From: a virus
Taxonomy: Duplodnaviria; Heunggongvirae; Uroviricota; Caudoviricetes
Virus record (IMG/VR): IMGVR_UViG_2737471849_000007
Reading direction: 5' to 3' (one strand)
Length of the DNA stretch: 22,608 nucleotides
In this document: piece after piece, positions 1 through 22,608 of the stretch
How the letters are laid out: every line of letters starts with the position of its first letter
Numbering within the stretch: position 1 is the first letter of the stretch
The notes under the pieces: model-generated
The model's database searches: none
What the model was told of the DNA's origin: nothing
The model's input: only the letters and a program-made list of their open reading frames with translations
Program-made: the position numbers and the translations under genes

Positions 1-459
1 CGCTTCAACGATATGTCCGTTGAATGTTGCCATGTCTTCCTGCAACAATTCCTGTGCGCTAATAACCATATCAACGGTGATGTTTTCACATGTGTCGAAC
101 TTAACCATGACAGCGTTCTGTACTTCAGGGGCCAGCTTGTCAAAAGTGACGTTCATCGGATCGGATTCAGTCTCAACCGGGACAAAAGAAGCAGACTCCT
201 CATCCCAGCGGTTTTCCTGCATATATTCAGCATCCCATGAATCGAGGGCAGGGCGGGGTATACCAGGTTTATCCTCGCAGACAATAAATTTATAAGCGCA
301 GTCCTGAGCAGCCGGATAATGTTCCAGGAATTGCCAGTGAAATTTTGCTCGAGCACGGCGTTCGTCGCCAGCTTCAATGGCTGTGGCTACAGCCACAGCG
401 CCTTCTTCCCTTGTTGCCAGTTCGTCAGGAATAGCGGCGCAAATAAAGACTTTACTCAT
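1..459 (-). CDS. ydfE: Prophage protein YdfE-like, N-terminal 153 codons (3' end beyond window)
   Basis: Minus-strand ORF from ATG (rc of 457-459), open to position 1 with no stop; GAGG about 10 nt upstream; translation begins MSKVFICAAIPDELATREEG. Not in the ORF track because no stop lies in the window. Symbol from memory of K-12 gene order. Confidence 0.55.
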   Translation of the reverse strand, partial: MSKVFICAAIPDELATREEGAVAVATAIEAGDERRARAKFHWQFLEHYPAAQDCAYKFIVCEDKPGIPRPALDSWDAEYMQENRWDEESASFVPVETESDPMNVTFDKLAPEVQNAVMVKFDTCENITVDMVISAQELLQEDMATFNGHIVEA

Positions 460-552
460 TTTGTTTTAACCTCATGACAGATTTAAGGATGAACAAATCC
501 CTGCCATTGCTGGCATATAAGAATGAAACCGGATATTTATTACGGAACTGTT

Positions 553-744
553 TTAAAGACCTGCCGGGATTTCGATATTATCCTGGTGAATAACTTTATC
601 GACCGGGTAACAGTTACCGGGAATTTTCTGTTCGGTTGCTGCAGTCATACACTCCTGCATTGTCCTGTGAACACTGACTGCAATATCAACTGGCACTCCG
701 GAAACAAGAAAAACTGTCAGAACAAGCGCAAATGCTGAATTCAT
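553..744 (-). CDS. ydfD: Prophage small protein YdfD (63 aa)
   Basis: Internal ATG of track ORF 553..798 gives 63 aa (MNSAFALVLTVFLVSG..., hydrophobic N-terminus); start overlaps the dicB stop (ATGA); length and position match remembered ydfD. Confidence 0.75.
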   Translation of the reverse strand: MNSAFALVLTVFLVSGVPVDIAVSVHRTMQECMTAATEQKIPGNCYPVDKVIHQDNIEIPAGL

Positions 745-929
745 TGTGCACATCCTTTTGGCATCAGACGTAAACGAGCCAGCATTGAAACAATGCATAT
801 TTTATTTAATAGCTCCCGTTCTTGTTTTCTCTTGTTAATGGCATCTTCAGTAAATACAGGGTTACTGATAGTGACACCAATTTCAAAACAACCTTCAGAC
901 GTATTAACGTTTGGTAATAACGTTTTCAT
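741..929 (-). CDS. dicB: Cell division inhibitor DicB (62 aa)
   Basis: 62-aa ORF MKTLLPNVNTSEGCFEIGVTISNPVF... inside track ORF 741..1034; immediately downstream of the DicF sequence, last gene of the ydfABC-dicF-dicB operon. Confidence 0.88.
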   Translation of the reverse strand: MKTLLPNVNTSEGCFEIGVTISNPVFTEDAINKRKQERELLNKICIVSMLARLRLMPKGCAQ

Positions 930-1098
930 TATCGCGCCCTCAACAATGAGTTTTGTGATGCGGTGCCTGGTGCCTCCAGGTGACGTTAACCAGTTAACAA
1001 TTAACGCCGGATACAGAGAATCCACCCATAACACTGTTTTTGGTTTTAACTGTTCCGCGTGCGCTCAGCCGCATTCACCACATCACAAAATTCACTTT

Positions 1099-1156
1099 AA
1101 AAAGGGCGGCAGAGCAGTCACGGAGTAAAACTGATACCGCCAAACGTCACCAGAAA
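1099..1156 (-). ncRNA. dicF: DicF small regulatory RNA (antisense inhibitor of ftsZ translation)
   Basis: Reverse complement of 1099-1156 reads TTTCTGGTGACGTTTGGCGGTATCAGTTTTACTCCGTGACTGCTCTGCCGCCCTTTTT, matching remembered DicF and ending in a T-run; lies between ydfC and dicB. Ends approximate to a few nt. Confidence 0.85.
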
Positions 1157-1496
1157 ATTGATAACAGAGGGCGTTGCAGCGGGGTTGTCACTTAAGCGTA
1201 TGGTCAACCTGACAACCCGGTGTCCTCAACGGGGAAGGAATAACCCCGCCATACTTACCGCCGCGCCATTTCGCGGGTTGCCACAACCGGAAGCGCACGG
1301 TCGACGAAAATTTAACGACAGGCTATCTATGAACCAGCTACCTCGCCGTGCGCTTTCGCGTTATGGTCTGACTTTTCAGGGAAATATCCTTTCAGTAAAC
1401 TGTCAGTGCCGGATGCTCACCCGTGTCCGGCGCACGCACTCCACCTCACCCGTGGAGAACTCCTTAATTACCAACCTTAGCTTCGTTGGTTAGCTA

Positions 1497-1715
1497 TTAA
1501 CGCGGGTATGTAATCATTCTGGCAATGCTTAATGCCGCTGCTTTTTCCAGATTGGTGATATCCTGCTCCAGAGAGAACAGATTTTCAGCCTGCTTAGCCC
1601 TGGCTTCATTAGCCCATTTCAGATCCTGCGCTGCATTAATTTTCTGGTGCATCCACTCATAAAGTTCATCATCGGTATAGTCTGGCGCGATGATAACGGG
1701 TTCTCGTTTCTGCAT
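1497..1715 (-). CDS. ydfC: Prophage protein YdfC (72 aa)
   Basis: Track ORF of 72 aa, position in dicB operon between ydfB and dicF. Confidence 0.75.
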   Translation of the reverse strand: MQKREPVIIAPDYTDDELYEWMHQKINAAQDLKWANEARAKQAENLFSLEQDITNLEKAAALSIARMITYPR

Positions 1716-1744
1716 ACTGATTCCTTGCGGTGCTGTTTCGCTTA

Positions 1745-1873
1745 TCAGCCGTTAGATTTTGCCGAACTGGAAAGCGCCTGTTTAAATTCGCTGAAGCTGA
1801 GAGCTTCTTCGCCTTCGGCAAGGCCTTCGAAGTATTCTTCGTAAGCCTTTTCCATGATTGTGTCGAAATCCAT
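1745..1873 (-). CDS. ydfB: Prophage small acidic protein YdfB (42 aa)
   Basis: Hand translation of minus strand from ATG (rc 1871-1873): MDFDTIMEKAYEEYFEGLAEGEEALSFSEFKQALSSSAKSNG, stop TGA; below the 60-aa track cutoff. Confidence 0.7.
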   Translation of the reverse strand: MDFDTIMEKAYEEYFEGLAEGEEALSFSEFKQALSSSAKSNG

Positions 1874-1874
1874 A

Positions 1875-2030
1875 TCACCCACCTGAATTTCTTTCCAGCC
1901 AGCGACGCGCTCCAGATTCGGTTTTAAACGTTTTGCTTTTGGTATACGTCATTGCGGTGAACGTGCCGTCCTGGTTTGGAAACACGCCGTACACCAGAGA
2001 TTCGTTGTTGCCAAGATCGATAGTATCCAT
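1875..2030 (-). CDS. ydfA: Prophage protein YdfA (51 aa)
   Basis: Internal ATG (rc 2028-2030) of track ORF 1875..2084 gives 51 aa MDTIDLGNNESLVYGV...; first gene of the dicB operon. Confidence 0.72.
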   Translation of the reverse strand: MDTIDLGNNESLVYGVFPNQDGTFTAMTYTKSKTFKTESGARRWLERNSGG

Positions 2031-2144
2031 GCTGACCTCATTTCCCCTTAACGCCGGGGTAGCGGAACTGTTTGCTGAGAACACCGTGCGGTGTCTTGAT
2101 GGAAAATAATTTAGAATAACCTAACATAAGAGGCAAGTGTTTTT

Positions 2145-2164
2145 TGTTAGATTGATCTAACAAA
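2145..2164. promoter_or_regulatory. DicA-type operator palindrome in the dicB-operon promoter region
   Basis: Perfect inverted repeat TTGTTAGA-ttga-TCTAACAA between dicA 3' end and ydfA start; same half-site as the palindrome at 2656-2673; a weaker copy TTAGAataacCTAACA at 2111-2126. Confidence 0.6.
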
Positions 2165-2198
2165 AAGGGTGGGCGCAACTAATCACTTGAAAAGAATG

Positions 2199-2606
2199 TT
2201 ATTTTATTGATTTATTTTTACGCGCTTTAAGCATTTCTTCGAAGAGTTTGTTGAAGTTTTCTACTCTTGCGCGCATTTCAGACAGCAAGGCTTCCTGCTC
2301 GGAAGATGGAAGAGCATCGAATAATTCGATCAATTCTTTGTGGTTGGGAGTTAGCTCTGTTTCCACATGAAGTTCTTGTGCAGGCACTGGTGCCTTGTCT
2401 TCGTCACCAAACATTAGCCATGTAGGTGAGCACTTCAGAGCATCCGCTAAAGCAAACAATCGTTTTCCGACTGGCTGGGTTTCGTCTCTTTCCCATTGTG
2501 AAATTGTGACGTGAGCAACTCCAGCGAGGCGCGCGGCTTCTCGTTGTGTTAAGCGTAATTCTTTTCGTCGCGCCAGAACTCGCTGGCCCAGGGTTCTTGT
2601 ATCCAT
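2199..2606 (-). CDS. dicA: HTH (XRE-family) repressor DicA, 135 aa
   Basis: Track ORF of 135 aa with HTH segment LRLTQREAARLAGVAHVTISQWE; divergent from dicC with an operator palindrome between them. Confidence 0.9.
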   Translation of the reverse strand: MDTRTLGQRVLARRKELRLTQREAARLAGVAHVTISQWERDETQPVGKRLFALADALKCSPTWLMFGDEDKAPVPAQELHVETELTPNHKELIELFDALPSSEQEALLSEMRARVENFNKLFEEMLKARKNKSIK

Positions 2607-2655
2607 AGTTAGGTAATTCTAATTTTTCTTGACTTAGGTATCCCGCGCACAATAA

Positions 2656-2673
2656 TGTTAGAAAAGTCTAACA
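2656..2673. promoter_or_regulatory. Operator palindrome in dicA-dicC divergent promoter region
   Basis: Perfect inverted repeat TGTTAGA-aaag-TCTAACA between the dicA start (2606) and dicC start (2684). Confidence 0.6.
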
Positions 2674-2683
2674 AGAGGGGGAT

Positions 2684-2914
2684 TTGATGCTTAAAGTTGA
2701 CGCAATTACTTTTTTTGGCAGCAAAACAAAGCTTGCCAATGCCGCAGGAGTGAGGCTGGCAAGTGTTGCTGCTTGGGGGATACTGGTTCCTGAAGGTCGC
2801 GCGATGCGTCTACAGGAGGCATCTGGCGGGGAGCTTCAGTATGATCCCAAAGTTTATGATGAATATCGTAAGACGAAGCGGGCGGGGCGGTTGAACAATG
2901 AAAATCACTCCTGA
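2684..2914 (+). CDS. dicC: Cro-like regulator DicC (76 aa)
   Basis: Track ORF of 76 aa, divergent from dicA; length and position match remembered dicC. Confidence 0.85.
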   Translation: MMLKVDAITFFGSKTKLANAAGVRLASVAAWGILVPEGRAMRLQEASGGELQYDPKVYDEYRKTKRAGRLNNENHS

Positions 2915-3419
2915 ACAGGCTCGTGAGGCTCTGGATGCCTGGATATGTCGACCAGGAATGACACAGGAGCAGGCGACGATATTAATCACTGAAGCATTCT
3001 GGGCTTTGAAAGAGCGCCCGAACATCGATGTTCAGCGTGTCACAGATGAAGGTGGCGCGGTTGATCAGCGAGCGCTTGGTGTTAATCGAGTGAAGATATT
3101 CGAACGCTGGAAGGCTATCGACACCAGGGATAAGCGTGAAAAGTTCACGGCGCTAGTGCCTGCGATTATGGAGGCTATCCGGATTAGTGATTTCAGGTTG
3201 TATCGTGAAATTACTGACGGAAAAAGCATCACGTGCATGATCGCCGGGTTAAACAAAGAATATGGCGATGTGGTGGAGTCCGGACTGCTTTTTGCTGATC
3301 CTGCCGTAGTGGATCGTGAAACTGACGAACTTATAGAAAAAGCAATTGCTTTCAAGCTTGCGTATCGACAGCAATACCAACAAAAAGCTGGATGGAATTA
3401 TGAGCCTTCTTTTTGCTGA
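2898..3419 (+). CDS. Hypothetical early-region protein (173 aa), in the cII/YdaT-like position
   Basis: ATG-initiated track ORF overlapping the dicC stop by 17 nt; sequence is protein-like; function not recognised. Confidence 0.5.
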   Translation: MKITPEQAREALDAWICRPGMTQEQATILITEAFWALKERPNIDVQRVTDEGGAVDQRALGVNRVKIFERWKAIDTRDKREKFTALVPAIMEAIRISDFRLYREITDGKSITCMIAGLNKEYGDVVESGLLFADPAVVDRETDELIEKAIAFKLAYRQQYQQKAGWNYEPSFC

Positions 3420-4365
3420 ACGCCCACTGGTTATAAACACGCAGCTGGCAATGAAAATTGGCTTAAACGAAGCCATTGTTTTGCAACAACTGCACTACTG
3501 GTTGAGAGATACCAACTCCGGCATGGAATGTGATGGTGTTCGCTGGATTTATAACACAACGGAACAATGGCTGGAACAGTTCCCATTCTGGTCAGAGTCA
3601 ACGTTAAAGCGCGCGTTTGCAAGTCTGAAAACGCTGGGGCTTTTGCGTTGTGAAAAGCTCAATAAATCAAAGTGCGATATGACCAATTTCTACACGATCA
3701 ACTATGGGAGCGAGCTTTTAGATGGTGGCAAATTGAGCGAATCCATCGGTTCAAAATGCGCCGCTCCATCAGGTCAAAATGACACGATGGAAGAGGTCAA
3801 AATGAAACGCTCCATTGATTCAAAACGACCCAATGTCATCGGGTCAAAATGGCCTGATGATCTTACAGAGAATACAACAGAGATTACTACAGAGAATAAA
3901 AACACTTTTCGTCCGGAAGCTTCGCAACCGGACCCGCAGACGACTGAACAGGATTTTTTAACCCGGAACTCCGACGCGGTTGTGTTTAGTGCGAAAAAAC
4001 GCCAGTGGGGTAGCAGGGAGGATTTGGCGTGTGCGCAGTGGATCTGGGGGCGGATCGTGGGTCTCTACGAACAGGCAGCCAGTGATGATGGCGAGATCAT
4101 GCGACCAAAAGAGCCTAACTGGACTGCCTGGGCCAATGACGTGCGCACAATGCGGATGCTGGATGGCAGAAGCCACAGACAAATTTGCGAAATGTTTGGT
4201 CGGGTTCAGCGAGATCCATTCTGGGTAAAAAACATCATGAGCCCGTCAAAGCTCCGCGAAAAATGGGACGAACTGGTCATCCGCCTGGGACGTTCACCTG
4301 TACAGCGTTGTGTTAATCATATTTCTGAACCGGATACAGAAATTCCGCCTGGTTTCAGAGGATAA
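3400..4365 (+). CDS. Phage replication initiator / replisome organiser (lambda O-like; about 322 aa from ATG 3400)
   Basis: Track ORF 3346..4365; likely start is ATG at 3400 (MSLLFAERPLVINTQLAMKIGLNEAIVLQQLHYWL...). N-terminal winged-helix-like domain, central low-complexity linker carrying DNA iterons, C-terminal domain resembling DnaT-like/phage conserved C-terminus (DPFWVKNIMSPSKLREKWDEL). Family assignment by pattern recognition only. Confidence 0.6.
   Translation: MSLLFAERPLVINTQLAMKIGLNEAIVLQQLHYWLRDTNSGMECDGVRWIYNTTEQWLEQFPFWSESTLKRAFASLKTLGLLRCEKLNKSKCDMTNFYTINYGSELLDGGKLSESIGSKCAAPSGQNDTMEEVKMKRSIDSKRPNVIGSKWPDDLTENTTEITTENKNTFRPEASQPDPQTTEQDFLTRNSDAVVFSAKKRQWGSREDLACAQWIWGRIVGLYEQAASDDGEIMRPKEPNWTAWANDVRTMRMLDGRSHRQICEMFGRVQRDPFWVKNIMSPSKLREKWDELVIRLGRSPVQRCVNHISEPDTEIPPGFRG
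3741..3900. repeat. Putative replication origin: five iterons at 23-bp spacing plus three AT-rich 12-bp repeats
   Basis: Core (G)GTCAAAATG / GTTCAAAATG / ATTCAAAACG ends at 3758, 3781, 3804, 3827, 3851, each preceded by a CCATC-like motif; then ACAGAGAATA / ACAGAGATTA / ACAGAGAATA at 3865, 3877, 3889. A 23-bp period is not a multiple of 3, so the repeat is DNA-level. Confidence 0.6.
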
Positions 4366-4405
4366 GTGTTGATTTCAGGTCATGAGGTAATTTTAAGGGG
4401 GACTT

Positions 4406-4828
4406 GTGGCAAAAGTTTTTACACAAGAAGAGCGGGAAAAAATTAAATGGCAGGTGGTGGAACTCGTGCACCAGAGCGGCCGTGAGACGTTACGGCAACT
4501 GGAAGCTAAAACAGGTGCGACTAGATATCTGATGAGCGTTCTTGCCAGAGAGCTGGTAGCCAGTGGCGATGTATACAACTCCGGCTACGGGTTATTCCCC
4601 TCTGAACAGGCGCGTAAGGACTGGCAAAACGCCCGCAAAAAACTCTCGAGGGCAAAGGTGAAGAAACCTGCTGTGGTTGATCCGGACCTTATCTGGTCAT
4701 CACCTGACGGAGAAATACGTCGCTACGACAGTCGCCTAAACATAATCTGTCGCGAGTGCCGGAAGAGCGAAGTTATGCAGCGCATACTGGCTTTCTATCA
4801 GGGTAATTTTCAGGACGTGGCGCAGTGA
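4406..4828 (+). CDS. Hypothetical protein (140 aa), possibly winged-helix; GTG start
   Basis: Track ORF; GTG at 4406 with AAGGGGGA upstream; stop overlaps the next gene's GTG start (GTGA). Confidence 0.5.
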   Translation: MAKVFTQEEREKIKWQVVELVHQSGRETLRQLEAKTGATRYLMSVLARELVASGDVYNSGYGLFPSEQARKDWQNARKKLSRAKVKKPAVVDPDLIWSSPDGEIRRYDSRLNIICRECRKSEVMQRILAFYQGNFQDVAQ

Positions 4829-5181
4829 GTGCACCGGCAACCATTCTTGATATGTGCTGTGGCAGCCGCATGTTCTGGTTCGATAAGTCTGACGAACGGG
4901 CGATATTTAGCGATATCAGAAAAGAAGGATACACATTACGCAATGGGAGACGCTTGATTATCAGCCCTGACATTATCGCAGATTTTCGTGCATTATCATT
5001 TGCAGACGCATCTTTTTCGATGGTTGTATTAGACCCTCCGCATCTTGAGCGTGTTGGTGATAACGCCTGGATGGGAAAGAAATATGGACGGCTGAATAAA
5101 GATGCCTGGCGTGATGATTTGCGACAGAGATTTAAAGAAGCTTTTCGGGTGTTGAGGCCGCACGGCGTTCTGATTTTTTAA
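4825..5181 (+). CDS. SAM-dependent DNA methyltransferase-like protein (118 aa as encoded; possibly truncated by in-frame TAA)
   Basis: Motif I-like ILDMCCGSR and motif IV-like VVLDPPH, then RVLRPHGVLIF; the frame stays open 29 codons past TAA (5179-5181) to TAA at 5269-5271. Confidence 0.5.
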   Translation: MSAPATILDMCCGSRMFWFDKSDERAIFSDIRKEGYTLRNGRRLIISPDIIADFRALSFADASFSMVVLDPPHLERVGDNAWMGKKYGRLNKDAWRDDLRQRFKEAFRVLRPHGVLIF

Positions 5182-5791
5182 TGGAATGAAACGCAAATAC
5201 CGGTAAGCCAGATTCTGGCACTGACAGATAGAAAGCCTGTTATCTGTCAACGAACAGGGAAAAAACGATAAAACCCACTGGATTATTTTTATGAAAGAGG
5301 CATCCAGTGAGTAGATTCGTAAGGTTACAGATACGTATATCTGAATAATTAAATTCAGTTCTGTAAATAAAACTTAATCCTTAACCGGATGGATTTCTGC
5401 ACCCTCAGAACATCAGGAGGCCGCCCGAAAGGGCGGTAGTGAAATGCGAAAGTTCAAAATTATTATTGAAACGGGAATAGCTGGTGGAGATTTTGAGGAT
5501 GTATTCGAAGTGGACGATGACGCAACACCTGATGAAATTCATGACGGAGCATAAGAAATTTTCTTTAACTACTGCAATTACTCATACCACGAAATAAAAG
5601 ACGATGAGGAAGAACAAAGTGGCTGATTTTTGTTCAGCTAAATATAACATCAGTTTTGAAGAGCGGGATGAACTATTAATGGACTATGGTGAGTTACGCG
5701 GTGGAAGTGCTGCTGATGTCGAATCCTAGCGTGATGACTATGAAGCGGGAAAAACTCCGGTCGAAGCATATTGTGATGAGTGGGGCGATGA

Positions 5792-6079
5792 ATGAGCGAG
5801 ATTAATTATCAGGAAGGGCATGAAACGGCGGGGCAAGCAAAACCAGTGACATGGCGATATCGCTACGTGAAAAAAGGCGTTACGGACTTTCAGGGGAAGT
5901 AGTGGTCTGGTGACTGGAAATATGTACCGAAAAAAGAGGATTGTAACGACAGGCCGAACTATCAAATTCAGGCCTTATTCACTGCCTCACCAGTCCCGGT
6001 TACATCAGAAGAATTGGTTAAAGCTGTGCACTTTTATGAACAACTAAAACGCGAAAATCCACCAACATCCGGCAACTAG
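5792..6079 (+). pseudogene. Small prophage ORF interrupted by in-frame TAG (36 codons + amber + 58 codons)
   Basis: ATG 5792 (ATGA-coupled to the preceding frame): MSEINYQEGHETAGQAKPVTWRYRYVKKGVTDFQGK, TAG at 5900-5902, then WSGDWKYVPKKEDCNDRPNYQIQALFTASPVPVTSEELVKAVHFYEQLKRENPPTSGN to TAG 6077-6079. Confidence 0.35.
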
Positions 6080-6333
6080 ATTAATGGGTTAACTATGTCG
6101 GTTAAACGACCAGCCAACTGAAAAAGCGGAAACCTGATTACAGGTTGCCAGATAAGGCAATGAGCTACCTGGCGCGGAACGGACTGATAAGTATGGGGAA
6201 TGTTTTACGATGAACCTTTAGACTAAAGAGTTTGTAACGCTATGTAAGTGATTTTTTCTGGTTTAGATATTTATATGTCCGGCCAAATTGAGGTGTGTTT
6301 AAATGTAATTGCACATTGATTGTAGGAGGAATA

Positions 6334-6513
6334 ATGAAAAACGCATTGCAGTTTTTGTTTGTTGCGTTCTGGTTGTTCGCATCATGTATGCCCATCATCT
6401 TCACAGCAAGGTATATGGAAAAAGTTGATGTTTTGATATTAATATTTGGATATATAAATGCCCTTTTTTTAGGGGTGTTCATGGCGGTCATGTGCATTGA
6501 ATACTGGCGGTAA
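6334..6513 (+). CDS. Small two-TM membrane protein (59 aa), function unknown
   Basis: AGGAGG about 7 nt upstream of ATG 6334; MKNALQFLFVAFWLFASCMPIIFTARYMEKVDVLILIFGYINALFLGVFMAVMCIEYWR has two hydrophobic helices; track ORF 6295..6513 is the same frame from an upstream alternative start. Confidence 0.45.
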   Translation: MKNALQFLFVAFWLFASCMPIIFTARYMEKVDVLILIFGYINALFLGVFMAVMCIEYWR

Positions 6514-6847
6514 ATACAGCGAACTCCATTGGTTTAGTTGGATATTTACTGTGCTGGACAAAAACGGTTTGCGGGGAAATCTTAGTTAAGTAGAATGACT
6601 GCGGGTGCTTGAGGCTATCTGCCTCGGGCACGAACACCAACGGCAGGTAGAGAAAAGCCCCAGTTAACATTACGCGTCCTGCAAGACGCTTAACATTAAT
6701 CTGAGGCCAATTTCATGCCAGACACATGTAGGTTAGCCTCTTACGTGCCGAAAGGCAAGGAGAAGCAGGCTATTGTTAACACCAAGCTGTAATGTCCCCT
6801 TTGAACCATTCTAAAATGTCCCCAGACAATTCTCTGGGGGATTTTTC

Positions 6848-6994
6848 ATGACCAAAGAAACTGTTACGATGAGTCATAAGGAACTCCACCGACTTCAGAT
6901 TATTCAGGAGTCAATTAATCGACATATTACTCAGGAACAAGCTGCGGCACGCATTGGCATTTCTATTCGGCAGGTTAAACGTCTGGTGCCATGA
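6848..6994 (+). pseudogene. HTH-domain ORF resembling the N-terminus of an IS transposase (48 aa), apparent remnant
   Basis: MTKETVTMSHKELHRLQIIQESINRHITQEQAAARIGISIRQVKRLVP then stop; downstream frames do not continue a transposase-like sequence; preceded by hairpin CCCCAGA-caattc-TCTGGGG (6819-6838). Family assignment from memory, uncertain. Confidence 0.3.
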
Positions 6995-7540
6995 ACGAGT
7001 GGATAATGCCCGTATTGATTTACGCTCAAAATACTATGTTAAACCTAAAGCTGACCATCCCTGGCTTACGCGCCGAACGCAAAGTCATCAGCAAGTTAAG
7101 CCCCCGAAGTTACCTAAAAAGAAGCCTGATCCCGATAAAAAAGATTGAAACCAAGATCGATTCGGTTGAGTGCATATCCATTCATAGGGTAGATTCTTAA
7201 GTCGCGTTTCTGGTGTTCATTTTCGGGTGGTTTGTTACTTGTTTTACCGGGGATATGCCAGAAACGCGCTGAGTCAGTCTGGGCGGTGCGCGTAATGAGG
7301 CGTTATGGTAAATAGCCTATGCTAATGTCCGCTAAGAGCAAGAAGCGGAAGTTGGCAGTTTTGTGGACTGTCCCCACAAAAGTGACTACAGAAATAGTTG
7401 CAATTCATAATTGATCATGGGTTGTCAGTTAAACTCGTGGCGATTTAAATAGACTAATTGGGAGTGCGTCCATTACTTATATCTTGTAATGTTAACTATC
7501 AGAAATGATACAAAGATAATATGTCTTTAAAGAAAAGGCT

Positions 7541-7571
7541 GATGGCGAAAAGTGGCCCGATGAGGGCCACA
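7541..7571 (-). terminator. Putative intrinsic terminator downstream of flxA
   Basis: GTGGCCC-gatgag-GGGCCAC hairpin (7552-7571), followed on the minus-strand transcript by UUUUCGCC. Confidence 0.45.
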
Positions 7572-7584
7572 ATACGGCTGTCAC

Positions 7585-7917
7585 TTAGACGTAAATATCA
7601 ATGGTGCCAGCGGTATTTGTATCGTCTTTTTTCTCTTCTTTTTTATCAGGCTGAACTGTCGCGTCTTTATTCTTTTTCTCTGCCTGCTGCCTTAACAACT
7701 GCTCCAGTTGAGCCCTGAGGCTTTCAATTTGCTTCTGTACCAATGCAGCCATTTCTTTTTTCTGCTGTGTCGTCATCCCCTCTTCCGATGAGATTTTCCC
7801 AAGCTTTTCAGTCAGCACCTGAATTTGTCTTGTGATTTTGGCTATTTCTGATGTTCCTTCCGGGGCGGAGTTGTTTGAAATAACGGTTGAGGTATTTCCC
7901 TGAATTGTGACAGACAT
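7585..7917 (-). CDS. flxA: FlxA (110 aa), sigma-28-dependent prophage protein
   Basis: Track ORF of 110 aa, Gln/Lys/Glu-rich coiled-coil-like sequence; a sigma-28-type promoter lies directly upstream. Confidence 0.88.
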   Translation of the reverse strand: MSVTIQGNTSTVISNNSAPEGTSEIAKITRQIQVLTEKLGKISSEEGMTTQQKKEMAALVQKQIESLRAQLEQLLRQQAEKKNKDATVQPDKKEEKKDDTNTAGTIDIYV

Positions 7918-7940
7918 AGATTTCTCCTTTTAAAAAAGCA

Positions 7941-7967
7941 CTATCGGCATGCACAAAAAAATCTTTA
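7941..7967 (-). promoter_or_regulatory. Sigma-28 (FliA) promoter for flxA
   Basis: Minus strand reads TAAAGATT-N11-GCCGATAG against consensus TAAAGTTT-N11-GCCGATAA; AAAGGAG RBS at 7923-7930 precedes the flxA ATG. Confidence 0.65.
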
Positions 7968-8119
7968 ATCGTATTTCTTGTGTCATTAATTGTTTGATGT
8001 TCAGATTGTTTTCCTCGCGGGCTGGCGCGCCTCAGAAAGTAAAGCTTGTTGACAGGGGTAAACGTTCGGCAATAATTTTCTGCCGCATGCGGGTGTTGCA
8101 TAAAACGTGCTACGTTCCT

Positions 8120-8425
8120 TTATCGACAGGTCAGGTCACCGCTCACCCGCCGACGAGAAAGCAACACTGACATGCTAAAGCAAAAAATAGATGAATAAGT
8201 TGAGTTGTGCATATGTAGCCTGACCGTCACAAAGTATATGGTGTCTGTACCAGTAAGATGATGGCCGGACTCTTTAAAAACGAGCTGACCTGCACAATAC
8301 AGGATGGACTTAGCAATGGCTGCTCCTGGCACAAAGCGGACAGTGATCACCGTTCTTACGACTACTTTCTGACTTCCTTCGTGACTTGCCCTAAGCATGT
8401 TGTAGTGCGATACTTGTAATGACAT
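8120..8425 (-). CDS. ydfV: Hypothetical protein YdfV (101 aa)
   Basis: Track ORF of 101 aa between flxA and relB; length matches remembered ydfV; sequence is unremarkable, so coding status is uncertain. Confidence 0.35.
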   Translation of the reverse strand: MSLQVSHYNMLRASHEGSQKVVVRTVITVRFVPGAAIAKSILYCAGQLVFKESGHHLTGTDTIYFVTVRLHMHNSTYSSIFCFSMSVLLSRRRVSGDLTCR

Positions 8426-8438
8426 TTGTAATTACAAG
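8414..8438. promoter_or_regulatory. relBE operator/promoter (relO)
   Basis: TTGTAATGACATTTGTAATTACAAG with palindromic TTGTAATTACAA core, about 12-36 nt upstream of the relB ATG. Confidence 0.65.
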
Positions 8439-8449
8439 AGGTGTAAGAC

Positions 8450-8689
8450 ATGGGTAGCATTAACCTGCGTATTGACGATGAACTTAAAGCGCGTTCTTAC
8501 GCCGCGCTTGAAAAAATGGGTGTAACTCCTTCTGAAGCGCTTCGTCTCATGCTCGAGTATATCGCTGACAATGAACGCTTGCCGTTCAAACAGACACTCC
8601 TGAGTGATGAAGATGCTGAACTTGTGGAGATAGTGAAAGAACGGCTTCGTAATCCTAAGCCAGTACGTGTGACGCTGGATGAACTCTGA
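8450..8689 (+). CDS. relB: Antitoxin RelB (79 aa)
   Basis: Track ORF MGSINLRIDDELKARSYAALEKMGVTPSEALRLMLEYIADNERLPF...; overlaps relE by 1 nt. Confidence 0.92.
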   Translation: MGSINLRIDDELKARSYAALEKMGVTPSEALRLMLEYIADNERLPFKQTLLSDEDAELVEIVKERLRNPKPVRVTLDEL

Positions 8690-8976
8690 TGGCGTATTTT
8701 CTGGATTTTGACGAGCGGGCACTAAAGGAATGGCGAAAGCTGGGCTCGACGGTACGTGAACAGTTGAAAAAGAAGCTGGTTGAAGTACTTGAGTCACCCC
8801 GGATTGAAGCAAACAAGCTCCGTGGTATGCCTGATTGTTACAAGATTAAGCTCCGGTCTTCAGGCTATCGCCTTGTATACCAGGTTATAGACGAGAAAGT
8901 TGTCGTTTTCGTGATTTCTGTTGGGAAAAGAGAACGCTCGGAAGTATATAGCGAGGCGGTCAAACGCATTCTCTGA
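8689..8976 (+). CDS. relE: mRNA interferase toxin RelE (95 aa)
   Basis: Track ORF MAYFLDFDERALKEWRKLGSTVREQLKKKLVEVLESPRIEANKLRGMPDCYKIKLRSSGYRLVYQV... Confidence 0.92.
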   Translation: MAYFLDFDERALKEWRKLGSTVREQLKKKLVEVLESPRIEANKLRGMPDCYKIKLRSSGYRLVYQVIDEKVVVFVISVGKRERSEVYSEAVKRIL

Positions 8977-9047
8977 ACCAAAGCATGACATCTCTGTTTC
9001 GCACCGAAGGTGACACTTCTGCTTTGCGTTGACAGGAGAAGCAGGCT

Positions 9048-9203
9048 ATGAAGCAGCAAAAGGCGATGTTAATCGCCCTGATCGTCATCTGTTTAACCGT
9101 CATAGTGACGGCACTGGTAACGAGGAAAGACCTCTGCGAGGTACGAATCCGAACCGGCCAGACGGAGGTCGCTGTCTTCACAGCTTACGAACCTGAGGAG
9201 TAA
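9048..9203 (+). CDS. hokD: Hok-family membrane toxin HokD/RelF (51 aa)
   Basis: Hand translation from ATG 9048: MKQQKAMLIALIVICLTVIVTALVTRKDLCEVRIRTGQTEVAVFTAYEPEE; below track cutoff; immediately downstream of relE. Confidence 0.85.
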   Translation: MKQQKAMLIALIVICLTVIVTALVTRKDLCEVRIRTGQTEVAVFTAYEPEE

Positions 9204-9271
9204 GAGACCCGGCGGGGGAGAAATCCCTCGCCACCTCTGATGTGGCAGGCATCCTCAACGCACCCGCACTT

Positions 9272-9299
9272 AACCCGCTTCGGCGGGTTTTTGTTTTTA
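9272..9299 (+). terminator. Intrinsic terminator after relB-relE-hokD
   Basis: CCCGC-ttcg-GCGGG hairpin followed by TTTTTGTTTTTA. Confidence 0.6.
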
Positions 9300-9419
9300 T
9301 TTTCAACGCGTTTGAAGTTCTGGACGGTGCCGGAATAGAATCAAAAATACTTAAGTAGCGCGCAGGGATAAGAGGGATGGTCCCTTAAAGGGGAGAGCTA
9401 ATTATCCGGAAGGATTCTG

Positions 9420-9671
9420 ATGATGAACATCGAAGAACTGCGTAAAATTTTTTGTGAAGATGGCCTCTATGCTGTGTGCGTTGAAAATGGAAATCTTGTT
9501 AGTCATTACCGCATTATGTGTTTGCGAAAGAATGGGGCTGCGTTAATTAATTTTGTGGATGCTCGGGTCACGGACGGATTTATCTTGCGCGAAGGTGAGT
9601 TTGTCACTTCATTACAGGCATTGAAAGAGATCGGAATAAAAGCTGGCTTTTCTGCTTTTTCAGGAGAATAA
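9420..9671 (+). CDS. rem: Prophage protein Rem (83 aa)
   Basis: Track ORF of 83 aa; GGAAGGA RBS 5 nt upstream; length and position match remembered rem. Confidence 0.75.
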   Translation: MMNIEELRKIFCEDGLYAVCVENGNLVSHYRIMCLRKNGAALINFVDARVTDGFILREGEFVTSLQALKEIGIKAGFSAFSGE

Positions 9672-9737
9672 ACTCATCTACAATCTTGCGCGGGGCTGAA
9701 CTCCCGCTGAGTAACACCGTGCCACCGGAGAAAACCG

Positions 9738-10016
9738 ATGGCACGCAACGCAAAATATTACAATTCTGATAATTCGCCCGTTCTTGCCTGCACGCACGGG
9801 CGGTATTCTCACGCATTCAAGTCTGAATGGTTCCAGCACCCTCCATGCACTGCAGAACAGGCCGAATGGCTGATTCATTCTTACCGCAGGCGCGGGTTCG
9901 AGGTTAAGAAAGCTCTCAGTCTCGACTATCGGCACTGGATAATCTCTGTCAGGCTGCCTTATTCCGAACGCCCACCACGTGCGTCCCGCACTTTCCAGCA
10001 ACGGATCTGGAGGTAA
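9738..10016 (+). CDS. Hypothetical protein (92 aa), possibly translationally coupled to ydfU
   Basis: ATG 9738 preceded by GGAGAAAA; its stop TAA (10014-10016) abuts the ydfU GTG start; sequence is Cys/His-containing and protein-like. Confidence 0.4.
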   Translation: MARNAKYYNSDNSPVLACTHGRYSHAFKSEWFQHPPCTAEQAEWLIHSYRRRGFEVKKALSLDYRHWIISVRLPYSERPPRASRTFQQRIWR

Positions 10017-10017
10017 C

Positions 10018-11067
10018 GTGCGGGTATTACTTAGACCTGTTCTGGTGCCTGAGCTTGGGCTGGTGGTCCTTAAGCCGGGCCGTGAATCCATACAGATATT
10101 TCATAATCCTCGAGTGCTGGTGGAACCGGAACCAAAAAGCATGCGTAATCTGCCATCCGGAGTCGTTCCTGCCGTTCGCCAGCCGCTGGCGGAAGACAAA
10201 ACATTGCTGCCGTTTTTTAGTAACGAACGGGTGATTCGTGCTGCTGGCGGCGTTGGCGCATTGTCCGACTGGCTATTACGTCATGTTACATCCTGCCAGT
10301 GGCCTAATGGCGATTACCATCACACTGAAACAGTCATTCACCGTTATGGTACCGGCGCAATGGTGTTGTGCTGGCACTGCGACAACCAACTGCGTGACCA
10401 GACATCGGAATCACTGGAGCTGCTTGCTCAACAAAATCTGACAGCATGGGTGATTGACGTCATCCGTCACGCAATAAGCGGTACGCAGGAGCGGGAATTA
10501 TCTTTGGCTGAATTATCCTGGTGGGCGGTCTGCAATCAGGTGGTGGATGCACTACCTGAGGCTGTATCGCGTCGTTCGCTGGGATTACCAGCGGAAAAAA
10601 TCTGCTCGGTGTACCGCGAAAGCGACATCGTACCGGGAGAGCAGACCGCCACCAGCATATTGAAACAACGCACAAAAAATCTTGCACCGTTGCCTTACGC
10701 CCACCAGCAACAAAAATCACCACAGGAAAAGACGGTGGTAAGCATCACCGTTGATCCAGAGTCTCCGGAATCTTTCATGAAGCTGCCTAAACGTCGCCGC
10801 TGGGTTAAGGAGAAATACACACGTTGGGTTAAGACACAGCCGTGTGCTTGCTGCGGTATGCCAGCCGACGATCCGCATCATCTGATTGGTCACGGGCAGG
10901 GCGGAATGGGAACAAAAGCACATGATCTCTTTGTGTTGCCTTTGTGCAGAAAGCATCACAACGAGCTGCATACGGATACAGTGGCATTTGAAGATAAGTA
11001 TGGCTCCCAACTGGAGCTGATATTTCGTTTTATCGATCGCGCGCTGGCAATTGGCGTACTGGCGTAA
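10018..11067 (+). CDS. ydfU: DUF968-like prophage protein YdfU (349 aa from GTG 10018; 362 aa from ATG 9979)
   Basis: Track ORF 9979..11067; internal GTG at 10018 with GGAGG 4 nt upstream gives 349 aa; C-terminal motif CACCGMPADDPHHLIGHG...CRKHHNELH resembles an HNH/zinc-finger signature. Confidence 0.75.
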   Translation: MRVLLRPVLVPELGLVVLKPGRESIQIFHNPRVLVEPEPKSMRNLPSGVVPAVRQPLAEDKTLLPFFSNERVIRAAGGVGALSDWLLRHVTSCQWPNGDYHHTETVIHRYGTGAMVLCWHCDNQLRDQTSESLELLAQQNLTAWVIDVIRHAISGTQERELSLAELSWWAVCNQVVDALPEAVSRRSLGLPAEKICSVYRESDIVPGEQTATSILKQRTKNLAPLPYAHQQQKSPQEKTVVSITVDPESPESFMKLPKRRRWVKEKYTRWVKTQPCACCGMPADDPHHLIGHGQGGMGTKAHDLFVLPLCRKHHNELHTDTVAFEDKYGSQLELIFRFIDRALAIGVLA

Positions 11068-11080
11068 GTGGAGAACGAGC

Positions 11081-11833
11081 ATGAACCTTGAAGCCTTACC
11101 AAAATATTACTCCCCAAAATCTCCAAAATTGAGCGATGACGCTCCAGCGACAGGCACCGGTTGTTTAACAATTACGGATGTAATGGCAGCGCAGGGGATG
11201 GTGCAGTCGAAAGCACCACTTGGGTTGGCCTTATTTCTGGCAAAAGTTGGTGTTCAGGACCCTCAGTTTGCGATTGAAGGCCTGCTAAATTACGCGATGG
11301 CACTGGATAACCCGACATTGAACAAATTGAGTGAAGAAATCCGGTTACAGATTATTCCTTACCTCGTGAGTTTTGCCTTTGCTGATTACTCCAGGTCTGC
11401 GGCAAGTAAGGCTCGCTGTGAGCATTGTTCAGGTACGGGATTTTATAATGTATTGCGCGAAGTGGTGAAACACTACAGACGCGGGGAATCTGTAATCAAG
11501 GAAGAATGGGTGAAGGAACTATGTCAGCATTGCCATGGTAAGGGCGAAGCCAGCACAGCGTGCAGAGGGTGTAAGGGTAAAGGGATTGTTCTGGATGAAA
11601 AAAGAACCCGGTTTCATGGCGTACCGGTATATAAGATTTGTGGGCGTTGTAATGGAAACCGGTTTAGTCGTTTACCGACCACGCTGGCACGACGTCATGT
11701 CCAGAAGCTGGTACCAGACCTGACCGATTATCAGTGGTATAAGGGGTATGCGGACGTCATTGGTAAACTGGTAACAAAGTGCTGGCAGGAAGAAGCATAC
11801 GCGGAAGCGCAATTGAGGAAGGTGACGAGATAA
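11081..11833 (+). CDS. quuQ: Late-gene antiterminator Q (250 aa from ATG 11081)
   Basis: Track ORF 11051..11833; Cys-rich zinc-binding region (CEHCSGTG...CQHCHGKG...CRGCKGKG...CGRCNG); followed by a promoter plus short-transcript terminator. Confidence 0.8.
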   Translation: MNLEALPKYYSPKSPKLSDDAPATGTGCLTITDVMAAQGMVQSKAPLGLALFLAKVGVQDPQFAIEGLLNYAMALDNPTLNKLSEEIRLQIIPYLVSFAFADYSRSAASKARCEHCSGTGFYNVLREVVKHYRRGESVIKEEWVKELCQHCHGKGEASTACRGCKGKGIVLDEKRTRFHGVPVYKICGRCNGNRFSRLPTTLARRHVQKLVPDLTDYQWYKGYADVIGKLVTKCWQEEAYAEAQLRKVTR

Positions 11834-11864
11834 ATGATTTTTGCTGAAGATGGCGACATGATGT

Positions 11865-11893
11865 TTGCATTTTTCAAAAAATATGGATAAAAT
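11865..11893 (+). promoter_or_regulatory. Putative late promoter PR' (-35 TTGCAT, 17-bp spacer, -10 TAAAAT)
   Basis: Sigma-70-like hexamers about 30 nt after the Q stop and about 50-70 nt upstream of a strong terminator, as in lambda PR'/qut/tR'. Confidence 0.45.
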
Positions 11894-11938
11894 TTTTTCA
11901 ACGATGGGCTTTGTATACCCGACGTTAAGAAAAAGTAG

Positions 11939-11966
11939 AAAACCCGCTGATGAGCGGGTTTTGTGC
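11939..11966 (+). terminator. tR'-like intrinsic terminator downstream of Q
   Basis: Perfect hairpin CCCGCT-gatg-AGCGGG followed by TTTTGTGCTTT and preceded by an A-run. Confidence 0.6.
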
Positions 11967-12254
11967 TTTAAATGGGGCAATGGTAATGTTGAATCTCATC
12001 CCGGGACTCATGTCTGTTAACTTATTATTTAGCTGGTGACTTGGTTATTTGCCTGATGTTTAAAATGTTTTCTTCCAGTACAATGTCCCTAAACACAATG
12101 AGTCTGCTTATTATATTATTAGCAGAGCTATTACGGCCAAAGTACAGCATAAGCTTTTAAAGCCAATCAACCAGTCATCAAGACAGACGGGGTTATTCAT
12201 AAAAACTCTCCATGTGTGATCCGATGGGGCCTGAAATTAAAGCTTTAATATAGC

Positions 12255-12467
12255 TCATGAAAGGTAAACATTGGCAGCTGAAGGGCCACGCAGACCATTT
12301 ATCCGGCAAAATTCCACGCGTAATCCGGTGGTAATTTCTTCTGCATCGCGGAGATTGAGCGCTGAGACATGAAGCTGGACATCGATACGACCATCGGATG
12401 GGGTGATAAGACCCTTGCCGCTTTTGCCGTCAAAGGTTTTGACAATTCCTGTCATTTTACGGGACAA
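12255..12467 (-). CDS. cspF: Cold-shock-domain protein CspF (70 aa)
   Basis: Track [29 protein letters not shown]... with CspA-family fold but a degenerate RNP motif. Confidence 0.88.
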
Positions 12468-12767
12468 AAAAATTCCTTAATACTGATAACTTGGCGCACT
12501 ATACACACGTTCCTGAAGAAAGCTATAGTTTTTTGATGGGGTTGAAGATGGCTGGATGTCTAAAATAAACATTGCTTCATATGTTCAACTATGCGTTAAT
12601 GATTGCGTCGGTTTGAAGAACAGACGATATACGAAGTAGTTTACTAAAGCAGTTCTCATTTCAGGTGTTATTCACTTATTCCTTCTTTGAGTCTCTCCAA
12701 TTAAGTACGAAGTCGTTTCTGTTATGCAAACCATTTATGCCGAAAGGCTCAAGTTAAGGAATGTAGA

Positions 12768-12983
12768 ATGTCAAATAAAATGACTGGTTTAGTAAAATGG
12801 TTTAACGCTGATAAAGGTTTCGGCTTTATTTCTCCTGTTGATGGTAGTAAAGATGTGTTTGTGCATTTTTCTGCGATTCAGAATGATAATTATCGAACCT
12901 TATTTGAAGGTCAAAAGGTTACCTTCTCTATAGAGAGTGGTGCTAAAGGTCCTGCAGCAGCAAATGTCATCATTACTGATTAA
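12768..12983 (+). CDS. cspB: Cold-shock protein CspB (71 aa)
   Basis: Track [41 protein letters not shown]... with canonical RNP1/RNP2 motifs; AAGGAATG RBS; long AT-rich 5' leader. Confidence 0.92.
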
Positions 12984-13267
12984 AATTCATCGCTCGTCTG
13001 TATACGATAACGAAGAAGGCTGATGCCTGAGTAGAGATACGGACAGAGTAGTGAATATTGGATCTCTTTAATAAAAAGTAAGGAGGTCCAATACATGAAA
13101 CAATGGCTAGCATATTTGGCAAAATCTTAATCAGGAAAAGTATGCTAACCATTGTGGTGAAGTGCAGGTTTGCTGCATGAATAGTTTTACAGCAGAAGCT
13201 AACTGCTGGCATGGCAAAACAAAGTGCGTAAGTGGATGACTCCCACAAAAAGCACCACAATCTCAAA

Positions 13268-13287
13268 CCCGCTCAGGCGGGTTTTTT
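13268..13287. terminator. Probable bidirectional intrinsic terminator between cspB and the convergent zinc-ribbon ORF
   Basis: CCCGC-tcag-GCGGG hairpin followed by TTTTTT on the plus strand; T-rich on the other side too. Confidence 0.55.
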
Positions 13288-13346
13288 ATTATCTGCTTTA
13301 AATATATTATTAAAATATAAAAAATACTTGTTACTAATAAAATCAA

Positions 13347-13517
13347 TCAGGCTACAGCTTTAAGATTTGTCTGGAATACTTTGTTGCAATGAGGGCAGAT
13401 CAAAAGGGCACCTTTTTGTACTCTTGAAAAACTGTGTTCTGACTCTTGGGTGCAGTTTGGGCAGGAACATTTAACGAGATAATTACGGCGTGATTTTGAG
13501 TTTTTACGTTCTGACAT
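13347..13517 (-). CDS. Small zinc-ribbon protein (56 aa from ATG rc 13515-13517)
   Basis: Internal ATG of track ORF 13347..13568 with AGGAAAA about 9 nt upstream; MSERKNSKSRRNYLVKCSCPNCTQESEHSFSRVQKGALLICPHCNKVFQTNLKAVA has CxCxxC...CxxC. May correspond to a K-12 small protein (possibly ynfU), not asserted. Confidence 0.5.
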   Translation of the reverse strand: MSERKNSKSRRNYLVKCSCPNCTQESEHSFSRVQKGALLICPHCNKVFQTNLKAVA

Positions 13518-13736
13518 AGGCTTTTCCTGTATAAATGGCCGTATACAGTACACTAAATATGAAAACATTTCTCGTATTATTATTTTATATATGACTTTCT
13601 TTCAAAATAATTACCCACATTTTTAATGTGTATGTTTTTTTAGCGCCGTTGAGAACAACGTGTGCTGTCAAAACTACCCCGTAGACTCCGATCTTTTCAA
13701 ACATATTGCACCATCCGTGTACATCGGGGTGAGGAT

Positions 13737-13952
13737 ATGAAATCAATGGATAAGTTAACAACAGGTGTTGCCTATGGCACATCGGCGGGTAATGCTGGTT
13801 TCTGGGCATTGCAGTTACTCGATAAAGTAACTCCGTCACAGTGGGCTGCAATCGGTGTGCTGGGTAGCCTGGTTTTTGGCCTGCTGACGTATCTGACAAA
13901 TCTTTATTTCAAGATTAAAGAAGACAGGCGTAAGGCTGCGAGAGGAGAGTAA
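13737..13952 (+). CDS. essQ: Class II holin/pinholin (phage-21 S-like), 71 aa, dual-start motif
   Basis: Internal ATG of track ORF 13662..13952; N-terminus MKSMDK gives Met1/Met4 dual start; two TM segments; followed by a SAR endolysin. Confidence 0.82.
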
Positions 13953-13956
13953 TCCA

Positions 13957-14264
13957 ATGACTCAAGACTATGAACTGGTTGTGAAAGGAGTCCGTAATTT
14001 TGAGAATAAAGTTACGGTAACTGTAGCCTTACAGGACAAAGAACGCTTTGACGGTGAAATTTTTGACCTGGATGTCGCCATGGACCGTGTTGAAGGAGCT
14101 GCGCTGGAGTTTTATGAGGCAGCAGCCAGAAGGAGCGTCCGGCAAGTCTTCCTGGAAGTAGCAGAAAAATTGTCAGAAAAAGTTGAGTCTTATCTGCAGC
14201 ATCAGTACTCCTTTAAGATTGAAAATCCTGCCAATAAGCACGAGCGTCCTCATCATAAATATAT

Positions 14265-14268
<4 letters not shown>
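13957..14268 (+). CDS. ydfR: Hypothetical protein YdfR (103 aa) inside the lysis cassette
   Basis: Track ORF of 103 aa between holin and endolysin; stop overlaps the rrrQ start (ATGA). Confidence 0.72.
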
Positions 14269-15292
<1,024 letters not shown>

Positions 15293-15655
15293 GGTAATAT
15301 TAAATCGGAACATTTACATCGCGGAATGTAAAATTTAAATAAAAAGGACTCTTCCATGAGCCAAAATTCCTGAAATCTTAAGGGTAAGATAAAAGGTCTT
15401 AATCAGAATGACACGTTATTATTAATAAATAAAGCTATTCTTTCATTGCTGTGTTTTTCTTTACAAAAGTAATCCTTGCTATGGGTGGTTAATCATGCGT
15501 TAATGGTGTTCTGGTTTGTTACAAATTTATCTGAAGCAGTCATTGTTATAATTTTATTATTTGTACCTCTTGAGATTTCCTTGTTGGTTTTTCTCTCTGA
15601 TATTTTTTTTCGGACCATTCTGCCCAAGGGCTAATTTCTTCAAAAGGTAATAATT

Positions 15656-15868
15656 ATGTCTAACAAAATGACTGGTTTAGTGAAATGGTTTAACCCTGAA
15701 AAAGGTTTTGGTTTCATCACGCCGAAAGATGGCAGCAAAGATGTGTTTGTCCATTTCTCAGCAATTCAGAGCAACGATTTCAAAACATTAACTGAGAATC
15801 AGGAAGTTGAATTTGGTATTGAGAACGGACCTAAAGGTCCTGCCGCTGTTCATGTAGTGGCGCTTTGA
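15656..15868 (+). CDS. cspI: Cold-shock protein CspI (70 aa)
   Basis: Track [41 protein letters not shown]...; CspA-family RNP motifs. Confidence 0.92.
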
Positions 15869-15956
15869 GGTAGACAATATTACAAACCATATTCACTTTA
15901 GATGCCCGTGTTGTCATGGTTCCCAGTATAGAACATCATCTTTTGATGTTTCTGAC

Positions 15957-16067
15957 ATGAATCCTTTCGGGGCAAAATGTATCTTTTGTAAATCAATGAT
16001 GATTACATTTGATAATATTTCACAATACTTAAATGCCAGCCGTCTGTCGTTGGATTTAAAAAAGTGA
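15957..16067 (+). CDS. Small Cys-rich zinc-ribbon-like ORF (36 aa from first ATG; domain extends upstream to about 15879)
   Basis: Frame open from 15858; in-frame sequence ...HFRCPCCHGSQYRTSSFDVSDMNPFGAKCIFCKSMMITFDNISQYLNASRLSLDLKK; CPCC lies upstream of the first ATG (15957); possible ATT start at 15879 with GAGG 8 nt upstream. Confidence 0.35.
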   Translation: MNPFGAKCIFCKSMMITFDNISQYLNASRLSLDLKK

Positions 16068-16071
16068 AAAT

Positions 16072-16096
16072 GAAGGCTCCTTCGGGAGCTTTTTTG
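16072..16096 (+). terminator. Intrinsic terminator after the cspI / zinc-ribbon ORF unit
   Basis: GCTCC-ttcg-GGAGC hairpin followed by TTTTTT. Confidence 0.55.
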
Positions 16097-16214
16097 CTTG
16101 GTATCTATTCGATGGATACTCACATACTACGGTAACATCATGAAAAAAATCATAGTTTTTTTTAACTCTGAACCTGCAGTGGTAGTGCCAGCGATGACTG
16201 GAGTTAACACCATC

Positions 16215-16370
16215 ATGCGTGAATATCCAAATGGCGAAAAAACACACCTTACTGTAATGGCCGCAGGGTTTCCATCTCTGACCGGAGATCATAAAGTCAT
16301 TTATGTAGCCGCGGATCGACATGTTACTTCAGAAGAAATTCTGGAAGCAGCAATAAGGCTCTTGAGTTGA
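16215..16370 (+). CDS. ynfN: Cold-shock-associated small protein YnfN (51 aa as remembered; same frame is open from ATG 16140 = 76 aa)
   Basis: C-terminal 51 codons MREYPNGEKTHLTVMAAGFPSLTGDHKVIYVAADRHVTSEEILEAAIRLLS of track ORF 16098..16370; sits immediately upstream of gnsB. Confidence 0.55.
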   Translation: MREYPNGEKTHLTVMAAGFPSLTGDHKVIYVAADRHVTSEEILEAAIRLLS

Positions 16371-16541
16371 TTTGATGCTATTGTATTGATAATTCAGGAA
16401 AATTTTCTTTGTCTGTTTGTGTAAAATTTAGACTATCGTATGTTGATTATTGCGATGTTTCATCTTATCTTTTACACGTTTGCACCATATAATCGACTTA
16501 CTGTGTAACTGGAAAGTCATAACAGACTAAAAGAGGAAATG

Positions 16542-16715
16542 ATGAATATTGAAAACTTAAAAACAAAAGCAGAAGCAGATATTTCTGAATATATAACAAA
16601 AAAAATTATTGAACTTAAGAAAAAGACCGGGAAAGAAGTTACCAGTATTCAGTTTACCGCACGGGAAAAAATGACGGGTCTTGAAAGCTATGATGTCAAG
16701 ATTAATTTAATCTGA
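16542..16715 (+). CDS. gnsB: GnsB (57 aa)
   Basis: Hand translation MNIENLKTKAEADISEYITKKIIELKKKTGKEVTSIQFTAREKMTGLESYDVKINLI from ATG 16542 with AAGAGGA RBS; below track cutoff. Confidence 0.8.
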   Translation: MNIENLKTKAEADISEYITKKIIELKKKTGKEVTSIQFTAREKMTGLESYDVKINLI

Positions 16716-16742
16716 TGTATTCAATAATAAAATTTATCCATA

Positions 16743-16767
16743 AACCTCGTTTTTACGGGGTTTTGTT
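16743..16767 (+). terminator. Possible intrinsic terminator after gnsB
   Basis: AACCTCG / CGGGGTT stem (one G-U pair) followed by TTTTGTT. Confidence 0.4.
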
Positions 16768-16866
16768 ATATTTGAATGGTTCCGAATATCTAAATCACAA
16801 TTGTTGATGGTTTTTATTAAACCAATGCAGTCCGGCTCAGGAGTGAGAGAAGCCGGACGTTATGGT

Positions 16867-17277
16867 TTAGCGTGGTAAGATCTGTGTAGTTTTCTGGATG
16901 CTTTCAGTAAATAGTAATGAATTATCAAAGGTATAGTAATATCTTTTTTGTTCGTGGATATTTGTAACCCACCGAAAAACTCCTGCTTTAGCAAGGTTTC
17001 TTCTGTATTCCTGAAATGTGATCTCTCTGGATTTCAGCTTATTAGAGGTCGTTTCTATAAGATGCCTATCCTTTGAAAATTTGACAGACACAATGTTTTT
17101 TAGGCCCTTTAATAACACTGTATTATCATTTTTTAATACAATATGAACATTCTCTGTGGCTAAATAGTAAATGTAATGTGAGACATTGTGACGTTTTAGC
17201 TCAGAATAAAACCATTGATAGTTTAAATCGTTTCGAACTTTATCAAATATTTGTTTAAAAATGACTACCTGATCCAT
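16867..17277 (-). CDS. ydfO: DUF1398-like prophage protein YdfO (136 aa)
   Basis: Internal ATG of track ORF 16867..17292 gives 136 aa [28 protein letters not shown]... Confidence 0.78.
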
Positions 17278-17334
17278 AGATAAACCTTCCATGTGATATG
17301 AGGGGGCGTAGTCTGCACGATTATCTAAATTGCT

Positions 17335-17508
17335 TCAATCTGGTCTGACCTGTTTTCTGAGCAATTCAGTAATGTCACTCTTTTCTTTGTTTGCTTCAGA
17401 AGAAACTCTTTTTTCTGAGCACAGTCTCCGGCGGCAGGCTTCAATGACCCAGGCTGAGAAATTCCCGGACCCTTTTTGCTCAAGAGCGATGTTAATTTGT
17501 TCAATCAT
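17335..17508 (-). CDS. Putative ribbon-helix-helix small protein (57 aa)
   Basis: Minus-strand [60 protein letters not shown]; N-terminus fits an RHH (Arc/CopG-like) beta-strand plus helix; weak RBS; overlaps the 5' end of the stfQ ORF; below track cutoff. Confidence 0.35.
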
Positions 17509-18726
17509 TTGGTTAGGAAATCAACGTTACCTTCTGCCCGTAAGGTGAATGGTAAGGCGCTTTCAGCGGATATAACACTGACGCCGAAAGATATTGGTAC
17601 GCTTAACTCAACAACAATGTCATTCAGCGGTGGTGCTGGTTGGTTCAAATTAGCAACGGTAACCATGCCACAGGCGAGTTCTGTTGTTTCAATTACGTTG
17701 ATTGGTGGCGCTGGATTTAACGTGGGGTTATCTCAACAGGCAGGTATATCTGAACTTGTTTTACGTGCAGGTAATGGTAATCCGAAGGGGATTACTGGTG
17801 CTTTATGGCAGCGCACATCGACAGGGTTTACAAATTTTGCCTGGGTCAATACATCTGGTGATACTTACGATATTTACGTTGCAATCGGAAATTATGCGAC
17901 TGGTGTAAATATTCAATGGGATTATACCAGTAATGCCAGCGTGACGATTCATACGTCACCAGCATATTCTGCTAATAAGCCGGAAGGGTTAACGGACGGT
18001 ACAGTTTATTCACTCTATACGCCATCAGAGCAGTTTTATCCGCCTGGCGCACCAATCCCGTGGCCATCAGATACCGTTCCGTCTGGCTATGCCCTGATGC
18101 AGGGGCAGACTTTTGACAAATCTGCATACCCGAAACTTGCAGCCGCTTATCCGTCAGGCGTGATCCCTGATATGCGTGGCTGGACGATTAAGGGCAAACC
18201 TGCCAGTGGTCGGGCCGTATTGTCTCAGGAACAGGACGGCATTAAATCGCATACCCACAGCGCCAGCGCATCCAGTACGGATTTGGGGACGAAAACCACA
18301 TCGTCGTTTGATTACGGCACTAAATCCACGAATAACACTGGTGCGCATACCCATAGTTTAAGTGGCAGCACGAATGCAGCTGGTAATCACAGCCATAGAG
18401 ATGGCCGTCGATTTAACCCCAGTGTTTTTAAAGATACTTATCAATATGGTTATACAAGCTCAGGTCAAAATACCTGGGGTGTACAAGGCTCAGTAGGTAT
18501 GTCTACGGGGTGGTTAGCGAATACCAGTACAGATGGTAATCATAGCCATTCACTGTCCGGCACAGCAGCATCTGCAGGTGCACACGCGCATACTGTCGGT
18601 ATTGGTGCTCATACGCACTCCGTTGCGATTGGTTCACATGGACACACCATCACCGTTAACGCTGCTGGTAACGCGGAAAACACCGTCAAAAACATCGCAT
18701 TTAACTATATTGTGAGGCTTGCATAA
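17476..18726 (+). CDS. stfQ: Side tail fibre protein, C-terminal remnant (start uncertain; TTG at 17476)
   Basis: Track ORF of 416 aa, Gly/Ser/Thr-rich with repeated His-containing motifs (GAHTHS, GNHSHS, GAHAHT, GSHGHT) typical of tail-fibre receptor-binding tips; directly followed by the tail-fibre assembly gene. Confidence 0.68.
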
Positions 18727-19301
18727 TGGCATTCAGAATGAGTGAACAACCACGGACCATAAAAATTTATAATCTGCTGGCCGGAACTAATGAATTTATT
18801 GGTGAAGGTGACGCATATATTCCGCCTCATACAGGTCTGCCAGCAAACAGTACCGATATTGCACCACCAGATATTCCTGCTGGCTTTGTGGCTGTTTTCA
18901 ACAGTGATAAGGCATCGTGGCATCTCGTTGAAGACCATCGGGGTAAAACGGTTTATGACGTAGCGTCAGGGGACGCGTTATTTATTTCTGAACTCGGTCC
19001 GTTACCGGAAAATGTTACCTGGTTATCGCCGGAAGGGGAGTTTCAGAAGTGGAACGGCACAGCCTGGGTGAAAGATGCAGAAGCAGAAAAACTGTTCCGG
19101 ATCCGAGAGGCGGAAGAAACAAAAAACAGCCTGATGCAGGTAGCCAGTGAGCATATTGCGCCACTTCAGGATGCTGTAGATCTGGAAATCGCAACGGAGG
19201 AAGAAACCTCATTGCTGGAAGCCTGGAAAAAGTATCGGGTGTTGCTGAACCGTGTTGATACGTCAACTGCACAGGATATTGAATGGCCAGCACTGCCGTA
19301 G
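18726..19301 (+). CDS. tfaQ: Tail fibre assembly protein (191 aa)
   Basis: Track ORF; ATG overlaps the stfQ stop (TAATG); adjacent to the Pin invertase gene. Confidence 0.85.
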
Positions 19302-19398
19302 GGTAAAACATATAAATTCTATAATTAGATGTATCTTTCCATTTACGGCAAGGAAGGGGGCTTGGAAGACGTAAAGCATCTCACACCGAGATTATTTT

Positions 19399-19989
19399 TT
19401 ATATGTCAGGTGTCTGAAGTTTTGCTTTGGCTCTTAAAATGGTTTGCCGCGAGGTTTTGAATTCCCGGGCAATGGCACTTATACTTACACCTGACTTAAT
19501 TCGTTCGAATACCACCTGTTTCTGTTCTTCATTTAACACAGGTGGTCGACCAAAACGTTTCCCTGCGCCGCGGGCTCTTACTATCCCGGAATGAGTGCGT
19601 TCAAGTAAAAGGTCTCGTTCAAATTCAGCGACTGCTGAAATTACGTGCATCATCATTTTTCCTGTTGGACTGGTCAGGTCAATGCCCCCCAATGCTAAGC
19701 AATGCACTCTGATACCTGTTTCGGTCAGTTGTTCCACTGTTTTCCTGATATCCATTGCATTACAACCAAGGCGATCCAGTTTTGTCACAATCAATTGATC
19801 ACCACATTTCAGGCGAGCAAGCAACCGGTTAAAACCAGGACGCTCACTGGTTGCTGCTGAGCCGCTAATGTGTTCTTCGATTATTTGCTGAGGTTTGATT
19901 TTAAAACCTGCACTTTCGATTTCCCGGCGTTGATTTTCGATGGTCTGATCCAGCGTTGATATCCGACAGTAAGCAAAAATTCGAGACAT
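19399..19989 (-). CDS. pinQ: Serine-recombinase DNA invertase Pin (Hin/Gin/Cin family), 196 aa
   Basis: Track [25 protein letters not shown]... with catalytic Ser motif and C-terminal HTH. Confidence 0.92.
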
Positions 19990-20305
19990 AGTGAGACTCT
20001 ATACGAAATTGGTGTTCATATCATAATGCATCTCAGAAAATAATTTTGATTATTTTTGTGCATATTTGTATGTACACGTTCGAAAATAAACGAATGCGTA
20101 TGCAACCCCGTAATTTTGGTGAGACCCAAAATCGATTTTGTGAAAAATGGCTTTAACTCGGTTTGTTTTTCGAGTTCCGGGCGGACTCAAGGAAGAAGAA
20201 TAGTGTTGCGTGTTATTTTAACCAGATTTCAAGTTGTTTGATCGTGGAAAAGTGGAGCAAAATGTTGTTAAAGTGGAAAAATGATAAAAAAGTAAGTTTA
20301 TTATA

Positions 20306-20539
20306 TTACATTTTACCATTTAAATTTTGGTTGTCTTTAAGAACTGATATCGCTGTTTGTAATAATTCTTTGTTATCCAGCCATGATTTTTTCTTTATGT
20401 TTCCTTCAATGTAATCAAGCAATGTTCTGGTATTGATAGGTCTTCCCTGTTTTGCTACTTCCACTACAGCATCCCCTAGGATAATTCTTACTTCAGGAAG
20501 CTGCGCAGGGAACCACTTTAGGGTGTCTTTTGATTTCAT
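20306..20539 (-). CDS. ydfK: Prophage protein YdfK (77 aa)
   Basis: Internal ATG of track ORF 20306..20572 gives 77 aa MKSKDTLKWFPAQLPEVRIILGDAVVEVAKQGRPINTR... Confidence 0.78.
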   Translation of the reverse strand: MKSKDTLKWFPAQLPEVRIILGDAVVEVAKQGRPINTRTLLDYIEGNIKKKSWLDNKELLQTAISVLKDNQNLNGKM

Positions 20540-21324
20540 GAAGATATTCCTTAAAATATTATTGAGTTTCATTGCGATATTGTATGTCTGATTCAGGATA
20601 TGTTGACTTATACATCGGTTTTGTCTGGGTTATTGGATATGCCAATCCCTAATTTTATTAGGGCATGACTAAAAATGCTGAATATGATAAGGAGAGAAGT
20701 GATTATCAGTATGCTGTTCATATAGCCTCGAATTAGTAATGTGTTATATATGATATAGTTGACAATTTTTATCTTGGGTGTTCTTAAAGTTCGTAGATAA
20801 ACATTGTCGTTTCAGGTATACAGGAATGCTAACAGGTGGCAGCAAAAATCAGGCGGTTTATGGCGCAAGCTGAAGCGGCAACTGCAAACTATCTTATGCA
20901 GAGACTCTACACGGATTGGGTTTAAAAGTATACATAGATAACAGTTTTTATCTGAAAAAGAAAAATATCAAGGTGATATAGCCTATATGCCTTTGATGCG
21001 GAGGAATGAATGTGATGGGAGTGATGTATCTGAATAGTTGAAAAACCGCAGACACGCCTTATGCAAGAACGTGCTGCGGTTGGCTGGTAAATTTTTCGAT
21101 AGTGTGAGTATTGAATGATTTCCAGCCGTTCTTGATTTTACGCATAAATCCATGAAAAAACTACTTATCTGTTGGGGAGTTTTTTTGGGGCATATATGGG
21201 ACAGAAATAGGCCCCAGATAGACACTGAGATCGAACTTAGGATGCTTTTTAAAAAATGCAACTATCTGAAAAAACCTAGAAAACGCCAAGGAAACCACAG
21301 GATGGGAAAAAACACCTGTGAATT

Positions 21325-22608
21325 ATGGATTTCCAGTTATATTCGCTCGGCGCAGCGTTGGTGTTTCATGAAATATTTTTTCCTGAATCATCAACGGCAA
21401 TGGCGTTAATTCTGGCAATGGGAACCTACGGTGCAGGTTATGTCGCGCGTATTGTCGGAGCATTTATTTTCGGCAAAATGGGCGACAGAATAGGGCGTAA
21501 AAAAGTGCTCTTTATTACCATCACCATGATGGGGATCTGTACCACCTTAATTGGTGTGTTACCGACCTATGCACAGATTGGTGTTTTTGCCCCCATCTTG
21601 CTGGTGACGCTGCGTATTATTCAGGGGTTGGGTGCAGGTGCGGAAATTTCCGGTGCCGGTACGATGCTGGCGGAATATGCACCAAAAGGTAAGCGCGGAA
21701 TTATCTCCTCATTTGTAGCTATGGGAACTAACTGCGGAACCTTGAGCGCAACGGCAATCTGGGCCTTTATGTTCTTCATTCTCAGTAAAGAGGAACTGCT
21801 GGCGTGGGGATGGCGTATACCGTTCCTGGCGAGCGTTGTCGTGATGGTCTTTGCTATCTGGTTACGTATGAATCTGAAAGAAAGCCCGGTCTTTGAGAAG
21901 GTTAATGACAGCAACCAACCCACAGCAAAACCTGCACCTGCTGGTAGCATGTTCCAGAGCAAATCCTTCTGGCTGGCAACAGGGCTGCGTTTTGGTCAGG
22001 CGGGTAACTCCGGGTTAATTCAGACTTTCCTTGCAGGCTATTTAGTGCAGACGTTATTGTTTAACAAAGCAATTCCAACAGATGCATTGATGATTAGTTC
22101 GATTCTCGGCTTTATGACCATTCCGTTCCTTGGTTGGTTATCCGATAAAATTGGTCGCCGGATCCCGTATATTATTATGAATACCTCCGCGATTGTGCTG
22201 GCATGGCCAATGCTTTCTATCATTGTAGATAAAAGCTATGCCCCGAGCACCATTATGGTTGCACTGATTGTGATTCATAACTGTGCGGTGCTGGGATTAT
22301 TTGCTCTGGAAAACATTACCATGGCAGAAATGTTCGGCTGTAAAAACCGCTTTACCCGGATGGCTATTTCTAAAGAAATTGGTGGTCTTATCGCTTCCGG
22401 TTTTGGTCCTATCCTGGCGGGTATTTTCTGCACCATGACGGAATCCTGGTATCCGATCGCCATTATGATCATGGCATATTCAGTAATTGGTTTAATCTCT
22501 GCGCTGAAAATGCCAGAGGTGAAAGACCGTGATTTAAGTGCGCTGGAAGACGCTGCGGAAGATCAACCGCGTGTTGTAAGAGCTGCGCAACCTTCCAGAA
22601 GTCTGTAA
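21325..22608 (+). CDS. ydfJ: MFS metabolite:H+ symporter YdfJ, N-terminally truncated by the prophage insertion
   Basis: Track ORF of 427 aa ending at the window end; the MFS loop motif GKMGDRIGRKKVL sits only about 45 aa from the start, so TM1 is missing; many TM helices follow. Confidence 0.8.
   Translation: MDFQLYSLGAALVFHEIFFPESSTAMALILAMGTYGAGYVARIVGAFIFGKMGDRIGRKKVLFITITMMGICTTLIGVLPTYAQIGVFAPILLVTLRIIQGLGAGAEISGAGTMLAEYAPKGKRGIISSFVAMGTNCGTLSATAIWAFMFFILSKEELLAWGWRIPFLASVVVMVFAIWLRMNLKESPVFEKVNDSNQPTAKPAPAGSMFQSKSFWLATGLRFGQAGNSGLIQTFLAGYLVQTLLFNKAIPTDALMISSILGFMTIPFLGWLSDKIGRRIPYIIMNTSAIVLAWPMLSIIVDKSYAPSTIMVALIVIHNCAVLGLFALENITMAEMFGCKNRFTRMAISKEIGGLIASGFGPILAGIFCTMTESWYPIAIMIMAYSVIGLISALKMPEVKDRDLSALEDAAEDQPRVVRAAQPSRSL

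Follow-up and report, generated by a model that had tools for sequence, protein, structure and literature searches.

We identified a probable replication origin embedded in the gene for its own initiator in a Qin-like lambdoid prophage, at positions 3721–3899 of the 22,608-nt stretch of DNA analysed here (the window). On the basis of the sequence and of a structural model of the initiator, we assign this reading a probability of about 0.8. The candidate origin comprises six contiguous 23-bp semi-palindromic units (the iteron array, 3721–3859, with no strand assigned), which were delimited by a repeat search, alignment in register, and comparison with relatives, and three tandem 12-mers of the form (T/A)ACAGAGAnTAC (3864–3899, plus strand), which we propose to be the DNA unwinding element.

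The source of the window is a Qin-type lambdoid prophage of Escherichia coli. An exonuclease VIII fragment is followed by ydfD, dicB, the DicF RNA, and ydfC/B/A, upstream of the gene for a cI-like repressor (2199–2606, minus strand). The dicC/cro gene (2684–2914) and a ydaT-like gene (2898–3419) precede the replication initiator gene (3400–4365, plus strand; 321 amino acids), the ATG of which, at 3400, overlaps the end of the ydaT-like gene. No P- or DnaC-like helicase loader gene follows the initiator gene; a DUF977 gene (4406–4828) lies directly downstream instead, followed by a truncated methyltransferase gene, and relBE, hokD, Q, and the lysis genes are found farther along. A consensus scan detected a pR-like sigma-70 promoter (TTGACT-16-AATAAT; 2629–2656, plus strand) upstream of dicC/cro. 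A transcript from this promoter would cross the ydaT-like gene, the initiator gene, and the origin, and by analogy with lambda the promoter may take part in origin activation.

Up to position 17520, the window is colinear with Escherichia phage PhiR42_1 as deposited (96–99.8% identity), except that the immunity region differs and that PhiR42_1 contains an extra 1-kb segment in a region annotated as a mobile element and transposase. Beyond 17520, the window has lost all head and tail genes and contains a tail-fibre fragment, genes for tail-fibre assembly and an invertase, and lastly a transporter gene of the host. The absence of all head and tail genes indicates that the prophage is defective, which confirms its description as cryptic in the initial annotation. 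PhiR42_1, which carries the same initiator gene apart from 2 nt, was deposited as a complete phage genome; a literature search returned no paper on this phage. A query covering the initiator gene (3300–4400) matched 2801 of 5426 complete E. coli genomes, and the coverage of the query was at least 80% in 1745 of those 2801.

The repeat search detected five copies of the longer repeat with start-to-start spacings of 23, 23, 23, and 24 bp. The core GGTCAAAATG, with one mismatch at most, ends at 3758, 3781, 3804, and 3851, and the weaker ATTCAAAACG at 3827. The five repeat ends reported from inspection of the sequence are thereby reproduced. The count of five copies needs to be extended, as alignment in register gives six units (3721–3743, 3744–3766, 3767–3789, 3790–3812, 3813–3835, and 3837–3859), with one extra T between the last two. 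The first unit is degenerate, matching the consensus at 15 of 23 positions, and relatives possess a good copy of it. The identity at lag 23 was 0.54, a value reached at any lag from 10 to 40 by none of 20,000 shuffled sequences (maximum 0.46), and 3721–3859 is the most periodic 139-nt stretch within the window. Tandem Repeats Finder reported the 12-mers only and missed the 23-bp array because its copies are too divergent. A second periodic signal was observed near 20.3 kb; this is T-rich low-complexity DNA that contains no repeat family, and it was rejected as a repeat array. Isolated GGTCAAAATG-like sites at 12909, 14584, 15970, and 18463 occur at the level expected by chance.

The iteron consensus, CATCGGGTCAAAATGACCCGATC, which can be written by halves as CATCGGGTCA-AAA-TGACCCGATG, nearly equals its own reverse complement and is centred on the A-tract. 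This indicates that each unit is a dyad-symmetric site with a central A-tract. The array occupies codons 108–153 of 321, in the centre of the initiator gene, and the six units begin in codon phases 0, 2, 1, 0, 2, and 2. The repeat had been described as out of codon phase, and because its units are distributed over three phases it cannot be repeating at the protein level. Each of units 1, 4, and 5, which have the same phase, encodes S-I-G/D-S-K.

The gene product is annotated by PGAP in an E. coli genome as ‘phage replication protein O’, and residues 17–321 matched positions 11–298 of the 298-position profile PHROG 391, ‘replication initiation O-like’, with an E-value of 1.5e-90, so that the array does lie inside a replication-initiator gene as first proposed. 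Scanned whole or as halves against Pfam and NCBIfam, the initiator returned no informative match except a weak one to DnaT in the tail. Residues 1–117 had no Pfam match even at an E-value of 10, including none to the N-terminal Phage_rep_O domain, and the Pfam RepA_N profile (PF06970) gave no match at an E-value of 10 or below. In an AlphaFold model built from a shallow alignment, a winged helix was predicted at approximately residues 10–105 (pLDDT 72–87) and a helical domain at residues 180–297 (pLDDT 66–84), with a disordered tail. Residues 110–175 were modelled with very low confidence (pLDDT 24–34), and this segment coincides exactly with the stretch of protein for which the iterons and 12-mers code.

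The N-terminal winged-helix domain (3427–3714, plus strand) presumably binds the iterons. Its fold is of the RepA_N/DnaD-like type and differs from that of lambda O. The predicted disordered linker (approximately residues 108–175; 3721–3924, plus strand) contains the whole putative origin. The C-terminal helical domain (approximately residues 180–297; 3937–4290, plus strand) is homologous to the C-domain of lambda O: BLASTP aligned residues 147–294 with lambda O 135–270 (34% identity, E-value 2e-26) and found no similarity for the N-terminal part, and tblastn gave matches to lambda, 434, and Stx phages. The two halves of the initiator match different sets of phage initiator families, which indicates that the protein is modular. 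The C-terminal tail VQRCVNHISEPDTEIPPGFRG (4300–4362, plus strand; tail peptide SEPDTEIPPGFRG) resembles the C-terminus of E. coli DnaT, as judged by phmmer matches to the PDB chains 2ru8, 6aep, and 9zbt and by a weak match to positions 160–179 of the 179-position NCBIfam DnaT model. The DnaT-like motif forms the terminus of 43 of the 208 related initiators. The preprimosome paper gives no resolved role for the extreme C-terminus of DnaT.

We examined whether the array recurs in relatives. Among 35 distinct close relatives, the core TCAAAAYG is retained every 23 bp and the spacers vary, which agrees with the earlier proposal that the repeat is selected at the DNA level. A single N-domain used as the query for related loci returned only relatives that were 98–99% identical. 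Homologues found by protein similarity alone also possess arrays with a 23-bp period directly after the part of the gene that encodes the N-domain. Klebsiella phage vB_VIPKPNMC05 and Erwinia phage PEp14 carry 23-bp arrays, and the array of Pseudomonas phage USP_18 is looser. The array core is GGTCAAAATG in the Klebsiella phage, GAGGGCAAATTGCCCTC in the Erwinia phage, and GAGGGCAATTTGC in the Pseudomonas phage, and it changes along with the N-domain. In more distant members, repeats of unrelated sequence with a period of 21–24 bp occupy the same position. A constant period and place combined with a different sequence is the pattern expected of iterons that co-evolve with a DNA-binding domain.

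The three 12-mers (3864–3875, 3876–3887, and 3888–3899; spacing 12 and 12) gave a Tandem Repeats Finder score of 54 and are in codon phase, reading TENT/TEIT/TENK. The block is only moderately AT-rich, with a G+C content of approximately 30%, and its sense strand is 69% purine. It is the least stable 40-mer of the gene (ΔG −45.6 versus a mean of −56.4, sd 3.7), and 3.4% of the 40-mers across the window are less stable. In 29 of 44 initiator clusters, the 36-mer with the lowest duplex stability in the gene overlaps the 12-mer array. An Rfam search over 3600–4000 gave no match at an E-value of 1 or below.

The first four homologues all contained the same 12-mer despite their differing iterons, and we therefore scanned for the tandem as a pattern. 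The exact tandem ACAGAGAnTACnACAGAGAnTAC was found in at least 120 viral contigs. Among the viral matches listed, 118 of 120 encode T-E-x-T in frame at approximately residue 155 of an ORF of approximately 300 amino acids, and 110 of the 120 ORFs match the N-domain profile. At least 120 species-representative genomes also contain the exact tandem, including those of Proteobacteria, Firmicutes, Cyanobacteria, Chloroflexi, Gracilibacteria, Fibrobacteres, and Nitrospirae. A periodic array, unrelated in sequence from one genome to another, lies just upstream of the 12-mers in 89 of the 120 species genomes among the matches listed; within the same matches, its period corresponds to a lag of 23 in 55 and of 22 in 20. 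The tandem was further detected in plasmids and in 121 deposited phage genomes, Stx-converting phages among them. The N-domains beside the 12-mers range from 99% identity to undetectable by phmmer, and the C-domains that follow belong to several unrelated kinds (lambda-O-like, Phg_2220_C, the DnaT DNA-binding domain, and others). The canonical 12-mer is missing in three N-domain homologues with iterons, namely Xanthomonas phage HXX_Dennis and two Vibrio phages.

Codon usage within the 12-mers was analysed in 44 clusters (less than 70% N-domain identity), using only the units that were not imposed by the search pattern. The third codon positions of the units were kept in 50, 48, and 47 of 51 cases, and position 8 of the 12-mer, a second codon position, was free (A10/G4/T21/C16). 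GAG and GAA occurred in a ratio of 46:1 within the 12-mers versus 420:510 elsewhere in the same genes (p 1e-14), and ACA and the other Thr codons in a ratio of 36:1 versus 196:528 (p 1e-18), both p-values being inflated by the relatedness of the sequences and by possible homogenisation of the tandem units. Staphylococcal and related low-GC phages that were collected by protein homology alone all possess the motif with its Glu encoded by GAG and the neighbouring Glu by GAA. The GAA-coded version of the tandem was present in 55 viral contigs, one of which matches the N-domain profile, and another has upstream repeats that make it look initiator-like; nine contigs carry the version with a non-ACA Thr codon, and in two of these, from the same phage, it lies in initiator genes. 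In a Bacillus phage, the copies are spaced 11 and 13 nt apart, with the middle copy in another frame, and in a few loci the motif lies outside any long ORF. These results point to constraint on the 12-mer at the DNA level. The initial annotation had described three AT-rich 12-bp repeats; the three repeats are present, but they represent a strongly conserved motif rather than merely AT-rich DNA. Our literature search with strings spanning two 12-mer units, as DNA or as peptide, returned no paper containing the tandem, and neither iterons nor origins are mentioned in a paper on non-lambdoid Stx replication regions. We could not find a published description of the conserved 12-mer tandem, whereas an iteron origin in itself is of a known kind.

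Three other explanations were weighed against an origin with a dedicated unwinding element. The repeats could be the byproduct of a low-complexity protein linker, with selection acting on the protein and the DNA having no function in cis. The encoded segment is indeed predicted to be disordered, the 12-mers are in codon phase and give TExT in 118 of the 120 viral contigs among the matches listed, and three of the six iterons encode SIGSK-like peptides in one phase. Taken as a whole, however, the 23-bp units fall in three phases and encode unrelated peptides. In the 12-mers it is the synonymous positions that are fixed, whereas the non-synonymous position varies among N, I, T, and S, and the GAA and non-ACA versions are almost absent from initiator genes, yet they are common where TExT occurs in other proteins. 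Copies at 11- or 13-nt spacing, in another frame, or outside ORFs are likewise difficult to reconcile with selection on a peptide, and the pSK41 initiator can dispense with the linker that its origin encodes (PMC5703833). We consider an explanation at the protein level to be extremely improbable. A related question is whether the iterons form an origin while the 12-mers are kept for another reason, as a recombination junction or as part of a transcript (R-loop or primer). The 12-mers lie exactly at a mosaic boundary, with differing N-domains and iterons upstream and at least four kinds of C-domain downstream, and the C-domain of Shigella phage VIT_AJPSC is shared from right after the 12-mer position; exchangeability would nevertheless be hard put to fix an 11-nt sequence from Firmicutes to Cyanobacteria and Chloroflexi. 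A transcript function would suit the purine-rich sense strand and its location within a pR-type transcript, but no Rfam family matches the region, and an R-loop is compatible with an unwinding role rather than opposed to it. The position of the 12-mers directly 3′ of the last iteron and their low duplex stability fit an unwinding element, and a purpose other than unwinding appears unlikely.

The array might also bind the initiator and yet be kept mainly as a decoy or control site, acting by titration, by handcuffing, or by interference with superinfecting phages of the same type. Ectopic copies of the lambda origin and fragments of the replication region block growth of the cognate phage (PMC4488673, PMC3349717), and the module is kept here although all head and tail genes have been lost, is matched in about half of the complete E. 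coli genomes (the 2801 of 5426 given above), and encodes an initiator with an R92C substitution in the window. In intact relatives, however, this structure is probably an origin, and a decoy role would be secondary; the same sequence, apart from 2 nt, is also found in the PhiR42_1 record, deposited as complete. A role mainly as a decoy is thus judged very unlikely.

Under the preferred reading, that of a replication origin, the following sequence of events is proposed. Rightward early transcription from the pR-like promoter would produce the 321-aa initiator and would cross the origin. Dimers of the N-terminal winged helix would occupy the six semi-palindromic 23-bp iterons, bending or wrapping the DNA, and the resulting stress would open the adjoining block of ACAGAGAnTAC 12-mers, the least stable DNA of the gene; the purine-rich transcript may also contribute. 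One strand of the unwound 12-mers would then be held in a sequence-specific manner, as TrfA and RepE hold the repeats of the RK2 and F unwinding elements. The conservation of the 12-mer sequence amid variable surroundings suggests that it is probably read sequence-specifically, most likely as single-stranded DNA. The lambda-O-like C-domain and the DnaT-like tail would recruit the host helicase machinery, the module having no loader gene of its own. The origin DNA would at the same time encode the predicted disordered linker, which is possibly dispensable, by analogy with the Rep protein of pSK41.

A broader proposal is that the tandem 12-mer is a pan-bacterial origin element, a signal for unwinding or loading that is read sequence-specifically and remains constant beside freely diversifying iterons and a diversifying recognition surface of the initiator. 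Its reader might be either the N-domain, through a conserved surface that contacts single-stranded DNA, or a universally conserved component of the host replisome. We put this proposal forward tentatively, with the odds somewhat against it.

The arrangement resembles the lambda origin in several respects. In lambda, the iterons are annotated at 39034, 39054, 39078, and 39101 (spacing 20, 24, and 23 bp), within approximately codons 117–145 of O, and are followed by an AT-rich tract (PMC7466680). Both origins lie in the middle of the initiator gene, between a DNA-binding N-domain and the C-domain, and both the Qin-type array and the lambda array, including its Stx-phage variants, contain four to six dyad-symmetric iterons with an A-tract, spaced 20–24 bp. 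An AT-rich and purine-rich tract is found 3′ of the last iteron, the gene lies in the pR operon after cro and the gene in the cII position, and the C-domains are homologous (34% identity). The initial comparison with lambda, where the iterons lie within the O linker, therefore holds, with the repeats at the same place and encoding a predicted disordered segment between two folds. On the other hand, the Qin-type N-domain is not homologous to that of lambda O (no Phage_rep_O domain and no BLAST similarity), the iteron sequences are unrelated, the Qin-type module lacks a P gene and has a DnaT-like tail, and its unwinding region is a conserved 12-mer tandem in place of the generic AT tract of lambda.

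In regard to the iterons and the N-domain, the RepA_N plasmid initiators with an internal origin, namely RepA of pSK41/pTZ2162 and RepA of the Vibrio PLE, offer a comparison. RepA_N origins contain semi-palindromic direct repeats in which inverted repeats converge on a poly-A tract (PMC7145576), and the Qin-type iterons, CATCGGGTCA-AAA-TGACCCGATG in the centre of the gene, conform to this pattern (PMC7145576, PMC5703833). In pSK41, four Rep boxes are located centrally in rep; the protein does not require the linker encoded by them, and its C-domain is specific to the host (PMC5703833). The Qin-type initiator differs from this group in that it does not match the Pfam RepA_N profile, in its phage or prophage context instead of a plasmid one, and in its lambda-O-like rather than DnaG-binding C-domain. 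No published description of tandem ACAGAGAnTAC 12-mers at pSK41-type origins was found.

The 12-mers can be compared with the 13-mers of RK2 oriV, the 8-mers of F oriS, and the DnaA-trios of oriC, where one strand is bound sequence-specifically by the initiator (TrfA and RepE in the case of RK2 and F) (PMC10602881). All are short tandem repeats in the least stable DNA that adjoin the double-stranded sites of the initiator. The initiator families (Rep_3 and DnaA) are unrelated to that of the Qin-type module, the motif and the period differ, and the Qin-type repeats are also coding. Furthermore, a single 12-mer motif serves initiators with completely different iteron specificities. The replisome organizer G38P of Bacillus phage SPP1 binds repeats within its own gene, beside an AT-rich region. 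SPP1 shows oriL-dependent replication (PMC5737612) and differs from the Qin-type module in that it encodes its own loader and helicase.

We compared the initiator gene of the window with that of PhiR42_1 and found differences at two bases, 3673 and 3818. The T in place of C at 3673 causes the substitution R92C in the wing loop of the DNA-binding winged helix; Arg92 is invariant in 79 of 79 close relatives and at least 90% conserved in the alignment. The A in place of G at 3818 turns GGTTCA into GATTCA within the iteron 4 core, a change shared by 3 of 79 relatives. The elements in cis thus appear largely intact and the initiator may be weakened by R92C. Considering R92C together with the altered iteron 4 core and the degenerate first unit, the copy in the window may be non-functional. 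The origin itself might still fire, perhaps through an initiator provided by a related phage.

The iteron array provides a concrete candidate origin for a very common prophage module of E. coli, related modules of which occur in Stx-converting phages. This is relevant to how prophages are induced, to how they interfere with one another, and to the construction of replicons derived from phages. The comparison also reveals a large mosaic superfamily of phage initiators outside Pfam, in which one nearly invariant DNA motif stands beside hypervariable iterons. If the 12-mer tandem is an unwinding or loading element, the site for initiator binding would be separated from the site for duplex opening across many phyla, and origins could be located by a pattern search. 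If it is in addition pan-bacterial, it would represent a portable ‘start here’ signal in temperate phages of Proteobacteria, Firmicutes, Cyanobacteria, Chloroflexi, and candidate phyla, and would serve as a simple origin marker.

Irregular or ORF-less copies of the ACAGAGAnTAC motif, the 12-mer of the putative origin, were found at loci L253 (Bacillus phage vB_BthS-HD29phi), L068, L344, L334, and L070. In the Bacillus phage, the copies within nt 420–470 of the gene are spaced 11 or 13 nt apart, which places one copy in a different reading frame (QRLS). Further copies adjoin iteron-like repeats without any long ORF across them; possible explanations are a non-coding origin or a decayed gene. 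The canonical 12-mer was not found in the N-domain homologues of Xanthomonas HXX_Dennis (L250), Vibrio OTA22 (L251), and Vibrio 1.213.O (L252). The first two each possess their own iterons, and in Vibrio OTA22 the 12-mer position is occupied by a looser AGAG-TAA-rich tract. Judged from the sequences compared, the 12-mer motif is widespread in the initiator superfamily, yet it is not obligatory, because these three homologues have no canonical copy.

The initiator of Shigella phage VIT_AJPSC (1039–1980) shares its lambda-O-like C-domain and its GFRG tail with the window initiator, whereas its N-domain differs. No 12-mers were found within 1039–1980, and the repeats of this phage are codon-phased and DPSKS-like, with a period of 15 bp. 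The module boundary lies immediately past the 12-mer position.

In the window, the initiator gene starts (ATG) 20 nt before the 3′ end of a ydaT-like gene (2898–3419; overlap, 3400–3419), the counterpart of which is labelled 'cII' in the annotation of the Escherichia phage PhiR42_1. This overlap suggests that translation of the two genes is coupled. No P/DnaC-type helicase loader gene was found directly downstream of the initiator (4406–5181), where the next genes are a DUF977 gene and then a 118-aa methyltransferase fragment; the annotation of a near-identical E. coli genome lists the latter as a frameshifted pseudogene.

The initiator gene differs from that of PhiR42_1 only at positions 3673 and 3818. 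The former causes the substitution R92C in the winged-helix wing, at a residue where all 79 close relatives have Arg; the latter is a G-to-A change within the core of iteron 4, also present in 3 of the 79. Each of the two changes may reflect decay of the defective prophage. The prophage is truncated, and the PhiR42_1 head and tail genes (roughly 25 kb) are missing. In the region 16867–21333, ybcV (DUF1398) is followed by a tail-fibre fragment (17476–18726), a tail-fibre assembly gene (18726–19301), and a Pin-type invertase on the minus strand (19399–19989); 20309–21333 matches the opposite end of the PhiR42_1 record, and position 21325 is the start of a host gene for an MFS transporter.

An Rfam scan of the window gave matches above the gathering score for DicF sRNA (1104–1155, minus strand), the sok antitoxin RNA with hokD (6603–6774), two cspA-type thermoregulator leaders (12607–12999 and 15510–15895), and IS009 RNA (19069–19267).

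The final 21 initiator residues, VQRCVNHISEPDTEIPPGFRG (4300–4362), are closely similar to the E. coli DnaT C-terminus. The terminal motif [IV]PxGFRG occurs in 43 of 208 related initiators. Since these initiators differ in their C-domains, and given the likeness to DnaT, the ending appears to be a short, portable motif for a host partner.

What the first reader, a model, noticed from the sequence alone, without database searches (positions are those of the whole stretch)
4825..5271. Methyltransferase-like gene ends at a TAA after which the frame stays open for 29 codons
The ORF carries SAM-binding motif I (ILDMCCGSR) and a DPPH catalytic-type motif and stops right after RVLRPHGVLIF; the same frame continues WNETQIPVSQILALTDRKPVICQRTGKKR to a second TAA. 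Either the gene is a naturally short (118 aa) methyltransferase or it is truncated by a nonsense mutation. It adds to the run of in-frame stops in the next 900 bp.
Basis: partly seen in the sequence, partly recalled or inferred. Interest (0 to 1): 0.45.

Follow-up and report, generated by a model that had tools for sequence, protein, structure and literature searches.

The report
Dead methyltransferase gene in Qin prophage
This is an ordinary broken gene: a small phage methyltransferase in the Qin cryptic prophage of E. coli, inactivated by a premature stop codon and a one-base insertion, and already flagged as a pseudogene in public annotation.

Summary
ORF 4825-5181 (GTG start, 118 aa) ends at TAA 5179-5181, and the frame stays open for 29 codons to TAA 5269-5271. 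The gene is truncated, not naturally short. About 7000 homologues are mostly 155-170 aa. They carry lysine (AAA) where the window has TAA, and they continue with the sequence encoded after the stop (WNETQIPVSQILALTD.KP.I.QRTGK). Removing that G and reading TAA as AAA gives a 162-aa ORF ending at TAG 5312-5314. The window is the Qin cryptic prophage (dicA, dicC, relBE, hokD). NCBI's PGAP annotation already labels this gene "frameshifted; internal stop". The TAA allele is an exact match in 475 of 5426 complete E. coli genomes, always as one chromosomal copy. Intact AAA copies sit in other prophages in 386 genomes. The next genes downstream also carry nonsense mutations, so this is block decay of a silent prophage. 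The intact family (phrog_954) has a class I SAM methyltransferase fold and an invariant DPPH motif. It does not reach the Pfam N6_N4_Mtase threshold, and its substrate is unproven. Low interest.

The parts
4825..5314 (+). Whole pseudogene of a ~162-aa phage class I SAM-dependent methyltransferase (phrog_954 family), from the GTG start to the ancestral TAG stop
   Evidence: Searches align it to intact homologues. After two repairs it gives 162 aa, 89% identical to P0001. PGAP marks 4870-5314 as a pseudogene, 'frameshifted; internal stop'.
4825..5181 (+). Remaining 118-aa ORF. It holds motif I (ILDMCCGSR), the acidic loop D30, D53-F54 and motif IV DPPH, plus strand beta5.
   Evidence: RefSeq annotates it as an ordinary CDS (WP_001310834.1) in E. 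coli W. Public collections hold it on at least 1000 contigs.
4825..4828 (+). GTGA overlap of the methyltransferase start (GTG) with the stop (TGA) of the upstream DUF977 gene. This arrangement suggests translational coupling.
   Evidence: One search shows the sequence. The intact O121 copy has the same 4-nt overlap (DUF977 2088-2504, MTase 2501-2974 in L003).
5179..5181 (+). Nonsense codon TAA replacing AAA (Lys119, in the motif F-K-W-N-E)
   Evidence: Window has T at 5179 where the intact O121 copy has A. K119 is invariant in 41 close homologues and present in at least 90% of 73 distant ones. The exact TAA 40-mer is in 475 genomes.
5182..5268 (+). 29 post-stop codons that still encode the family's conserved residues 120-146
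5257..5259 (+). GGG run with one extra G compared with intact copies (GG). This +1 frameshift creates the TAA at 5269-5271.
   Evidence: gap at alignment column 433. E. coli W shares it. It is missing in only 1 Qin-type genome, VE-V11-M.
5260..5314 (+). Out-of-frame remnant of the C-terminus (KNDKTHWIIFMKEASSE, then TAG)
   Evidence: Searches match it to the homologues' C-terminal ...GKNDKTHWIIF.K.
4406..4828 (+). Intact upstream DUF977 / Ren-like gene (context)
   Evidence: Pfam DUF977 at E 1.8e-28. phrog_142 at E 4.6e-47.
5444..5626 (+). Downstream DUF7167 pseudogene with AAA to TAA at 5552-5554 (context: the same decay block)
   Evidence: aligned to intact copies in MLI121 and CFT073. PGAP note 'internal stop'.
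5619..5795 (+). 58-aa gene with TGG to TAG at 5727-5729 and ATG to GTG at the start (context)
   Evidence: compared with WP_000753064.1 and WP_000753059.1.

Best explanation
Window 4825-5314 is a dead copy of a small (~160 aa) phage SAM-dependent methyltransferase gene in the early-right (replication) operon of the E. coli Qin cryptic prophage. Two lesions inactivate it. An A-to-T change turned Lys119 (AAA) into TAA at 5179-5181. An extra G in the run 5257-5259 shifts the frame. The surviving 118-aa ORF lacks the last helix and the terminal beta6-beta7 hairpin of the class I methyltransferase fold, so it is very unlikely to be active. Both lesions are old and are shared by essentially all strains that carry this Qin segment. 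The adjacent small genes have their own nonsense mutations, so the pattern is neutral decay of genes that a defective, repressed prophage no longer needs. Shown here: the lesions, the homology, the population distribution and the fold class. Inferred: the ancestral enzyme was an amino-group (N6-A or N4-C type) DNA methyltransferase made during lytic growth to protect phage DNA from restriction, and the truncated product is inactive.
Against: In hundreds of genomes RefSeq annotates the 118-aa ORF as a normal protein (WP_001310834.1), so not every annotation run treats it as dead. No expression or methylome data could be examined. The structure model is only moderately confident (pLDDT 70). The DNA-methyltransferase function of the intact family rests on motif IV and on database names, not on a characterised member. 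None was found in the literature searches.
Confidence: 0.95

Rival explanations
1. The gene is a naturally short, functional 118-aa methyltransferase.
For: The 118-aa ORF is annotated as a CDS in many RefSeq genomes and is found on at least 1000 contigs. It retains motif I and DPPH.
Against: Every 118-aa copy is the same Qin allele, at least 98.8% identical in DNA. Independent homologues run 155-170 aa with K at this codon. The post-stop codons still encode the conserved C-terminus. The truncation removes two core strands and invariant residues, including W120 and the conserved QRTGK stretch.
Confidence: 0.02
2. Full-length protein is still made by recoding, that is stop-codon readthrough at TAA 5179 plus a ribosomal or transcriptional frameshift at GGGAAAAAAC.
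For: The insertion lies in a homopolymer-rich stretch (GGG then AAAAAA, 5257-5265) that loosely resembles slippery sequences.
Against: Two independent recoding events would be needed. TAA is the most efficient E. coli stop codon (established knowledge). Restoring the frame needs a +1 shift, whereas X XXY YYZ-type sites promote -1. The window has no suppressor tRNA. Intact relatives have plain AAA and GG. The copy has also accumulated changes at conserved residues.
Confidence: 0.01
3. The stop or the frameshift is a sequencing or assembly error.
For: One genome (VE-V11-M) lacks the extra G, and homopolymer runs are error-prone.
Against: The exact TAA 40-mer occurs in 475 independently assembled complete genomes. 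The extra G is present in the window, IAI1 and W. The single GG genome is more likely the erroneous or secondarily changed one, and it still has the TAA.
Confidence: 0.01
4. The truncated N-terminal fragment has gained a new role, for example as a SAM-binding or regulatory mini-protein, and is kept by selection.
For: The 118-aa ORF stays open in 475 genomes, and its start overlaps the stop of the intact upstream DUF977 gene in a GTGA arrangement that suggests coupling.
Against: Between the two Qin alleles, 2 of the 4 substitutions in the ORF are non-synonymous and hit conserved residues (R76S, L99S). The window allele carries five further replacements at invariant columns. The ORF staying open is expected from recent common ancestry alone, given about 1% divergence.
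Confidence: 0.02

Closest known systems
phrog_954 'DNA methyltransferase' / NCBI 'class I SAM-dependent methyltransferase' of lambdoid and other temperate phages (e.g. WP_001275735.1 in an E. coli O121 prophage; homologues in Stx2c phage Stx2c_EH0430, Klebsiella phage ST16-OXA48phi5.1, Listeria phage A006, Streptococcus phage T12)
   Same: It has the same motifs and the same position after the replication and DUF977 genes.
   Different: The window copy carries a nonsense codon, a frameshift and five replacements at invariant positions. It is a pseudogene of this family, not a working member.
Prophage-borne orphan amino-methyltransferases such as M.EcoGII (beta-class, 349 aa, non-specific adenine MTase; PMC5778455)
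   Same: Both are prophage-encoded in E. coli, are silent in the lysogen and have a (D)PP(Y/H)-type catalytic motif.
   Different: M.EcoGII has the beta-class order (DPPY, then TRD, then FxGxG) and a target recognition domain (PMC5778455). This family has motif I before DPPH, is only about 160 aa with no evident TRD, and does not reach the Pfam N6_N4_Mtase threshold.
Other decayed genes of E. coli cryptic prophages (Qin, Rac, DLP12)
   Same: They show point nonsense and frameshift lesions shared across strains, next to intact domesticated genes such as relBE, hokD, dicB and csp genes.
   Different: Nothing distinguishes this case.

Membership tests
phrog_954 / small phage class I SAM-dependent methyltransferase | Significant full-length profile match | tested here: met
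   The close intact homologue P0001 (89% identical to the repaired window gene) matches phrog_954 at E 8.4e-87 over residues 5-161.
phrog_954 / small phage class I SAM-dependent methyltransferase | Uninterrupted ORF of about 155-170 aa through the conserved FKWNE...QRTGK..KTHW C-terminus | tested here: not met
   TAA at codon 119 and a +1 G at 5257-5259. The locus is a pseudogene of the family.
Class I (Rossmann-fold) SAM-dependent methyltransferases | Seven-stranded class I fold with an N-terminal glycine-rich SAM loop and an acidic residue after beta2 | tested here: met
N6-adenine / N4-cytosine DNA amino-methyltransferases (Pfam N6_N4_Mtase, PF01555) | Motif IV (D/N/S)PP(Y/F/W/H) | tested here: met
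   D70-P71-P72-H73 is invariant in 73 diverse representatives and present in the window.
N6-adenine / N4-cytosine DNA amino-methyltransferases (Pfam N6_N4_Mtase, PF01555) | Score at or above the Pfam gathering threshold | tested here: not met
   16.4 bits against a cut-off of 26.7 for the repaired protein. Only 11 of 73 family members match, with best E 0.0012.
N6-adenine / N4-cytosine DNA amino-methyltransferases (Pfam N6_N4_Mtase, PF01555) | A target recognition domain and demonstrated DNA methylation | not testable with these tools
   About 160 aa leaves no room for a separate TRD. No characterised member was found in the literature. This needs SMRT or nanopore methylome data from a clone of an intact copy.
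Qin (Kim) cryptic prophage of E. coli | Synteny with dicB-ydfD, dicA/dicC, ydfW, flxA, relBE, hokD, rem, ydfU, ydfT, cspB/F/I | tested here: met
   The window is 99-100% identical to the annotated Qin region of IAI1 and other strains.

The most novel reading that the evidence does not exclude
The locus itself offers nothing new. The most novel reading the evidence leaves open concerns the intact family. It is a roughly 160-aa amino-methyltransferase with no evident target recognition domain and an invariant DPPH motif. It is conserved at 45-64% identity in temperate phages from Proteobacteria to Firmicutes, Actinobacteria and Bacteroidetes. It could be a sequence-non-specific DNA methyltransferase or could act on a non-DNA substrate, and I found no characterised member. 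For the window itself, the only unexcluded novelty is a retained function for the 118-aa fragment.
Probability: 0.05. Interest if true: 0.5.

Novelty: already known. Interest (0 to 1): 0.08.

Why it matters
It matters little for biology. The case documents routine gene decay in a domesticated cryptic prophage. The practical value is for annotation. The same dead gene is called a pseudogene in some RefSeq genomes and a valid 118-aa 'class I SAM-dependent methyltransferase' (WP_001310834.1) in hundreds of others. It should therefore not be counted as a methyltransferase when predicting methylomes or restriction-modification content of E. coli strains.

Tried and rejected
- **Solved-structure sequence search:** a family profile against the PDB gave nothing significant (best E 0.09 for PH0226, and 0.52 for the TTHA0409 modification methylase).
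- **NCBIfam:** only noise-level hits to unrelated small-molecule and rRNA methyltransferases.
- **Literature searches:** DPPH motif IV, Qin prophage methyltransferase and DUF977 returned nothing relevant.
- **GAA allele:** a variant at codon 119 was suggested by protein P0020, but it is absent from complete E. coli genomes.
- **Order of the two lesions:** this could not be settled. Only one genome lacks the extra G, it still has the TAA, and it may be a homopolymer error.
- **Divergence profile:** substitutions between the window and E. coli W are spread evenly across intact and dead genes, so they gave no clear sign of relaxed constraint.
- **Source strain:** no complete genome in the collection matches the whole window collinearly (best 97% coverage at 99.5% identity).
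- **Suppressor tRNA:** none in the window.

Full report
**Observation.** An ORF runs from GTG 4825 to TAA 5179-5181 and encodes 118 aa. It contains ILDMCCGSR at residues 7-15, DPPH at 70-73, and ends ...RVLRPHGVLIF. The same frame then reads WNETQIPVSQILALTDRKPVICQRTGKKR (29 codons) to TAA 5269-5271. Twenty-nine open codons alone would occur by chance about a quarter of the time. The homology of those codons is what makes them informative.

**Where the window comes from.** The 2-kb surroundings are 100% identical to many E. coli chromosomes. The annotated context is the Qin (Kim) cryptic prophage:
- Upstream, on the minus strand: exonuclease, ydfD, dicB, ydfC/B/A and dicA.
- The early-right operon, on the plus strand: dicC, a YdaT-like gene, an O-like replication gene (3400-4365), a DUF977/Ren-like gene (4406-4828) and then the methyltransferase.
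- Downstream: ydfW, flxA, relBE, hokD, rem, ydfU and ydfT.

In IAI1 and Res13 strains, PGAP annotates window-equivalent 4870-5314 as a pseudogene: 'SAM-dependent methyltransferase; frameshifted; internal stop'. No complete genome in the collection is collinear with the entire window. The best match covers 97% at 99.5% identity.

**Truncated or naturally short?** I repaired the reading frame conceptually and searched with it.
- The search found 7041 homologues at E<=1e-5. The best are 80-89% identical and 155-170 aa long. Some are about 248 aa with a C-terminal extension.
- In the alignment every homologue has Lys at the position of the stop and then continues WNETQIPVSQILALTD.KP.I.QRTGKNDKTHWIIF.K. 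The 29 post-stop codons of the window are therefore the real continuation of the gene.
- K119 is invariant in 41 close homologues, and W120 is invariant too. In 73 representatives only 40-60% identical, K119 is at least 90% conserved, and D9, D30, R32, P48, DPPH, R108 and W120 are invariant.
- An exhaustive HMMER scan of 1.84 billion representatives gave 2030 relatives. Most of the best 150 align through query residue 155-160.
- DNA alignment with an intact copy from an O121 prophage (WP_001275735.1, no flags) localises two lesions. Window T5179 replaces A, turning AAA into TAA. One extra G sits in the run 5257-5259, where the intact copy has GG.
- Removing that G restores ...RTGKNDKTHWIIFMKEASSE and the stop TAG at 5312-5314. 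This is exactly the end of the PGAP pseudogene.

**The lesions are real and old.**
- The exact 40-mer containing the TAA occurs in 475 of 5426 complete E. coli genomes, always once and always on the chromosome.
- About 480 genomes carry a copy at least 95% identical, so the stop is essentially fixed in this Qin segment.
- The 40-mer with AAA occurs in 386 genomes. These are the 80-90% identity class, lying in other lambdoid prophages at up to four copies per genome, with a few on plasmids.
- E. coli W carries a second Qin allele (98.8% identical) with both lesions.
- Only one genome (VE-V11-M) has the Qin-type context without the extra G, and it still has the TAA.
- A GAA variant suggested by protein P0020 is absent from complete genomes.

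**Annotation is inconsistent.** In E. coli W and hundreds of other genomes the 118-aa remnant is annotated as an ordinary protein, WP_001310834.1 'class I SAM-dependent methyltransferase'. Both allelic 118-aa sequences appear on at least 1000 contigs in public collections. These are not independent 'intact homologues terminating at the same position'. They are the same allele.

**Signs of decay beyond the two lesions.**
- The window copy differs from the family at 6 of 88 columns that are at least 95% conserved: C39R, D40N, P58S, F69L, G102R and K119stop. No homologue differs at more than 3.
- The W allele adds R76S and L99S at conserved residues.
- The downstream genes are also broken. DUF7167 (5444-5626) has AAA to TAA at 5552-5554. 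A 58-aa gene (5619-5795) has TGG to TAG at 5727-5729. The next gene (5792-6213) has several stops, and its TAG at 5900 is shared with related prophages of CFT073 and MLI121.
- The window has no tRNA, so it encodes no suppressor.

Two recoding events in one short gene, one of them needing a +1 shift, is not a credible alternative.

**What the intact gene is.**
- Pfam gives only generic methyltransferase domains. Methyltransf_11 scores 22.6 bits for the 118-aa ORF and 21.2 bits for the repaired protein, against a cut-off of 21.2. It matches 60 of 73 diverse members.
- N6_N4_Mtase is below threshold (16.4 against 26.7 bits) and matches only 11 of 73 members weakly.
- PHROGs places the family in phrog_954 'DNA methyltransferase' at E 8.4e-87.
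- An AlphaFold2 model of intact P0001 has moderate confidence (pLDDT 70, pTM 0.71). It shows beta5 at 110-119, a helix at 127-131 and strands at 138-143 and 150-156. The stop therefore removes the last helix and the terminal beta-hairpin of the fold.
- The family occurs in temperate phages of many phyla, often next to replication genes.
- The motif order is I then IV, with no room for a target recognition domain. This differs from the beta-class prophage enzyme M.EcoGII, which is 349 aa with the order DPPY, TRD, FxGxG (PMC5778455).
- I found no characterised member.

The reading 'amino-group DNA methyltransferase that protects phage DNA' is thus an inference from the invariant DPPH motif, the genomic position and database names.

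**Mechanism and verdict.**
- Shown: the locus is a pseudogene created by an A-to-T nonsense change and a 1-bp insertion, inherited by essentially all strains with this Qin segment, and sitting in a block of decaying small genes.
- Inferred: the 118-aa remnant is inactive. Its start overlaps the stop of the DUF977 gene in a GTGA arrangement also seen in the intact O121 copy, so the remnant could still be translated if the operon were transcribed.

This is ordinary, already recorded in public annotation, and of low interest. The one practical point is the inconsistent RefSeq treatment of the remnant as a valid methyltransferase.

Noticed in passing
window 5444-5626 (stop at 5552-5554): The DUF7167 gene is inactivated by the same kind of change as the methyltransferase (AAA Lys to TAA, an A-to-T at the first codon position) when compared with intact copies in MLI121 and CFT073 prophages.
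   Followed up: partly
window 5619-5795: A 58-aa gene is intact in CFT073 and MLI121 prophages (WP_000753059.1, WP_000753064.1). In the window it has TGG to TAG at 5727-5729 and a GTG start instead of ATG. PGAP does not annotate it at all in the Qin genomes examined.
   Followed up: partly
window 5792-6213: This pseudogene has several stops and a frameshift. The TAG at 5900-5902 is shared with the otherwise 93-94% identical prophages of CFT073 and MLI121, so the lesion predates the split of these prophage lineages or spread by recombination.
   Followed up: partly
window about 6986-6989: Compared with IAI1, about 1 kb is missing here (L001 8690-9727). It covers most of an HTH-domain gene and a partial ISEsa1 transposase, so the HTH ORF at 6848 is cut short in the window.
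   Followed up: no
window 2279-2776: The dicA to dicC intergenic region and most of dicA do not align with IAI1 in megablast, and window 1-2279 is only 95.8% identical. The window strain therefore has a diverged or recombined immunity region.
   Followed up: no
L002 2501-2857 (E. coli W) and RefSeq WP_001310834.1: The same truncated gene is annotated as a valid 118-aa 'class I SAM-dependent methyltransferase' in hundreds of RefSeq genomes, but as a pseudogene in IAI1 and Res13 strains.
   Followed up: yes
L007 (E. coli VE-V11-M) 1201-1245: This is the single Qin-type copy without the extra G (GG instead of GGG) that still carries the TAA stop. It is either a secondary 1-bp deletion or a homopolymer assembly error.
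   Followed up: partly
family level: The roughly 160-aa methyltransferase family is unusually conserved for a phage protein, at 45-64% identity between phages of Enterobacteria, Gordonia, Listeria, Streptococcus, Bacteroides and Akkermansia. Many members have an extra 50-80 aa N-terminal or about 90 aa C-terminal extension. No characterised member was found.
   Followed up: partly

Follow-up and report, generated by a model that had tools for sequence, protein, structure and literature searches.

Gene content of the window

The window, the whole stretch of 22,608 nucleotides analysed here (IMG/VR record IMGVR_UViG_2737471849_000007), carries the DicF small RNA, dicA/dicC-like genes, flxA, relBE-hokD and csp genes (Table 1), a gene content that marks it as a cryptic prophage of E. 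coli, lambdoid and of the Qin type. DicF and dicB/ydfABC lie on one side of the immunity genes, with flxA, relBE-hokD, the csp genes and ydfJ on the other. Towards the right end of the window, lysis genes give way to tail-fibre remnants, beyond which lie a pin-type invertase and then ydfJ, a gene of the host. Apart from these tail-fibre remnants there are no head or tail genes in the window, and this copy of the prophage is therefore cryptic. An Rfam scan placed two cspA-type leaders and IS009 in the window and detected no RNA family within 5444-6213.

Qin, a ‘grounded’ prophage that is common and carries many mutations, has been reported from roughly one in two E. coli and Shigella genomes (PMC6379469). 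The window shares with the Qin prophages of K-12 and other strains the insertion neighbourhood, DicF, dicB-ydfABC, the dicA/dicC-type regulators, ydfW, flxA, ydfV, relBE, hokD, rem, ydfU, ydfT, cspB/F/I, the lysis cassette, the pin-type invertase and ydfJ, and, like them, it is in a general state of decay and holds both IS insertions and pseudogenes (PMC6379469).

Over positions 5400-6100 the window matches E. coli isolate 07-4299 at every nucleotide (100% identity). The left part of the prophage in that isolate runs int-xis-exo-ydfD-dicB-ydfCBA, a DicA-type HTH repressor, a Cro/CI regulator, ydaT and replication genes, continuing with DUF977, a methyltransferase pseudogene, a DUF7167 pseudogene, the pseudogene of ORF C (hypothetical) and ISEsa1, and then with ydfW, flxA, ydfV, relBE, hokD, rem, ydfU, ydfT, csp genes and the lysis cassette. 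The window is without about 1 kb of the ISEsa1-type element of 07-4299 (window 6986-6989 against 12753-13790 of the 07-4299 sequence, L094), and beyond 17520 the two are fully unlike, the window having tail-fibre remnants, invertase and ydfJ instead of terminase-to-tail genes. As far as the two sequences tell, this comparison shows that the same prophage has undergone different deletion histories. The large terminase gene of 07-4299 (L094 25281-27206, outside the window) is a pseudogene by its PGAP annotation, which gives an internal stop as the sole defect, and even this complete-looking Qin copy may be defective.

We take it that the dicC-ydfW segment has been lost from the Qin prophage of K-12, so that the pseudogenes under study are absent from that strain; the strain of the window keeps the segment, with ydaT, a replication gene, DUF977, the methyltransferase and ORFs A, B and C.

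Table 1. Positions of the features discussed, counted from the first nucleotide of the window.
Feature	Position	Strand	Remarks
DicF sRNA	1104-1155	-	Rfam
SAM-dependent DNA methyltransferase pseudogene	4825..5313	+	phrog_954, E 8e-74, match across the stop
ORF A, DUF7167-family	5444..5626	+	60 aa when intact; AAA->TAA at 5552-5554
ORF B	5619..5795	+	58 aa when intact; phrog_519; annotated homologues WP_000753058/60
ORF C	5792..6213	+	141 aa in fully intact form; phrog_660
A6 run inside ORF C	5870..5875	+	slippage-variable: A5 in L006, A8 in L003-L005
sok RNA	6603-6774		Rfam
pin-type invertase	19399-19989	-	
ydfJ, host transporter gene	21325-22608		

Interrupted reading frames

A sequence-only reading of this DNA had reported in-frame stops at 5552 (TAA), 5727 (TAG) and 5900 (TAG), each with an open frame beyond it, and reading and translating the region places all three there. 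ORF A starts at ATG 5444 and runs for 36 codons to TAA 5552-5554, after which 23 codons are open before TGA 5624-5626. The internal TAG of ORF B (5727-5729) is followed by 21 open codons and then by TGA 5793-5795, which the start of ORF C (ATG 5792) overlaps as ATGA; ORF C has 36 codons before TAG 5900-5902 and 58 open codons from there to TAG 6077-6079. The segments beyond the stops had been said to look like protein, and clear homologues of them do exist. With Lys restored at codon 37, ORF A matches the Pfam DUF7167 profile (PF23768) over 1-60/60 (E 1.9e-13, 50.7 bits, against a gathering threshold of 24.4), and it matches phrog_1997 over 1-57/57; no papers on DUF7167 were found in the published literature. 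ORF C matches phrog_660 over residues 2-108, across its stop, and the methyltransferase matches phrog_954 over residues 4-147, again across its stop.

The lesions are more varied than the nonsense-only disruption, free of frameshifts, that had been described. Alignment of the methyltransferase to the intact 160-aa gene of a Klebsiella phage (L012) and to the copy of an Stx2c phage (L013) revealed a stop, TAA 5179-5181, where both have AAA (Lys), and a +1 insertion near 5257 that shifts the conserved C-terminus KTHWIIFMKEASSE (‘KTHWIIF...’) into frame +1. ORF C carries CAG->TAG at 5900-5902 and again at 6077-6079, and relative to the intact 141-aa form it is without four nucleotides (CTGG) at 6109/6110; its short form would end at TGA 6119-6121 and its long form at TGA 6211-6213, in frame +2. 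The TAG at 6077, which had been taken for the natural end of ORF C, is thus a second premature amber: an intact relative (contig L095; ORF A 60 aa, ORF B 58 aa, ORF C 141 aa) has CAG at both amber sites, reads on, and has the four extra bases at 6109/6110. An NCBI protein of 138 aa (P0033) has Gln at the 6077 site and shares with the window the shorter ‘VKRPAD’ ending, and given this protein the 4-nt difference may not be a lesion but a variant that the gene tolerates. Sister Qin copies have further 1-nt indels at 5257, 5692 and 5876.

ORF B had been given a start at ATG 5604. Its natural start is 5619, an ATG in all 53-58 non-Qin homologues and a GTG here; ATG 5604 is found only in the Qin lineage, where it arose by a GAA->GAT change. 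In addition to this ATG->GTG change and to TGG->TAG at 5727-5729, ORF B has nine further lineage-specific missense changes, including Trp16->Arg at a Trp common to all homologues.

Alleles in related prophages

A 701-nt stretch was matched in 2,486 of 5,426 complete E. coli genomes (511 records at an identity of at least 99%) and also in phage records. We tabulated alleles at 91 loci, including 80 further loci from IMG/VR, and defined the Qin clade as the loci at an identity of at least 98.5%. All 35-36 loci of this clade have TAA 5552, GTG 5619, TAG 5727, TAG 5900 and TAG 6077. The 53-58 other loci have AAA, ATG and TGG at 5552, 5619 and 5727, with the single exception of L009, which has the ORF B amber; at 5552, AAA is present in every covering non-Qin locus (about 55), as against TAA throughout the Qin clade. 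The 5900 site is mostly CAG (Gln) in other copies, and otherwise CCG or CTG. No homologue ends at the stop positions, where homologues have sense codons instead, which bears out the view, put forward as the simplest one from the sequence alone, that these are nonsense-mutated prophage pseudogenes.

The annotated relatives, at 88-93% nucleotide identity, have three translationally coupled intact genes of 60 aa (WP_001224662), 58 aa (WP_000753058/60) and 104-119 aa. Intact trios in inducible or predicted lambdoid prophages (vB_EcoS-689R5, ON470583; GTEN_97, WP_001224662/WP_000753058/WP_001529162; L095) have the same gene order as the window and the same overlapping junctions (ATGGCTGA and ATGA) at that level of identity, but where the window has its stops and its GTG start they have AAA, ATG, TGG and CAG/CCG/CTG, and they are under purifying selection. 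The phage PhiR42_1 (PV340562; 48.7 kb, a ‘complete genome’ in GenBank) has the same stops as the window, and its record suggests that some relatives of the window element may still be complete phages; no papers on PhiR42 were found in the published literature.

It is already known from RefSeq that ORF A, ORF C and the methyltransferase are pseudogenes. In NZ_CP027462.1, PGAP pseudogenes C6W75_RS11095, C6W75_RS26625 and C6W75_RS26050 are 100% identical in sequence to the window, with ORF A described as ‘DUF7167 family protein, internal stop’ and ORF C and the methyltransferase as ‘frameshifted; internal stop’; unlike the present analysis, these entries do not give the history of the lesions. 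ORF B is without PGAP annotation in the records of the Qin clade.

The alleles of ORF C have a history of their own. Several loci (L026, L050, L051, L060-64 and L096) have ORFs A and B intact together with both ORF C ambers and the same 4-nt gap, and three others (L003-5) have the 5900 amber and an AA insertion in ORF C, again with A and B intact. The ORF C stops are limited to one allele family, which also has indels. The distribution of these alleles shows ORF C to have been dead already, on an allele circulating among lambdoid prophages, before the module was assembled. Since ORF C lesions are present in prophages with intact A and B, the three stops did not arise together, and by the same allele comparison the lesions specific to the Qin lineage are shown to be only those of A, B and the methyltransferase.

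For the sense codons at the ORF C sites we relied on DNA-level alleles, on L095 and on the NCBI protein P0033. A further protein, P0004 (109 aa), has Gln at both amber sites but was not counted as evidence for sense codons, since TAG stands at both sites in the contig that it comes from (L096). P0004 (L096 310-639) mimics an intact homologue and seems, on comparison with its contig, to be a translation of TAG as Gln by a gene caller.

The ORF B amber outside the Qin clade is found in phage vB_EcoM-606R7 (L009 3220-3406; ON470580), with TGG->TAG at the same codon on a haplotype that is otherwise ‘intact-type’. The flanking differences are not those expected if one conversion tract had been copied from the Qin allele, and the amber of L009 is either an independent recurrence or the product of fine-scale mosaicism.

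Mutation counts and selective constraint

Nonsense changes in adjacent genes had been thought unusual. Between 4 and 6% of the possible single-base substitutions in these ORFs yield stops, and the 19 fixed Qin-specific changes in A and B comprise 13 missense, 4 synonymous and 2 stop changes; the probability of at least two stops among 19 changes is 0.21-0.28, so the clustering in A and B is not unusual, the stops of ORF C having their separate, older history. With ORF C lumped in there are 4 stops among about 27 changes (P about 0.03-0.08), a count that is unjustified because the history of C is independent.

Intact homologues have pN/pS ratios of 0.05-0.1 for A and B and of about 0.25 for C, and on these ratios they are under purifying selection. 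Pairwise pN/pS between the window and intact copies proved non-discriminating, dominated as it is by old divergence under selection, and constraint was judged by lineage-specific counts instead. On the Qin branch, A and B have accumulated 15 missense or stop changes to 4 synonymous, near the neutral 3:1, versus 25:37 in the polymorphism of intact homologues (Fisher p = 0.004). Singletons within the Qin clade amount to about 10-11 nonsynonymous changes, 3-6 synonymous changes and 3 indels. On these counts, the Qin-specific changes look selectively neutral. Downstream of the stops we found no purifying selection, with frameshifts in C and the methyltransferase and with neutral-like private changes and indels, power being low for A and B.

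The two Qin subclades are separated by differences at 11 coding sites, of which 4 are nonsynonymous and 7 synonymous, a synonymous excess with P about 0.003-0.012. Non-Qin homologues share the alternative allele at five or more of the 7 synonymous sites. The 4 nonsynonymous alleles were all seen in Qin only, and some haplotypes are recombinant. Given this allele sharing and these haplotypes, continuing constraint is the less favoured reading of the excess, and it is likelier, at low power, that the synonymous differences represent shared or imported variation that had been filtered by selection.

Decay of an early-operon module

We are confident that the methyltransferase and ORFs A, B and C are four consecutive early-operon accessory genes that have lost their function by ordinary mutational decay in a Qin-type prophage. 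Full-length homologues have sense codons at the stop positions, profiles match across the stops, and constraint is relaxed, with the synonymous excess between the subclades as a caveat. The striking three-stop pattern is a composite, in which an older dead C allele is joined by two lineage-specific hits, in A and in B, in a cryptic prophage no longer under selection. In the window copy the damage to A and to B is limited to a single stop per gene, with no indels, so that taken alone these two genes show shallow decay.

The allele distribution shows how this decay proceeded. ORF C was dead by the time the module was assembled. In the Qin lineage, A gained AAA->TAA; B gained TGG->TAG, the ATG->GTG start and many missense changes; and the methyltransferase gained AAA->TAA and a +1 insertion. 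These lesions were fixed before the Qin clade diversified, and every sampled copy has them. Decay is ongoing, in that single strains have missense changes and 1-nt indels of their own. The frames would remain open past the stops only because the time has been too short for more hits. Full-length protein is probably not made, and the genes would normally be silent under the DicA-type repressor.

The finding matters little beyond annotation hygiene. On the practical side, ORF B is a pseudogene that still lacks annotation in the RefSeq records of the Qin clade, and P0004, a public ‘protein’ that renders TAG as Gln on the same dead ORF C allele, could mislead homology checks.

Alternative explanations

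We allow a small chance that decay is not the whole account, and that there has been either repeated selection silencing costly early genes during domestication or low-level readthrough of A and B giving functional small proteins. In the first of these, the stops would have been favoured as knock-outs of early-operon products that are toxic or costly to the host, a case of domestication rather than neutral drift. Several lambdoid early proteins are toxic, among them DicB, YdfD and KilR; five stops fall in about 1.4 kb if the methyltransferase and both C ambers are counted; the same TGG->TAG change in B is seen on a different haplotype, in L009; and a dead C is carried by several prophages of unrelated background. 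The alleles thus carry a hint of selected silencing in the recurrence of the B amber and the spread of the dead C allele. However, the number of stops in A and B fits the neutral expectation calculated above, and both genes are intact in all sampled non-Qin copies but L009 and are there under purifying selection, at the low pN/pS given above, and therefore are not generally harmful. The promoter upstream of the operon is under the control of a repressor, and genes unrelated to the operon have been lost from the element as well. Selected knock-out is accordingly very unlikely in our estimation.

Suppressor-dependent expression, which the sequence-only reading had raised as an alternative to pseudogenes, or programmed readthrough more generally, would have full-length A, B and C still made and functional by means of a host or phage suppressor tRNA or of leaky termination. 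The frames do stay open past each stop, the stops are fixed in every sampled copy of the Qin clade, and the synonymous excess between the two subclades could be read as constraint on the full-length proteins. Known cases of programmed readthrough or suppression in phage genes, such as Q-beta A1 and laboratory amber mutants, likewise have an in-frame stop beyond which the frame stays open and looks like protein; in programmed readthrough, however, the stop is kept across relatives and the extension is selected, whereas the stops of the window are derived and clade-restricted, and are accompanied by frameshifts and neutral-like substitutions. The A stop is confined to the Qin clade and the B stop to that clade and L009, the 53-58 homologous loci otherwise being free of both, and neither is conserved across diverged homologues. 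In addition, decoding TAA as well as TAG would call for a suppressor of the ochre type, and a tRNA scan covering the 22.6-kb window found no tRNA gene, suppressor or other, within it. Readthrough cannot mend the frameshifts of the methyltransferase or of the long form of C, nor does it accord with the extra indels of sister copies or with the neutral-like changes specific to the lineage in A and B (15:4 versus 25:37), and the subclade excess is accounted for by alleles shared with other prophages. We regard such expression as extremely improbable.

Finally, the short pre-stop ORFs (36, 36-41 and 36 aa) can be dismissed as natural products, and the stops as sequencing or assembly errors: a 36-aa fragment of ORF A is annotated as a CDS in some phage records (PhiR42_1), but residues beyond the stops are required by the DUF7167 and PHROG profiles and homologues continue past the stop positions, and identical stops recur in the 35-36 independently assembled loci of the clade, with 511 complete-genome records at or above 99% over the 701 nt.

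Further observations

The two Qin-specific ochres, at 5179-5181 and 5552-5554, lie 373 nt apart and are both AAA->TAA, that is, A-to-T transversions. At the methyltransferase ochre a T5A3 junction of homopolymers has become T6A2, a change that would be consistent with misincorporation of the slippage type. The ambers, by contrast, are all G:C-to-A:T transitions.

The non-coding spacer between the methyltransferase remnant and ORF A (5314-5443) shows the densest variation within the Qin clade, with 8 sites in 130 nt versus about 2% elsewhere. At its end, shortly before the start of ORF A, stands a GC-rich sequence that resembles a hairpin, GGCCGCCCGAAAGGGCGG (5419-5436).

One of the relatives, L010 (PP818812.1, ‘Actinobacillus phage vB_Apl-pPE4’), is attributed to Actinobacillus pleuropneumoniae. 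It has about 90% nucleotide identity to this E. coli region, and its gene order (Ead/Ea22, DUF7167, B, C, hok) is that of the early region of E. coli lambdoid phages; on these grounds, the assignment to an Actinobacillus host looks doubtful.

A truncated hok/sok locus lies further downstream, at window 6603-6848, in which the hok reading frame is gone and the antisense/leader region is kept. Related prophages (L004, L008) are homologous to it at their hokD locus as far as 6773, exactly at the hok ATG, where the homology stops, and an ISEsa1-type remnant, annotated by PGAP in the identical genome, follows the truncated locus from 6848, its left boundary being approximate.

Follow-up and report, generated by a model that had tools for sequence, protein, structure and literature searches.

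A Qin-type prophage region in which decayed accessory genes lie beside a hok/sok locus split by an ISEsa1-family transposon

The gene-poor stretch at positions 5182-7584 of a 22,608-nucleotide prophage sequence (here termed the window, i.e. the whole stretch of DNA that was analysed) had been interpreted from its letters as a single 2.4-kb zone of decay. In this paper, we report that the zone consists of two unrelated things side by side and is not one unit. The window very probably represents a Qin-type prophage in which decayed accessory genes adjoin a hok/sok locus split by an ISEsa1-family transposon. The sequence-only reading was thus correct on decay, but not on the extent of the zone: position 5182 lies inside a methyltransferase pseudogene, just past its first stop, position 7584 lies inside a transposon that continues to 9033, and hokD, the other half of the split locus, is found 2.3 kb away. 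The gene flxA, previously taken as the prophage boundary of the zone, belongs to the cargo of an element that has its left end within the zone.

The window is collinear with the Qin prophage of Escherichia coli IAI1 and K-12 and has the synteny of a Qin-type defective lambdoid prophage, namely dicB/DicF, dicA, dicC ... flxA, relBE, hokD, rem, ydfU, Q and cspB/cspF. Identity to IAI1 is 100% over window positions 5182-6985, and PGAP/RefSeq annotates three pseudogenes in IAI1, at the equivalents of 4870-5314, 5444-5626 and 5792-6213. The zone sequence is present in 387 complete E. coli genomes, and a record named 'phage PhiR42_1' carries it at 99% identity with the same short ORFs. All of these are the same grounded prophage and not independent intact relatives. 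Comparisons were made with phage vB_EcoS-640R1 (L004), the Rac-type prophage Rac-442 (L025) and ArgO145 (L026). As had been observed earlier, no ORF in the zone exceeds 100 codons; the longest encode 85, 75, 72, 69 and 64 aa, with flanking ORFs of 118-339 aa to the left and flxA (110 aa) to the right. The features of the left part and the small ORF that follows it are:

4870-5314, plus strand: SAM-dependent methyltransferase pseudogene (PGAP on the identical IAI1 sequence; three-frame translation)
5444-5626, plus strand: DUF7167 pseudogene (AAA to TAA at 5552)
5619-5795, plus strand: 58-codon accessory ORF, now a pseudogene (GTG start where relatives have ATG; TGG to TAG at 5727)
5792-6213, plus strand: hypothetical-protein pseudogene (TAG at 5900 and 6077; frame change)
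6334-6513, plus strand: intact 59-aa two-transmembrane ORF (frame still open; Shine-Dalgarno sequence AGGAGG)

The interrupted small ORFs noticed from the sequence could each be assigned their lesions. The methyltransferase frame, which gives a weak match to Pfam Methyltransf_11, is interrupted in frame by TAA at 5179 and 5269 and, according to PGAP, by a frameshift too. With its stop repaired, the second ORF matches Pfam DUF7167 (1.9e-13), and intact 60-aa orthologues are present in vB_EcoS-640R1, Rac-442 and ArgO145. The 58-aa ORF is likewise intact in vB_EcoS-640R1 and Rac-442, as established by alignment to 5619-5795. The pseudogene at 5792-6213, labelled 'frameshifted; internal stop' by PGAP in IAI1, differs from vB_EcoS-640R1 by a 61-column indel at ~6075-6135; no intact form was seen among the relatives aligned, and vB_EcoS-640R1 likewise has TAG at 5900. 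The left part (5182-6213) would thus reflect neutral decay of accessory genes located after the replication genes, the methyltransferase tail and the three small ORFs having probably been inactivated one at a time by nonsense, start-codon and frameshift mutations. Decay here is attested by the PGAP pseudogenes of IAI1 and by the two ORFs that are intact in relatives, and amounts to routine pseudogene erosion in a grounded prophage.

The two-transmembrane ORF pointed out before is present at 6334-6513, with AGGAGG at 6324-6329, 4 nt before its ATG. We found 35 homologues, of which all those with a source name come from E. coli or Shigella; several are truncated, none shares a Pfam family with the ORF, and phage records annotate the opposite strand at this position instead. 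This membrane ORF is plausibly a real gene.

One may instead regard the zone as an island of functional short genes and sRNAs, with the interrupted ORFs as selected short peptides. The presence of the same sequence in 387 complete genomes, the strong Shine-Dalgarno sequence of the 59-aa ORF and a sok promoter and hairpin unchanged with respect to intact relatives (see below) would fit such an island. However, the 387 genomes being one grounded prophage, their identity is not independent conservation; moreover, relatives have two of the ORFs in a longer and intact form, the lesions are classic ones (nonsense codons, ATG to GTG, frameshift) and K-12 has lost the entire stretch by deletion. We consider this explanation unlikely. 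Decay of the left part is the reading retained here, with the right part of the zone being of a different nature. The expectation that small genes or sRNAs had escaped annotation here was nevertheless well founded, as a putative sok gene and the plausible small protein gene are both present. The features of the hok/sok locus are:

6569-6596, plus strand: putative hok mRNA promoter (TTGCGG, 16 nt, TAGAAT; read from the sequence)
6603-6773, plus strand: 5' half of hok/sok, comprising leader, Sok target region and mok start (Rfam RF01794; tiling on relatives)
6645-6758, minus strand: putative sok antisense RNA gene (promoter hexamers, hairpin, U-tract)
9048-9267, plus strand: hokD (relF) coding sequence and 3' fold-back element fbi, the severed toxin half (hokD 9048-9203; fbi 9253-9267)

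The Rfam sok family (RF01794) scored 99.8 bits (gathering score 59) at 6603-6774 on the plus strand, covering the full model (positions 1-157). The Rfam matches in the window also include DicF RNA and cspA-type leaders, and no tRNA genes or further RNA families were detected within the zone. The tac element of the hok leader occupies 6601-6614, and the hexamers at 6569-6596, conserved in vB_EcoS-640R1, would serve as the hok mRNA promoter. The mok frame opens with an ATG at 6715 and now ends at 6790-6792, within the transposon end. A contiguous Hok ORF overlapped by mok is not found in the window, where hokD starts 2,260 bp away from the leader half; in vB_EcoS-640R1 and Rac-442, leader and Hok ORF are contiguous. 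With the Hok ORF displaced and mok cut off, the window therefore holds a split locus and not an intact hok/sok member.

Aligned to vB_EcoS-640R1 and Rac-442, the two halves together cover the intact loci and overlap in one 16-mer only, and identity to vB_EcoS-640R1 is 197/213 for the 5' half and 259/266 for the hokD half. The gene rem follows hok on the 3' side in the Rac-type relative and likewise follows hokD here. Across the separated halves, 6599-6625 can still be paired with 9241-9275 as tac with fbi at -38.3 kcal/mol, compared with -17.4 +/- 3.2 kcal/mol for shuffled controls (best -29.9).

On the minus strand, a -35 hexamer TTGCCT (reverse complement of 6753-6758) and a -10 hexamer TAACCT (reverse complement of 6730-6735) are separated by a spacer of 17 nt; the -10 is identical in vB_EcoS-640R1, and the -35 in both vB_EcoS-640R1 and Rac-442. 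The sok gene of plasmid R1 carries TTGCGC and TATCCT at the matching positions. The site was not called by a generic promoter scan. The predicted transcript, of ~70-80 nt, runs from ~6724 to 6645 and consists of a long hairpin with a U-tract (-31.5 kcal/mol, z = -5.1). The putative Sok may still be transcribed from these hexamers, with no toxin left to control.

The hairpin at 6664-6698 and the 9-bp repeats around it do exist, as had been reported, but the proposal that they are a duplication scar was rejected: two intact relatives carry the repeats unchanged, and on the minus strand these form a single long stem via G-U pairs, which is the Sok stem. Hairpin and repeats are a native piece of the hok/sok leader. 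A scar in the wider sense is present all the same, in the form of a transposon insertion and a later loss of 1,041 bp from its transposase; the left 1 kb, for its part, decayed by point mutations and not through inserted or deleted segments. The features of the transposon are:

6758-6773, unstranded: target-site duplication, left copy, AGGAGAAGCAGGCTAT (16 bp)
6774-9033, plus strand: ISEsa1-family (IS1202-family) transposon (left arm, flxA cargo, relBE right arm)
6774-6799, plus strand: left terminal inverted repeat (IRL), TGTTAACACCAAGCTGTAATGTCCCC (invariant in 19 copies)
6848-6994, plus strand: transposase N-terminal HTH fragment, 46 codons (alignment to intact 446-aa genes; BLAST against IAI1)
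6999-7148, plus strand: 'ydfW', the last 49 transposase codons (collinear with the 3' end of intact genes on three plasmids)
7321-7353, unstranded: end of the left arm, an imperfect palindrome (GTCCGCT...AGCGGAC in better-preserved copies)
7585-7917, minus strand: flxA, cargo gene (Pfam FlxA, 1.9e-14)
8323-9033, plus strand: conserved right arm (relB 8450-8689, relE 8689-8976, right terminal repeat)
9009-9033, within the right arm: right terminal repeat (IRR), ending in GCGTTGAC
9034-9049, unstranded: target-site duplication, right copy (16 bp)

The 16-mer AGGAGAAGCAGGCTAT occurs exactly twice in the window, flanking IRL and IRR, and once at the empty site of vB_EcoS-640R1 and of Rac-442. The enclosed element measures 2,260 bp here and ~3,300 bp with an intact transposase. 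Offset by 1 nt, IRL and IRR agree at 18 of their 26 positions (~1.3e-4 for a random window position) and have the same 13-nt spacing between conserved blocks. They are imperfect repeats within the range of about 22-29 bp given for the IS1202 family, for which published identities extend from 15/22 to 25/25 (PMC10132070). ISEsa1 has been placed in the ISTde1 subgroup, with duplications of 16-17 bp (bioRxiv 10.1101/2022.12.17.520857), and the 16 bp of the window agree with this length. A second AATGTCC repeat and a palindrome (6815-6842) lie just 5' of the transposase start. Transcription of the transposase from the hok promoter was considered and is disfavoured by a terminator-like hairpin with a T-run, at 6819-6846, between IRL and the transposase start. 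Cargo starts at 7354, and flxA, with a terminator hairpin at 7553-7571, occupies a slot that holds ncr/chr metal-resistance genes or other DNA in other copies. In the right arm, relB (79 aa) and relE (95 aa) are both open and adjacent, forming a relBE module; this region is 99.97% identical to IAI1, in which the ORFs are annotated RelB and RelE.

The HTH/transposase-like fragment noted earlier at 6848-6994 is the start of a transposase that is 446 aa long when intact, with HTH_28 and rve_3 domains; Salmonella plasmid NZ_CP030003 and Enterobacter pEnt261 are examples of plasmids with an intact copy of the element. In place of an HTH plus DDE protein of 400-500 aa, the window retains remnants of 46 and 49 codons, separated by an internal deletion of 1,041 bp with its junction within 6985-6989; none of 5,426 complete E. 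coli genomes contained this junction. The window copy is therefore a dead member of the IS1202 family (ISEsa1), immobile because of the 1,041 bp lost from its transposase. The view that 'ydfW' is a separate gene or part of an integrase was rejected, given its collinearity with the 3' end of the transposase. A deletion breakpoint common to K-12 and the window (6986 by BLAST) was likewise rejected by alignment: K-12 retains ~30 more transposase bases, hence the two deletions are independent.

The same arms were found in other hok-family loci, each time with a duplication of their own. These include pndA of a Salmonella IncI plasmid (ATGGAGGGGCTATGAT), hok of an Enterobacter IncF plasmid (AGGAGAAGAAGGCCAT) and hok of a Phytobacter plasmid, in which AGGAGAAGTCAGCTAT flanks a 12.8-kb copy with ncr/chr genes. 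Further duplications measure 16 bp (loci L011 and L021), 14 bp (L012) and, at a non-hok site, 16 bp with two mismatches (L009), so that outside the window duplications are 16 bp in four insertion types, 14 bp in one and a mismatched 16 bp in one. Among plasmid records, 647 contain the left arm and 784 the right. Left junctions adjoin a hok leader in 15 of 19 copies, with at least 9 distinct leader sequences; L011, L014, L018 and L021 share a common plasmid backbone, thus the 19 amount to ~9-10 independent events. The remaining four do not adjoin a co-oriented hok leader (L009, L015 and L024 are at non-hok sites, L020 at an inverted hok). Insertions in hok leaders are always 16-17 nt past GGCA, independent of the position of the ATG. 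Rfam sok matches end flush with IRL at six loci at the gathering score, and at two additional flank types with lower scores. As the genome scan was restricted to exact matches of a 26-mer, it sampled only recent, near-identical copies. Enterobacter sp. 638 pENTE01 was tried as a clean, more divergent family member and rejected, its region being rearranged.

These shared arms, local duplications and the fixed GGCA offset point to a hok-targeting, cargo-carrying transposon. Filled and empty sites together with independent duplications argue for transposition, and the recurrent position suggests that the transposase recognises hok-leader DNA. A ~3.3-kb ISEsa1-family DDE transposon would have entered the hok ribosome-binding region 16 nt 3' of the conserved GGCA, duplicating 16 bp. 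To the left would then remain the hok promoter with leader, mok start and a complete antisense sok (6569-6773), and to the right the hok frame with its 3' fold-back element, now hokD/relF, directly 3' of an outward-facing relBE operon. The transposase would then have lost 1,041 bp internally in this strain.

A simpler proposal is that a plain 1.6-kb ISEsa1 sits in the hok leader, with relBE-flxA already beside hokD through an unrelated earlier event and no composite transposon involved. ISEsa1 is indeed listed as 1,609 bp in ISfinder (PMC10132070), the conserved left arm stops ~1,620 bp from IRL, and in the Phytobacter copy the bases beyond the left arm weakly resemble a right end. The curated 1.6-kb unit, however, shows no detectable duplication (PMC10132070), whereas duplications of 14-16 bp surround IRL...relBE-IRR in six cases, each derived from the local target; the 13-nt spacing of IRL is common only to the distal end, and the two arms have similar plasmid distributions in the records counted above. 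We therefore regard a plain IS as quite improbable. The larger unit, at 3.3 kb (Qin, IncI, IncF) and up to 12.8 kb (Phytobacter), falls outside a compact IS of 1.3-2 kb with a transposase only, and the element is more aptly called a transposon or tIS based on a transposase of the ISEsa1 type. That the relBE-flxA segment moved among hok loci by homologous recombination or gene conversion, for which the conserved leader and Shine-Dalgarno sequence of hok-family loci could offer homology, is scarcely credible, since recombination would bring donor flanks and create no duplication, whereas every copy has at either end the 16-mer of the locus in which it resides, the 16-mers differ among loci, and L009 is an insertion with duplication at a non-hok chromosomal site.

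With transposition as the preferred reading, a more specific version may be put forward tentatively, as a possibility that we rate below even: that ISEsa1-relBE is a site-specific transposon which recognises hok leaders, disarms the resident hok/sok (leaving an orphan sok), installs its own relBE, places the captured hok frame behind relBE (the origin of relBEF) and ferries exchangeable cargo. The target would be a ...GCC-GAAA-GGCA block with insertion 16-17 nt downstream, and the cargo (flxA, or nickel and chromate resistance genes) would occupy a slot bounded by palindromic sites, at 7321-7353 and 8317-8340 in the window.

The K-12 hokD/relBEF region of Qin is the same locus, with hokD, relB, relE, flxA and 'ydfW' collinear with the window and with the right transposon end and the 16-mer also preceding hokD. 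In K-12, the segment from ydfX to the transposase tail is deleted, and with it the sok/leader half and the left transposon end; the window and IAI1 keep both, which exposes the duplication and the mechanism. Pedersen and Gerdes are said to have described hokD in 1999 as being without sok, mok and an upstream leader. The same authors reportedly noted that K-12 hokA (IS150) and hokC and hokE (IS186) are chromosomal hok loci inactivated by mobile elements. Those loci involve different IS and are not known to share insertion points, in contrast to the repeated insertion here of one element at the same nucleotide (to within 1 nt) across many hok-family loci. Integration of a plasmid-derived relBE at hokD has been reported (Ramisetty and Santhosh 2016, as cited in PMC6379469). 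In our literature search, neither the transposon nor its duplication or target preference was found described; the integration of relBE at hokD was already known.

Within the IS1202 family, the ISAjo2/ISAba32 subgroup, found beside pdif/XerCD sites, has a transposase of the same family (N-terminal HTH and DDE core), imperfect ~25-bp terminal repeats and an oriented insertion at a fixed distance from a short site. Compared with the ISAba32 subgroup, the window element targets a hok leader (GGCA plus 16-17 nt) and not a Xer site, duplicates 16 bp and not 5-6 bp, and carries relBE and variable cargo (3.3-12.8 kb) where the subgroup has a 1.5-kb IS. No targeting has been reported outside the ISAba32 subgroup (bioRxiv 10.1101/2022.12.17.520857). 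A tIS such as ISKpn21 likewise combines a single transposase with passenger DNA between one pair of terminal repeats; the present element differs in the functional-looking type II toxin-antitoxin operon fixed at its right end and in its exchangeable, palindrome-bounded cargo slot. Tn7 at attTn7, with a conserved sequence recognised and insertion at a fixed offset in one orientation, is comparable by analogy only, as its machinery is unrelated and the transposase is the sole possible targeting protein encoded by the element described here.

Three oddities of K-12 are explained together by this account: hokD would lack sok, mok and leader because its other half is located (or, in K-12, was once located) 2-3 kb upstream, relB-relE-hokD would form one operon because of the element's mode of insertion, and 'ydfW' is a transposase tail. 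On this account, the textbook 'chromosomal' relBE becomes the constant right arm of a transposon that is widespread among conjugative plasmids of Enterobacterales, some copies of which bear nickel and chromate resistance genes, and the 1.6-kb listing of ISEsa1 appears to cover no more than the left arm of a longer element that generates a 16-bp duplication. Provided that the preference for hok leaders reflects true targeting, the IS1202 family would have a second specificity in addition to Xer sites, one that might serve for site-directed insertion. Should the site-specific reading hold, a mobile element with a toxin-antitoxin system of its own would be specialised in taking over the toxin-antitoxin locus of another such element.

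By sequence comparison, the window belongs to a defective lambdoid prophage in E. coli, one of the Qin type. It has the same gene order as Qin of the reference strain K-12, and BLAST against the reference strain IAI1 returned identities of 99.7% (window 2776-6989) and 99.97% (6986-13584), with 5182-6985 being 100% identical. The sole stretch of the first 13.5 kb without a BLAST match to IAI1 (2280-2775) overlaps a dicA-like repressor ORF (2199-2606, minus strand); the unmatched stretch suggests a different immunity-region allele. Outside the zone under study (window 5182-7584), the Rfam matches were:

1104-1155, minus strand, DicF sRNA
12607-12999, 15510-15895 and 19069-19267, plus strand, among which lie two cspA-type thermoregulator leaders and the IS009 RNA family (226.7 bits)

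The zone had been described in the sequence-only reading as gene-poor, with no intact ORF over 100 codons, and this is borne out by the ORF calls, in which the longest ORF has 85 codons. The PGAP annotation of IAI1 marks three pseudogenes, with transposase pieces and then 'ydfW' on their 3' side:

4870-5314, SAM methyltransferase pseudogene
5444-5626, DUF7167 pseudogene
5792-6213, hypothetical-protein pseudogene

The methyltransferase frame contains TAA at 5179 and 5269. The DUF7167 ORF is interrupted by an AAA to TAA change at 5552 and, once stop-repaired, matches Pfam DUF7167 at 1.9e-13; the next small ORF (5619-5795) has GTG in place of the relatives' ATG and a TAG at 5727, and in the third (from 5792) TAG codons stand at 5900 and 6077. 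The first two of these small ORFs are intact (60 aa and 58 aa) among the phage vB_EcoS-640R1, a Rac-type prophage and ArgO145. No intact form of the third was seen in the relatives compared, and its TAG at 5900 is common to the window and vB_EcoS-640R1 in the alignment. Alignment A5 also places a 61-column gap in vB_EcoS-640R1 inside this pseudogene (window 6075-6135), edged by the near-repeat GGCAAC / GGAAAC. Judging from the lesions, the left half of the zone decayed through point mutation; there is nothing unusual about this decay as such, and its pseudogenes are annotated already.

An ORF for a putative 59-aa membrane protein with two transmembrane segments (6334-6513) remains open, with AGGAGG 4 nt upstream of its ATG. 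All source-named members of its 35 homologues, several of which are truncated, come from E. coli or Shigella, and no Pfam family was common to the query and any of the 35. On the opposite strand, phage records annotate an 83-85-aa protein ('hornerin' in one):

window 6240-6497, minus strand, opposite-strand protein
vB_EcoS-640R1 3843-4094, minus strand, the same
locus L003 6441-6692, minus strand, the same

Of the two, the plus-strand ORF has a strong SD and seems the more likely gene.

The right half of the zone opens with one half of a hok/sok killer locus. The Rfam sok model, which spans the hok leader, scores 99.8 bits at 6603-6774 (gathering score 59), downstream of a promoter-like TTGCGG, 16 nt, TAGAAT arrangement (6569-6596), and the mok ATG lies at 6715. 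The minus strand carries TTGCCT, 17 nt and TAACCT, followed by an 80-nt stretch that is predicted to fold into a long hairpin ending in a U-tract (-31.5 kcal/mol, z = -5.1). The 9-bp direct repeats flanking a hairpin, previously taken as part of a scar, are present as the same sequence in intact relatives and show G-U pairing on the minus strand only; repeats and hairpin are native parts of the Sok stem, and the scar reading is rejected for them.

In vB_EcoS-640R1 and the Rac-type relative Rac-442, the leader is directly continuous with a hok frame nearly identical to hokD. In alignment A6, window 6560-6773 and 9034-9300 tile the intact loci with AGGAGAAGCAGGCTAT as the sole overlap (identities to vB_EcoS-640R1 of 197/213 and 259/266, respectively), and the window contains exactly two copies of this 16-mer (6758-6773 and 9034-9049). 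Pairing of tac (6601-6614) with fbi (9253-9267, 3' of hokD) gave -38.3 kcal/mol against -17.4 +/- 3.2 for shuffled controls, as expected if both ends belonged to one hok mRNA. The proposed scar of insertion or deletion fails for the left half, with its point-mutation lesions, but holds for the right, where an element (6774-9033) lies between the 16-mers.

The element starts with TGTTAACACCAAGCTGTAATGTCCCC and ends with GGTGACACTTCTGCTTTGCGTTGAC, which match as inverted repeats at 18 of 26 positions (random-position rate ~1e-4). Alignment of three plasmid copies showed that the HTH fragment (6848-6994) and 'ydfW' (6999-7148) are opposite ends of a single ISEsa1-family transposase, 446 aa when intact with HTH_28 and rve_3 domains, from whose gene 1,041 bp are missing in the window. 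The deletion junction falls within 6985-6989 (CGTCTGGTGC joined to CATGAACG; microhomology at most 1-2 nt); it was absent among 5,426 complete E. coli genomes, and either it is peculiar to the source strain or it arose in assembly. The deletion in K-12 is another and larger one, which extends from ydfX into the tail of the transposase; this explains why K-12 shows neither the sok half nor the left end.

Comparison of cargo types defined a left arm of 1,620 bp (to window 7353) and a right arm of 711 bp (from 8323), separated by a variable middle section. The cargo of the Qin-type copy is flxA and most of 'ydfV', an ORF (8120-8425, minus strand) that crosses the cargo/right-arm boundary at 8323. 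Its first 34 codons fall in the relB upstream region common to all copies, it has no Pfam match, and the ORF could be chimeric or spurious. An imperfect palindrome lies at either edge of the cargo slot, and the two share their arms (GTCCGCT ... AGCGGAC, ~11-6-11):

window 7321-7353 and 8317-8340, slot-edge palindromes
Phytobacter plasmid NZ_AP018757 (L008) 2609-2632, slot-edge palindrome
L011 6038-6061 and L012 3033-3056, slot-edge palindromes at two other loci with the transposon left end

In the right-hand palindrome, the left half varies with the cargo, as if exchange had occurred inside the palindrome site. A comparable palindrome lies ahead of the transposase start (6815-6842), and no recombinase besides the transposase is encoded in the transposon. 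Plasmid records containing the arms number 647 and 784, and most are of conjugative plasmids from Klebsiella and Enterobacter.

The same left arm and right arm (relB, relE and the right terminal repeat) bracket other hok-family loci, in each of which the locus's own 16-mer is duplicated:

pndA, Salmonella IncI plasmid, duplication ATGGAGGGGCTATGAT
hok, Enterobacter IncF plasmid, duplication AGGAGAAGAAGGCCAT
hok, Phytobacter plasmid, duplication AGGAGAAGTCAGCTAT, a 12.8-kb unit with ncr and chr metal-resistance genes

In this last copy (L008 1016-13857), ncrYCBA nickel and chrBA chromate resistance lie between the transposase and relBE. A scan for the left-end 26-mer, in one genome per species and with an exact match required, hence for recent copies only, gave 16 loci, spread over Klebsiella, Enterobacter, Kluyvera, Citrobacter, Pantoea, Shigella and further genera. 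When the window and the three plasmid copies are counted as well, a hok leader adjoins 15 of 19 left junctions, in at least nine different leader sequences, and the insertion point is constantly 16-17 nt past a conserved GGCA, irrespective of start-codon position; about 9-10 independent insertion events are represented. Six loci have an Rfam sok match at the gathering score that ends flush with the element, as do two further flank types with matches under that score. At right junctions the duplication is 16 bp in L011 and L021 and 14 bp in L012, and the non-hok site L009 has a 16-bp duplication with two mismatches.

Four of the left junctions lie outside the simple hok-leader pattern. GGCA stands 17 nt from the insertion point in two of the three non-hok flanks, which is no more than a hint. 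In L020 (6792-6817, Citrobacter portucalensis), the left end adjoins an inverted hok SD and ATG (...CATGGCCTTCTTCTCC followed by TGTTAAC), reflecting either an opposite-orientation insertion at almost the same nucleotide or an inversion. On a Kluyvera contig (L024 6628-6741, minus strand), a 58.8-bit match to isrO, a Salmonella Hfq-binding sRNA, overlaps the left terminal repeat (6718-6743); an ISEsa1-type end may be part of the isrO family or lie next to it.

The duplicated bases vary by target and are therefore target-derived, which indicates staggered-cut DDE transposition, and neither site-specific recombination nor homologous spread. Selection for toxin-disarming insertions could be a further cause of their excess at hok loci, but would not account for precision within 1 nt.

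The curated entry for ISEsa1 gives a length of 1,609 bp and 15/22 terminal repeats, and no duplication could be detected (PMC10132070); ISEsa1 was placed in a subgroup with 16-17 bp duplications, targeting being known for the Xer-site subgroup only (bioRxiv 10.1101/2022.12.17.520857). A recent Hok survey does not mention the element, and no link of ISEsa1, duplication and hok targeting was found in the searchable literature, outside which Ramisetty and Santhosh 2016 lies. Integration of plasmid-derived relBE at hokD is already known from that work, as cited in PMC6379469; the transposon itself appears to be a new form of a known type of element. On this evidence, what shows in the right half of the zone is probably the edge of an IS1202-family transposon that carries relBE and targets hok.

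Follow-up and report, generated by a model that had tools for sequence, protein, structure and literature searches.

The prophage locus and its decayed neighbourhood

The window, by which is meant the entire stretch of 22,608 nucleotides analysed here, belongs to the Qin-type lambdoid prophages of E. coli. Its early-right (nin) operon contains an open reading frame of 59 codons, here called ORF59, which runs in the direction of the operon; decayed nin-region genes precede it, and the 5' leader of a hok/sok locus follows closely downstream. The version present in the window represents lineage A; a homologue at a second chromosomal location, lineage B, is considered below. The features of the locus are as follows.

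5792–6213, plus strand: upstream decayed gene with a frameshift and an internal stop (PGAP pseudogene calls; compared with loci L099 and L005)
6214–6555, plus strand: AT-rich segment of 342 bp carrying ORF59, missing from other prophages that share both flanks
6216–6228, no strand assigned: 13-bp palindrome CTTTAG-A-CTAAAG, approximately 105 nt upstream of the ATG
6324–6329, plus strand: Shine-Dalgarno sequence AGGAGG, separated from the ATG by the 4-nt spacer AATA
6334–6513, plus strand: ORF59 (lineage A), candidate gene for a 59-residue small membrane protein, ATG to TAA, stop codon included
6376–6387, plus strand: lipobox-type motif F-A-S-C at codons 15–18, with invariant Ser17-Cys18, matching the PROSITE-type rule in both lineages
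6464–6470, plus strand: T7 homopolymer inside ORF59, a potential frameshift hotspot, with frameshifted alleles in metagenome-derived clusters
6557–6602, plus strand: TTGCGG-16 nt-TAGAAT as putative promoter region of hok, with the same sequence in phage L005, whose hok is intact
6603–6773, plus strand: what is left of the 5' leader of hok mRNA (Rfam RF01794), comprising tac/ucb, the mok start and the Sok target region; hok reading frame absent
6774–7400, right limit approximate, plus strand: IS1202-like element (ISEsa1 family, ISNCY), left end and truncated transposase, from annotations

The preliminary description of this DNA placed the frame alone amid decayed genes, and the neighbourhood is indeed of this kind. 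Upstream are a DUF7167 pseudogene and a frameshifted hypothetical gene, the decayed gene at 5792–6213 retaining final codons (...NGLISMGNVLR, then stop) that are common to intact genes elsewhere; downstream, the remains of the hok leader are followed by a pseudogene for an IS transposase. Further downstream lie relBE and hokD, with the antiterminator approximately 6 kb from ORF59.

The hok remnant is recognized by Rfam RF01794 at 6603–6774 (99.8 bits, E = 7.6e-22), and the region at 6557–6602 would correspond to the hok promoter by its likeness to that of R1 hok. Homology to the intact hok of phage L005 stops at 6773, past the 'AT' of the hok ATG: the toxin frame is severed at its start codon by the IS1202-like element, which in the window has itself suffered an internal deletion, matching IAI1-type copies in two pieces with approximately 1 kb missing. 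A decayed hok on the minus strand, suggested by a Hok-like minus-strand frame at 6488–6670 ending in '...EFAVFTAS', was considered and rejected, because the RF01794 model stands for the 5' portion of hok mRNA in sense orientation and its match is on the plus strand, where the intact hok of L005 also lies. The preliminary description had proposed a search for an antisense RNA or antitoxin beside ORF59; a type I toxin–antitoxin remnant, the hok mRNA leader together with the sok region (RF01794, 6603–6774), is present immediately downstream, but it belongs to the lost hok and not to ORF59.

The segment carrying ORF59 has a GC content of 0.359 over 6214–6556, against 0.43 and 0.49 in its flanks. 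In loci L099 and L131, which share both flanks, the corresponding slot is filled by a stretch of approximately 80 bp with a 27-residue reading frame. The segment is a discrete insertion relative to related genomes and deviates in base composition, as do phage morons, which are autonomous accessory cassettes.

Reading frame, translation signals and annotation status

Translation of 6334–6513 yields a product of 59 residues, MKNALQFLFVAFWLFASCMPIIFTARYMEKVDVLILIFGYINALFLGVFMAVMCIEYWR. The start codon is preceded by a consensus AGGAGG, as previously described, although the spacing, then called optimal, is 4 nt and thereby close to the lower limit of what is customary. Position 6327 within this hexamer is polymorphic (A/G) in 7 of the 29 lineage A haplotypes. 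When the 343-bp AT-rich segment is shuffled with dinucleotides preserved, an ATG-initiated frame of at least 59 codons arises in 13% of trials, a figure that climbs to 64% for the surrounding 1 kb; with an SD-like motif ahead of the frame the values fall to 0.2% and 2.4%, respectively. T-rich DNA easily gives rise to hydrophobic reading frames, an observation that counts against reading ORF59 as a gene.

The leader (6214–6400) folds no better than its shuffles (z = +0.9), the single feature of its consensus fold being a hairpin of five pairs. A scan of the locus found neither a sigma-70-like promoter nor a terminator for lineage A ORF59, and the gene showed no antisense promoter or terminator that is conserved. 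A terminator-like hairpin on the minus strand (6131–6146) was dismissed, as it is not conserved among lineage A haplotypes. The metagenome-derived clusters hinted at frequent frameshifting in the T7 tract, but complete genomes disagree: the exact 65-mer spanning the tract occurs with seven T residues in 1188 records, with eight in one and with six in none.

The frame had been described as unannotated. This holds for RefSeq/PGAP, in which ORF59 is not called in any of the seven lineage A records inspected, but not for GenBank, where the exact protein is present in at least 1000 contigs as 'hypothetical protein' or 'membrane protein'. The phage records PV340562 and ON470612 annotate only an 85-residue shadow frame on the opposite strand (6240–6497), once as 'hornerin'. 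Peptide strings of ORF59 gave no match in the literature searched.

A second lineage and the evidence for coding constraint

A phmmer search against 1.84 billion representatives retrieved the lineage B protein (P0037/P0042), which is also 59 residues long and aligns with ORF59 from residue 1 to 59 with no gaps at 41% identity (E = 1.2e-8); this lineage was detected by protein similarity, an approach that passes over homologous loci whose frame is closed. Its gene resides in a prophage remnant at ttcA-uspF that is collinear with the lineage A locus, the order being a DUF977 C-terminal fragment, the reading frame and a hok fragment, as in the window. All the neighbours are pseudogenes or fragments; the frame itself is intact. 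The hok fragment beside which it has been kept is devoid of promoter, sok and the N-terminal half. The palindrome recurs as CTTCAG-T-CTGAAG, with one compensatory pair change, and its outermost pair is polymorphic within lineage A.

The translation signals differ. Lineage B does not keep the consensus AGGAGG and has only a weak CAGGGA; this and the lack of a sigma-70-like promoter in the lineage A scan are observations that count against the gene reading. An extended -10-like sequence, TGaCATAAT or TGaTATAAT, occurs approximately 75 nt upstream of the lineage B frame, in a scan that gives no more sites than shuffled sequences do. An in-frame stop is located six codons upstream of the ATG.

At the nucleotide level the two frames are 59% identical, with identities of 58%, 71% and 47% at codon positions 1, 2 and 3. 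The NG86 estimates are 0.45 for dN and 2.1 for dS, a ratio of 0.21. If the 73 changes are distributed randomly, 1.1% of trials preserve both the start and an open frame, and 0.5% retain at least 24 identical residues. The alignment is gap-free over the reading frame, whereas several gaps are required in the flanks. In lineage B all three frames of the opposite strand are closed by several stops each, and the homologous region harbours no minus-strand frame of at least 40 residues. No second conserved reading frame common to both lineages was found.

A profile search built on lineages A and B returned no third lineage. The family therefore consists of two lineages, both from E. coli/Shigella, and the case for constraint rests on one deep comparison. 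A copy in the species-representative genome set that appeared to be 53% identical (L088) is not a distant homologue: it was rejected since it proved to be the same DNA, riddled with indels, at a nucleotide identity of approximately 90%, and probably derives from a low-quality assembly. The preliminary description had named lack of conservation in related prophages among the outcomes that would speak against the gene; ORF59 is conserved.

Prevalence, polymorphism and separability from hok

Among 5426 complete E. coli genomes, lineage A is present in 1587 and lineage B in 1045, so that between 29% and 48% carry one or the other. The carriers include strains apparently of B2 type such as UTI89, NC101 and the type strain, UTI89 and NC101 having lineage B. 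ATCC 8739 and IAI1 are Qin-type carriers of lineage A, which K-12, to judge by its Qin map, presumably lacks. ORF59 is intact in 82 of 83 loci that were picked by a 24-mer of the hok leader, that is, independently of ORF59 itself.

Sequence variation within lineage A nowhere exceeds 5%. All segregating substitutions are nonsynonymous (seven of seven in lineage A, two of two in lineage B) and none is synonymous. By hand calculation, with 143 nonsynonymous and 34 synonymous sites applied to both lineages, such a pattern has a probability of ∼0.15 under neutrality and ∼0.001 if omega is 0.2. Polymorphism within the lineages gives no sign of current purifying selection.

The same leader 24-mer defines 114 hok loci, 83 of which contain ORF59. 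The gene is accompanied by an intact hok in 47 loci and by a disrupted one in 26, of which 25 share the IS junction of the window; a further 30 loci have an intact hok and no ORF59. As each is found without the other, in both directions, ORF59 is separable from hok.

The predicted protein and its relatives

The two strongly hydrophobic helices and the TARYMEKVD loop of the preliminary description are present at 6334–6513 as claimed. The hydrophobic segments span approximately residues 4–25 and 33–55; their 15-residue Kyte-Doolittle means reach 2.3–2.4 and the GRAVY of the protein is 1.27. An AlphaFold (AF2) model contains helices at residues 2–26 and 28–58, with a mean pLDDT of 74, and the C-terminus ends 4 residues past helix 2 (I-E-Y-W-R). 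The residues conserved between the lineages (W13, S17, C18, P20-I22 and T24 in helix 1; L36, F38, G39, N42-L44, G47, F49, E56, W58 and R59 in helix 2) fall on single helix faces. The product would reside in the inner membrane as a helical hairpin with both termini in the cytoplasm, a topology suggested by K/R at the N-terminus and by a short loop that is acidic or neutral, and the two helices may pack against each other via their conserved small and polar faces.

The lipobox-type motif matches the PROSITE-type lipoprotein rule, in regex form, in all five sequences checked from the two lineages, against 0.8% of sequences of shuffled composition. Relative to Cys18, positions -10 to -5 bear no charge, -4 to -2 are hydrophobic and -1 is Ser, with K/R within the first seven residues. 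S17, C18 and P20 are invariant despite an overall identity of 41%. Hydrophobic residues follow Cys18 (M/V-P-I-I-F/L-T), and position +2 is not occupied by Asp, the residue for retention in the inner membrane.

The homology search foreseen in the preliminary description led to no curated family: Pfam, NCBIfam, PHROGs, PADLOC, PDB sequences and a BFVD fold search gave nothing significant for ORF59. Even with Pfam E-values of up to 10, lineage A matched no family, the models for Hok, GhoT/OrtT, Ldr, TisB and other toxins included. Lineage B matched only DUF4212 (four members) and MPS-4 (one, E = 0.49). DUF4212 (PF13937), a small two-helix subunit of sodium:solute symporters, resembles the family in being a two-helix small membrane protein; nevertheless the match to lineage B residues 4–56 scores 13.9 bits, below the cut-off of 30, lineage A has no match and the genomic context is unrelated.

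The suggestion that the protein is holin-like appears unlikely. Class II holins and pinholins such as S21 are likewise small, phage-encoded and endowed with two transmembrane helices, but ORF59 is located outside the lysis cassette, between replication/nin genes and hok, and has neither a charged C-terminal tail nor a dual-start motif. The lysis genes of Qin-type prophages, as we assume from the K-12 Qin map, follow the antiterminator, well outside this locus. Foldseek matches of ORF59 to holins have E-values of 3 or more.

Possible roles of ORF59 and alternative readings

ORF59 is probably a genuine accessory gene of Qin-type lambdoid prophages that encodes a 59-residue inner-membrane protein. 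This reading is based on the conservation of frame, start, length and a set of residues across lineages that are only 59% identical in nucleotide sequence, and on the integrity of the frame where all neighbours have decayed. That it is a real small membrane-protein gene and one independent of hok we regard as somewhat favoured.

What such a protein might do is a more tentative matter. It may exert a function at the membrane on behalf of the prophage, either by keeping out the DNA of incoming phages or plasmids or by modulating one of the host's membrane proteins; this proposal, which draws on analogy, is put forward as one possibility. Our best guess is a membrane factor of the lysogen, for instance an entry-exclusion protein, with an orphan membrane toxin as the main rival. 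T4 Imm and HK97 gp15 are small inner-membrane proteins of phages or prophages that block DNA entry and are products of moron-type genes. ORF59 differs from them in that no match in sequence or at fold level was obtained, and no promoter–terminator pair of its own was found for lineage A.

A variant of this reading, compatible with it and likewise held only tentatively, is that ORF59 encodes a small prolipoprotein. Helix 1, ending in (F/V)-x-S-C18, may be a lipoprotein signal peptide, residues 1–17 being cut off before C18 by signal peptidase II; the mature 42-residue lipopeptide, with one transmembrane helix, would then stay on the periplasmic side of the inner membrane, held by acyl chains and the C-terminal helix. 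It would act like TrbK (IncP entry exclusion), Cor (phi80/N15/HK022) and Llp (T5), which are tiny envelope proteins of mobile elements with a lipobox and protect the carrier cell against incoming DNA. ORF59 shares with these proteins a rule-matching lipobox, in both lineages, and a place in a prophage accessory region, and the rarity of rule matches in shuffled sequences and the invariance of S17, C18 and P20 point the same way. No homology to them was detected, however, and the lipid modification of ORF59 is putative; moreover, Cor and Llp are directed to the outer membrane and have no C-terminal transmembrane helix. The hydrophobic stretch after Cys18 and the continuous AF2 helix from residue 2 to 26 rather resemble a transmembrane helix that stays uncleaved, Asp is missing at +2, and the motif could simply be a helix-packing face.

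It is rather unlikely, albeit worth serious consideration, that ORF59 is an orphan small membrane toxin whose hairpin damages or depolarizes the inner membrane in the manner of GhoT, OrtT and the type I toxins, and which, silenced or titrated in lysogens, would serve prophage maintenance or abortive infection. GhoT and OrtT are small two-helix membrane toxins of 57 residues restricted to E. coli, and OrtT is an orphan with no cognate antitoxin. ORF59 is of nearly equal length, resembles them in hydrophobicity and layout, with two helices and a short polar loop, and is also E. coli-restricted. The strong Shine-Dalgarno sequence in lineage A, the toxin–antitoxin cluster nearby (the hok/sok remnant at 6603–6773, with relBE and hokD downstream) and an excess of nonsynonymous polymorphism that would fit a tolerated loss of activity are all in keeping with a toxin. 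There is nonetheless no sequence relationship to GhoT or OrtT in the Pfam searches, their conserved motifs are not those of ORF59, and GhoT/OrtT control sequences, unlike ORF59, do not match the lipobox rule. Hok is likewise a small hydrophobic peptide borne by prophages and plasmids, and a hok/sok locus adjoins ORF59, but Hok has one transmembrane helix and a periplasmic tail containing Cys, in contrast to the two hydrophobic helices of ORF59, and the elaborate hok mRNA (tac/fbi/ucb, mok, Sok target) has no counterpart in the unstructured ORF59 leader. The searches yielded no antitoxin candidate, be it a structured leader, a conserved antisense promoter or terminator, or a second frame conserved in both lineages, and no toxin model of Pfam was matched. 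Finally, that 1045 genomes of B2 type keep the frame intact among neighbours none of which is intact would be odd for an unguarded toxin.

A functionless chance frame, open for 59 codons in a T-rich spacer after an SD-like hexamer and conserved merely on account of the youth of the prophage segment, is improbable. Frames of this length are frequent enough in shuffles of the segment (13%), lineage A varies little, the changes within lineages are all nonsynonymous and RefSeq does not call the gene in the records inspected. Against this stand the retention of frame, length and start in lineage B, conservation by codon position in the order 2 > 1 > 3 with a dN/dS of 0.21, probabilities of ∼0.01 for the open frame and ∼0.005 for the amino acid identity, an alignment free of gaps over the frame but not in the flanks, and the closure of the opposite strand in lineage B.

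Still less credible is an accessory role in hok/sok, whereby ORF59 would modulate the insertion or toxicity of Hok or its transcription would feed hok expression. In both lineages the gene immediately precedes hok in the same orientation, and most hok loci with the same leader 24-mer (83 of 114) carry it. Collinear descent from a single type of prophage accounts for this arrangement, and the idea is contradicted by the 30 intact-hok loci that have no ORF59, the 26 ORF59 loci in which hok is destroyed and the retention of the frame in lineage B beside a hok fragment. The notion that the true gene is the opposite-strand 85-residue frame (6240–6497), for which PV340562 and ON470612 give 'hypothetical protein' or 'hornerin', can practically be discarded, as every minus-strand frame of lineage B has several stops and none reaches 40 residues.

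Implications

Returning to the accessory-gene reading, ORF59 could conceivably be the founder of an undescribed family of very small inner-membrane proteins of prophages, possibly lipid-modified and domesticated in E. coli, acting as an exclusion factor or an unguarded toxin; we advance this as speculation. Under such a scenario the gene may have become fixed at ttcA-uspF in strains that seem to be of B2 type and be borne by Qin-type prophages elsewhere.

The locus provides a clean example of hok/sok inactivation by an IS element, with the break precisely at the start codon of the toxin. Annotation systematically overlooks small membrane proteins, and ORF59 offers a concrete case of one that was missed: it is conserved, bears the mark of selection between two lineages, is carried by about one third to one half of complete E. 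coli genomes and falls into no curated family. If a role in the exclusion of phages or plasmids or in membrane perturbation proves true, the gene would enlarge the set of accessory functions with which defective prophages provide their hosts, and would account for the survival of one reading frame where every neighbour has decayed.

Prophage setting of ORF59

The window is an E. coli Qin-type (DicA/DicC) lambdoid prophage, and its gene order was taken from the near-identical region of annotated RefSeq genomes. On the minus strand these relatives carry dicB, dicF, ydfC, ydfB, ydfA and dicA; the plus strand starts with dicC, a YdaT-family gene and a replication-type gene, followed by DUF977 and SAM methyltransferase genes. 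ORF59 sits inside an unannotated gap, in the same direction as the early-right operon, and beyond the gap come an ISNCY/IS1202-like transposase pseudogene, ydfW, flxA, ydfV, relBE, hokD, rem, ydfU and an antiterminator. Besides the Rfam matches listed below, Rfam also detects two cspA thermoregulators and IS009.

Features of the window (Rfam matches and gene calls of RefSeq relatives)
1104–1155, minus strand, DicF (Rfam match)
4406–4828, plus strand, DUF977 gene (RefSeq relatives)
4825–5181, plus strand, SAM methyltransferase (RefSeq relatives)
5444–5626, plus strand, DUF7167 pseudogene (RefSeq relatives)
5792–6213, plus strand, frameshifted hypothetical gene, a pseudogene (RefSeq relatives)
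6603–6774, plus strand, 'sok' family match (Rfam)
7585–7917, minus strand, flxA (RefSeq relatives)

In a genome labelled DH5alpha (NZ_CP026085.1, 4.83 Mb) the Qin region, from the YdaT-family gene through the IS, has its long, non-K-12 form; this form is deleted in K-12, so the strain label may be wrong.

ORF59 and its annotation

ORF59 runs from an ATG at 6334 to a TAA at 6511–6513 and encodes MKNALQFLFVAFWLFASCMPIIFTARYMEKVDVLILIFGYINALFLGVFMAVMCIEYWR. Hydropathy bears out the two hydrophobic segments (residues ∼4–25 and ∼33–55) and the loop TARYMEKVD of the preliminary description. The consensus Shine–Dalgarno, AGGAGG at 6324–6329, also stands, but its spacing had been called optimal, whereas the 4-nt spacer AATA is short, if workable. 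The ORF had further been described as unannotated: PGAP makes no call in any of the seven RefSeq records of the window-type lineage (lineage A) inspected, but the exact protein is in GenBank, where at least 1000 contigs list it as 'hypothetical protein' or 'membrane protein'. These two points were slightly overstated; the observation itself is confirmed. Dinucleotide shuffles of the 343-bp AT-rich segment yield an ATG ORF of at least 59 codons in 13% of cases, and one with an SD-like motif ahead in 0.2%; the corresponding figures for 1 kb are 64% and 2.4%. An ORF of this length is thus common on its own and rare with such a motif.

A second lineage at ttcA–uspF

A 59-aa protein (P0037) of a second lineage, lineage B, emerged when 1.84 billion representatives were searched exhaustively with phmmer; the commoner variant in this lineage (P0042) is MRKILMYLCISIWIVISCVPIILTSEYLTEASIMALMFGHANALCIGVFISIIYIECWR. 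The alignment with ORF59 spans residues 1–59 without gaps, at 41% identity (E 1.2e-8). A profile search using both lineages found no third. Of 5426 complete genomes, 1045 carry a single copy of lineage B DNA, among them UTI89, NC101, ATCC 11775 and other apparently B2-type strains; at least one genome, FDAARGOS_536, carries both lineages.

With ttcA (the Rac attachment site) on one side and uspF on the other, the locus comprises an integrase fragment, a DUF1627/DUF977-like fragment, the ORF, a spacer of ∼70 nt, a hok C-terminal fragment and a permease pseudogene. The ORF is the sole intact frame in this remnant, and none of the matches listed has a PGAP annotation of it. Nucleotide identity to the window prophage type (BLAST) is 74% for the DUF977 C-terminal fragment, 59–68% for the ORF and 81% for the hok fragment. 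The two loci are collinear and homologous, so their shared order with hok is inherited rather than assembled independently. In the apparently B2-type strains NGF1, UTI89 and Ecol_448 the ttcA–uspF interval holds a fixed, heavily eroded Qin-like remnant at the Rac attachment region. The IMG/VR contig L208 (IMGVR_UViG_2684622582_000011) has lineage B at 4001–4180, ∼1.4 kb downstream of a three-gene cluster (326–2563) that, from its ORF translations, is presumably cdtA-cdtB-cdtC-like (cytolethal distending toxin); this copy also lies downstream of an integrase fragment, the neighbour in other B-lineage genomes being ttcA.

Evidence for a gene

Variation within lineage A was assessed in a sample drawn independently of the ORF, by scanning IMG/VR for an invariant hok-leader 24-mer. 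ORF59 lies upstream of the leader in 83 of 114 usable loci, intact in 82 of the 83, and the remaining 31 have other upstream contexts. The sample contains one indel allele and seven segregating substitutions in 180 nt, all nonsynonymous (A16V, V31I, I37M, Y40H, L44I, V48G, F49S) and none synonymous; five copies of lineage B add two nonsynonymous and no synonymous changes. With 143 nonsynonymous and 34 synonymous sites, counted in lineage A and used for both lineages, nine nonsynonymous changes out of nine have a probability of ∼0.15 if neutral and ∼0.001 if omega = 0.2 (hand calculation). This suggests relaxed or diversifying recent evolution, or else the surplus of slightly deleterious polymorphism that is usual between close relatives, and the within-lineage data are weak on gene status. 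At the T7 tract at 6464–6470, frameshifted alleles are seen in metagenome-derived clusters; in complete genomes the exact 65-mer occurs with T7 in 1188 records, with T8 in one and with T6 in none.

The deep comparison between lineages A and B is the decisive argument for a gene. Nucleotide identity of the ORF is 59% (58%, 71% and 47% at codon positions 1, 2 and 3), and NG86 gives dN 0.45 and dS 2.1, a ratio of 0.21. With the same 73 changes scattered randomly, 1.1% of trials retain both the start and an open frame, and at least 24 residues are identical in 0.5%, figures to be read with lineage B having been found via protein similarity, a search to which decayed homologous loci are invisible. 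The ORF aligns gaplessly and the flanks need several gaps. ORF59 is very probably a functional protein-coding gene, now or recently.

Lineage B also bears on competing annotations. Some GenBank records give a 72-aa GTG extension; an in-frame stop six codons upstream of the ATG in lineage B dismisses it and fixes the ATG start. An antisense 85-aa ORF is the sole call at ORF59 in two phage GenBank records (PV340562.1, 10959–11210; ON470612.1, 23105–23356), once as 'hornerin', and is likely a mis-annotation, since all three minus-strand frames are closed in lineage B. A 60-aa ORF at 6488–6670 on the minus strand shares sequence with the 3′ end of ORF59 and with the hok promoter; the likeness of its end (...EFAVFTAS) to the Hok C-terminus is coincidental, and since hok lies on the plus strand, this ORF is no remnant of it.

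Distribution and edges of the segment

A 421-bp query (6200–6620) has matches in 1587 of 5426 complete E. coli genomes, none below 95% identity, and protein and translated searches place window-type copies in E. coli and Shigella only, at ∼93% identity or more. An apparent distant homologue at '53%' (CP178302.1), listed beside the Shigella flexneri SFBU strains L086 and L087, proved to be the same DNA riddled with indels: alone among species-representative assemblies it has many homopolymer indels here, which lower its apparent identity to 53%, seem to break the ORF and are probably sequencing error rather than biology.

Two loci lacking ORF59, L099 and L131, share both window flanks, the upstream-gene tail (...NGLIS..VLR-stop) and the hok promoter from GGA(C/T)AAAAACGGTTTGCGGGG, separated by only ∼80 bp. 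The segment 6214–6555 (36% GC versus 43–49% in the flanks) is therefore a discrete AT-rich piece; it gives no sign of mobility on its own, having a single context in all retrieved loci. In prophages lacking ORF59, the slot immediately before the hok promoter holds different, likewise tiny hydrophobic ORFs (L099, L131, L153, L188, L192, L197; L137; L120-type loci). One, of 27 aa (MTWPEAFTTTGIAMASALVVYSVCRWG), overlaps the stop of the upstream gene as ATGA; another, of 29 aa ((V/M)LVLKCALAITAVMAIYCLAIVLMDRLSD), is preceded by CAGGAGG, is a hypothetical protein on 31 contigs in GenBank and is shortened to MGHLSD in a third context.

Relation to hok/sok

The Rfam 'sok' model RF01794 represents the sense 5′ part of hok mRNA, so a hok transcript would begin near 6603 on the plus strand, the strand of ORF59. 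Its consensus starts with the GGGUGCUUGAGGC tac element and stops at the hok SD and AUG, by comparison with R1 hok mRNA. Phage vB_EcoS-640R1 has the same ORF59 followed by intact mok/hok, with Hok being MKQQKAMLIALIVICLTVIVTALVTRKDLCEVRIRTGQTEVAVFTAYEPEE. Aligned with the intact locus, the window loses homology at 6773, just past the 'AT' of the hok ATG, and the left end of an IS1202-like (ISEsa1 family) element starts at 6774. Only the promoter, tac/ucb leader, mok start and Sok-target region are retained; the toxin ORF is gone. The junction ATTGTTAACACC is found in 25 of the 73 ORF59-bearing IMG/VR loci with enough downstream sequence, and the window copy of the element is ∼1 kb shorter than those in IAI1-type genomes. 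Strain 300709 (NZ_CP025903.1) has a separate IS150 (3504–4945) in the same hok leader, equivalent to window ∼6703. This second, independent IS strike on one hok locus matches a tendency of chromosomal hok loci towards IS inactivation that Pedersen and Gerdes are said to have described in 1999.

At ORF59 loci hok is intact in 47 cases and disrupted in 26 (25 with the junction of the window); ORF59 is absent from 30 intact-hok loci, and the lineage B ORF adjoins a promoterless hok fragment. As each occurs without an intact other, ORF59 is not an obligatory part of hok/sok.

Upstream region and expression

A type I-style control region left no sign: RNA folding in 6214–6400 is no better than in shuffles (z = +0.9), and scans of either strand around ORF59 found no promoter or terminator pattern above chance. 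Expression would come from read-through of the early-right operon or, in lineage B, possibly from an extended −10-like box (TGaCATAAT/TGaTATAAT) ∼75 nt upstream.

A 13-bp palindrome, CTTTAG-A-CTAAAG, lies at 6216–6228, ∼105 nt upstream of ORF59. Its lineage B counterpart, CTTCAG-T-CTGAAG (L208, ∼3880–3892), differs by one compensatory pair change, and the surrounding ∼55 nt read as ∼80% identical between lineages, above the conservation of the ORF. Within lineage A the outermost pair varies. The palindrome may bind a protein or form a small hairpin.

Predicted protein

An AlphaFold2 model built from a nine-sequence alignment has helices at residues 2–26 and 28–58 (mean pLDDT 74). Both lineages keep M1, L5, L8, W13, S17, C18, P20, I21, I22, T24, L36, F38, G39, N42, A43, L44, E56, W58 and R59, with Y27, G47, F49 and I55 nearly invariant. 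Conserved residues recur at i, i+3/4 and i+7 along each helix, a pattern suggesting one conserved face per helix; the small or polar S17, C18, T24, G39, N42, A43 and G47 would fit a tight hairpin or oligomer interface. N-terminal K/R and an acidic or neutral loop suggest, by the positive-inside rule, an N-in/C-in topology.

Both lineages also satisfy a PROSITE-type lipoprotein rule (a K or R among the first seven residues, an uncharged core and, as residue 18, the Cys of a lipobox-type (L/I)(F/V)(A/V/I)-S-C), against only 0.8% of composition-matched shuffles. On this basis helix 1 might be a signal peptide for signal peptidase II, whose removal would leave a 42-residue peptide with a lipid anchor and a single transmembrane helix. 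Hydrophobic residues past Cys18 and the one continuous helix of the AlphaFold2 model speak against processing, which is rather doubtful.

ORF59 has no family match in Pfam, NCBIfam, PHROG or PADLOC and no PDB sequence match, and its BFVD fold matches do not go below E 0.9; for lineage B, DUF4212 (13.9 bits versus 30) and phrog_6298 are the sole hits, both under threshold. It belongs to none of the Hok, GhoT/OrtT and holin families.

Role and significance

The product presumably inserts in the inner membrane and would act there in the lysogen. By analogy with T4 Imm, HK97 gp15, TrbK, Cor and Llp, very small membrane or lipoproteins of mobile elements, a role in entry or superinfection exclusion, or in modulating a host membrane protein, is tentatively favoured. 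Somewhat less probable is an orphan membrane toxin of the GhoT/OrtT kind, which the size, the Shine–Dalgarno and the TA-rich neighbourhood would fit, but which is weakened because no antitoxin was found and an intact copy has long been kept without a guard. The remaining probability falls to other roles, including that of a now-decaying gene.

ORF59 is uncharacterized and absent from curated family libraries and from the RefSeq annotation of the inspected records. Its kind, a small prophage accessory membrane protein, is already familiar and no major surprise. As a conserved gene for a small membrane protein, it persists in prophage remnants while the genes around it decay, and it is worth a targeted experiment because ∼29–48% of complete E. 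coli genomes carry either lineage (1587 lineage A, 1045 lineage B).

Follow-up and report, generated by a model that had tools for sequence, protein, structure and literature searches.

The window analyzed here, a stretch of 22,608 nucleotides, corresponds to the Qin cryptic prophage of E. coli K-12; relative to MG1655 numbering it shows the reverse strand. Along its + strand the genes run in the order relB, relE, hokD, rem, an open reading frame of 92 codons (hereafter ORF92), ydfU and ydfT/quuQ. Since this order runs up to the Q antiterminator, the ORF92-ydfU pair falls within a lambdoid prophage's nin region, shortly before Q (Table 1). K-12 derivatives were 100% identical across a 1.7-kb stretch around ORF92-ydfU, and the region was matched in 4919 of 5426 complete E. 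coli genomes. The sole match to Rfam was isrK-like, sub-threshold and located outside ORF92-ydfU.

Table 1. Positions of genes, protein segments and signals at the ORF92-ydfU locus, numbered along the window
Feature	Position	Strand	Remarks
rem	9420..9671	+	Conserved 5' neighbour of ORF92 in E. coli-type prophages
Shine-Dalgarno of ORF92, GGAG	9726..9729	+	8 nt 5' of ATG; read directly
ORF92	9738..10016	+	92 aa; ATG 9738, TAA 10014-10016; PHROG 1212 member
ORF92 residues 1-26, Escherichia-specific N-terminal extension	9738..9815	+	Predicted disordered, weakly constrained
ORF92 residues 27-92, conserved 66-aa core	9816..10013	+	beta-alpha-beta-beta plus basic C-terminal tail PPRxSRTFQQRIWR
Predicted RNA hairpin at the junction	9985..10024	+	Buries ydfU Shine-Dalgarno and GTG against ORF92 3' codons
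Shine-Dalgarno of ydfU, GGAGG	10009..10013	+	Within last ORF92 codons, 4 nt 5' of GTG
ydfU (b1560)	10018..11067	+	349 aa, GTG start
YdfU N-terminal domain, residues ~55-195	10180..10602	+	pLDDT ~90; invariant C93, H101, C118, C121, N123
YdfU, Pfam DUF968 match, residues 160-346	10495..11055	+	PF06147, 256.8 bits (cut-off 27.8)
YdfU linker, residues 196-258	10603..10791	+	Variable length; pLDDT <50 at 196-207 and 221-258; alignment indels
YdfU HNH/His-Me finger core, residues 276-318	10843..10971	+	C276-x2-C279, H287-H288, D303, C310-x2-H313, H314, H318
ydfT/quuQ, antiterminator Q homologue	11081..11833	+	Directly 3' of ydfU

The initial annotation had presented ORF92 as unannotated and as well initiated from a GGAG ribosome-binding site and the ATG at 9738. 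The initiation signals and their coordinates proved exact, and CCGGAGAAAACCG-ATG was found at 82 of 89 E. coli-type loci. The lack of annotation holds for MG1655, whose reference record (NC_000913.3) carries nothing between rem and ydfU, where ORF92 corresponds to complement(1644306..1644584) (converted from the annotated ydfU coordinates). It does not hold elsewhere, and ORF92 is already recognised both by the NCBI pipeline and by the PHROG catalogue: PGAP calls the identical ORF as hypothetical protein WP_012304870.1 in other E. coli, including the K-12 derivative XL1-Blue, ORF92 is also called by the NCBI pipeline in the O157 and CFT073 prophages, and its PHROG family is number 1212.

The length of ORF92 is by itself unremarkable, because translation of the window in six frames gives 39 ORFs that reach 90 aa or more, one of them an antisense ORF of 137 aa that covers the ORF92 DNA; ORF92 stands above chance through conservation that is specific to its frame. 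By the Nei-Gojobori method, dN/dS against five divergent E. coli variants (82-92% nucleotide identity, down to 63% protein identity) was 0.14-0.22 in the ORF92 frame and roughly 0.8-3.4 in the remaining frames, bar one antisense frame, whose third codon positions coincide with those of ORF92. The ratio of 0.21-0.43 in that frame is an expected artefact, since the frame overlaps the constrained ORF92. Differences between variants cluster at third codon positions (e.g., 12, 9 and 30 at positions 1, 2 and 3), and in length variants the indels are whole codons (multiples of three). Judged by the dN/dS and third-position bias against these variants, ORF92 is a genuine protein-coding gene under purifying selection. 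The 137-aa antisense ORF lies in a different antisense frame (ratio 0.8-3.4) and is broken by stop codons in several variants.

ORF92 residues 27-92 match positions 1-66 of the 66 in phrog_1212 (E 1.7e-35), a 66-residue family with no assigned function. There was no match to Pfam (E up to 1), NCBIfam or PADLOC, and a sequence search of solved structures returned chance matches to RNase T2 only (E 0.1-0.2). A word-indexed search yielded 129 relatives, 58-100% identical and mostly 88-92 aa long, of which the named ones were all from Escherichia/Shigella. When 1.84 billion cluster representatives were scanned in full with an HMM, just 72 matched, nearly all of 38-109 aa and many of exactly 66 aa. 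Among cultured phages, tblastn located the 66-aa form in Gifsy-2, mEp237, phiES15, SPN3UB and PY54, as well as in Klebsiella, Edwardsiella, Hafnia, Erwinia and Citrobacter phages. The family consensus reads MKxxWF..EAxEL..RYRxRG..K.LS.D..W.V.V.LPES..PR..YQQRxW. Relatives in other genera begin at the position of ORF92 residue 27, and in the Escherichia lineage the codon aligned to the family start Met is TTC, so translation must initiate from the ATG further upstream and the protein gains 26 residues. Constraint differs between the two segments: dN/dS was 0.07-0.18 in the core against 0.31-0.56 in residues 1-26 (three comparisons where dS was measurable). An AlphaFold model built from a 53-sequence alignment (mean pLDDT 66.6; below 50 at residues 1-23) gives the core as a moderately confident beta-alpha-beta-beta arrangement with a short C-terminal helix. 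ORF92 is the Escherichia form of a 66-aa lambdoid-prophage family of Enterobacterales, plus an extension of 26 residues that is predicted to be disordered.

The GTG start of ydfU was confirmed by alignment to relatives of 45-58% identity, which begin MRALL. The DUF968 match to YdfU spans the whole Pfam model, PHROG 96 (labelled 'HNH endonuclease') matches over the full length of the protein, and no match was obtained in NCBIfam or PADLOC. AlphaFold modelling from a 63-sequence alignment (51-90% identity) produced two confident domains (residues ~55-195 and 260-349) joined by a disordered linker. An HNH-like Cys/His cluster had been pointed out at the YdfU C-terminus; it lies at residues 276-318 as described and belongs to an HNH/His-Me finger domain. 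C276, C279, H287, H288, D303, C310 and H318 are invariant; for H287, H288 and H318 this holds across the 63 sequences, down to 51% identity, with H314 nearly so. Position 313 alternates between His and Cys, as expected of a zinc ligand. The C-terminal domain has the marks of a His-Me finger nuclease (beta-beta-alpha-metal fold, a catalytic His where the first strand ends and a metal-binding helix His/Asn) together with a predicted structural zinc site of the pattern CxxC ... CxxC/H. Its conserved His residues align with HH and C-x2-C-H-x3-H in McrA, and its profile matched that of YbcO across the HNH core (E 2e-4). Weaker matches of YdfU were to HNHc_6 (E 6e-6) and RecA_dep_nuc (E 0.004), both just under the Pfam thresholds, and, with the family profile searched against solved structures, sub-threshold to McrA and YbcO; a match to PNGase, obtained when YdfU alone was searched against solved structures, was dismissed as spurious.

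This HNH reading is correct and already published, not new: DUF968 has been grouped with DUF1364/YbcO in His-Me finger group 7, with YdfU named (Jablonska et al. 2017, PMC5714182), and its HNH motif was described by Curtis et al. 2014. The remark in the initial annotation that DUF968 proteins have no established function is still true experimentally, and biochemistry of YdfU, other DUF968 proteins or YbcO was not found in the literature searched. Papers retrieved by genome coordinate or protein accession were all irrelevant, and those on nin-region nucleases contributed no further information. The C-terminal domain would be a zinc-stabilised HNH nuclease of the DUF968/YbcO group and the N-terminal domain a conserved Cys/His module, and YdfU would act as a nuclease on intermediates of recombination or replication, in the manner of Rap, RusA and P1 Ref.

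Among known nucleases, YbcO of the DLP12 prophage (DUF1364/PF07102; PDB 3g27) is a single domain of 96 aa, whereas YdfU, at 349 aa, carries in addition an N-terminal Cys/His domain of ~140 residues and the disordered linker. Lambda NinG/Rap (PF05766), a junction-specific endonuclease, is like YdfU a His-Me finger nuclease encoded just 5' of Q, and in Gifsy-2 and Edwardsiella phage GF-2 its gene is directly preceded by an ORF92-family gene; its domain layout differs from that of YdfU, however, and it shows no significant profile similarity to the YdfU C-terminal domain (hhalign E 0.037). By analogy, NinG/Rap is likely a functional guide to YdfU in the cutting of branched recombination intermediates. 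Against the profile of P1 Ref, a RecA-dependent HNH nuclease (PDB 3plw; RecA_dep_nuc), YdfU scored 17.8 bits, below the cut-off of 26.9, and where the N-terminus of Ref is disordered, that of YdfU is predicted to be a folded Cys/His domain. This conserved N-terminal domain of YdfU is itself of interest at the locus. It had no match in Pfam and matched only PHROG 11007 ('unknown'), and its invariant residues lie on a beta-beta-alpha element. A resemblance of residues 93-126 (C-x2-P-x2-D-x-HH ... LC-x2-C-x-N-x-L) to a degenerate second HNH finger was considered but lacks statistical support, the hhalign comparison of N- and C-terminal domains being non-significant and no better than column shuffles.

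ORF92 had been said to end exactly where the ydfU GTG sits. The two are indeed adjacent, but precisely one base (C10017) separates the ORF92 TAA from the GTG at 10018, and the reading frames differ. GGAGG followed by TAA-N-GTG was present in 87 of 89 E. coli-type loci, as TAA-C-GTG in 85 and TAA-T-GTG in 2. In the predicted hairpin at the junction, the 5' arm is formed by 9985-9998 (ORF92 codons 83-87) and the 3' arm by the ydfU Shine-Dalgarno segment (10007-10013) and GTG-CGGG (10018-10024), with UAAC (10014-10017) bulged. The 56-nt junction folds into one dominant hairpin of -21.1 kcal/mol, which makes up 53% of the ensemble and whose stability (z -2.75) was reached by 4 of 200 shuffled sequences; the surrounding 121-nt context is not unusually stable. 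Each of the seven distinct variants of the junction was predicted to form the hairpin. Where the 5' arm varies, at three positions, C is replaced by U and pairing is retained as G-U; compensatory changes are absent because the 3' arm is invariant. Another hairpin, around the start of ORF92 itself (z -2.17), was set aside since it is not conserved where the upstream sequence differs.

Translational coupling of the two genes, as had been suggested, is plausible from the 1-nt spacing, the Shine-Dalgarno inside ORF92 and the predicted hairpin. Translation of ydfU is probably coupled to that of ORF92, as judged from the sequence. In the predicted hairpin the ydfU Shine-Dalgarno and GTG would be held in pairing with codons 83-87 until a ribosome that completes ORF92 exposes them, and ydfU expression would thereby be tied to ORF92 translation. 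In its 1-nt spacing, internal Shine-Dalgarno, weak GTG and predicted hairpin over Shine-Dalgarno and start, ORF92-ydfU is like classical coupled phage and operon gene pairs.

The interval between rem and ydfU has been noted for Rho-dependent termination. When nusG or rho was mutated, or bicyclomycin was added, ydfU was up 1.4-2.8 (fold-change units not stated in the table) and rem was not, and the terminator 5' of ydfU ranked among the strongest Rho-dependent ones in K-12 (PMC9160355). The interval consists of ORF92 and its leader, with no other DNA, and is C-rich and G-poor (GC skew -0.1 to -0.22 in most 100-nt segments, against +0.3 in rem). ORF92 could thus be read as non-functional in K-12, an untranslated leader whose Rho-utilisation site silences ydfU and in which the open frame is incidental. 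The strong termination just upstream of ydfU, the excess of C over G across most of 9650-10050 and the absence of ORF92 from the curated MG1655 annotation are consistent with such a leader; we nevertheless judge it very unlikely, given that purifying selection is specific to the ORF92 frame (bar the antisense frame with coincident third positions), that homologues are kept across Enterobacterales phages, that the ribosome-binding site and ATG are conserved, and that a rut site and a coding function can coexist. With ORF92 translated, ribosomes on it would shield the C-rich, G-poor RNA from Rho, so that its translation would govern both ydfU initiation and Rho access, an arrangement that would have its counterpart in the nin-region terminators of lambda. 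A different account, in which a frameshift broke one ancestral gene into the halves ORF92 and ydfU, or programmed frameshifting joins the two, draws on frames that abut with an offset of +1, on a ydfU frame that is open for 74 nt 5' of the ORF92 stop and on one fused protein of 438 aa in the databases (P0122). That ORF92-YdfU fusion is the only single-protein homologue found, however, and it is a singleton in which a few junction residues are deleted; the remaining long YdfU forms carry an internal duplication or are fused to a neighbouring gene, and were seen in one to a few contigs. The 129 ORF92 relatives and 72 remote cluster representatives are nearly all 38-143 aa, and none of those examined was fused to DUF968; relatives of YdfU are overwhelmingly 329-355 aa, against 66-92 aa for those of ORF92. 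YdfU relatives of 45-58% identity in Enterobacter, Buttiauxella, Shigella and Symbiopectobacterium share the same start Met with no ORF92 upstream, their upstream neighbours being unrelated Ant/Rha or KilA-N antirepressor genes, while the 66-aa family occurs by itself upstream of NinG, YbcO and RusA. On reading the 74-nt frame overlap, no slippery heptamer was seen. The proposal of an ancestral fusion therefore falls, a split or frameshifted gene being extremely improbable, and ORF92 is not a detached piece of YdfU.

Taken together, we consider it fairly likely that ORF92 and ydfU are separate cistrons of the nin operon, encoding a small real protein and a two-domain HNH nuclease, with ydfU expression tied to ORF92 translation. 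The two would lie in a rightward operon between the replication and toxin-antitoxin genes and the Q antiterminator. Both cistrons are ordinary phage genes, closely packed in one operon, and what the locus exposes is an annotation gap, not a split gene or a new system. That the MG1655 reference annotation omits a conserved, selected gene of 92 codons is of small but real practical value: because ydfU initiation appears to depend on ORF92, knock-outs, reporter fusions and transcriptome or Rho studies that treat rem-ydfU as intergenic may mislead.

Gene neighbourhoods of the ORF92 family were surveyed at 280 loci retrieved from four seeds, which reduced to 207 distinct combinations of a family gene with its downstream neighbour, with representative labels checked against Pfam; the census is biased by the use of four seeds and by many related prophages. 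A nuclease (NinG, DUF968, RusA or YbcO) was the very next gene in ~93% of the 207 distinct contexts. The next gene was NinG/Rap in 72 distinct pairs (mostly with an ATGA overlap), YdfU/DUF968 in 56 (1-nt gap), a RusA-like resolvase in 54 (a YdfU-like gene then following in 47) and YbcO in 10. Among 11 annotated cultured phages, the nuclease was next in seven (Gifsy-2, mEp237, phiES15, Klebsiella phi18.2, GF-2, Chris1 and PhiR46_1). One to three genes lie between family gene and nuclease in Hafnia, Erwinia and Pantoea phages, as in Erwinia phage 59, where a methyltransferase gene and NinF precede NinG, and PY54 has no annotated nuclease after its family gene. Small proteins at least 80% identical differed in the nuclease that accompanies them, which was NinG or YbcO in one cluster and YbcO or RusA in another, and the family is therefore not bound to any single nuclease; its gene marks the 5' edge of the nuclease block.

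This placement before four kinds of recombination nuclease is the most interesting point of the locus, and makes a widespread small protein a cheap candidate for study in lambdoid phage recombination. The ORF92 protein would act in the same DNA-recombination module as the nuclease. It might be a dedicated partner of nin-region nucleases (an activator, inhibitor or targeting subunit), kept adjacent and co-translated for that reason, as the frequency of a directly following nuclease gene in the census and in the cultured phages inspected, usually with overlapping stop and start, would suggest. A specific physical partner is nonetheless hard to reconcile with small proteins of at least 80% identity preceding different, partly unrelated nucleases; YdfU relatives without ORF92 exist, the genes intervening in Erwinia phage 59 and the lack of an annotated nuclease after the PY54 gene fit it poorly, and, as the nuclease nearly always precedes Q in these phages, adjacency may simply reflect conserved gene order. 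We hold a dedicated partner to be unlikely. A functional partnership of the 66-aa family with the nucleases is accordingly put forward as a tentative idea, and so, as a speculative possibility, is PHROG 1212 as an accessory factor of lambdoid recombination, so far unrecognised and indifferent to the type of nuclease, co-translated with Rap, YbcO, YdfU or RusA, depending on the phage, and required to direct or restrain the nuclease on replication or recombination intermediates. A nuclease-immunity or toxin-antitoxin pair was also considered and was rejected, as ORF92 and YdfU genes occur independently and neither PADLOC nor NCBIfam gave a match.

Lambda NinE and NinF resemble ORF92 in size and in their place between NinB/Orf and the nuclease gene, NinF being the small gene upstream of NinG in lambda. 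The family profiles showed no similarity to lambda NinD, NinE, NinF or NinH in hmmsearch and hhalign comparisons, and NinF and the ORF92 family are not equivalents, since both are present in Erwinia phage 59.

The stretch carrying ORF92, the 92-aa gene directly upstream of ydfU, is rich in C and poor in G: in most 100-nt windows its GC skew lies between -0.1 and -0.22, as against +0.3 in rem, the gene preceding it. According to published work, the interval matching this region holds a strong Rho-dependent terminator, and in rho/nusG mutants ydfU, but not rem, is de-repressed (PMC9160355). This terminator may be Qin's equivalent of those in the nin region of lambda. In prophages of the E. coli type, the gene next upstream of ORF92 is consistently rem (53 distinct pairs), which encodes Rem, an uncharacterised 83-aa protein of PHROG 340. 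In Kosakonia/Phytobacter-type prophages its place is taken by an 81-87-aa protein (47 pairs; e.g. positions 3049-3309 of L018, a locus on another contig), which looks unrelated to Rem.

Two hairpins were predicted in the ORF92 leader (z of -2.17 for the 101-nt fold); in the second, the start codon AUG of ORF92 is base-paired, as is a portion of its Shine-Dalgarno sequence. One compensatory change, G-C to A-U, was found in the first hairpin in the O157-type variant, and conservation of both hairpins was absent where the upstream sequence differs. An antisense frame overlapping ORF92 was rejected as a gene; several variants carry stop codons that interrupt it, its dN/dS is approximately 1 or more, and it is therefore spurious.

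Features in and around the ORF92-ydfU interval
Feature	Position	Strand	Remark
isrK match (Rfam)	9212-9293	+	sub-threshold
Intrinsic-terminator-like hairpin	9272-9289		
rem	9420-9671	+	
C-rich, G-poor ORF92 region	9650-10050	+	
137-aa antisense ORF	9678-10091	-	overlaps whole of ORF92
ORF92 leader, two predicted hairpins	9690-9745	+	first hairpin 9690-9707
Stretch matching YdfU-Q fusions	10018-11833	+	
Invariant Cys/His/Asn cluster	10294-10395	+	YdfU residues 93-126

Within the N-terminal domain of YdfU, residues C93, H101, C118, C121 and N123 are invariant and sit on a predicted beta-beta-alpha element, with the local pattern C-x2-P-x2-D-x-HH ... LC-x2-C-x-N-x-L. The pattern parallels the HNH core of the C-terminal domain; profile comparison of the two domains was not significant, and no match to the N-terminal domain was found among solved structures or families.

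Directly downstream of hokD, a match to isrK, an Hfq-binding sRNA of Gifsy-1, scored 25 bits (E = 0.016), where the gathering score is 50, and overlaps the terminator-like hairpin.

Three database relatives of YdfU (P0123, P0124 and P0126) are predicted 607-aa fusions of YdfU to the Q antiterminator, presumably reflecting a lost ydfU stop codon or sequencing error; they come from a small number of E. coli assemblies, and each occurs on 1-6 contigs. Enterobacterial prophage DNA was also found within MAG records titled Veillonella parvula, Geobacteraceae and Caulobacter segnis (loci L006, L012 and L017), most likely through binning contamination; the YdfU encoded by L006 is 99% identical to the K-12 protein.

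Follow-up and report, generated by a model that had tools for sequence, protein, structure and literature searches.

The cysteine-rich open frame that follows cspI in the window (the whole 22,608-nucleotide stretch of viral DNA analysed here) is ynfQ, the Qin-prophage paralogue of the core gene ymcF, and is thus a gene already known and annotated. Its product is very probably a 62-residue protein initiated at an AUU codon at position 15879 and encoded on the cspI cold-shock transcript. The gene is identified by its annotation and its family, all 62 of its codons are under constraint, comparison of homologues places its start, and the weak AUU or AUC start is conserved across many genera. What follows sets out this evidence, weighs other readings of the frame, and considers a possible link between the start codon and the cold-shock gene upstream.

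Identity and distribution of ynfQ

Translation of positions 15858-16067 gives a 69-residue open frame in which CPCC is followed, after 21 residues, by CIFC. This four-cysteine arrangement and the difference in frame from cspI had both been described correctly in the initial annotation, which was made from sequence alone and did not recognise the frame as an already named, annotated gene. In K-12 MG1655, ynfQ (b4724) lies within the cryptic prophage Qin at 1638256..1638444 with ATT as first codon. The RefSeq CDS corresponds to window positions 15879-16067, again with ATT as its first codon, and the annotated CDS of strain IAI1 maps onto the same interval. Many E. coli chromosomes match the 801 bases spanning the site at 100% identity; on these the gene is annotated as ynfQ or ymcF and its product is named either 'cold-shock protein' or 'cold shock small protein YmcF', the latter being the PGAP name. 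The gene order in the window is rzpQ, cspI, ynfQ, ynfR, ynfN, gnsB, ydfO, and the features of the locus are collected in Table 1.

YnfQ is a member of the YmcF-like family: residues 1-62 align with positions 1-62 of the 62-position Pfam profile PF23641 (E = 6.9e-32), at a score of 109.9 bits against a gathering threshold of 27. It also has the CPCC...C-x2-C cysteines and the IHFRCPCCHGSQYRTS block of YmcF-like proteins, and its gene has a CspA-family gene directly upstream. Searches of YnfQ against PHROGs gave no match, and those against NCBIfam nothing above cut-off.

A protein search returned 131 homologues, mostly of 62 aa, from across the Enterobacteriaceae. By sensitive DNA search, ymcF or ynfQ is matched in 5414 of 5426 complete E. 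coli genomes, and about 2130 of the 5426 (~39%) have the ynfQ type. A YmcF-like ORF also occurs in nine phage records (seven Escherichia, one Klebsiella and one Morganella). Five of the nine have no annotated feature over it, probably because gene callers disregard ATT starts; temperate Escherichia phages with the unannotated ORF include PhiR42_1, PhiR63_1, 2H10 and mEp460. Enterobacterial csp-ymcF loci were also seen in assemblies labelled Veillonella parvula, Mucilaginibacter and Chryseobacterium, and the locus labelled Veillonella parvula encodes a protein identical to the YnfQ of the window. These loci almost certainly reflect binning or culture contamination.

The name itself calls for care. 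The 'ynfQ' of VanOrsdel 2018 (PMC6001520) is another ORF, of 37 aa, at K-12 positions 1632890-1633003 between ydfJ and ydfK; it is a ynaM paralogue and appears to be the gene now named ynfT. The entry under that name in PMC6001520 is therefore no evidence for the ynfQ of the window.

With the gene, its family and its ATT start already in RefSeq, the K-12 annotation and Pfam, little of this is new. The case does show how a split metal-binding motif can lead, in raw sequence, to a real and conserved small gene whose start is near-cognate.

Table 1. Features of the ynfQ locus and other Rfam matches in the window
Feature	Position	Strand	Evidence
cspI 5' untranslated leader, cspA-thermoregulator type	15510..15655	+	Rfam RF01766
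cspI coding sequence, upstream cistron	15656..15868	+	ORF list; RefSeq in IAI1 and K-12
GAGG Shine-Dalgarno, overlapping cspI TGA (15866-15868), 8 nt before ATT	15867..15870	+	Sequence
ATT initiation codon of ynfQ	15879..15881	+	Annotated CDS start; homologous codon comparison
ynfQ coding sequence, 62 codons and TGA	15879..16067	+	Pfam PF23641, homologues, pN/pS
First Cys knuckle C9-P-C11-C12	15903..15914	+	Cys conservation; model pLDDT ~90 over residues 11-40
Internal ATG (Met27), first canonical start of the frame	15957..15959	+	Sequence; conserved poorly
Second Cys knuckle C34-I-F-C37	15978..15989	+	Cys conservation
ynfR, 21-aa small protein, next cistron	16070..16135	+	RefSeq annotation
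Terminator-like hairpin GGCTCC-TTCG-GGAGC plus T6, just past the ynfQ stop, within ynfR	16075..16095	+	Fold
ynfN, 76-aa ORF, co-regulated with cspI and ynfQ	16140..16370	+	RefSeq; PHROG 3425; RNA-seq table of PMC11228462
Other Rfam matches: second cspA thermoregulator (cspB), IS009, sok antitoxin RNA, DicF	12607-12999, 19069-19267, 6603-6774, 1104-1155	-	

Comparative evidence for the start of translation

In the frame of ynfQ a TAG occupies 15855-15857, and no ATG, GTG or TTG follows it before position 15957. As had been noted from the sequence, this first ATG falls between the two cysteine clusters (it is codon 27 counted from the ATT), and the ATT at 15879-15881 stands 8 nt downstream of a GAGG. 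The non-canonical start proposed there is the one used by K-12 curation and by RefSeq. PGAP annotations are propagated by homology and so are not independent of K-12 curation; the start was therefore tested separately, by comparing 80 homologous genomic loci from about 20 enterobacterial genera and examining the DNA codon by codon. This comparison independently backs the ATT.

The codon aligned with 15879 is ATT in 60 loci, ATC in 4 and ATG in the other 16. The ATG is found in the Klebsiella/Raoultella clade, in Silvania confinis and in Citrobacter sedlakii, with identical spacing to CPCC. Taxa with ATT or ATC include Escherichia (both ynfQ and core ymcF), Citrobacter, Salmonella, Kosakonia, Yokenella, Trabulsiella, Scandinavium and Siccibacter. 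At many ATT loci the frame is closed by a stop 12-24 nt upstream and holds no canonical start before the Cys pair, the next one being at codon 19 at the earliest and usually at codon 41, beyond the first Cys pair. AGG is kept at Shine-Dalgarno spacing in all 80 loci, and T[AG]AGG is present in every csp-linked locus.

The codons just downstream of the ATT, 2-26, which include the CPCC knuckle, form the most conserved part of the YmcF family; the family alignment is best conserved in its N-terminal block, IHFRCPCCHGSQYRTS, and is variable at Met27. With 73 distinct sequences, codons 2-26 give a pN/pS of 0.140 and codons 27-45 one of 0.136. Within codons 2-26, third positions vary in 25 of 25 codons, first positions in 12 and second positions in 11. 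Codon 27 is AAA in 35 of the 80 loci and ATG in 4. Conservation of codon 1, selection on codons 2-26 and the rarity of Met27 together argue that the conserved protein begins at 15879, and initiation of ynfQ at this rare ATT is thus supported by comparison. No mention of the gene occurs in the main text of the TetRP paper or in those of the Onc112 and retapamulin preprints.

A hairpin that would sequester the Shine-Dalgarno was considered as well. It is predicted within 15810-15930 (z-score -3.0) and pairs the Shine-Dalgarno with codons 7-8 (TTT AGA). These codons vary freely among homologues (Arg8 is CGC in 24 loci, AGA in 17 and AGG in 9, with other codons besides; Phe7 is TTC in 49 and TTT in 14), so that the hairpin is not conserved, and it was dropped.

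Other readings of the frame

Two other readings keep a functional gene and move its start downstream. A mechanical ORF finder lists only one ORF in this frame, a 36-residue peptide from ATG 15957 that would carry the CIFC pair alone and leave CPCC untranslated. That this peptide is the real product is very improbable. The four loci with ATG at codon 27 all encode a protein identical to that of the window, and an E. coli locus of 95% identity has Arg at this codon. The 26 codons that would be left out, at pN/pS 0.14, hold the family's most conserved block; neither AGG nor GGA occurs in the 14 nt before the ATG (TTGATGTTTCTGAC), and the ATG form matches no NCBIfam model. The comparison with homologues that the initial annotation had proposed turned up none that begins at the internal ATG and lacks the first Cys pair. 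The second in-frame ATT (Ile5, 15891) would give a 58-residue protein; it is a near-cognate codon upstream of the first Cys and lies 20 nt after the GAGG. This spacing exceeds the usual window of 7-15 nt from the centre of the Shine-Dalgarno (PMC3592434). Codon 5 moreover varies (CTC, for Leu, in ymcF and ATA or ATC elsewhere), in contrast to codon 1, which is ATT, ATC or ATG throughout, and it is with codon 1 that the Klebsiella-clade ATG aligns. We regard a start at Ile5 as improbable.

The remaining readings deny ynfQ a start of its own. The location in a cryptic prophage and the ATG at the homologous position in 16 loci would fit a decaying pseudogene that has lost an ancestral ATG, and loss of the start was the other possibility raised initially. 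It did not survive the comparison: none of the 80 loci has anything but ATT, ATC or ATG at the homologous codon, and the codons upstream of the internal ATG are under purifying selection. The 64 loci with ATT or ATC all retain intact 62-codon frames under such selection, and the near-universal presence of ymcF or ynfQ in E. coli given above also speaks against decay, which we consider highly unlikely. Extension of CspI at its C-terminus, by programmed frameshifting or stop-codon readthrough, might be suspected from the fact that the ynfQ frame is open from 15858 and so overlaps the last three sense codons of cspI, and from one C. sedlakii genome in which csp and ymcF form a single open frame. 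In that genome, however, csp is degenerate and ymcF has its own ATG. The gap between csp and ymcF measures 9 nt at seven loci, most of them from Kosakonia, and 10 nt at the others; the two genes thus stand in different relative frames in different lineages, which argues against fusion by frameshift or readthrough. The nearest upstream stop in the ymcF frame is anywhere from 12 to 285 nt away, depending on the locus, and lineages that have no csp at all retain the gene with ATG or ATT starts. An extension of CspI is extremely unlikely. We therefore proceed with ynfQ as a separate 62-codon gene that starts at the ATT.

The cysteines and the predicted fold

All of 44 aligned homologues have C9, C12 and C37, and at least 90% of them have C11 and C34; judged by this alignment, the cysteine pattern of YnfQ is not a chance feature. 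The spacing is that of a Cys4 zinc ribbon or rubredoxin-like site, with C9-x2-C12 and C34-x2-C37 about 20 residues apart and placed on predicted beta-hairpins. An AlphaFold model built from the alignment has pLDDT 90-93 over residues 11-40; it places short strands at 17-19 and 32-34 and, with less confidence, a helix at the C-terminus. In a Foldseek search of the PDB the best match was the TFIIE-alpha ribbon (E 0.5), and none reached E 0.001. A rubredoxin-like YnfQ with bound Fe2+ is the model given in a recent review (PMC13348028). YnfQ is thus predicted to form a small zinc-ribbon or rubredoxin-like site, and may bind metal.

A profile search of 1.84 billion representative proteins found only 42 matches. 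Nearly all are small stand-alone proteins and no informative fusion was among them, so domain fusions yield no clue to function. YnfQ may have a role in cold adaptation; it can be described at most as a putative small metal-binding partner of the cold-shock response.

The cold-shock transcript and the genes downstream

The Rfam match to RF01766 extends over 15510-15895 and scores 112.8 bits against a gathering score of 78. In an RNA-seq table (PMC11228462) cspI, ynfQ and ynfN change together, by 6.5-, 5.9- and 5.8-fold; in another column of the same table the three change by 38-, 42- and 51-fold. YnfR-SPA, a fusion to the 21-aa protein encoded directly downstream of ynfQ, rises strongly after cold shock (PMC6001520).

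In the account that we favour, the transcript bearing ynfQ would begin with the cspI leader at 15510 and be regulated by cold shock. The ribosome would be placed by the GAGG Shine-Dalgarno that overlaps the cspI stop, 10 nt upstream of the AUU, and the AUU would be read by the initiator tRNA. Part of the translation of ynfQ may come from ribosomes that have just terminated on cspI, by analogy with thrS-infC, and we infer that the weak start would keep YnfQ well below CspI in abundance.

Downstream of ynfQ, the ynfR reading frame is laid over the terminator-like hairpin behind the ynfQ stop. Folding of 16050-16140 gives a z-score of -3.1, and a scan of the opposite strand covered this stem as well. 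Ribosomes translating ynfR and termination of the cspI-ynfQ transcript would be in competition for one RNA segment. The product of ynfN matches PHROG 3425 over 1-76 of 76; the ORF has 76 codons in the window, and only 51 residues are annotated in K-12. YnfN-like genes lie downstream of ymcF-like genes in 26 of the 80 loci, in several genera.

The start codon and the upstream csp gene

In 49 of the 80 loci an intact CspA-family gene ends 9-10 nt before the ATT or ATC (10 nt in the window), with its stop codon embedded in T[AG]AGG. An ATG is found in four lineages that have a decayed csp or none, three times at codon 1 and once at codon 2. Upstream of the ymcF-like gene of Klebsiella and Raoultella, the DNA aligns with csp but is full of stops; Silvania has no csp near the gene; and in Atlantibacter the start reads ATT ATG, the ATG being codon 2. 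In Citrobacter sedlakii NBRC 105722 (locus L012, 1297-1689) codon 1 of ymcF is ATG, and a csp with KWFN changed to KEFN, VHFS to VPSS and the C-terminus lost runs into ymcF in frame, with no intervening stop. Either a genuine fusion or decay, or an indel in the assembly, could account for this.

Two lineages (eight loci of Pseudescherichia type and a single one of C. freundii) have no csp next to the gene and yet retain ATT; coupling is therefore not obligatory. At one of the Pseudescherichia loci (L018, 1482-1508) the csp coding sequence is missing and the start of a csp-like leader (taatcatgcgttaat) remains; a tiny ORF, ATG AAA AAA GGA TAC TAT TAT TAC TAA (MKKGYYYY), overlaps the ATT start of ymcF there. 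The ATG of this tiny ORF is missing from P. vulneris (L041).

Taken over all lineages, the association of start codon and csp suggests translational coupling, in a pattern that spans few independent lineages and is not absolute. It fits the idea that a weak ATT start suffices because ribosomes that have terminated on csp can reinitiate close by. Initiation at AUU or AUC ran at ~1-2% of AUG in one reporter study, at the time of which infC and pcnB were the only confirmed AUU starts in E. coli (10.1101/063800). In reporter work with short stop-start gaps, about half of second-cistron translation was reinitiation (PMC3592434). In vitro, mRNAs with AUU starts are poor competitors at low temperature (PMC5499595), which sits awkwardly with the placement of the gene on a cold-shock transcript. 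If AUU mRNAs are weak in the cold, de novo initiation on ynfQ should be weak too, and this is an added reason to suspect coupling.

We put forward, tentatively and as the less probable view, that the AUU/AUC start is a maintained regulatory device, one that ties synthesis of YmcF and YnfQ to translation of the upstream csp by termination-reinitiation, to the level of IF3, or to both. Such a device would explain the switches to AUG, at least four in number, where csp has decayed or is absent. If it exists, ymcF and ynfQ would bring to four the chromosomal E. coli genes whose AUU start carries functional meaning, infC and pcnB being the first two. The link of start codon to csp adjacency, undescribed in the literature searched, is a modest lead that bears on the use of AUU in bacterial operons.

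Comparison with known systems

The resemblance of YnfQ to known zinc ribbons is one of fold class. The zinc-ribbon modules of TFIIE-alpha, the MqsA N-terminal domain and eL43 carry two CxxC knuckles on beta-hairpins and are among the top structural matches to YnfQ; all of these matches are non-significant (E >= 0.5, TM about 0.4) and come with no sequence relationship. Closer at hand, YnfU (window 13347-13517, minus strand), a putative zinc-binding protein of the ECs_2282 family (NCBIfam NF047912), is another small stand-alone Cys4 protein in the same prophage. Its gene adjoins the other cold-shock gene, cspB, and its cysteines follow the pattern CxCPxC...CPxC. Unlike ynfQ, ynfU starts with ATG and lies on the opposite strand, and YnfQ is not a member of NF047912 (17.8 bits against a cut-off of 37).

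The closest relative is YmcF (E. coli K-12 b4723), which shares 66% identity with YnfQ over all 62 residues and has the same cysteine pattern. Like ynfQ, ymcF begins at an Ile codon 10 nt after a CspA-family gene, in its case cspG. It is a core chromosomal gene of nearly all E. coli, whereas ynfQ is the copy of Qin and lambdoid prophages and is also present in the seven Escherichia phage records; the internal Met27 is found in ynfQ only. The downstream genes differ at the two loci. A paralogous module shared by both was considered and rejected: YnfN and YmcE have no similarity, so that only the csp, ymcF/ynfQ and gns genes are common to both.

For the start itself, the comparison is with infC, which encodes IF3, and pcnB. 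Both have an AUU start behind a Shine-Dalgarno, as ynfQ does, and in both the start codon alternates with canonical codons across taxa, again as for ynfQ (10.1101/063800; PMC3592434). The AUU of infC also comes close after an upstream stop: the thrS-infC junction reads UAA GGU AUU and that of cspI-ynfQ reads UGA GGUAGACAAU AUU, the gap being 3 nt in the former and 10 nt in the latter. Experiments established the start of infC and pcnB and what it means for regulation (IF3 autoregulation and limiting expression), whereas the start of ynfQ is supported by sequence comparison and its regulatory meaning is hypothetical. What ynfQ has in common with this class is the lack of a canonical start upstream of the conserved domain, a Shine-Dalgarno at functional spacing and orthologues with ATG at codon 1.

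Follow-up and report, generated by a model that had tools for sequence, protein, structure and literature searches.

Does a short open reading frame that faces a tail-fibre remnant in a decayed prophage encode a new DNA-binding protein, or is it what a deletion left of a known gene? The frame lies in a 22,608-nt stretch of viral DNA (IMG/VR record IMGVR_UViG_2737471849_000007), which we refer to in its entirety as the window. The original prediction had read the frame as a small ribbon-helix-helix (RHH) protein, of the kind found among Arc/CopG repressors and type II antitoxins.

The whole window proved to be a Qin-type lambdoid prophage of E. coli. Several complete genomes covered 95–97% of it at ≥ 99% identity, and the K-12 order of dicB, relBE, hokD, cspB/F/I, the lysis genes, ydfO, tfaQ, pinQ and ydfJ is kept. 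Homology and annotation placed a tfaQ-like tail fibre assembly gene at 18726–19301 (plus strand) and a pinQ/pinR-like serine invertase gene at 19399–19989 (minus strand).

Identity of the 57-aa reading frame

The frame itself is real. The ORF list of the window contains an ORF of 57 aa that starts with ATG and occupies 17335–17508 on the minus strand, and its translation is the one quoted in the original prediction. The ORF matched the Pfam family DUF3950 (PF13132) with 76.5 bits (cutoff 25; E 1.4e-21), and phrog_949 with an E value of 6.7e-19. With the NCBIfam model YlcI_YnfO_N (NF041551), it scored 21.1 bits, below the cutoff of 30, whereas full-length K-12 YnfO scored 36.6 bits, above it; the window ORF falls under the cutoff because just profile positions 13–37 are retained. 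Judged by its sequence, the 57-aa ORF is no chance reading frame.

Alignment revealed that the ORF is identical to residues 21–77 of YnfO of the K-12 Qin prophage (b4533, WP_001368374.1), a protein of 77 aa in its intact form (RefSeq annotation, ‘YlcI/YnfO family protein’). By K-12 identity and the DUF3950 match, 17335–17508 corresponds to ynfO codons 21–77 plus the stop codon, the 3′ three-quarters of the gene. Annotation and alignment of TOK-001 agree with this identity and with the truncation. The comparison with the ynfO/nohA region of K-12 that had been suggested with the original prediction likewise put the ORF at the position of ynfO. The two copies are alike in their position upstream of ydfO, in strand and in the flank up to 17520. 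Beyond ynfO, K-12 continues with nohA and cos; in the window, the tail-fibre remnant follows directly instead.

The 57-aa ORF retains helix A from its third residue on, helix B and a variable tail. The helix pair, with its motif N-F-S-A-W-V-x-E-A-C, is kept and identical to K-12. Missing are the N-terminal basic segment and the invariant I-R-F(P) motif: their codons have been deleted, except that F17–Q20 lie behind stops. We conclude with considerable confidence that the ORF is a 5′-truncated, most likely non-functional remnant of ynfO, the small gene that adjoins cos in Qin- and lambda-type phages and runs counter to the late operon. The feature belongs to an already known family, and this copy is probably dead. 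YnfO is listed as uncharacterized (PMC11551758).

The deletion junction

The window and K-12 are 100% identical from ydfO to base 17520 and unrelated past it, and the same was seen with many other genomes. All ynfO-derived DNA, that is, codons 17–77 plus the stop codon, lies at 17335–17520 (minus strand), where identity to K-12 ends. Read on the coding strand, the sequence upstream of the ORF is ...*R*FPNQM; codons 17–20 (FPNQ) remain, with in-frame stops before them. A filler of 7 nt, TCAACGT, follows at 17521–17527. It is absent from both K-12 ynfO and intact stf, and no source was found for it in 270 related loci. The 9-mer AAATCAACG at the filler also occurs within pin (about 19929–19937 of the window, antisense), probably by chance.

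Locus comparison placed the dinucleotide TA at 17528–17529, at a recurrent tail-fibre breakpoint described below (native GGGTA/CCTTCTGCCCG, with the break at the slash). The remainder, 17530–18726 on the plus strand, is a C-terminal stf remnant with Collar and Phage_fiber domains and without a native start. Its left border was set by alignment with intact genes, annotated as ‘prophage tail fiber N-terminal domain-containing protein’, which match the window solely from 17530 onward. The deletion joins ynfO codon 17 to this C-terminal third, roughly 400 codons, of the side tail fibre gene. Compared with K-12, the window lacks ynfO codons 1–16, the start codon with the ribosome site, all DNA upstream of the gene including the ynfO–nohA intergenic region, cos, nohA, and all head and tail genes. 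This intergenic region corresponds to the cos region of lambda. The proposal that the ORF sits at the junction of a head/tail gene deletion was thus borne out, the junction being that between ynfO and the tail-fibre remnant.

The exact junction was absent from 5426 complete E. coli genomes, from species-representative genomes, from IMG/VR and from the JGI metagenomes, and the deletion is a private and probably recent one. Other Qin variants carry deletions of their own. In TOK-001 (L003, 22463–24574), terminase A is fused in frame to the tail fibre with a junction at window-equivalent 18169, and in K-12 (L001, 5728–5943), nohA is joined to stfQ near window-equivalent 18032. The head and tail genes of this lineage were thus removed in several independent events.

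The ORF list of the window also contains a plus-strand ORF of 416 codons with the Collar and Phage_fiber domains (17476–18726), which overlaps the 57-aa ORF. The overlap had been noticed in the original prediction, together with the argument that the two starts could not both be right. The overlap stands, and the argument was too generous. From the ORF list and translation, 17476–17529 (plus strand) is a false 5′ extension of the stf frame into antisense ynfO: the TTG ‘start’ lies inside antisense ynfO and exists for the sole reason that no stop codon happens to interrupt this frame at the junction. Both remnants, of ynfO and of stf, have lost their native starts. Neither start assignment is therefore right, and the overlap at the stf ‘start’ is artefactual.

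On the ynfO side, four independent rearrangement junctions, that of the window among them, fell within 12 nt of codons 17–21 (window 17509–17521), in lookups that were biased to this region. Junctions of ynfO with nu1 (L008/L010, about 2989) and with the N-terminal part of stf (L009, about 2989) had an endpoint within 2 nt of that of the window, and the break in a Tfa(1–45)::YnfO(21–77) fusion protein (P0014; L273, 3636) lay 10 nt from it. In an unbiased viral sample, none of 120 loci was non-native. We regard the ynfO-side endpoint as a weakly supported hot spot.

Fold of the YnfO family

The conserved core of YnfO, residues 1–49, consists of a basic N-terminus, the invariant I-R-F(P), helix A (residues ∼ 19–32), a G-S-G-N turn and helix B, which opens at a nearly invariant N-F-S-A-W-V. 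Using a 23-sequence alignment, we obtained an AF2 model of a 77-aa member with pLDDT values of 79–89 for residues 11–50. In this model, residues 14–18 are non-helical and extended, residues 19–32 are helical, G33-S-G-N36 forms a turn and a further helix runs from residue 37. The pLDDT of the helix-turn-helix stretch was 83–89, and N36 and S38 are nearly invariant. The two helices and the short G-x-S/T/N-type turn of the RHH superfamily are present in the modelled protein.

Profile searches with the 23 family members yielded matches to phrog_497 (HicB-like) for 15 of them (best E 8.3e-5), to phrog_228 (Arc-like repressor) for three (6.8e-4) and to an NCBIfam relaxosome accessory family for two (6.4e-4). 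When the family was aligned by hhalign with Arc, the probability was 2.6% and not significant; the register was right, with the Arc strand FNLRWP on YnfO NIRFP (Arc strand plus helix A, MPQFNLRWPREVLDLV...). The same comparison with the RelB encoded in the window gave a probability of 0.1%, also not significant. A Foldseek search with the 77-aa model found no meaningful match in PDB or BFVD; the family profile against PDB sequences found no solved RHH protein, a chance match to GGDEF/EAL (E 1.8) being the sole one; and Pfam, at E values up to 10, gave no RHH family for any of the 23 members. Taken together, we consider it likely that the intact YnfO family has the RHH fold, and intact YnfO is probably a dimeric RHH DNA-binding protein.

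The RHH assignment of the original prediction thus holds, most likely, for the family; the window copy has lost the ribbon. The peptide MIEQINI had been taken for the beta-strand, wrongly: the strand motif is R-N-I-R-F-P, residues 13–18 of the 77-aa K-12 protein, which lies upstream of this Met, and a 12-residue segment of the ORF is helix A in the AF2 models. The segment that would form the RHH N-terminal strand is conserved (residues 14–18) and non-helical in the intact family, and is absent from the window ORF. A structure prediction of the 57-aa peptide, proposed as a check on the RHH reading, returned two helices (residues 3–12 and 17–53) and no strand, with a pLDDT of 62.

In RHH proteins such as Arc, MetJ and CopG, the N-terminal strand is the DNA-reading element. 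Unlike Arc, the C-terminal domains of HicB, KacA and the ParD-type antitoxins, the window fragment is without this strand, and hence without the element that reads DNA. Because both the ribbon and the expression signals are missing, the fragment would be inactive, or at most a two-helix peptide.

Intact YnfO, lambda and the packaging site

YlcI of DLP12 and the 64-aa right-end ORF of lambda are 98% identical to K-12 YnfO over residues 1–54. Like K-12 ynfO, their genes lie on the leftward strand between the lysis region and cos. They differ from YnfO in the C-terminal tail, and both are separated from the DUF1398 gene by a ybcW-like gene of opposite orientation. In the lambda sequence PV340536.1 (L272), the 64-aa homologue is found at 1801–1995, about 390 nt from the start of nu1, across cos. 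It has been left unannotated in several deposited lambda genomes. A separate set of sequences, P0016–P0120, comprises dozens of noisy, frameshift-like YnfO variants from ENA contigs about 3.5 kb long. These resemble assemblies of lambda DNA with many errors, possibly of sequencing control DNA, and make the family seem more diverse than it is.

As the simplest function, we infer that YnfO would be a local regulator or autoregulator encoded at the lambdoid right end and transcribed leftward. Intact YnfO may act as a small regulator, of transcription or at DNA sites, of prophage right-end genes, and it possibly autoregulates ynfO(-ydfO), the ‘moron’ region. A PdhR SELEX peak has been reported in the ynfO/ydfO region (PMC7660256).

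The position of the gene, about 250 bp from cosN in both lambda and Qin, fits with a different role as well, in which members of the family would be accessory DNA-binding factors for packaging-site recognition and not transcription regulators. The YnfO family is listed next to TerS and TerL in capsid-forming PICIs (PMC13612085). Two distant homologues, P0190 and P0209, are fusions of a YnfO-like N-terminal domain with that of a small terminase (Terminase_2, E 1.6e-11; PHROG TerS families down to 2.6e-18). These fusions hint at DNA recognition in packaging for some phages. However, ynfO and the late operon are encoded on opposite strands, the gene is missing from many lambdoid phages, and distant homologues are found in islands without packaging genes. 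In addition, the gene sits between lysis and cos, a region of lambda that is treated as non-essential in established genetics. A packaging function for the family is therefore unlikely, and local regulation is the reading that we prefer.

Where YnfO translation starts

The ATG of the 57-aa ORF is internal codon 21 of intact ynfO. If YnfO were translated from this codon, the ORF would be an intact small gene of 57 aa whose coding sequence was spared by the deletion and whose product is still made. The Pfam DUF3950 model (30 positions, residues 21–50) does start exactly at M21, and the ORF keeps the ATG and the whole domain. Moreover, exactly this 57-aa product is called in 821 blocks across the assembly collection, some of them with an intact 77-codon frame; L004, L005 and L007 are examples of such intact loci. 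Against this stands the conservation, at the protein level and in every homologue, of the 20 residues before M21: I15 and R16 are invariant and F17 is nearly so (family alignment A2). Homologues with wholly divergent C-termini all begin MS(S/T)KNRTRRTTTRNIRFPNQM, those at 30–50% identity retain K-x-I-R-F-P, upstream of M21, and the 64-aa lambda copy has the same N-terminus as K-12 YnfO. No Shine-Dalgarno sequence precedes M21 (TTTCCTAACCAAATG), and the long form is the one used by RefSeq (77 aa) and by the NCBIfam model. In the window, all of the DNA that precedes codon 17 is foreign, being tail-fibre sequence in antisense with stops.

On these grounds, M21 is unlikely to be the true start of YnfO and M1 is favoured, although a shorter isoform may initiate at M21. 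That the window retains an intact and expressed 57-aa gene is very unlikely; a truncated remnant of the 77-codon gene agrees better with the conserved N-terminus. A consensus promoter scan found no sigma-70-like site upstream of the window ORF. The scan was also blank upstream of intact K-12 ynfO, so that its silence in the window is uninformative.

Neighbouring genes and the antitoxin reading

The original prediction had allowed for a type II antitoxin and suggested a search for its partner toxin. The sole candidate is ydfO (DUF1398; 16867–17277, minus strand), which is co-directional with ynfO and lies 57 nt 3′ of its stop codon. The ydfO product is identical to PDB 2HH8 (E 2e-90); it has 136 aa by the RefSeq start, within a 141-aa ORF that begins at the ATG at 17292. 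We scored the collected loci, with 141 ynfO-like copies, for a co-directional DUF1398 gene within 2.5 kb. Such a gene was present downstream of ynfO in 85 of the 141 copies. No DUF1398 gene lay downstream in at least 40 copies that had 96–100% identical ynfO cores and enough flanking sequence. The genes of distant YnfO homologues had no DUF1398 gene next to them; they lay by themselves in islands, where their neighbours were fimbrial genes, restriction genes or an integrase. Conversely, K-12 has a DUF1398 gene without ynfO in ycgX, which adjoins bluR. In lambda, the order is the 64-aa ynfO homologue, the ybcW-like gene on the other strand and then DUF1398. Past residue 50, YnfO is completely different between close homologues, such that the C-terminal tail is unconserved; in RHH antitoxins this tail is the toxin-binding part. 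Neither YnfO nor YdfO matched a PADLOC family.

It is thus highly improbable that YnfO and YdfO form a type II pair, with YnfO as the RHH antitoxin, YdfO as the toxin and the remnant as a disabled antitoxin: YdfO is not a constant neighbour and each gene occurs without the other, an opposite-strand gene separates the two in lambda, the tails are unconserved, PADLOC is blank, and the strain carries ydfO beside a ynfO that has lost its 5′ end, a combination that would be hard to tolerate if YdfO were a real toxin.

A recurrent breakpoint in side tail fibre genes

The stf end of the window deletion, at TA/CCTTCTGCCCG (17528–17530), falls on a breakpoint that recurs in side tail fibre genes (window 17528–17545; native GGGTA/CCTTCTGCCCGTAAGG). 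The breakpoint was seen in loci L002, L013, L020–L047, L071–L132, L264 and L265. A complete scan of IMG/VR, using an anchor 30 nt to the right of the breakpoint, yielded 106 loci, and in these every non-native left flank within 300 nt begins at one point, ...TA/CCTTCTGCCCGTAAGG. Counting IMG/VR and closed genomes, at least 20 different left partners have been joined to this point, in prophages independent of one another. The partners include Nu1, gpA, gpW, gpC, portal, tape measure, gpJ (at two positions), Lom, the N-terminal part of stf (at two positions), TerS-like and ParB-like genes, and others.

The native sequence of the partner could be recovered in 19 cases. TA was present at the exchange point in 15 of these, and the other four were one base off. 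One inversion was found with both of its reciprocal junctions, at which no base had been gained or lost (L047 and L265, from one IMG sample). Here, the stf site has been exchanged with a site in a portal gene, on two contigs, and the orientation of the flanking genes identifies the event as an inversion. The junctions are not consistently in frame, and selection for fusion proteins is therefore no explanation for the recurrence.

TA at the partner sites and an exactly reciprocal inversion are typical of conservative site-specific recombination with a crossover of 2 bp. We tentatively raise the possibility that the stf site behaves like the crossover of an unrecognised system of this type, with an exchange of the 2-bp TA; we would not call it probable. 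If true, the decay of lambdoid prophages would be driven in part by a defined recombination site and not by random deletion.

Two known sources of such breaks were considered. The crossover site of Pin (Hin family) was rejected, as the exchange point lies outside the sole pix-like stretch. The method recovered pixL exactly in e14; the stf site has just CCTTCT-CC in common with the Pin site. No Pin site was found near stf in the window, no canonical pix site anywhere within the window, and no second copy of the stf site nearby in either orientation. In a 2025 paper, PinQ was reported to invert the P segment of e14 in trans and thereby to block adsorption of phage T2, and PinQ, PinR and PinE were reported to use the canonical Pin site (PMC12529663), which also disfavours a Pin origin. 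A pin gene was located downstream at four of seven junction loci, as against 10 of 45, a weak enrichment. An insertion sequence end, or an adjacent deletion mediated by an insertion sequence, is unlikely because neither the junctions nor the native site showed an insertion sequence.

Implications

These results correct the annotation of the locus: the 57-aa frame is, in our reading, a pseudogene fragment of ynfO and no new repressor or antitoxin, and both of the overlapping starts are unreal. The YlcI/YnfO family, present in lambda itself beside cos, is still uncharacterized and probably of the RHH type. Its strand lies outside Pfam DUF3950 and outside the many gene calls that begin at Met21, and this may be why YnfO has not been recognised as DNA-binding. 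The strikingly recurrent breakpoint in the tail fibre genes may be a sign that a site-specific process contributes to the decay of prophages.
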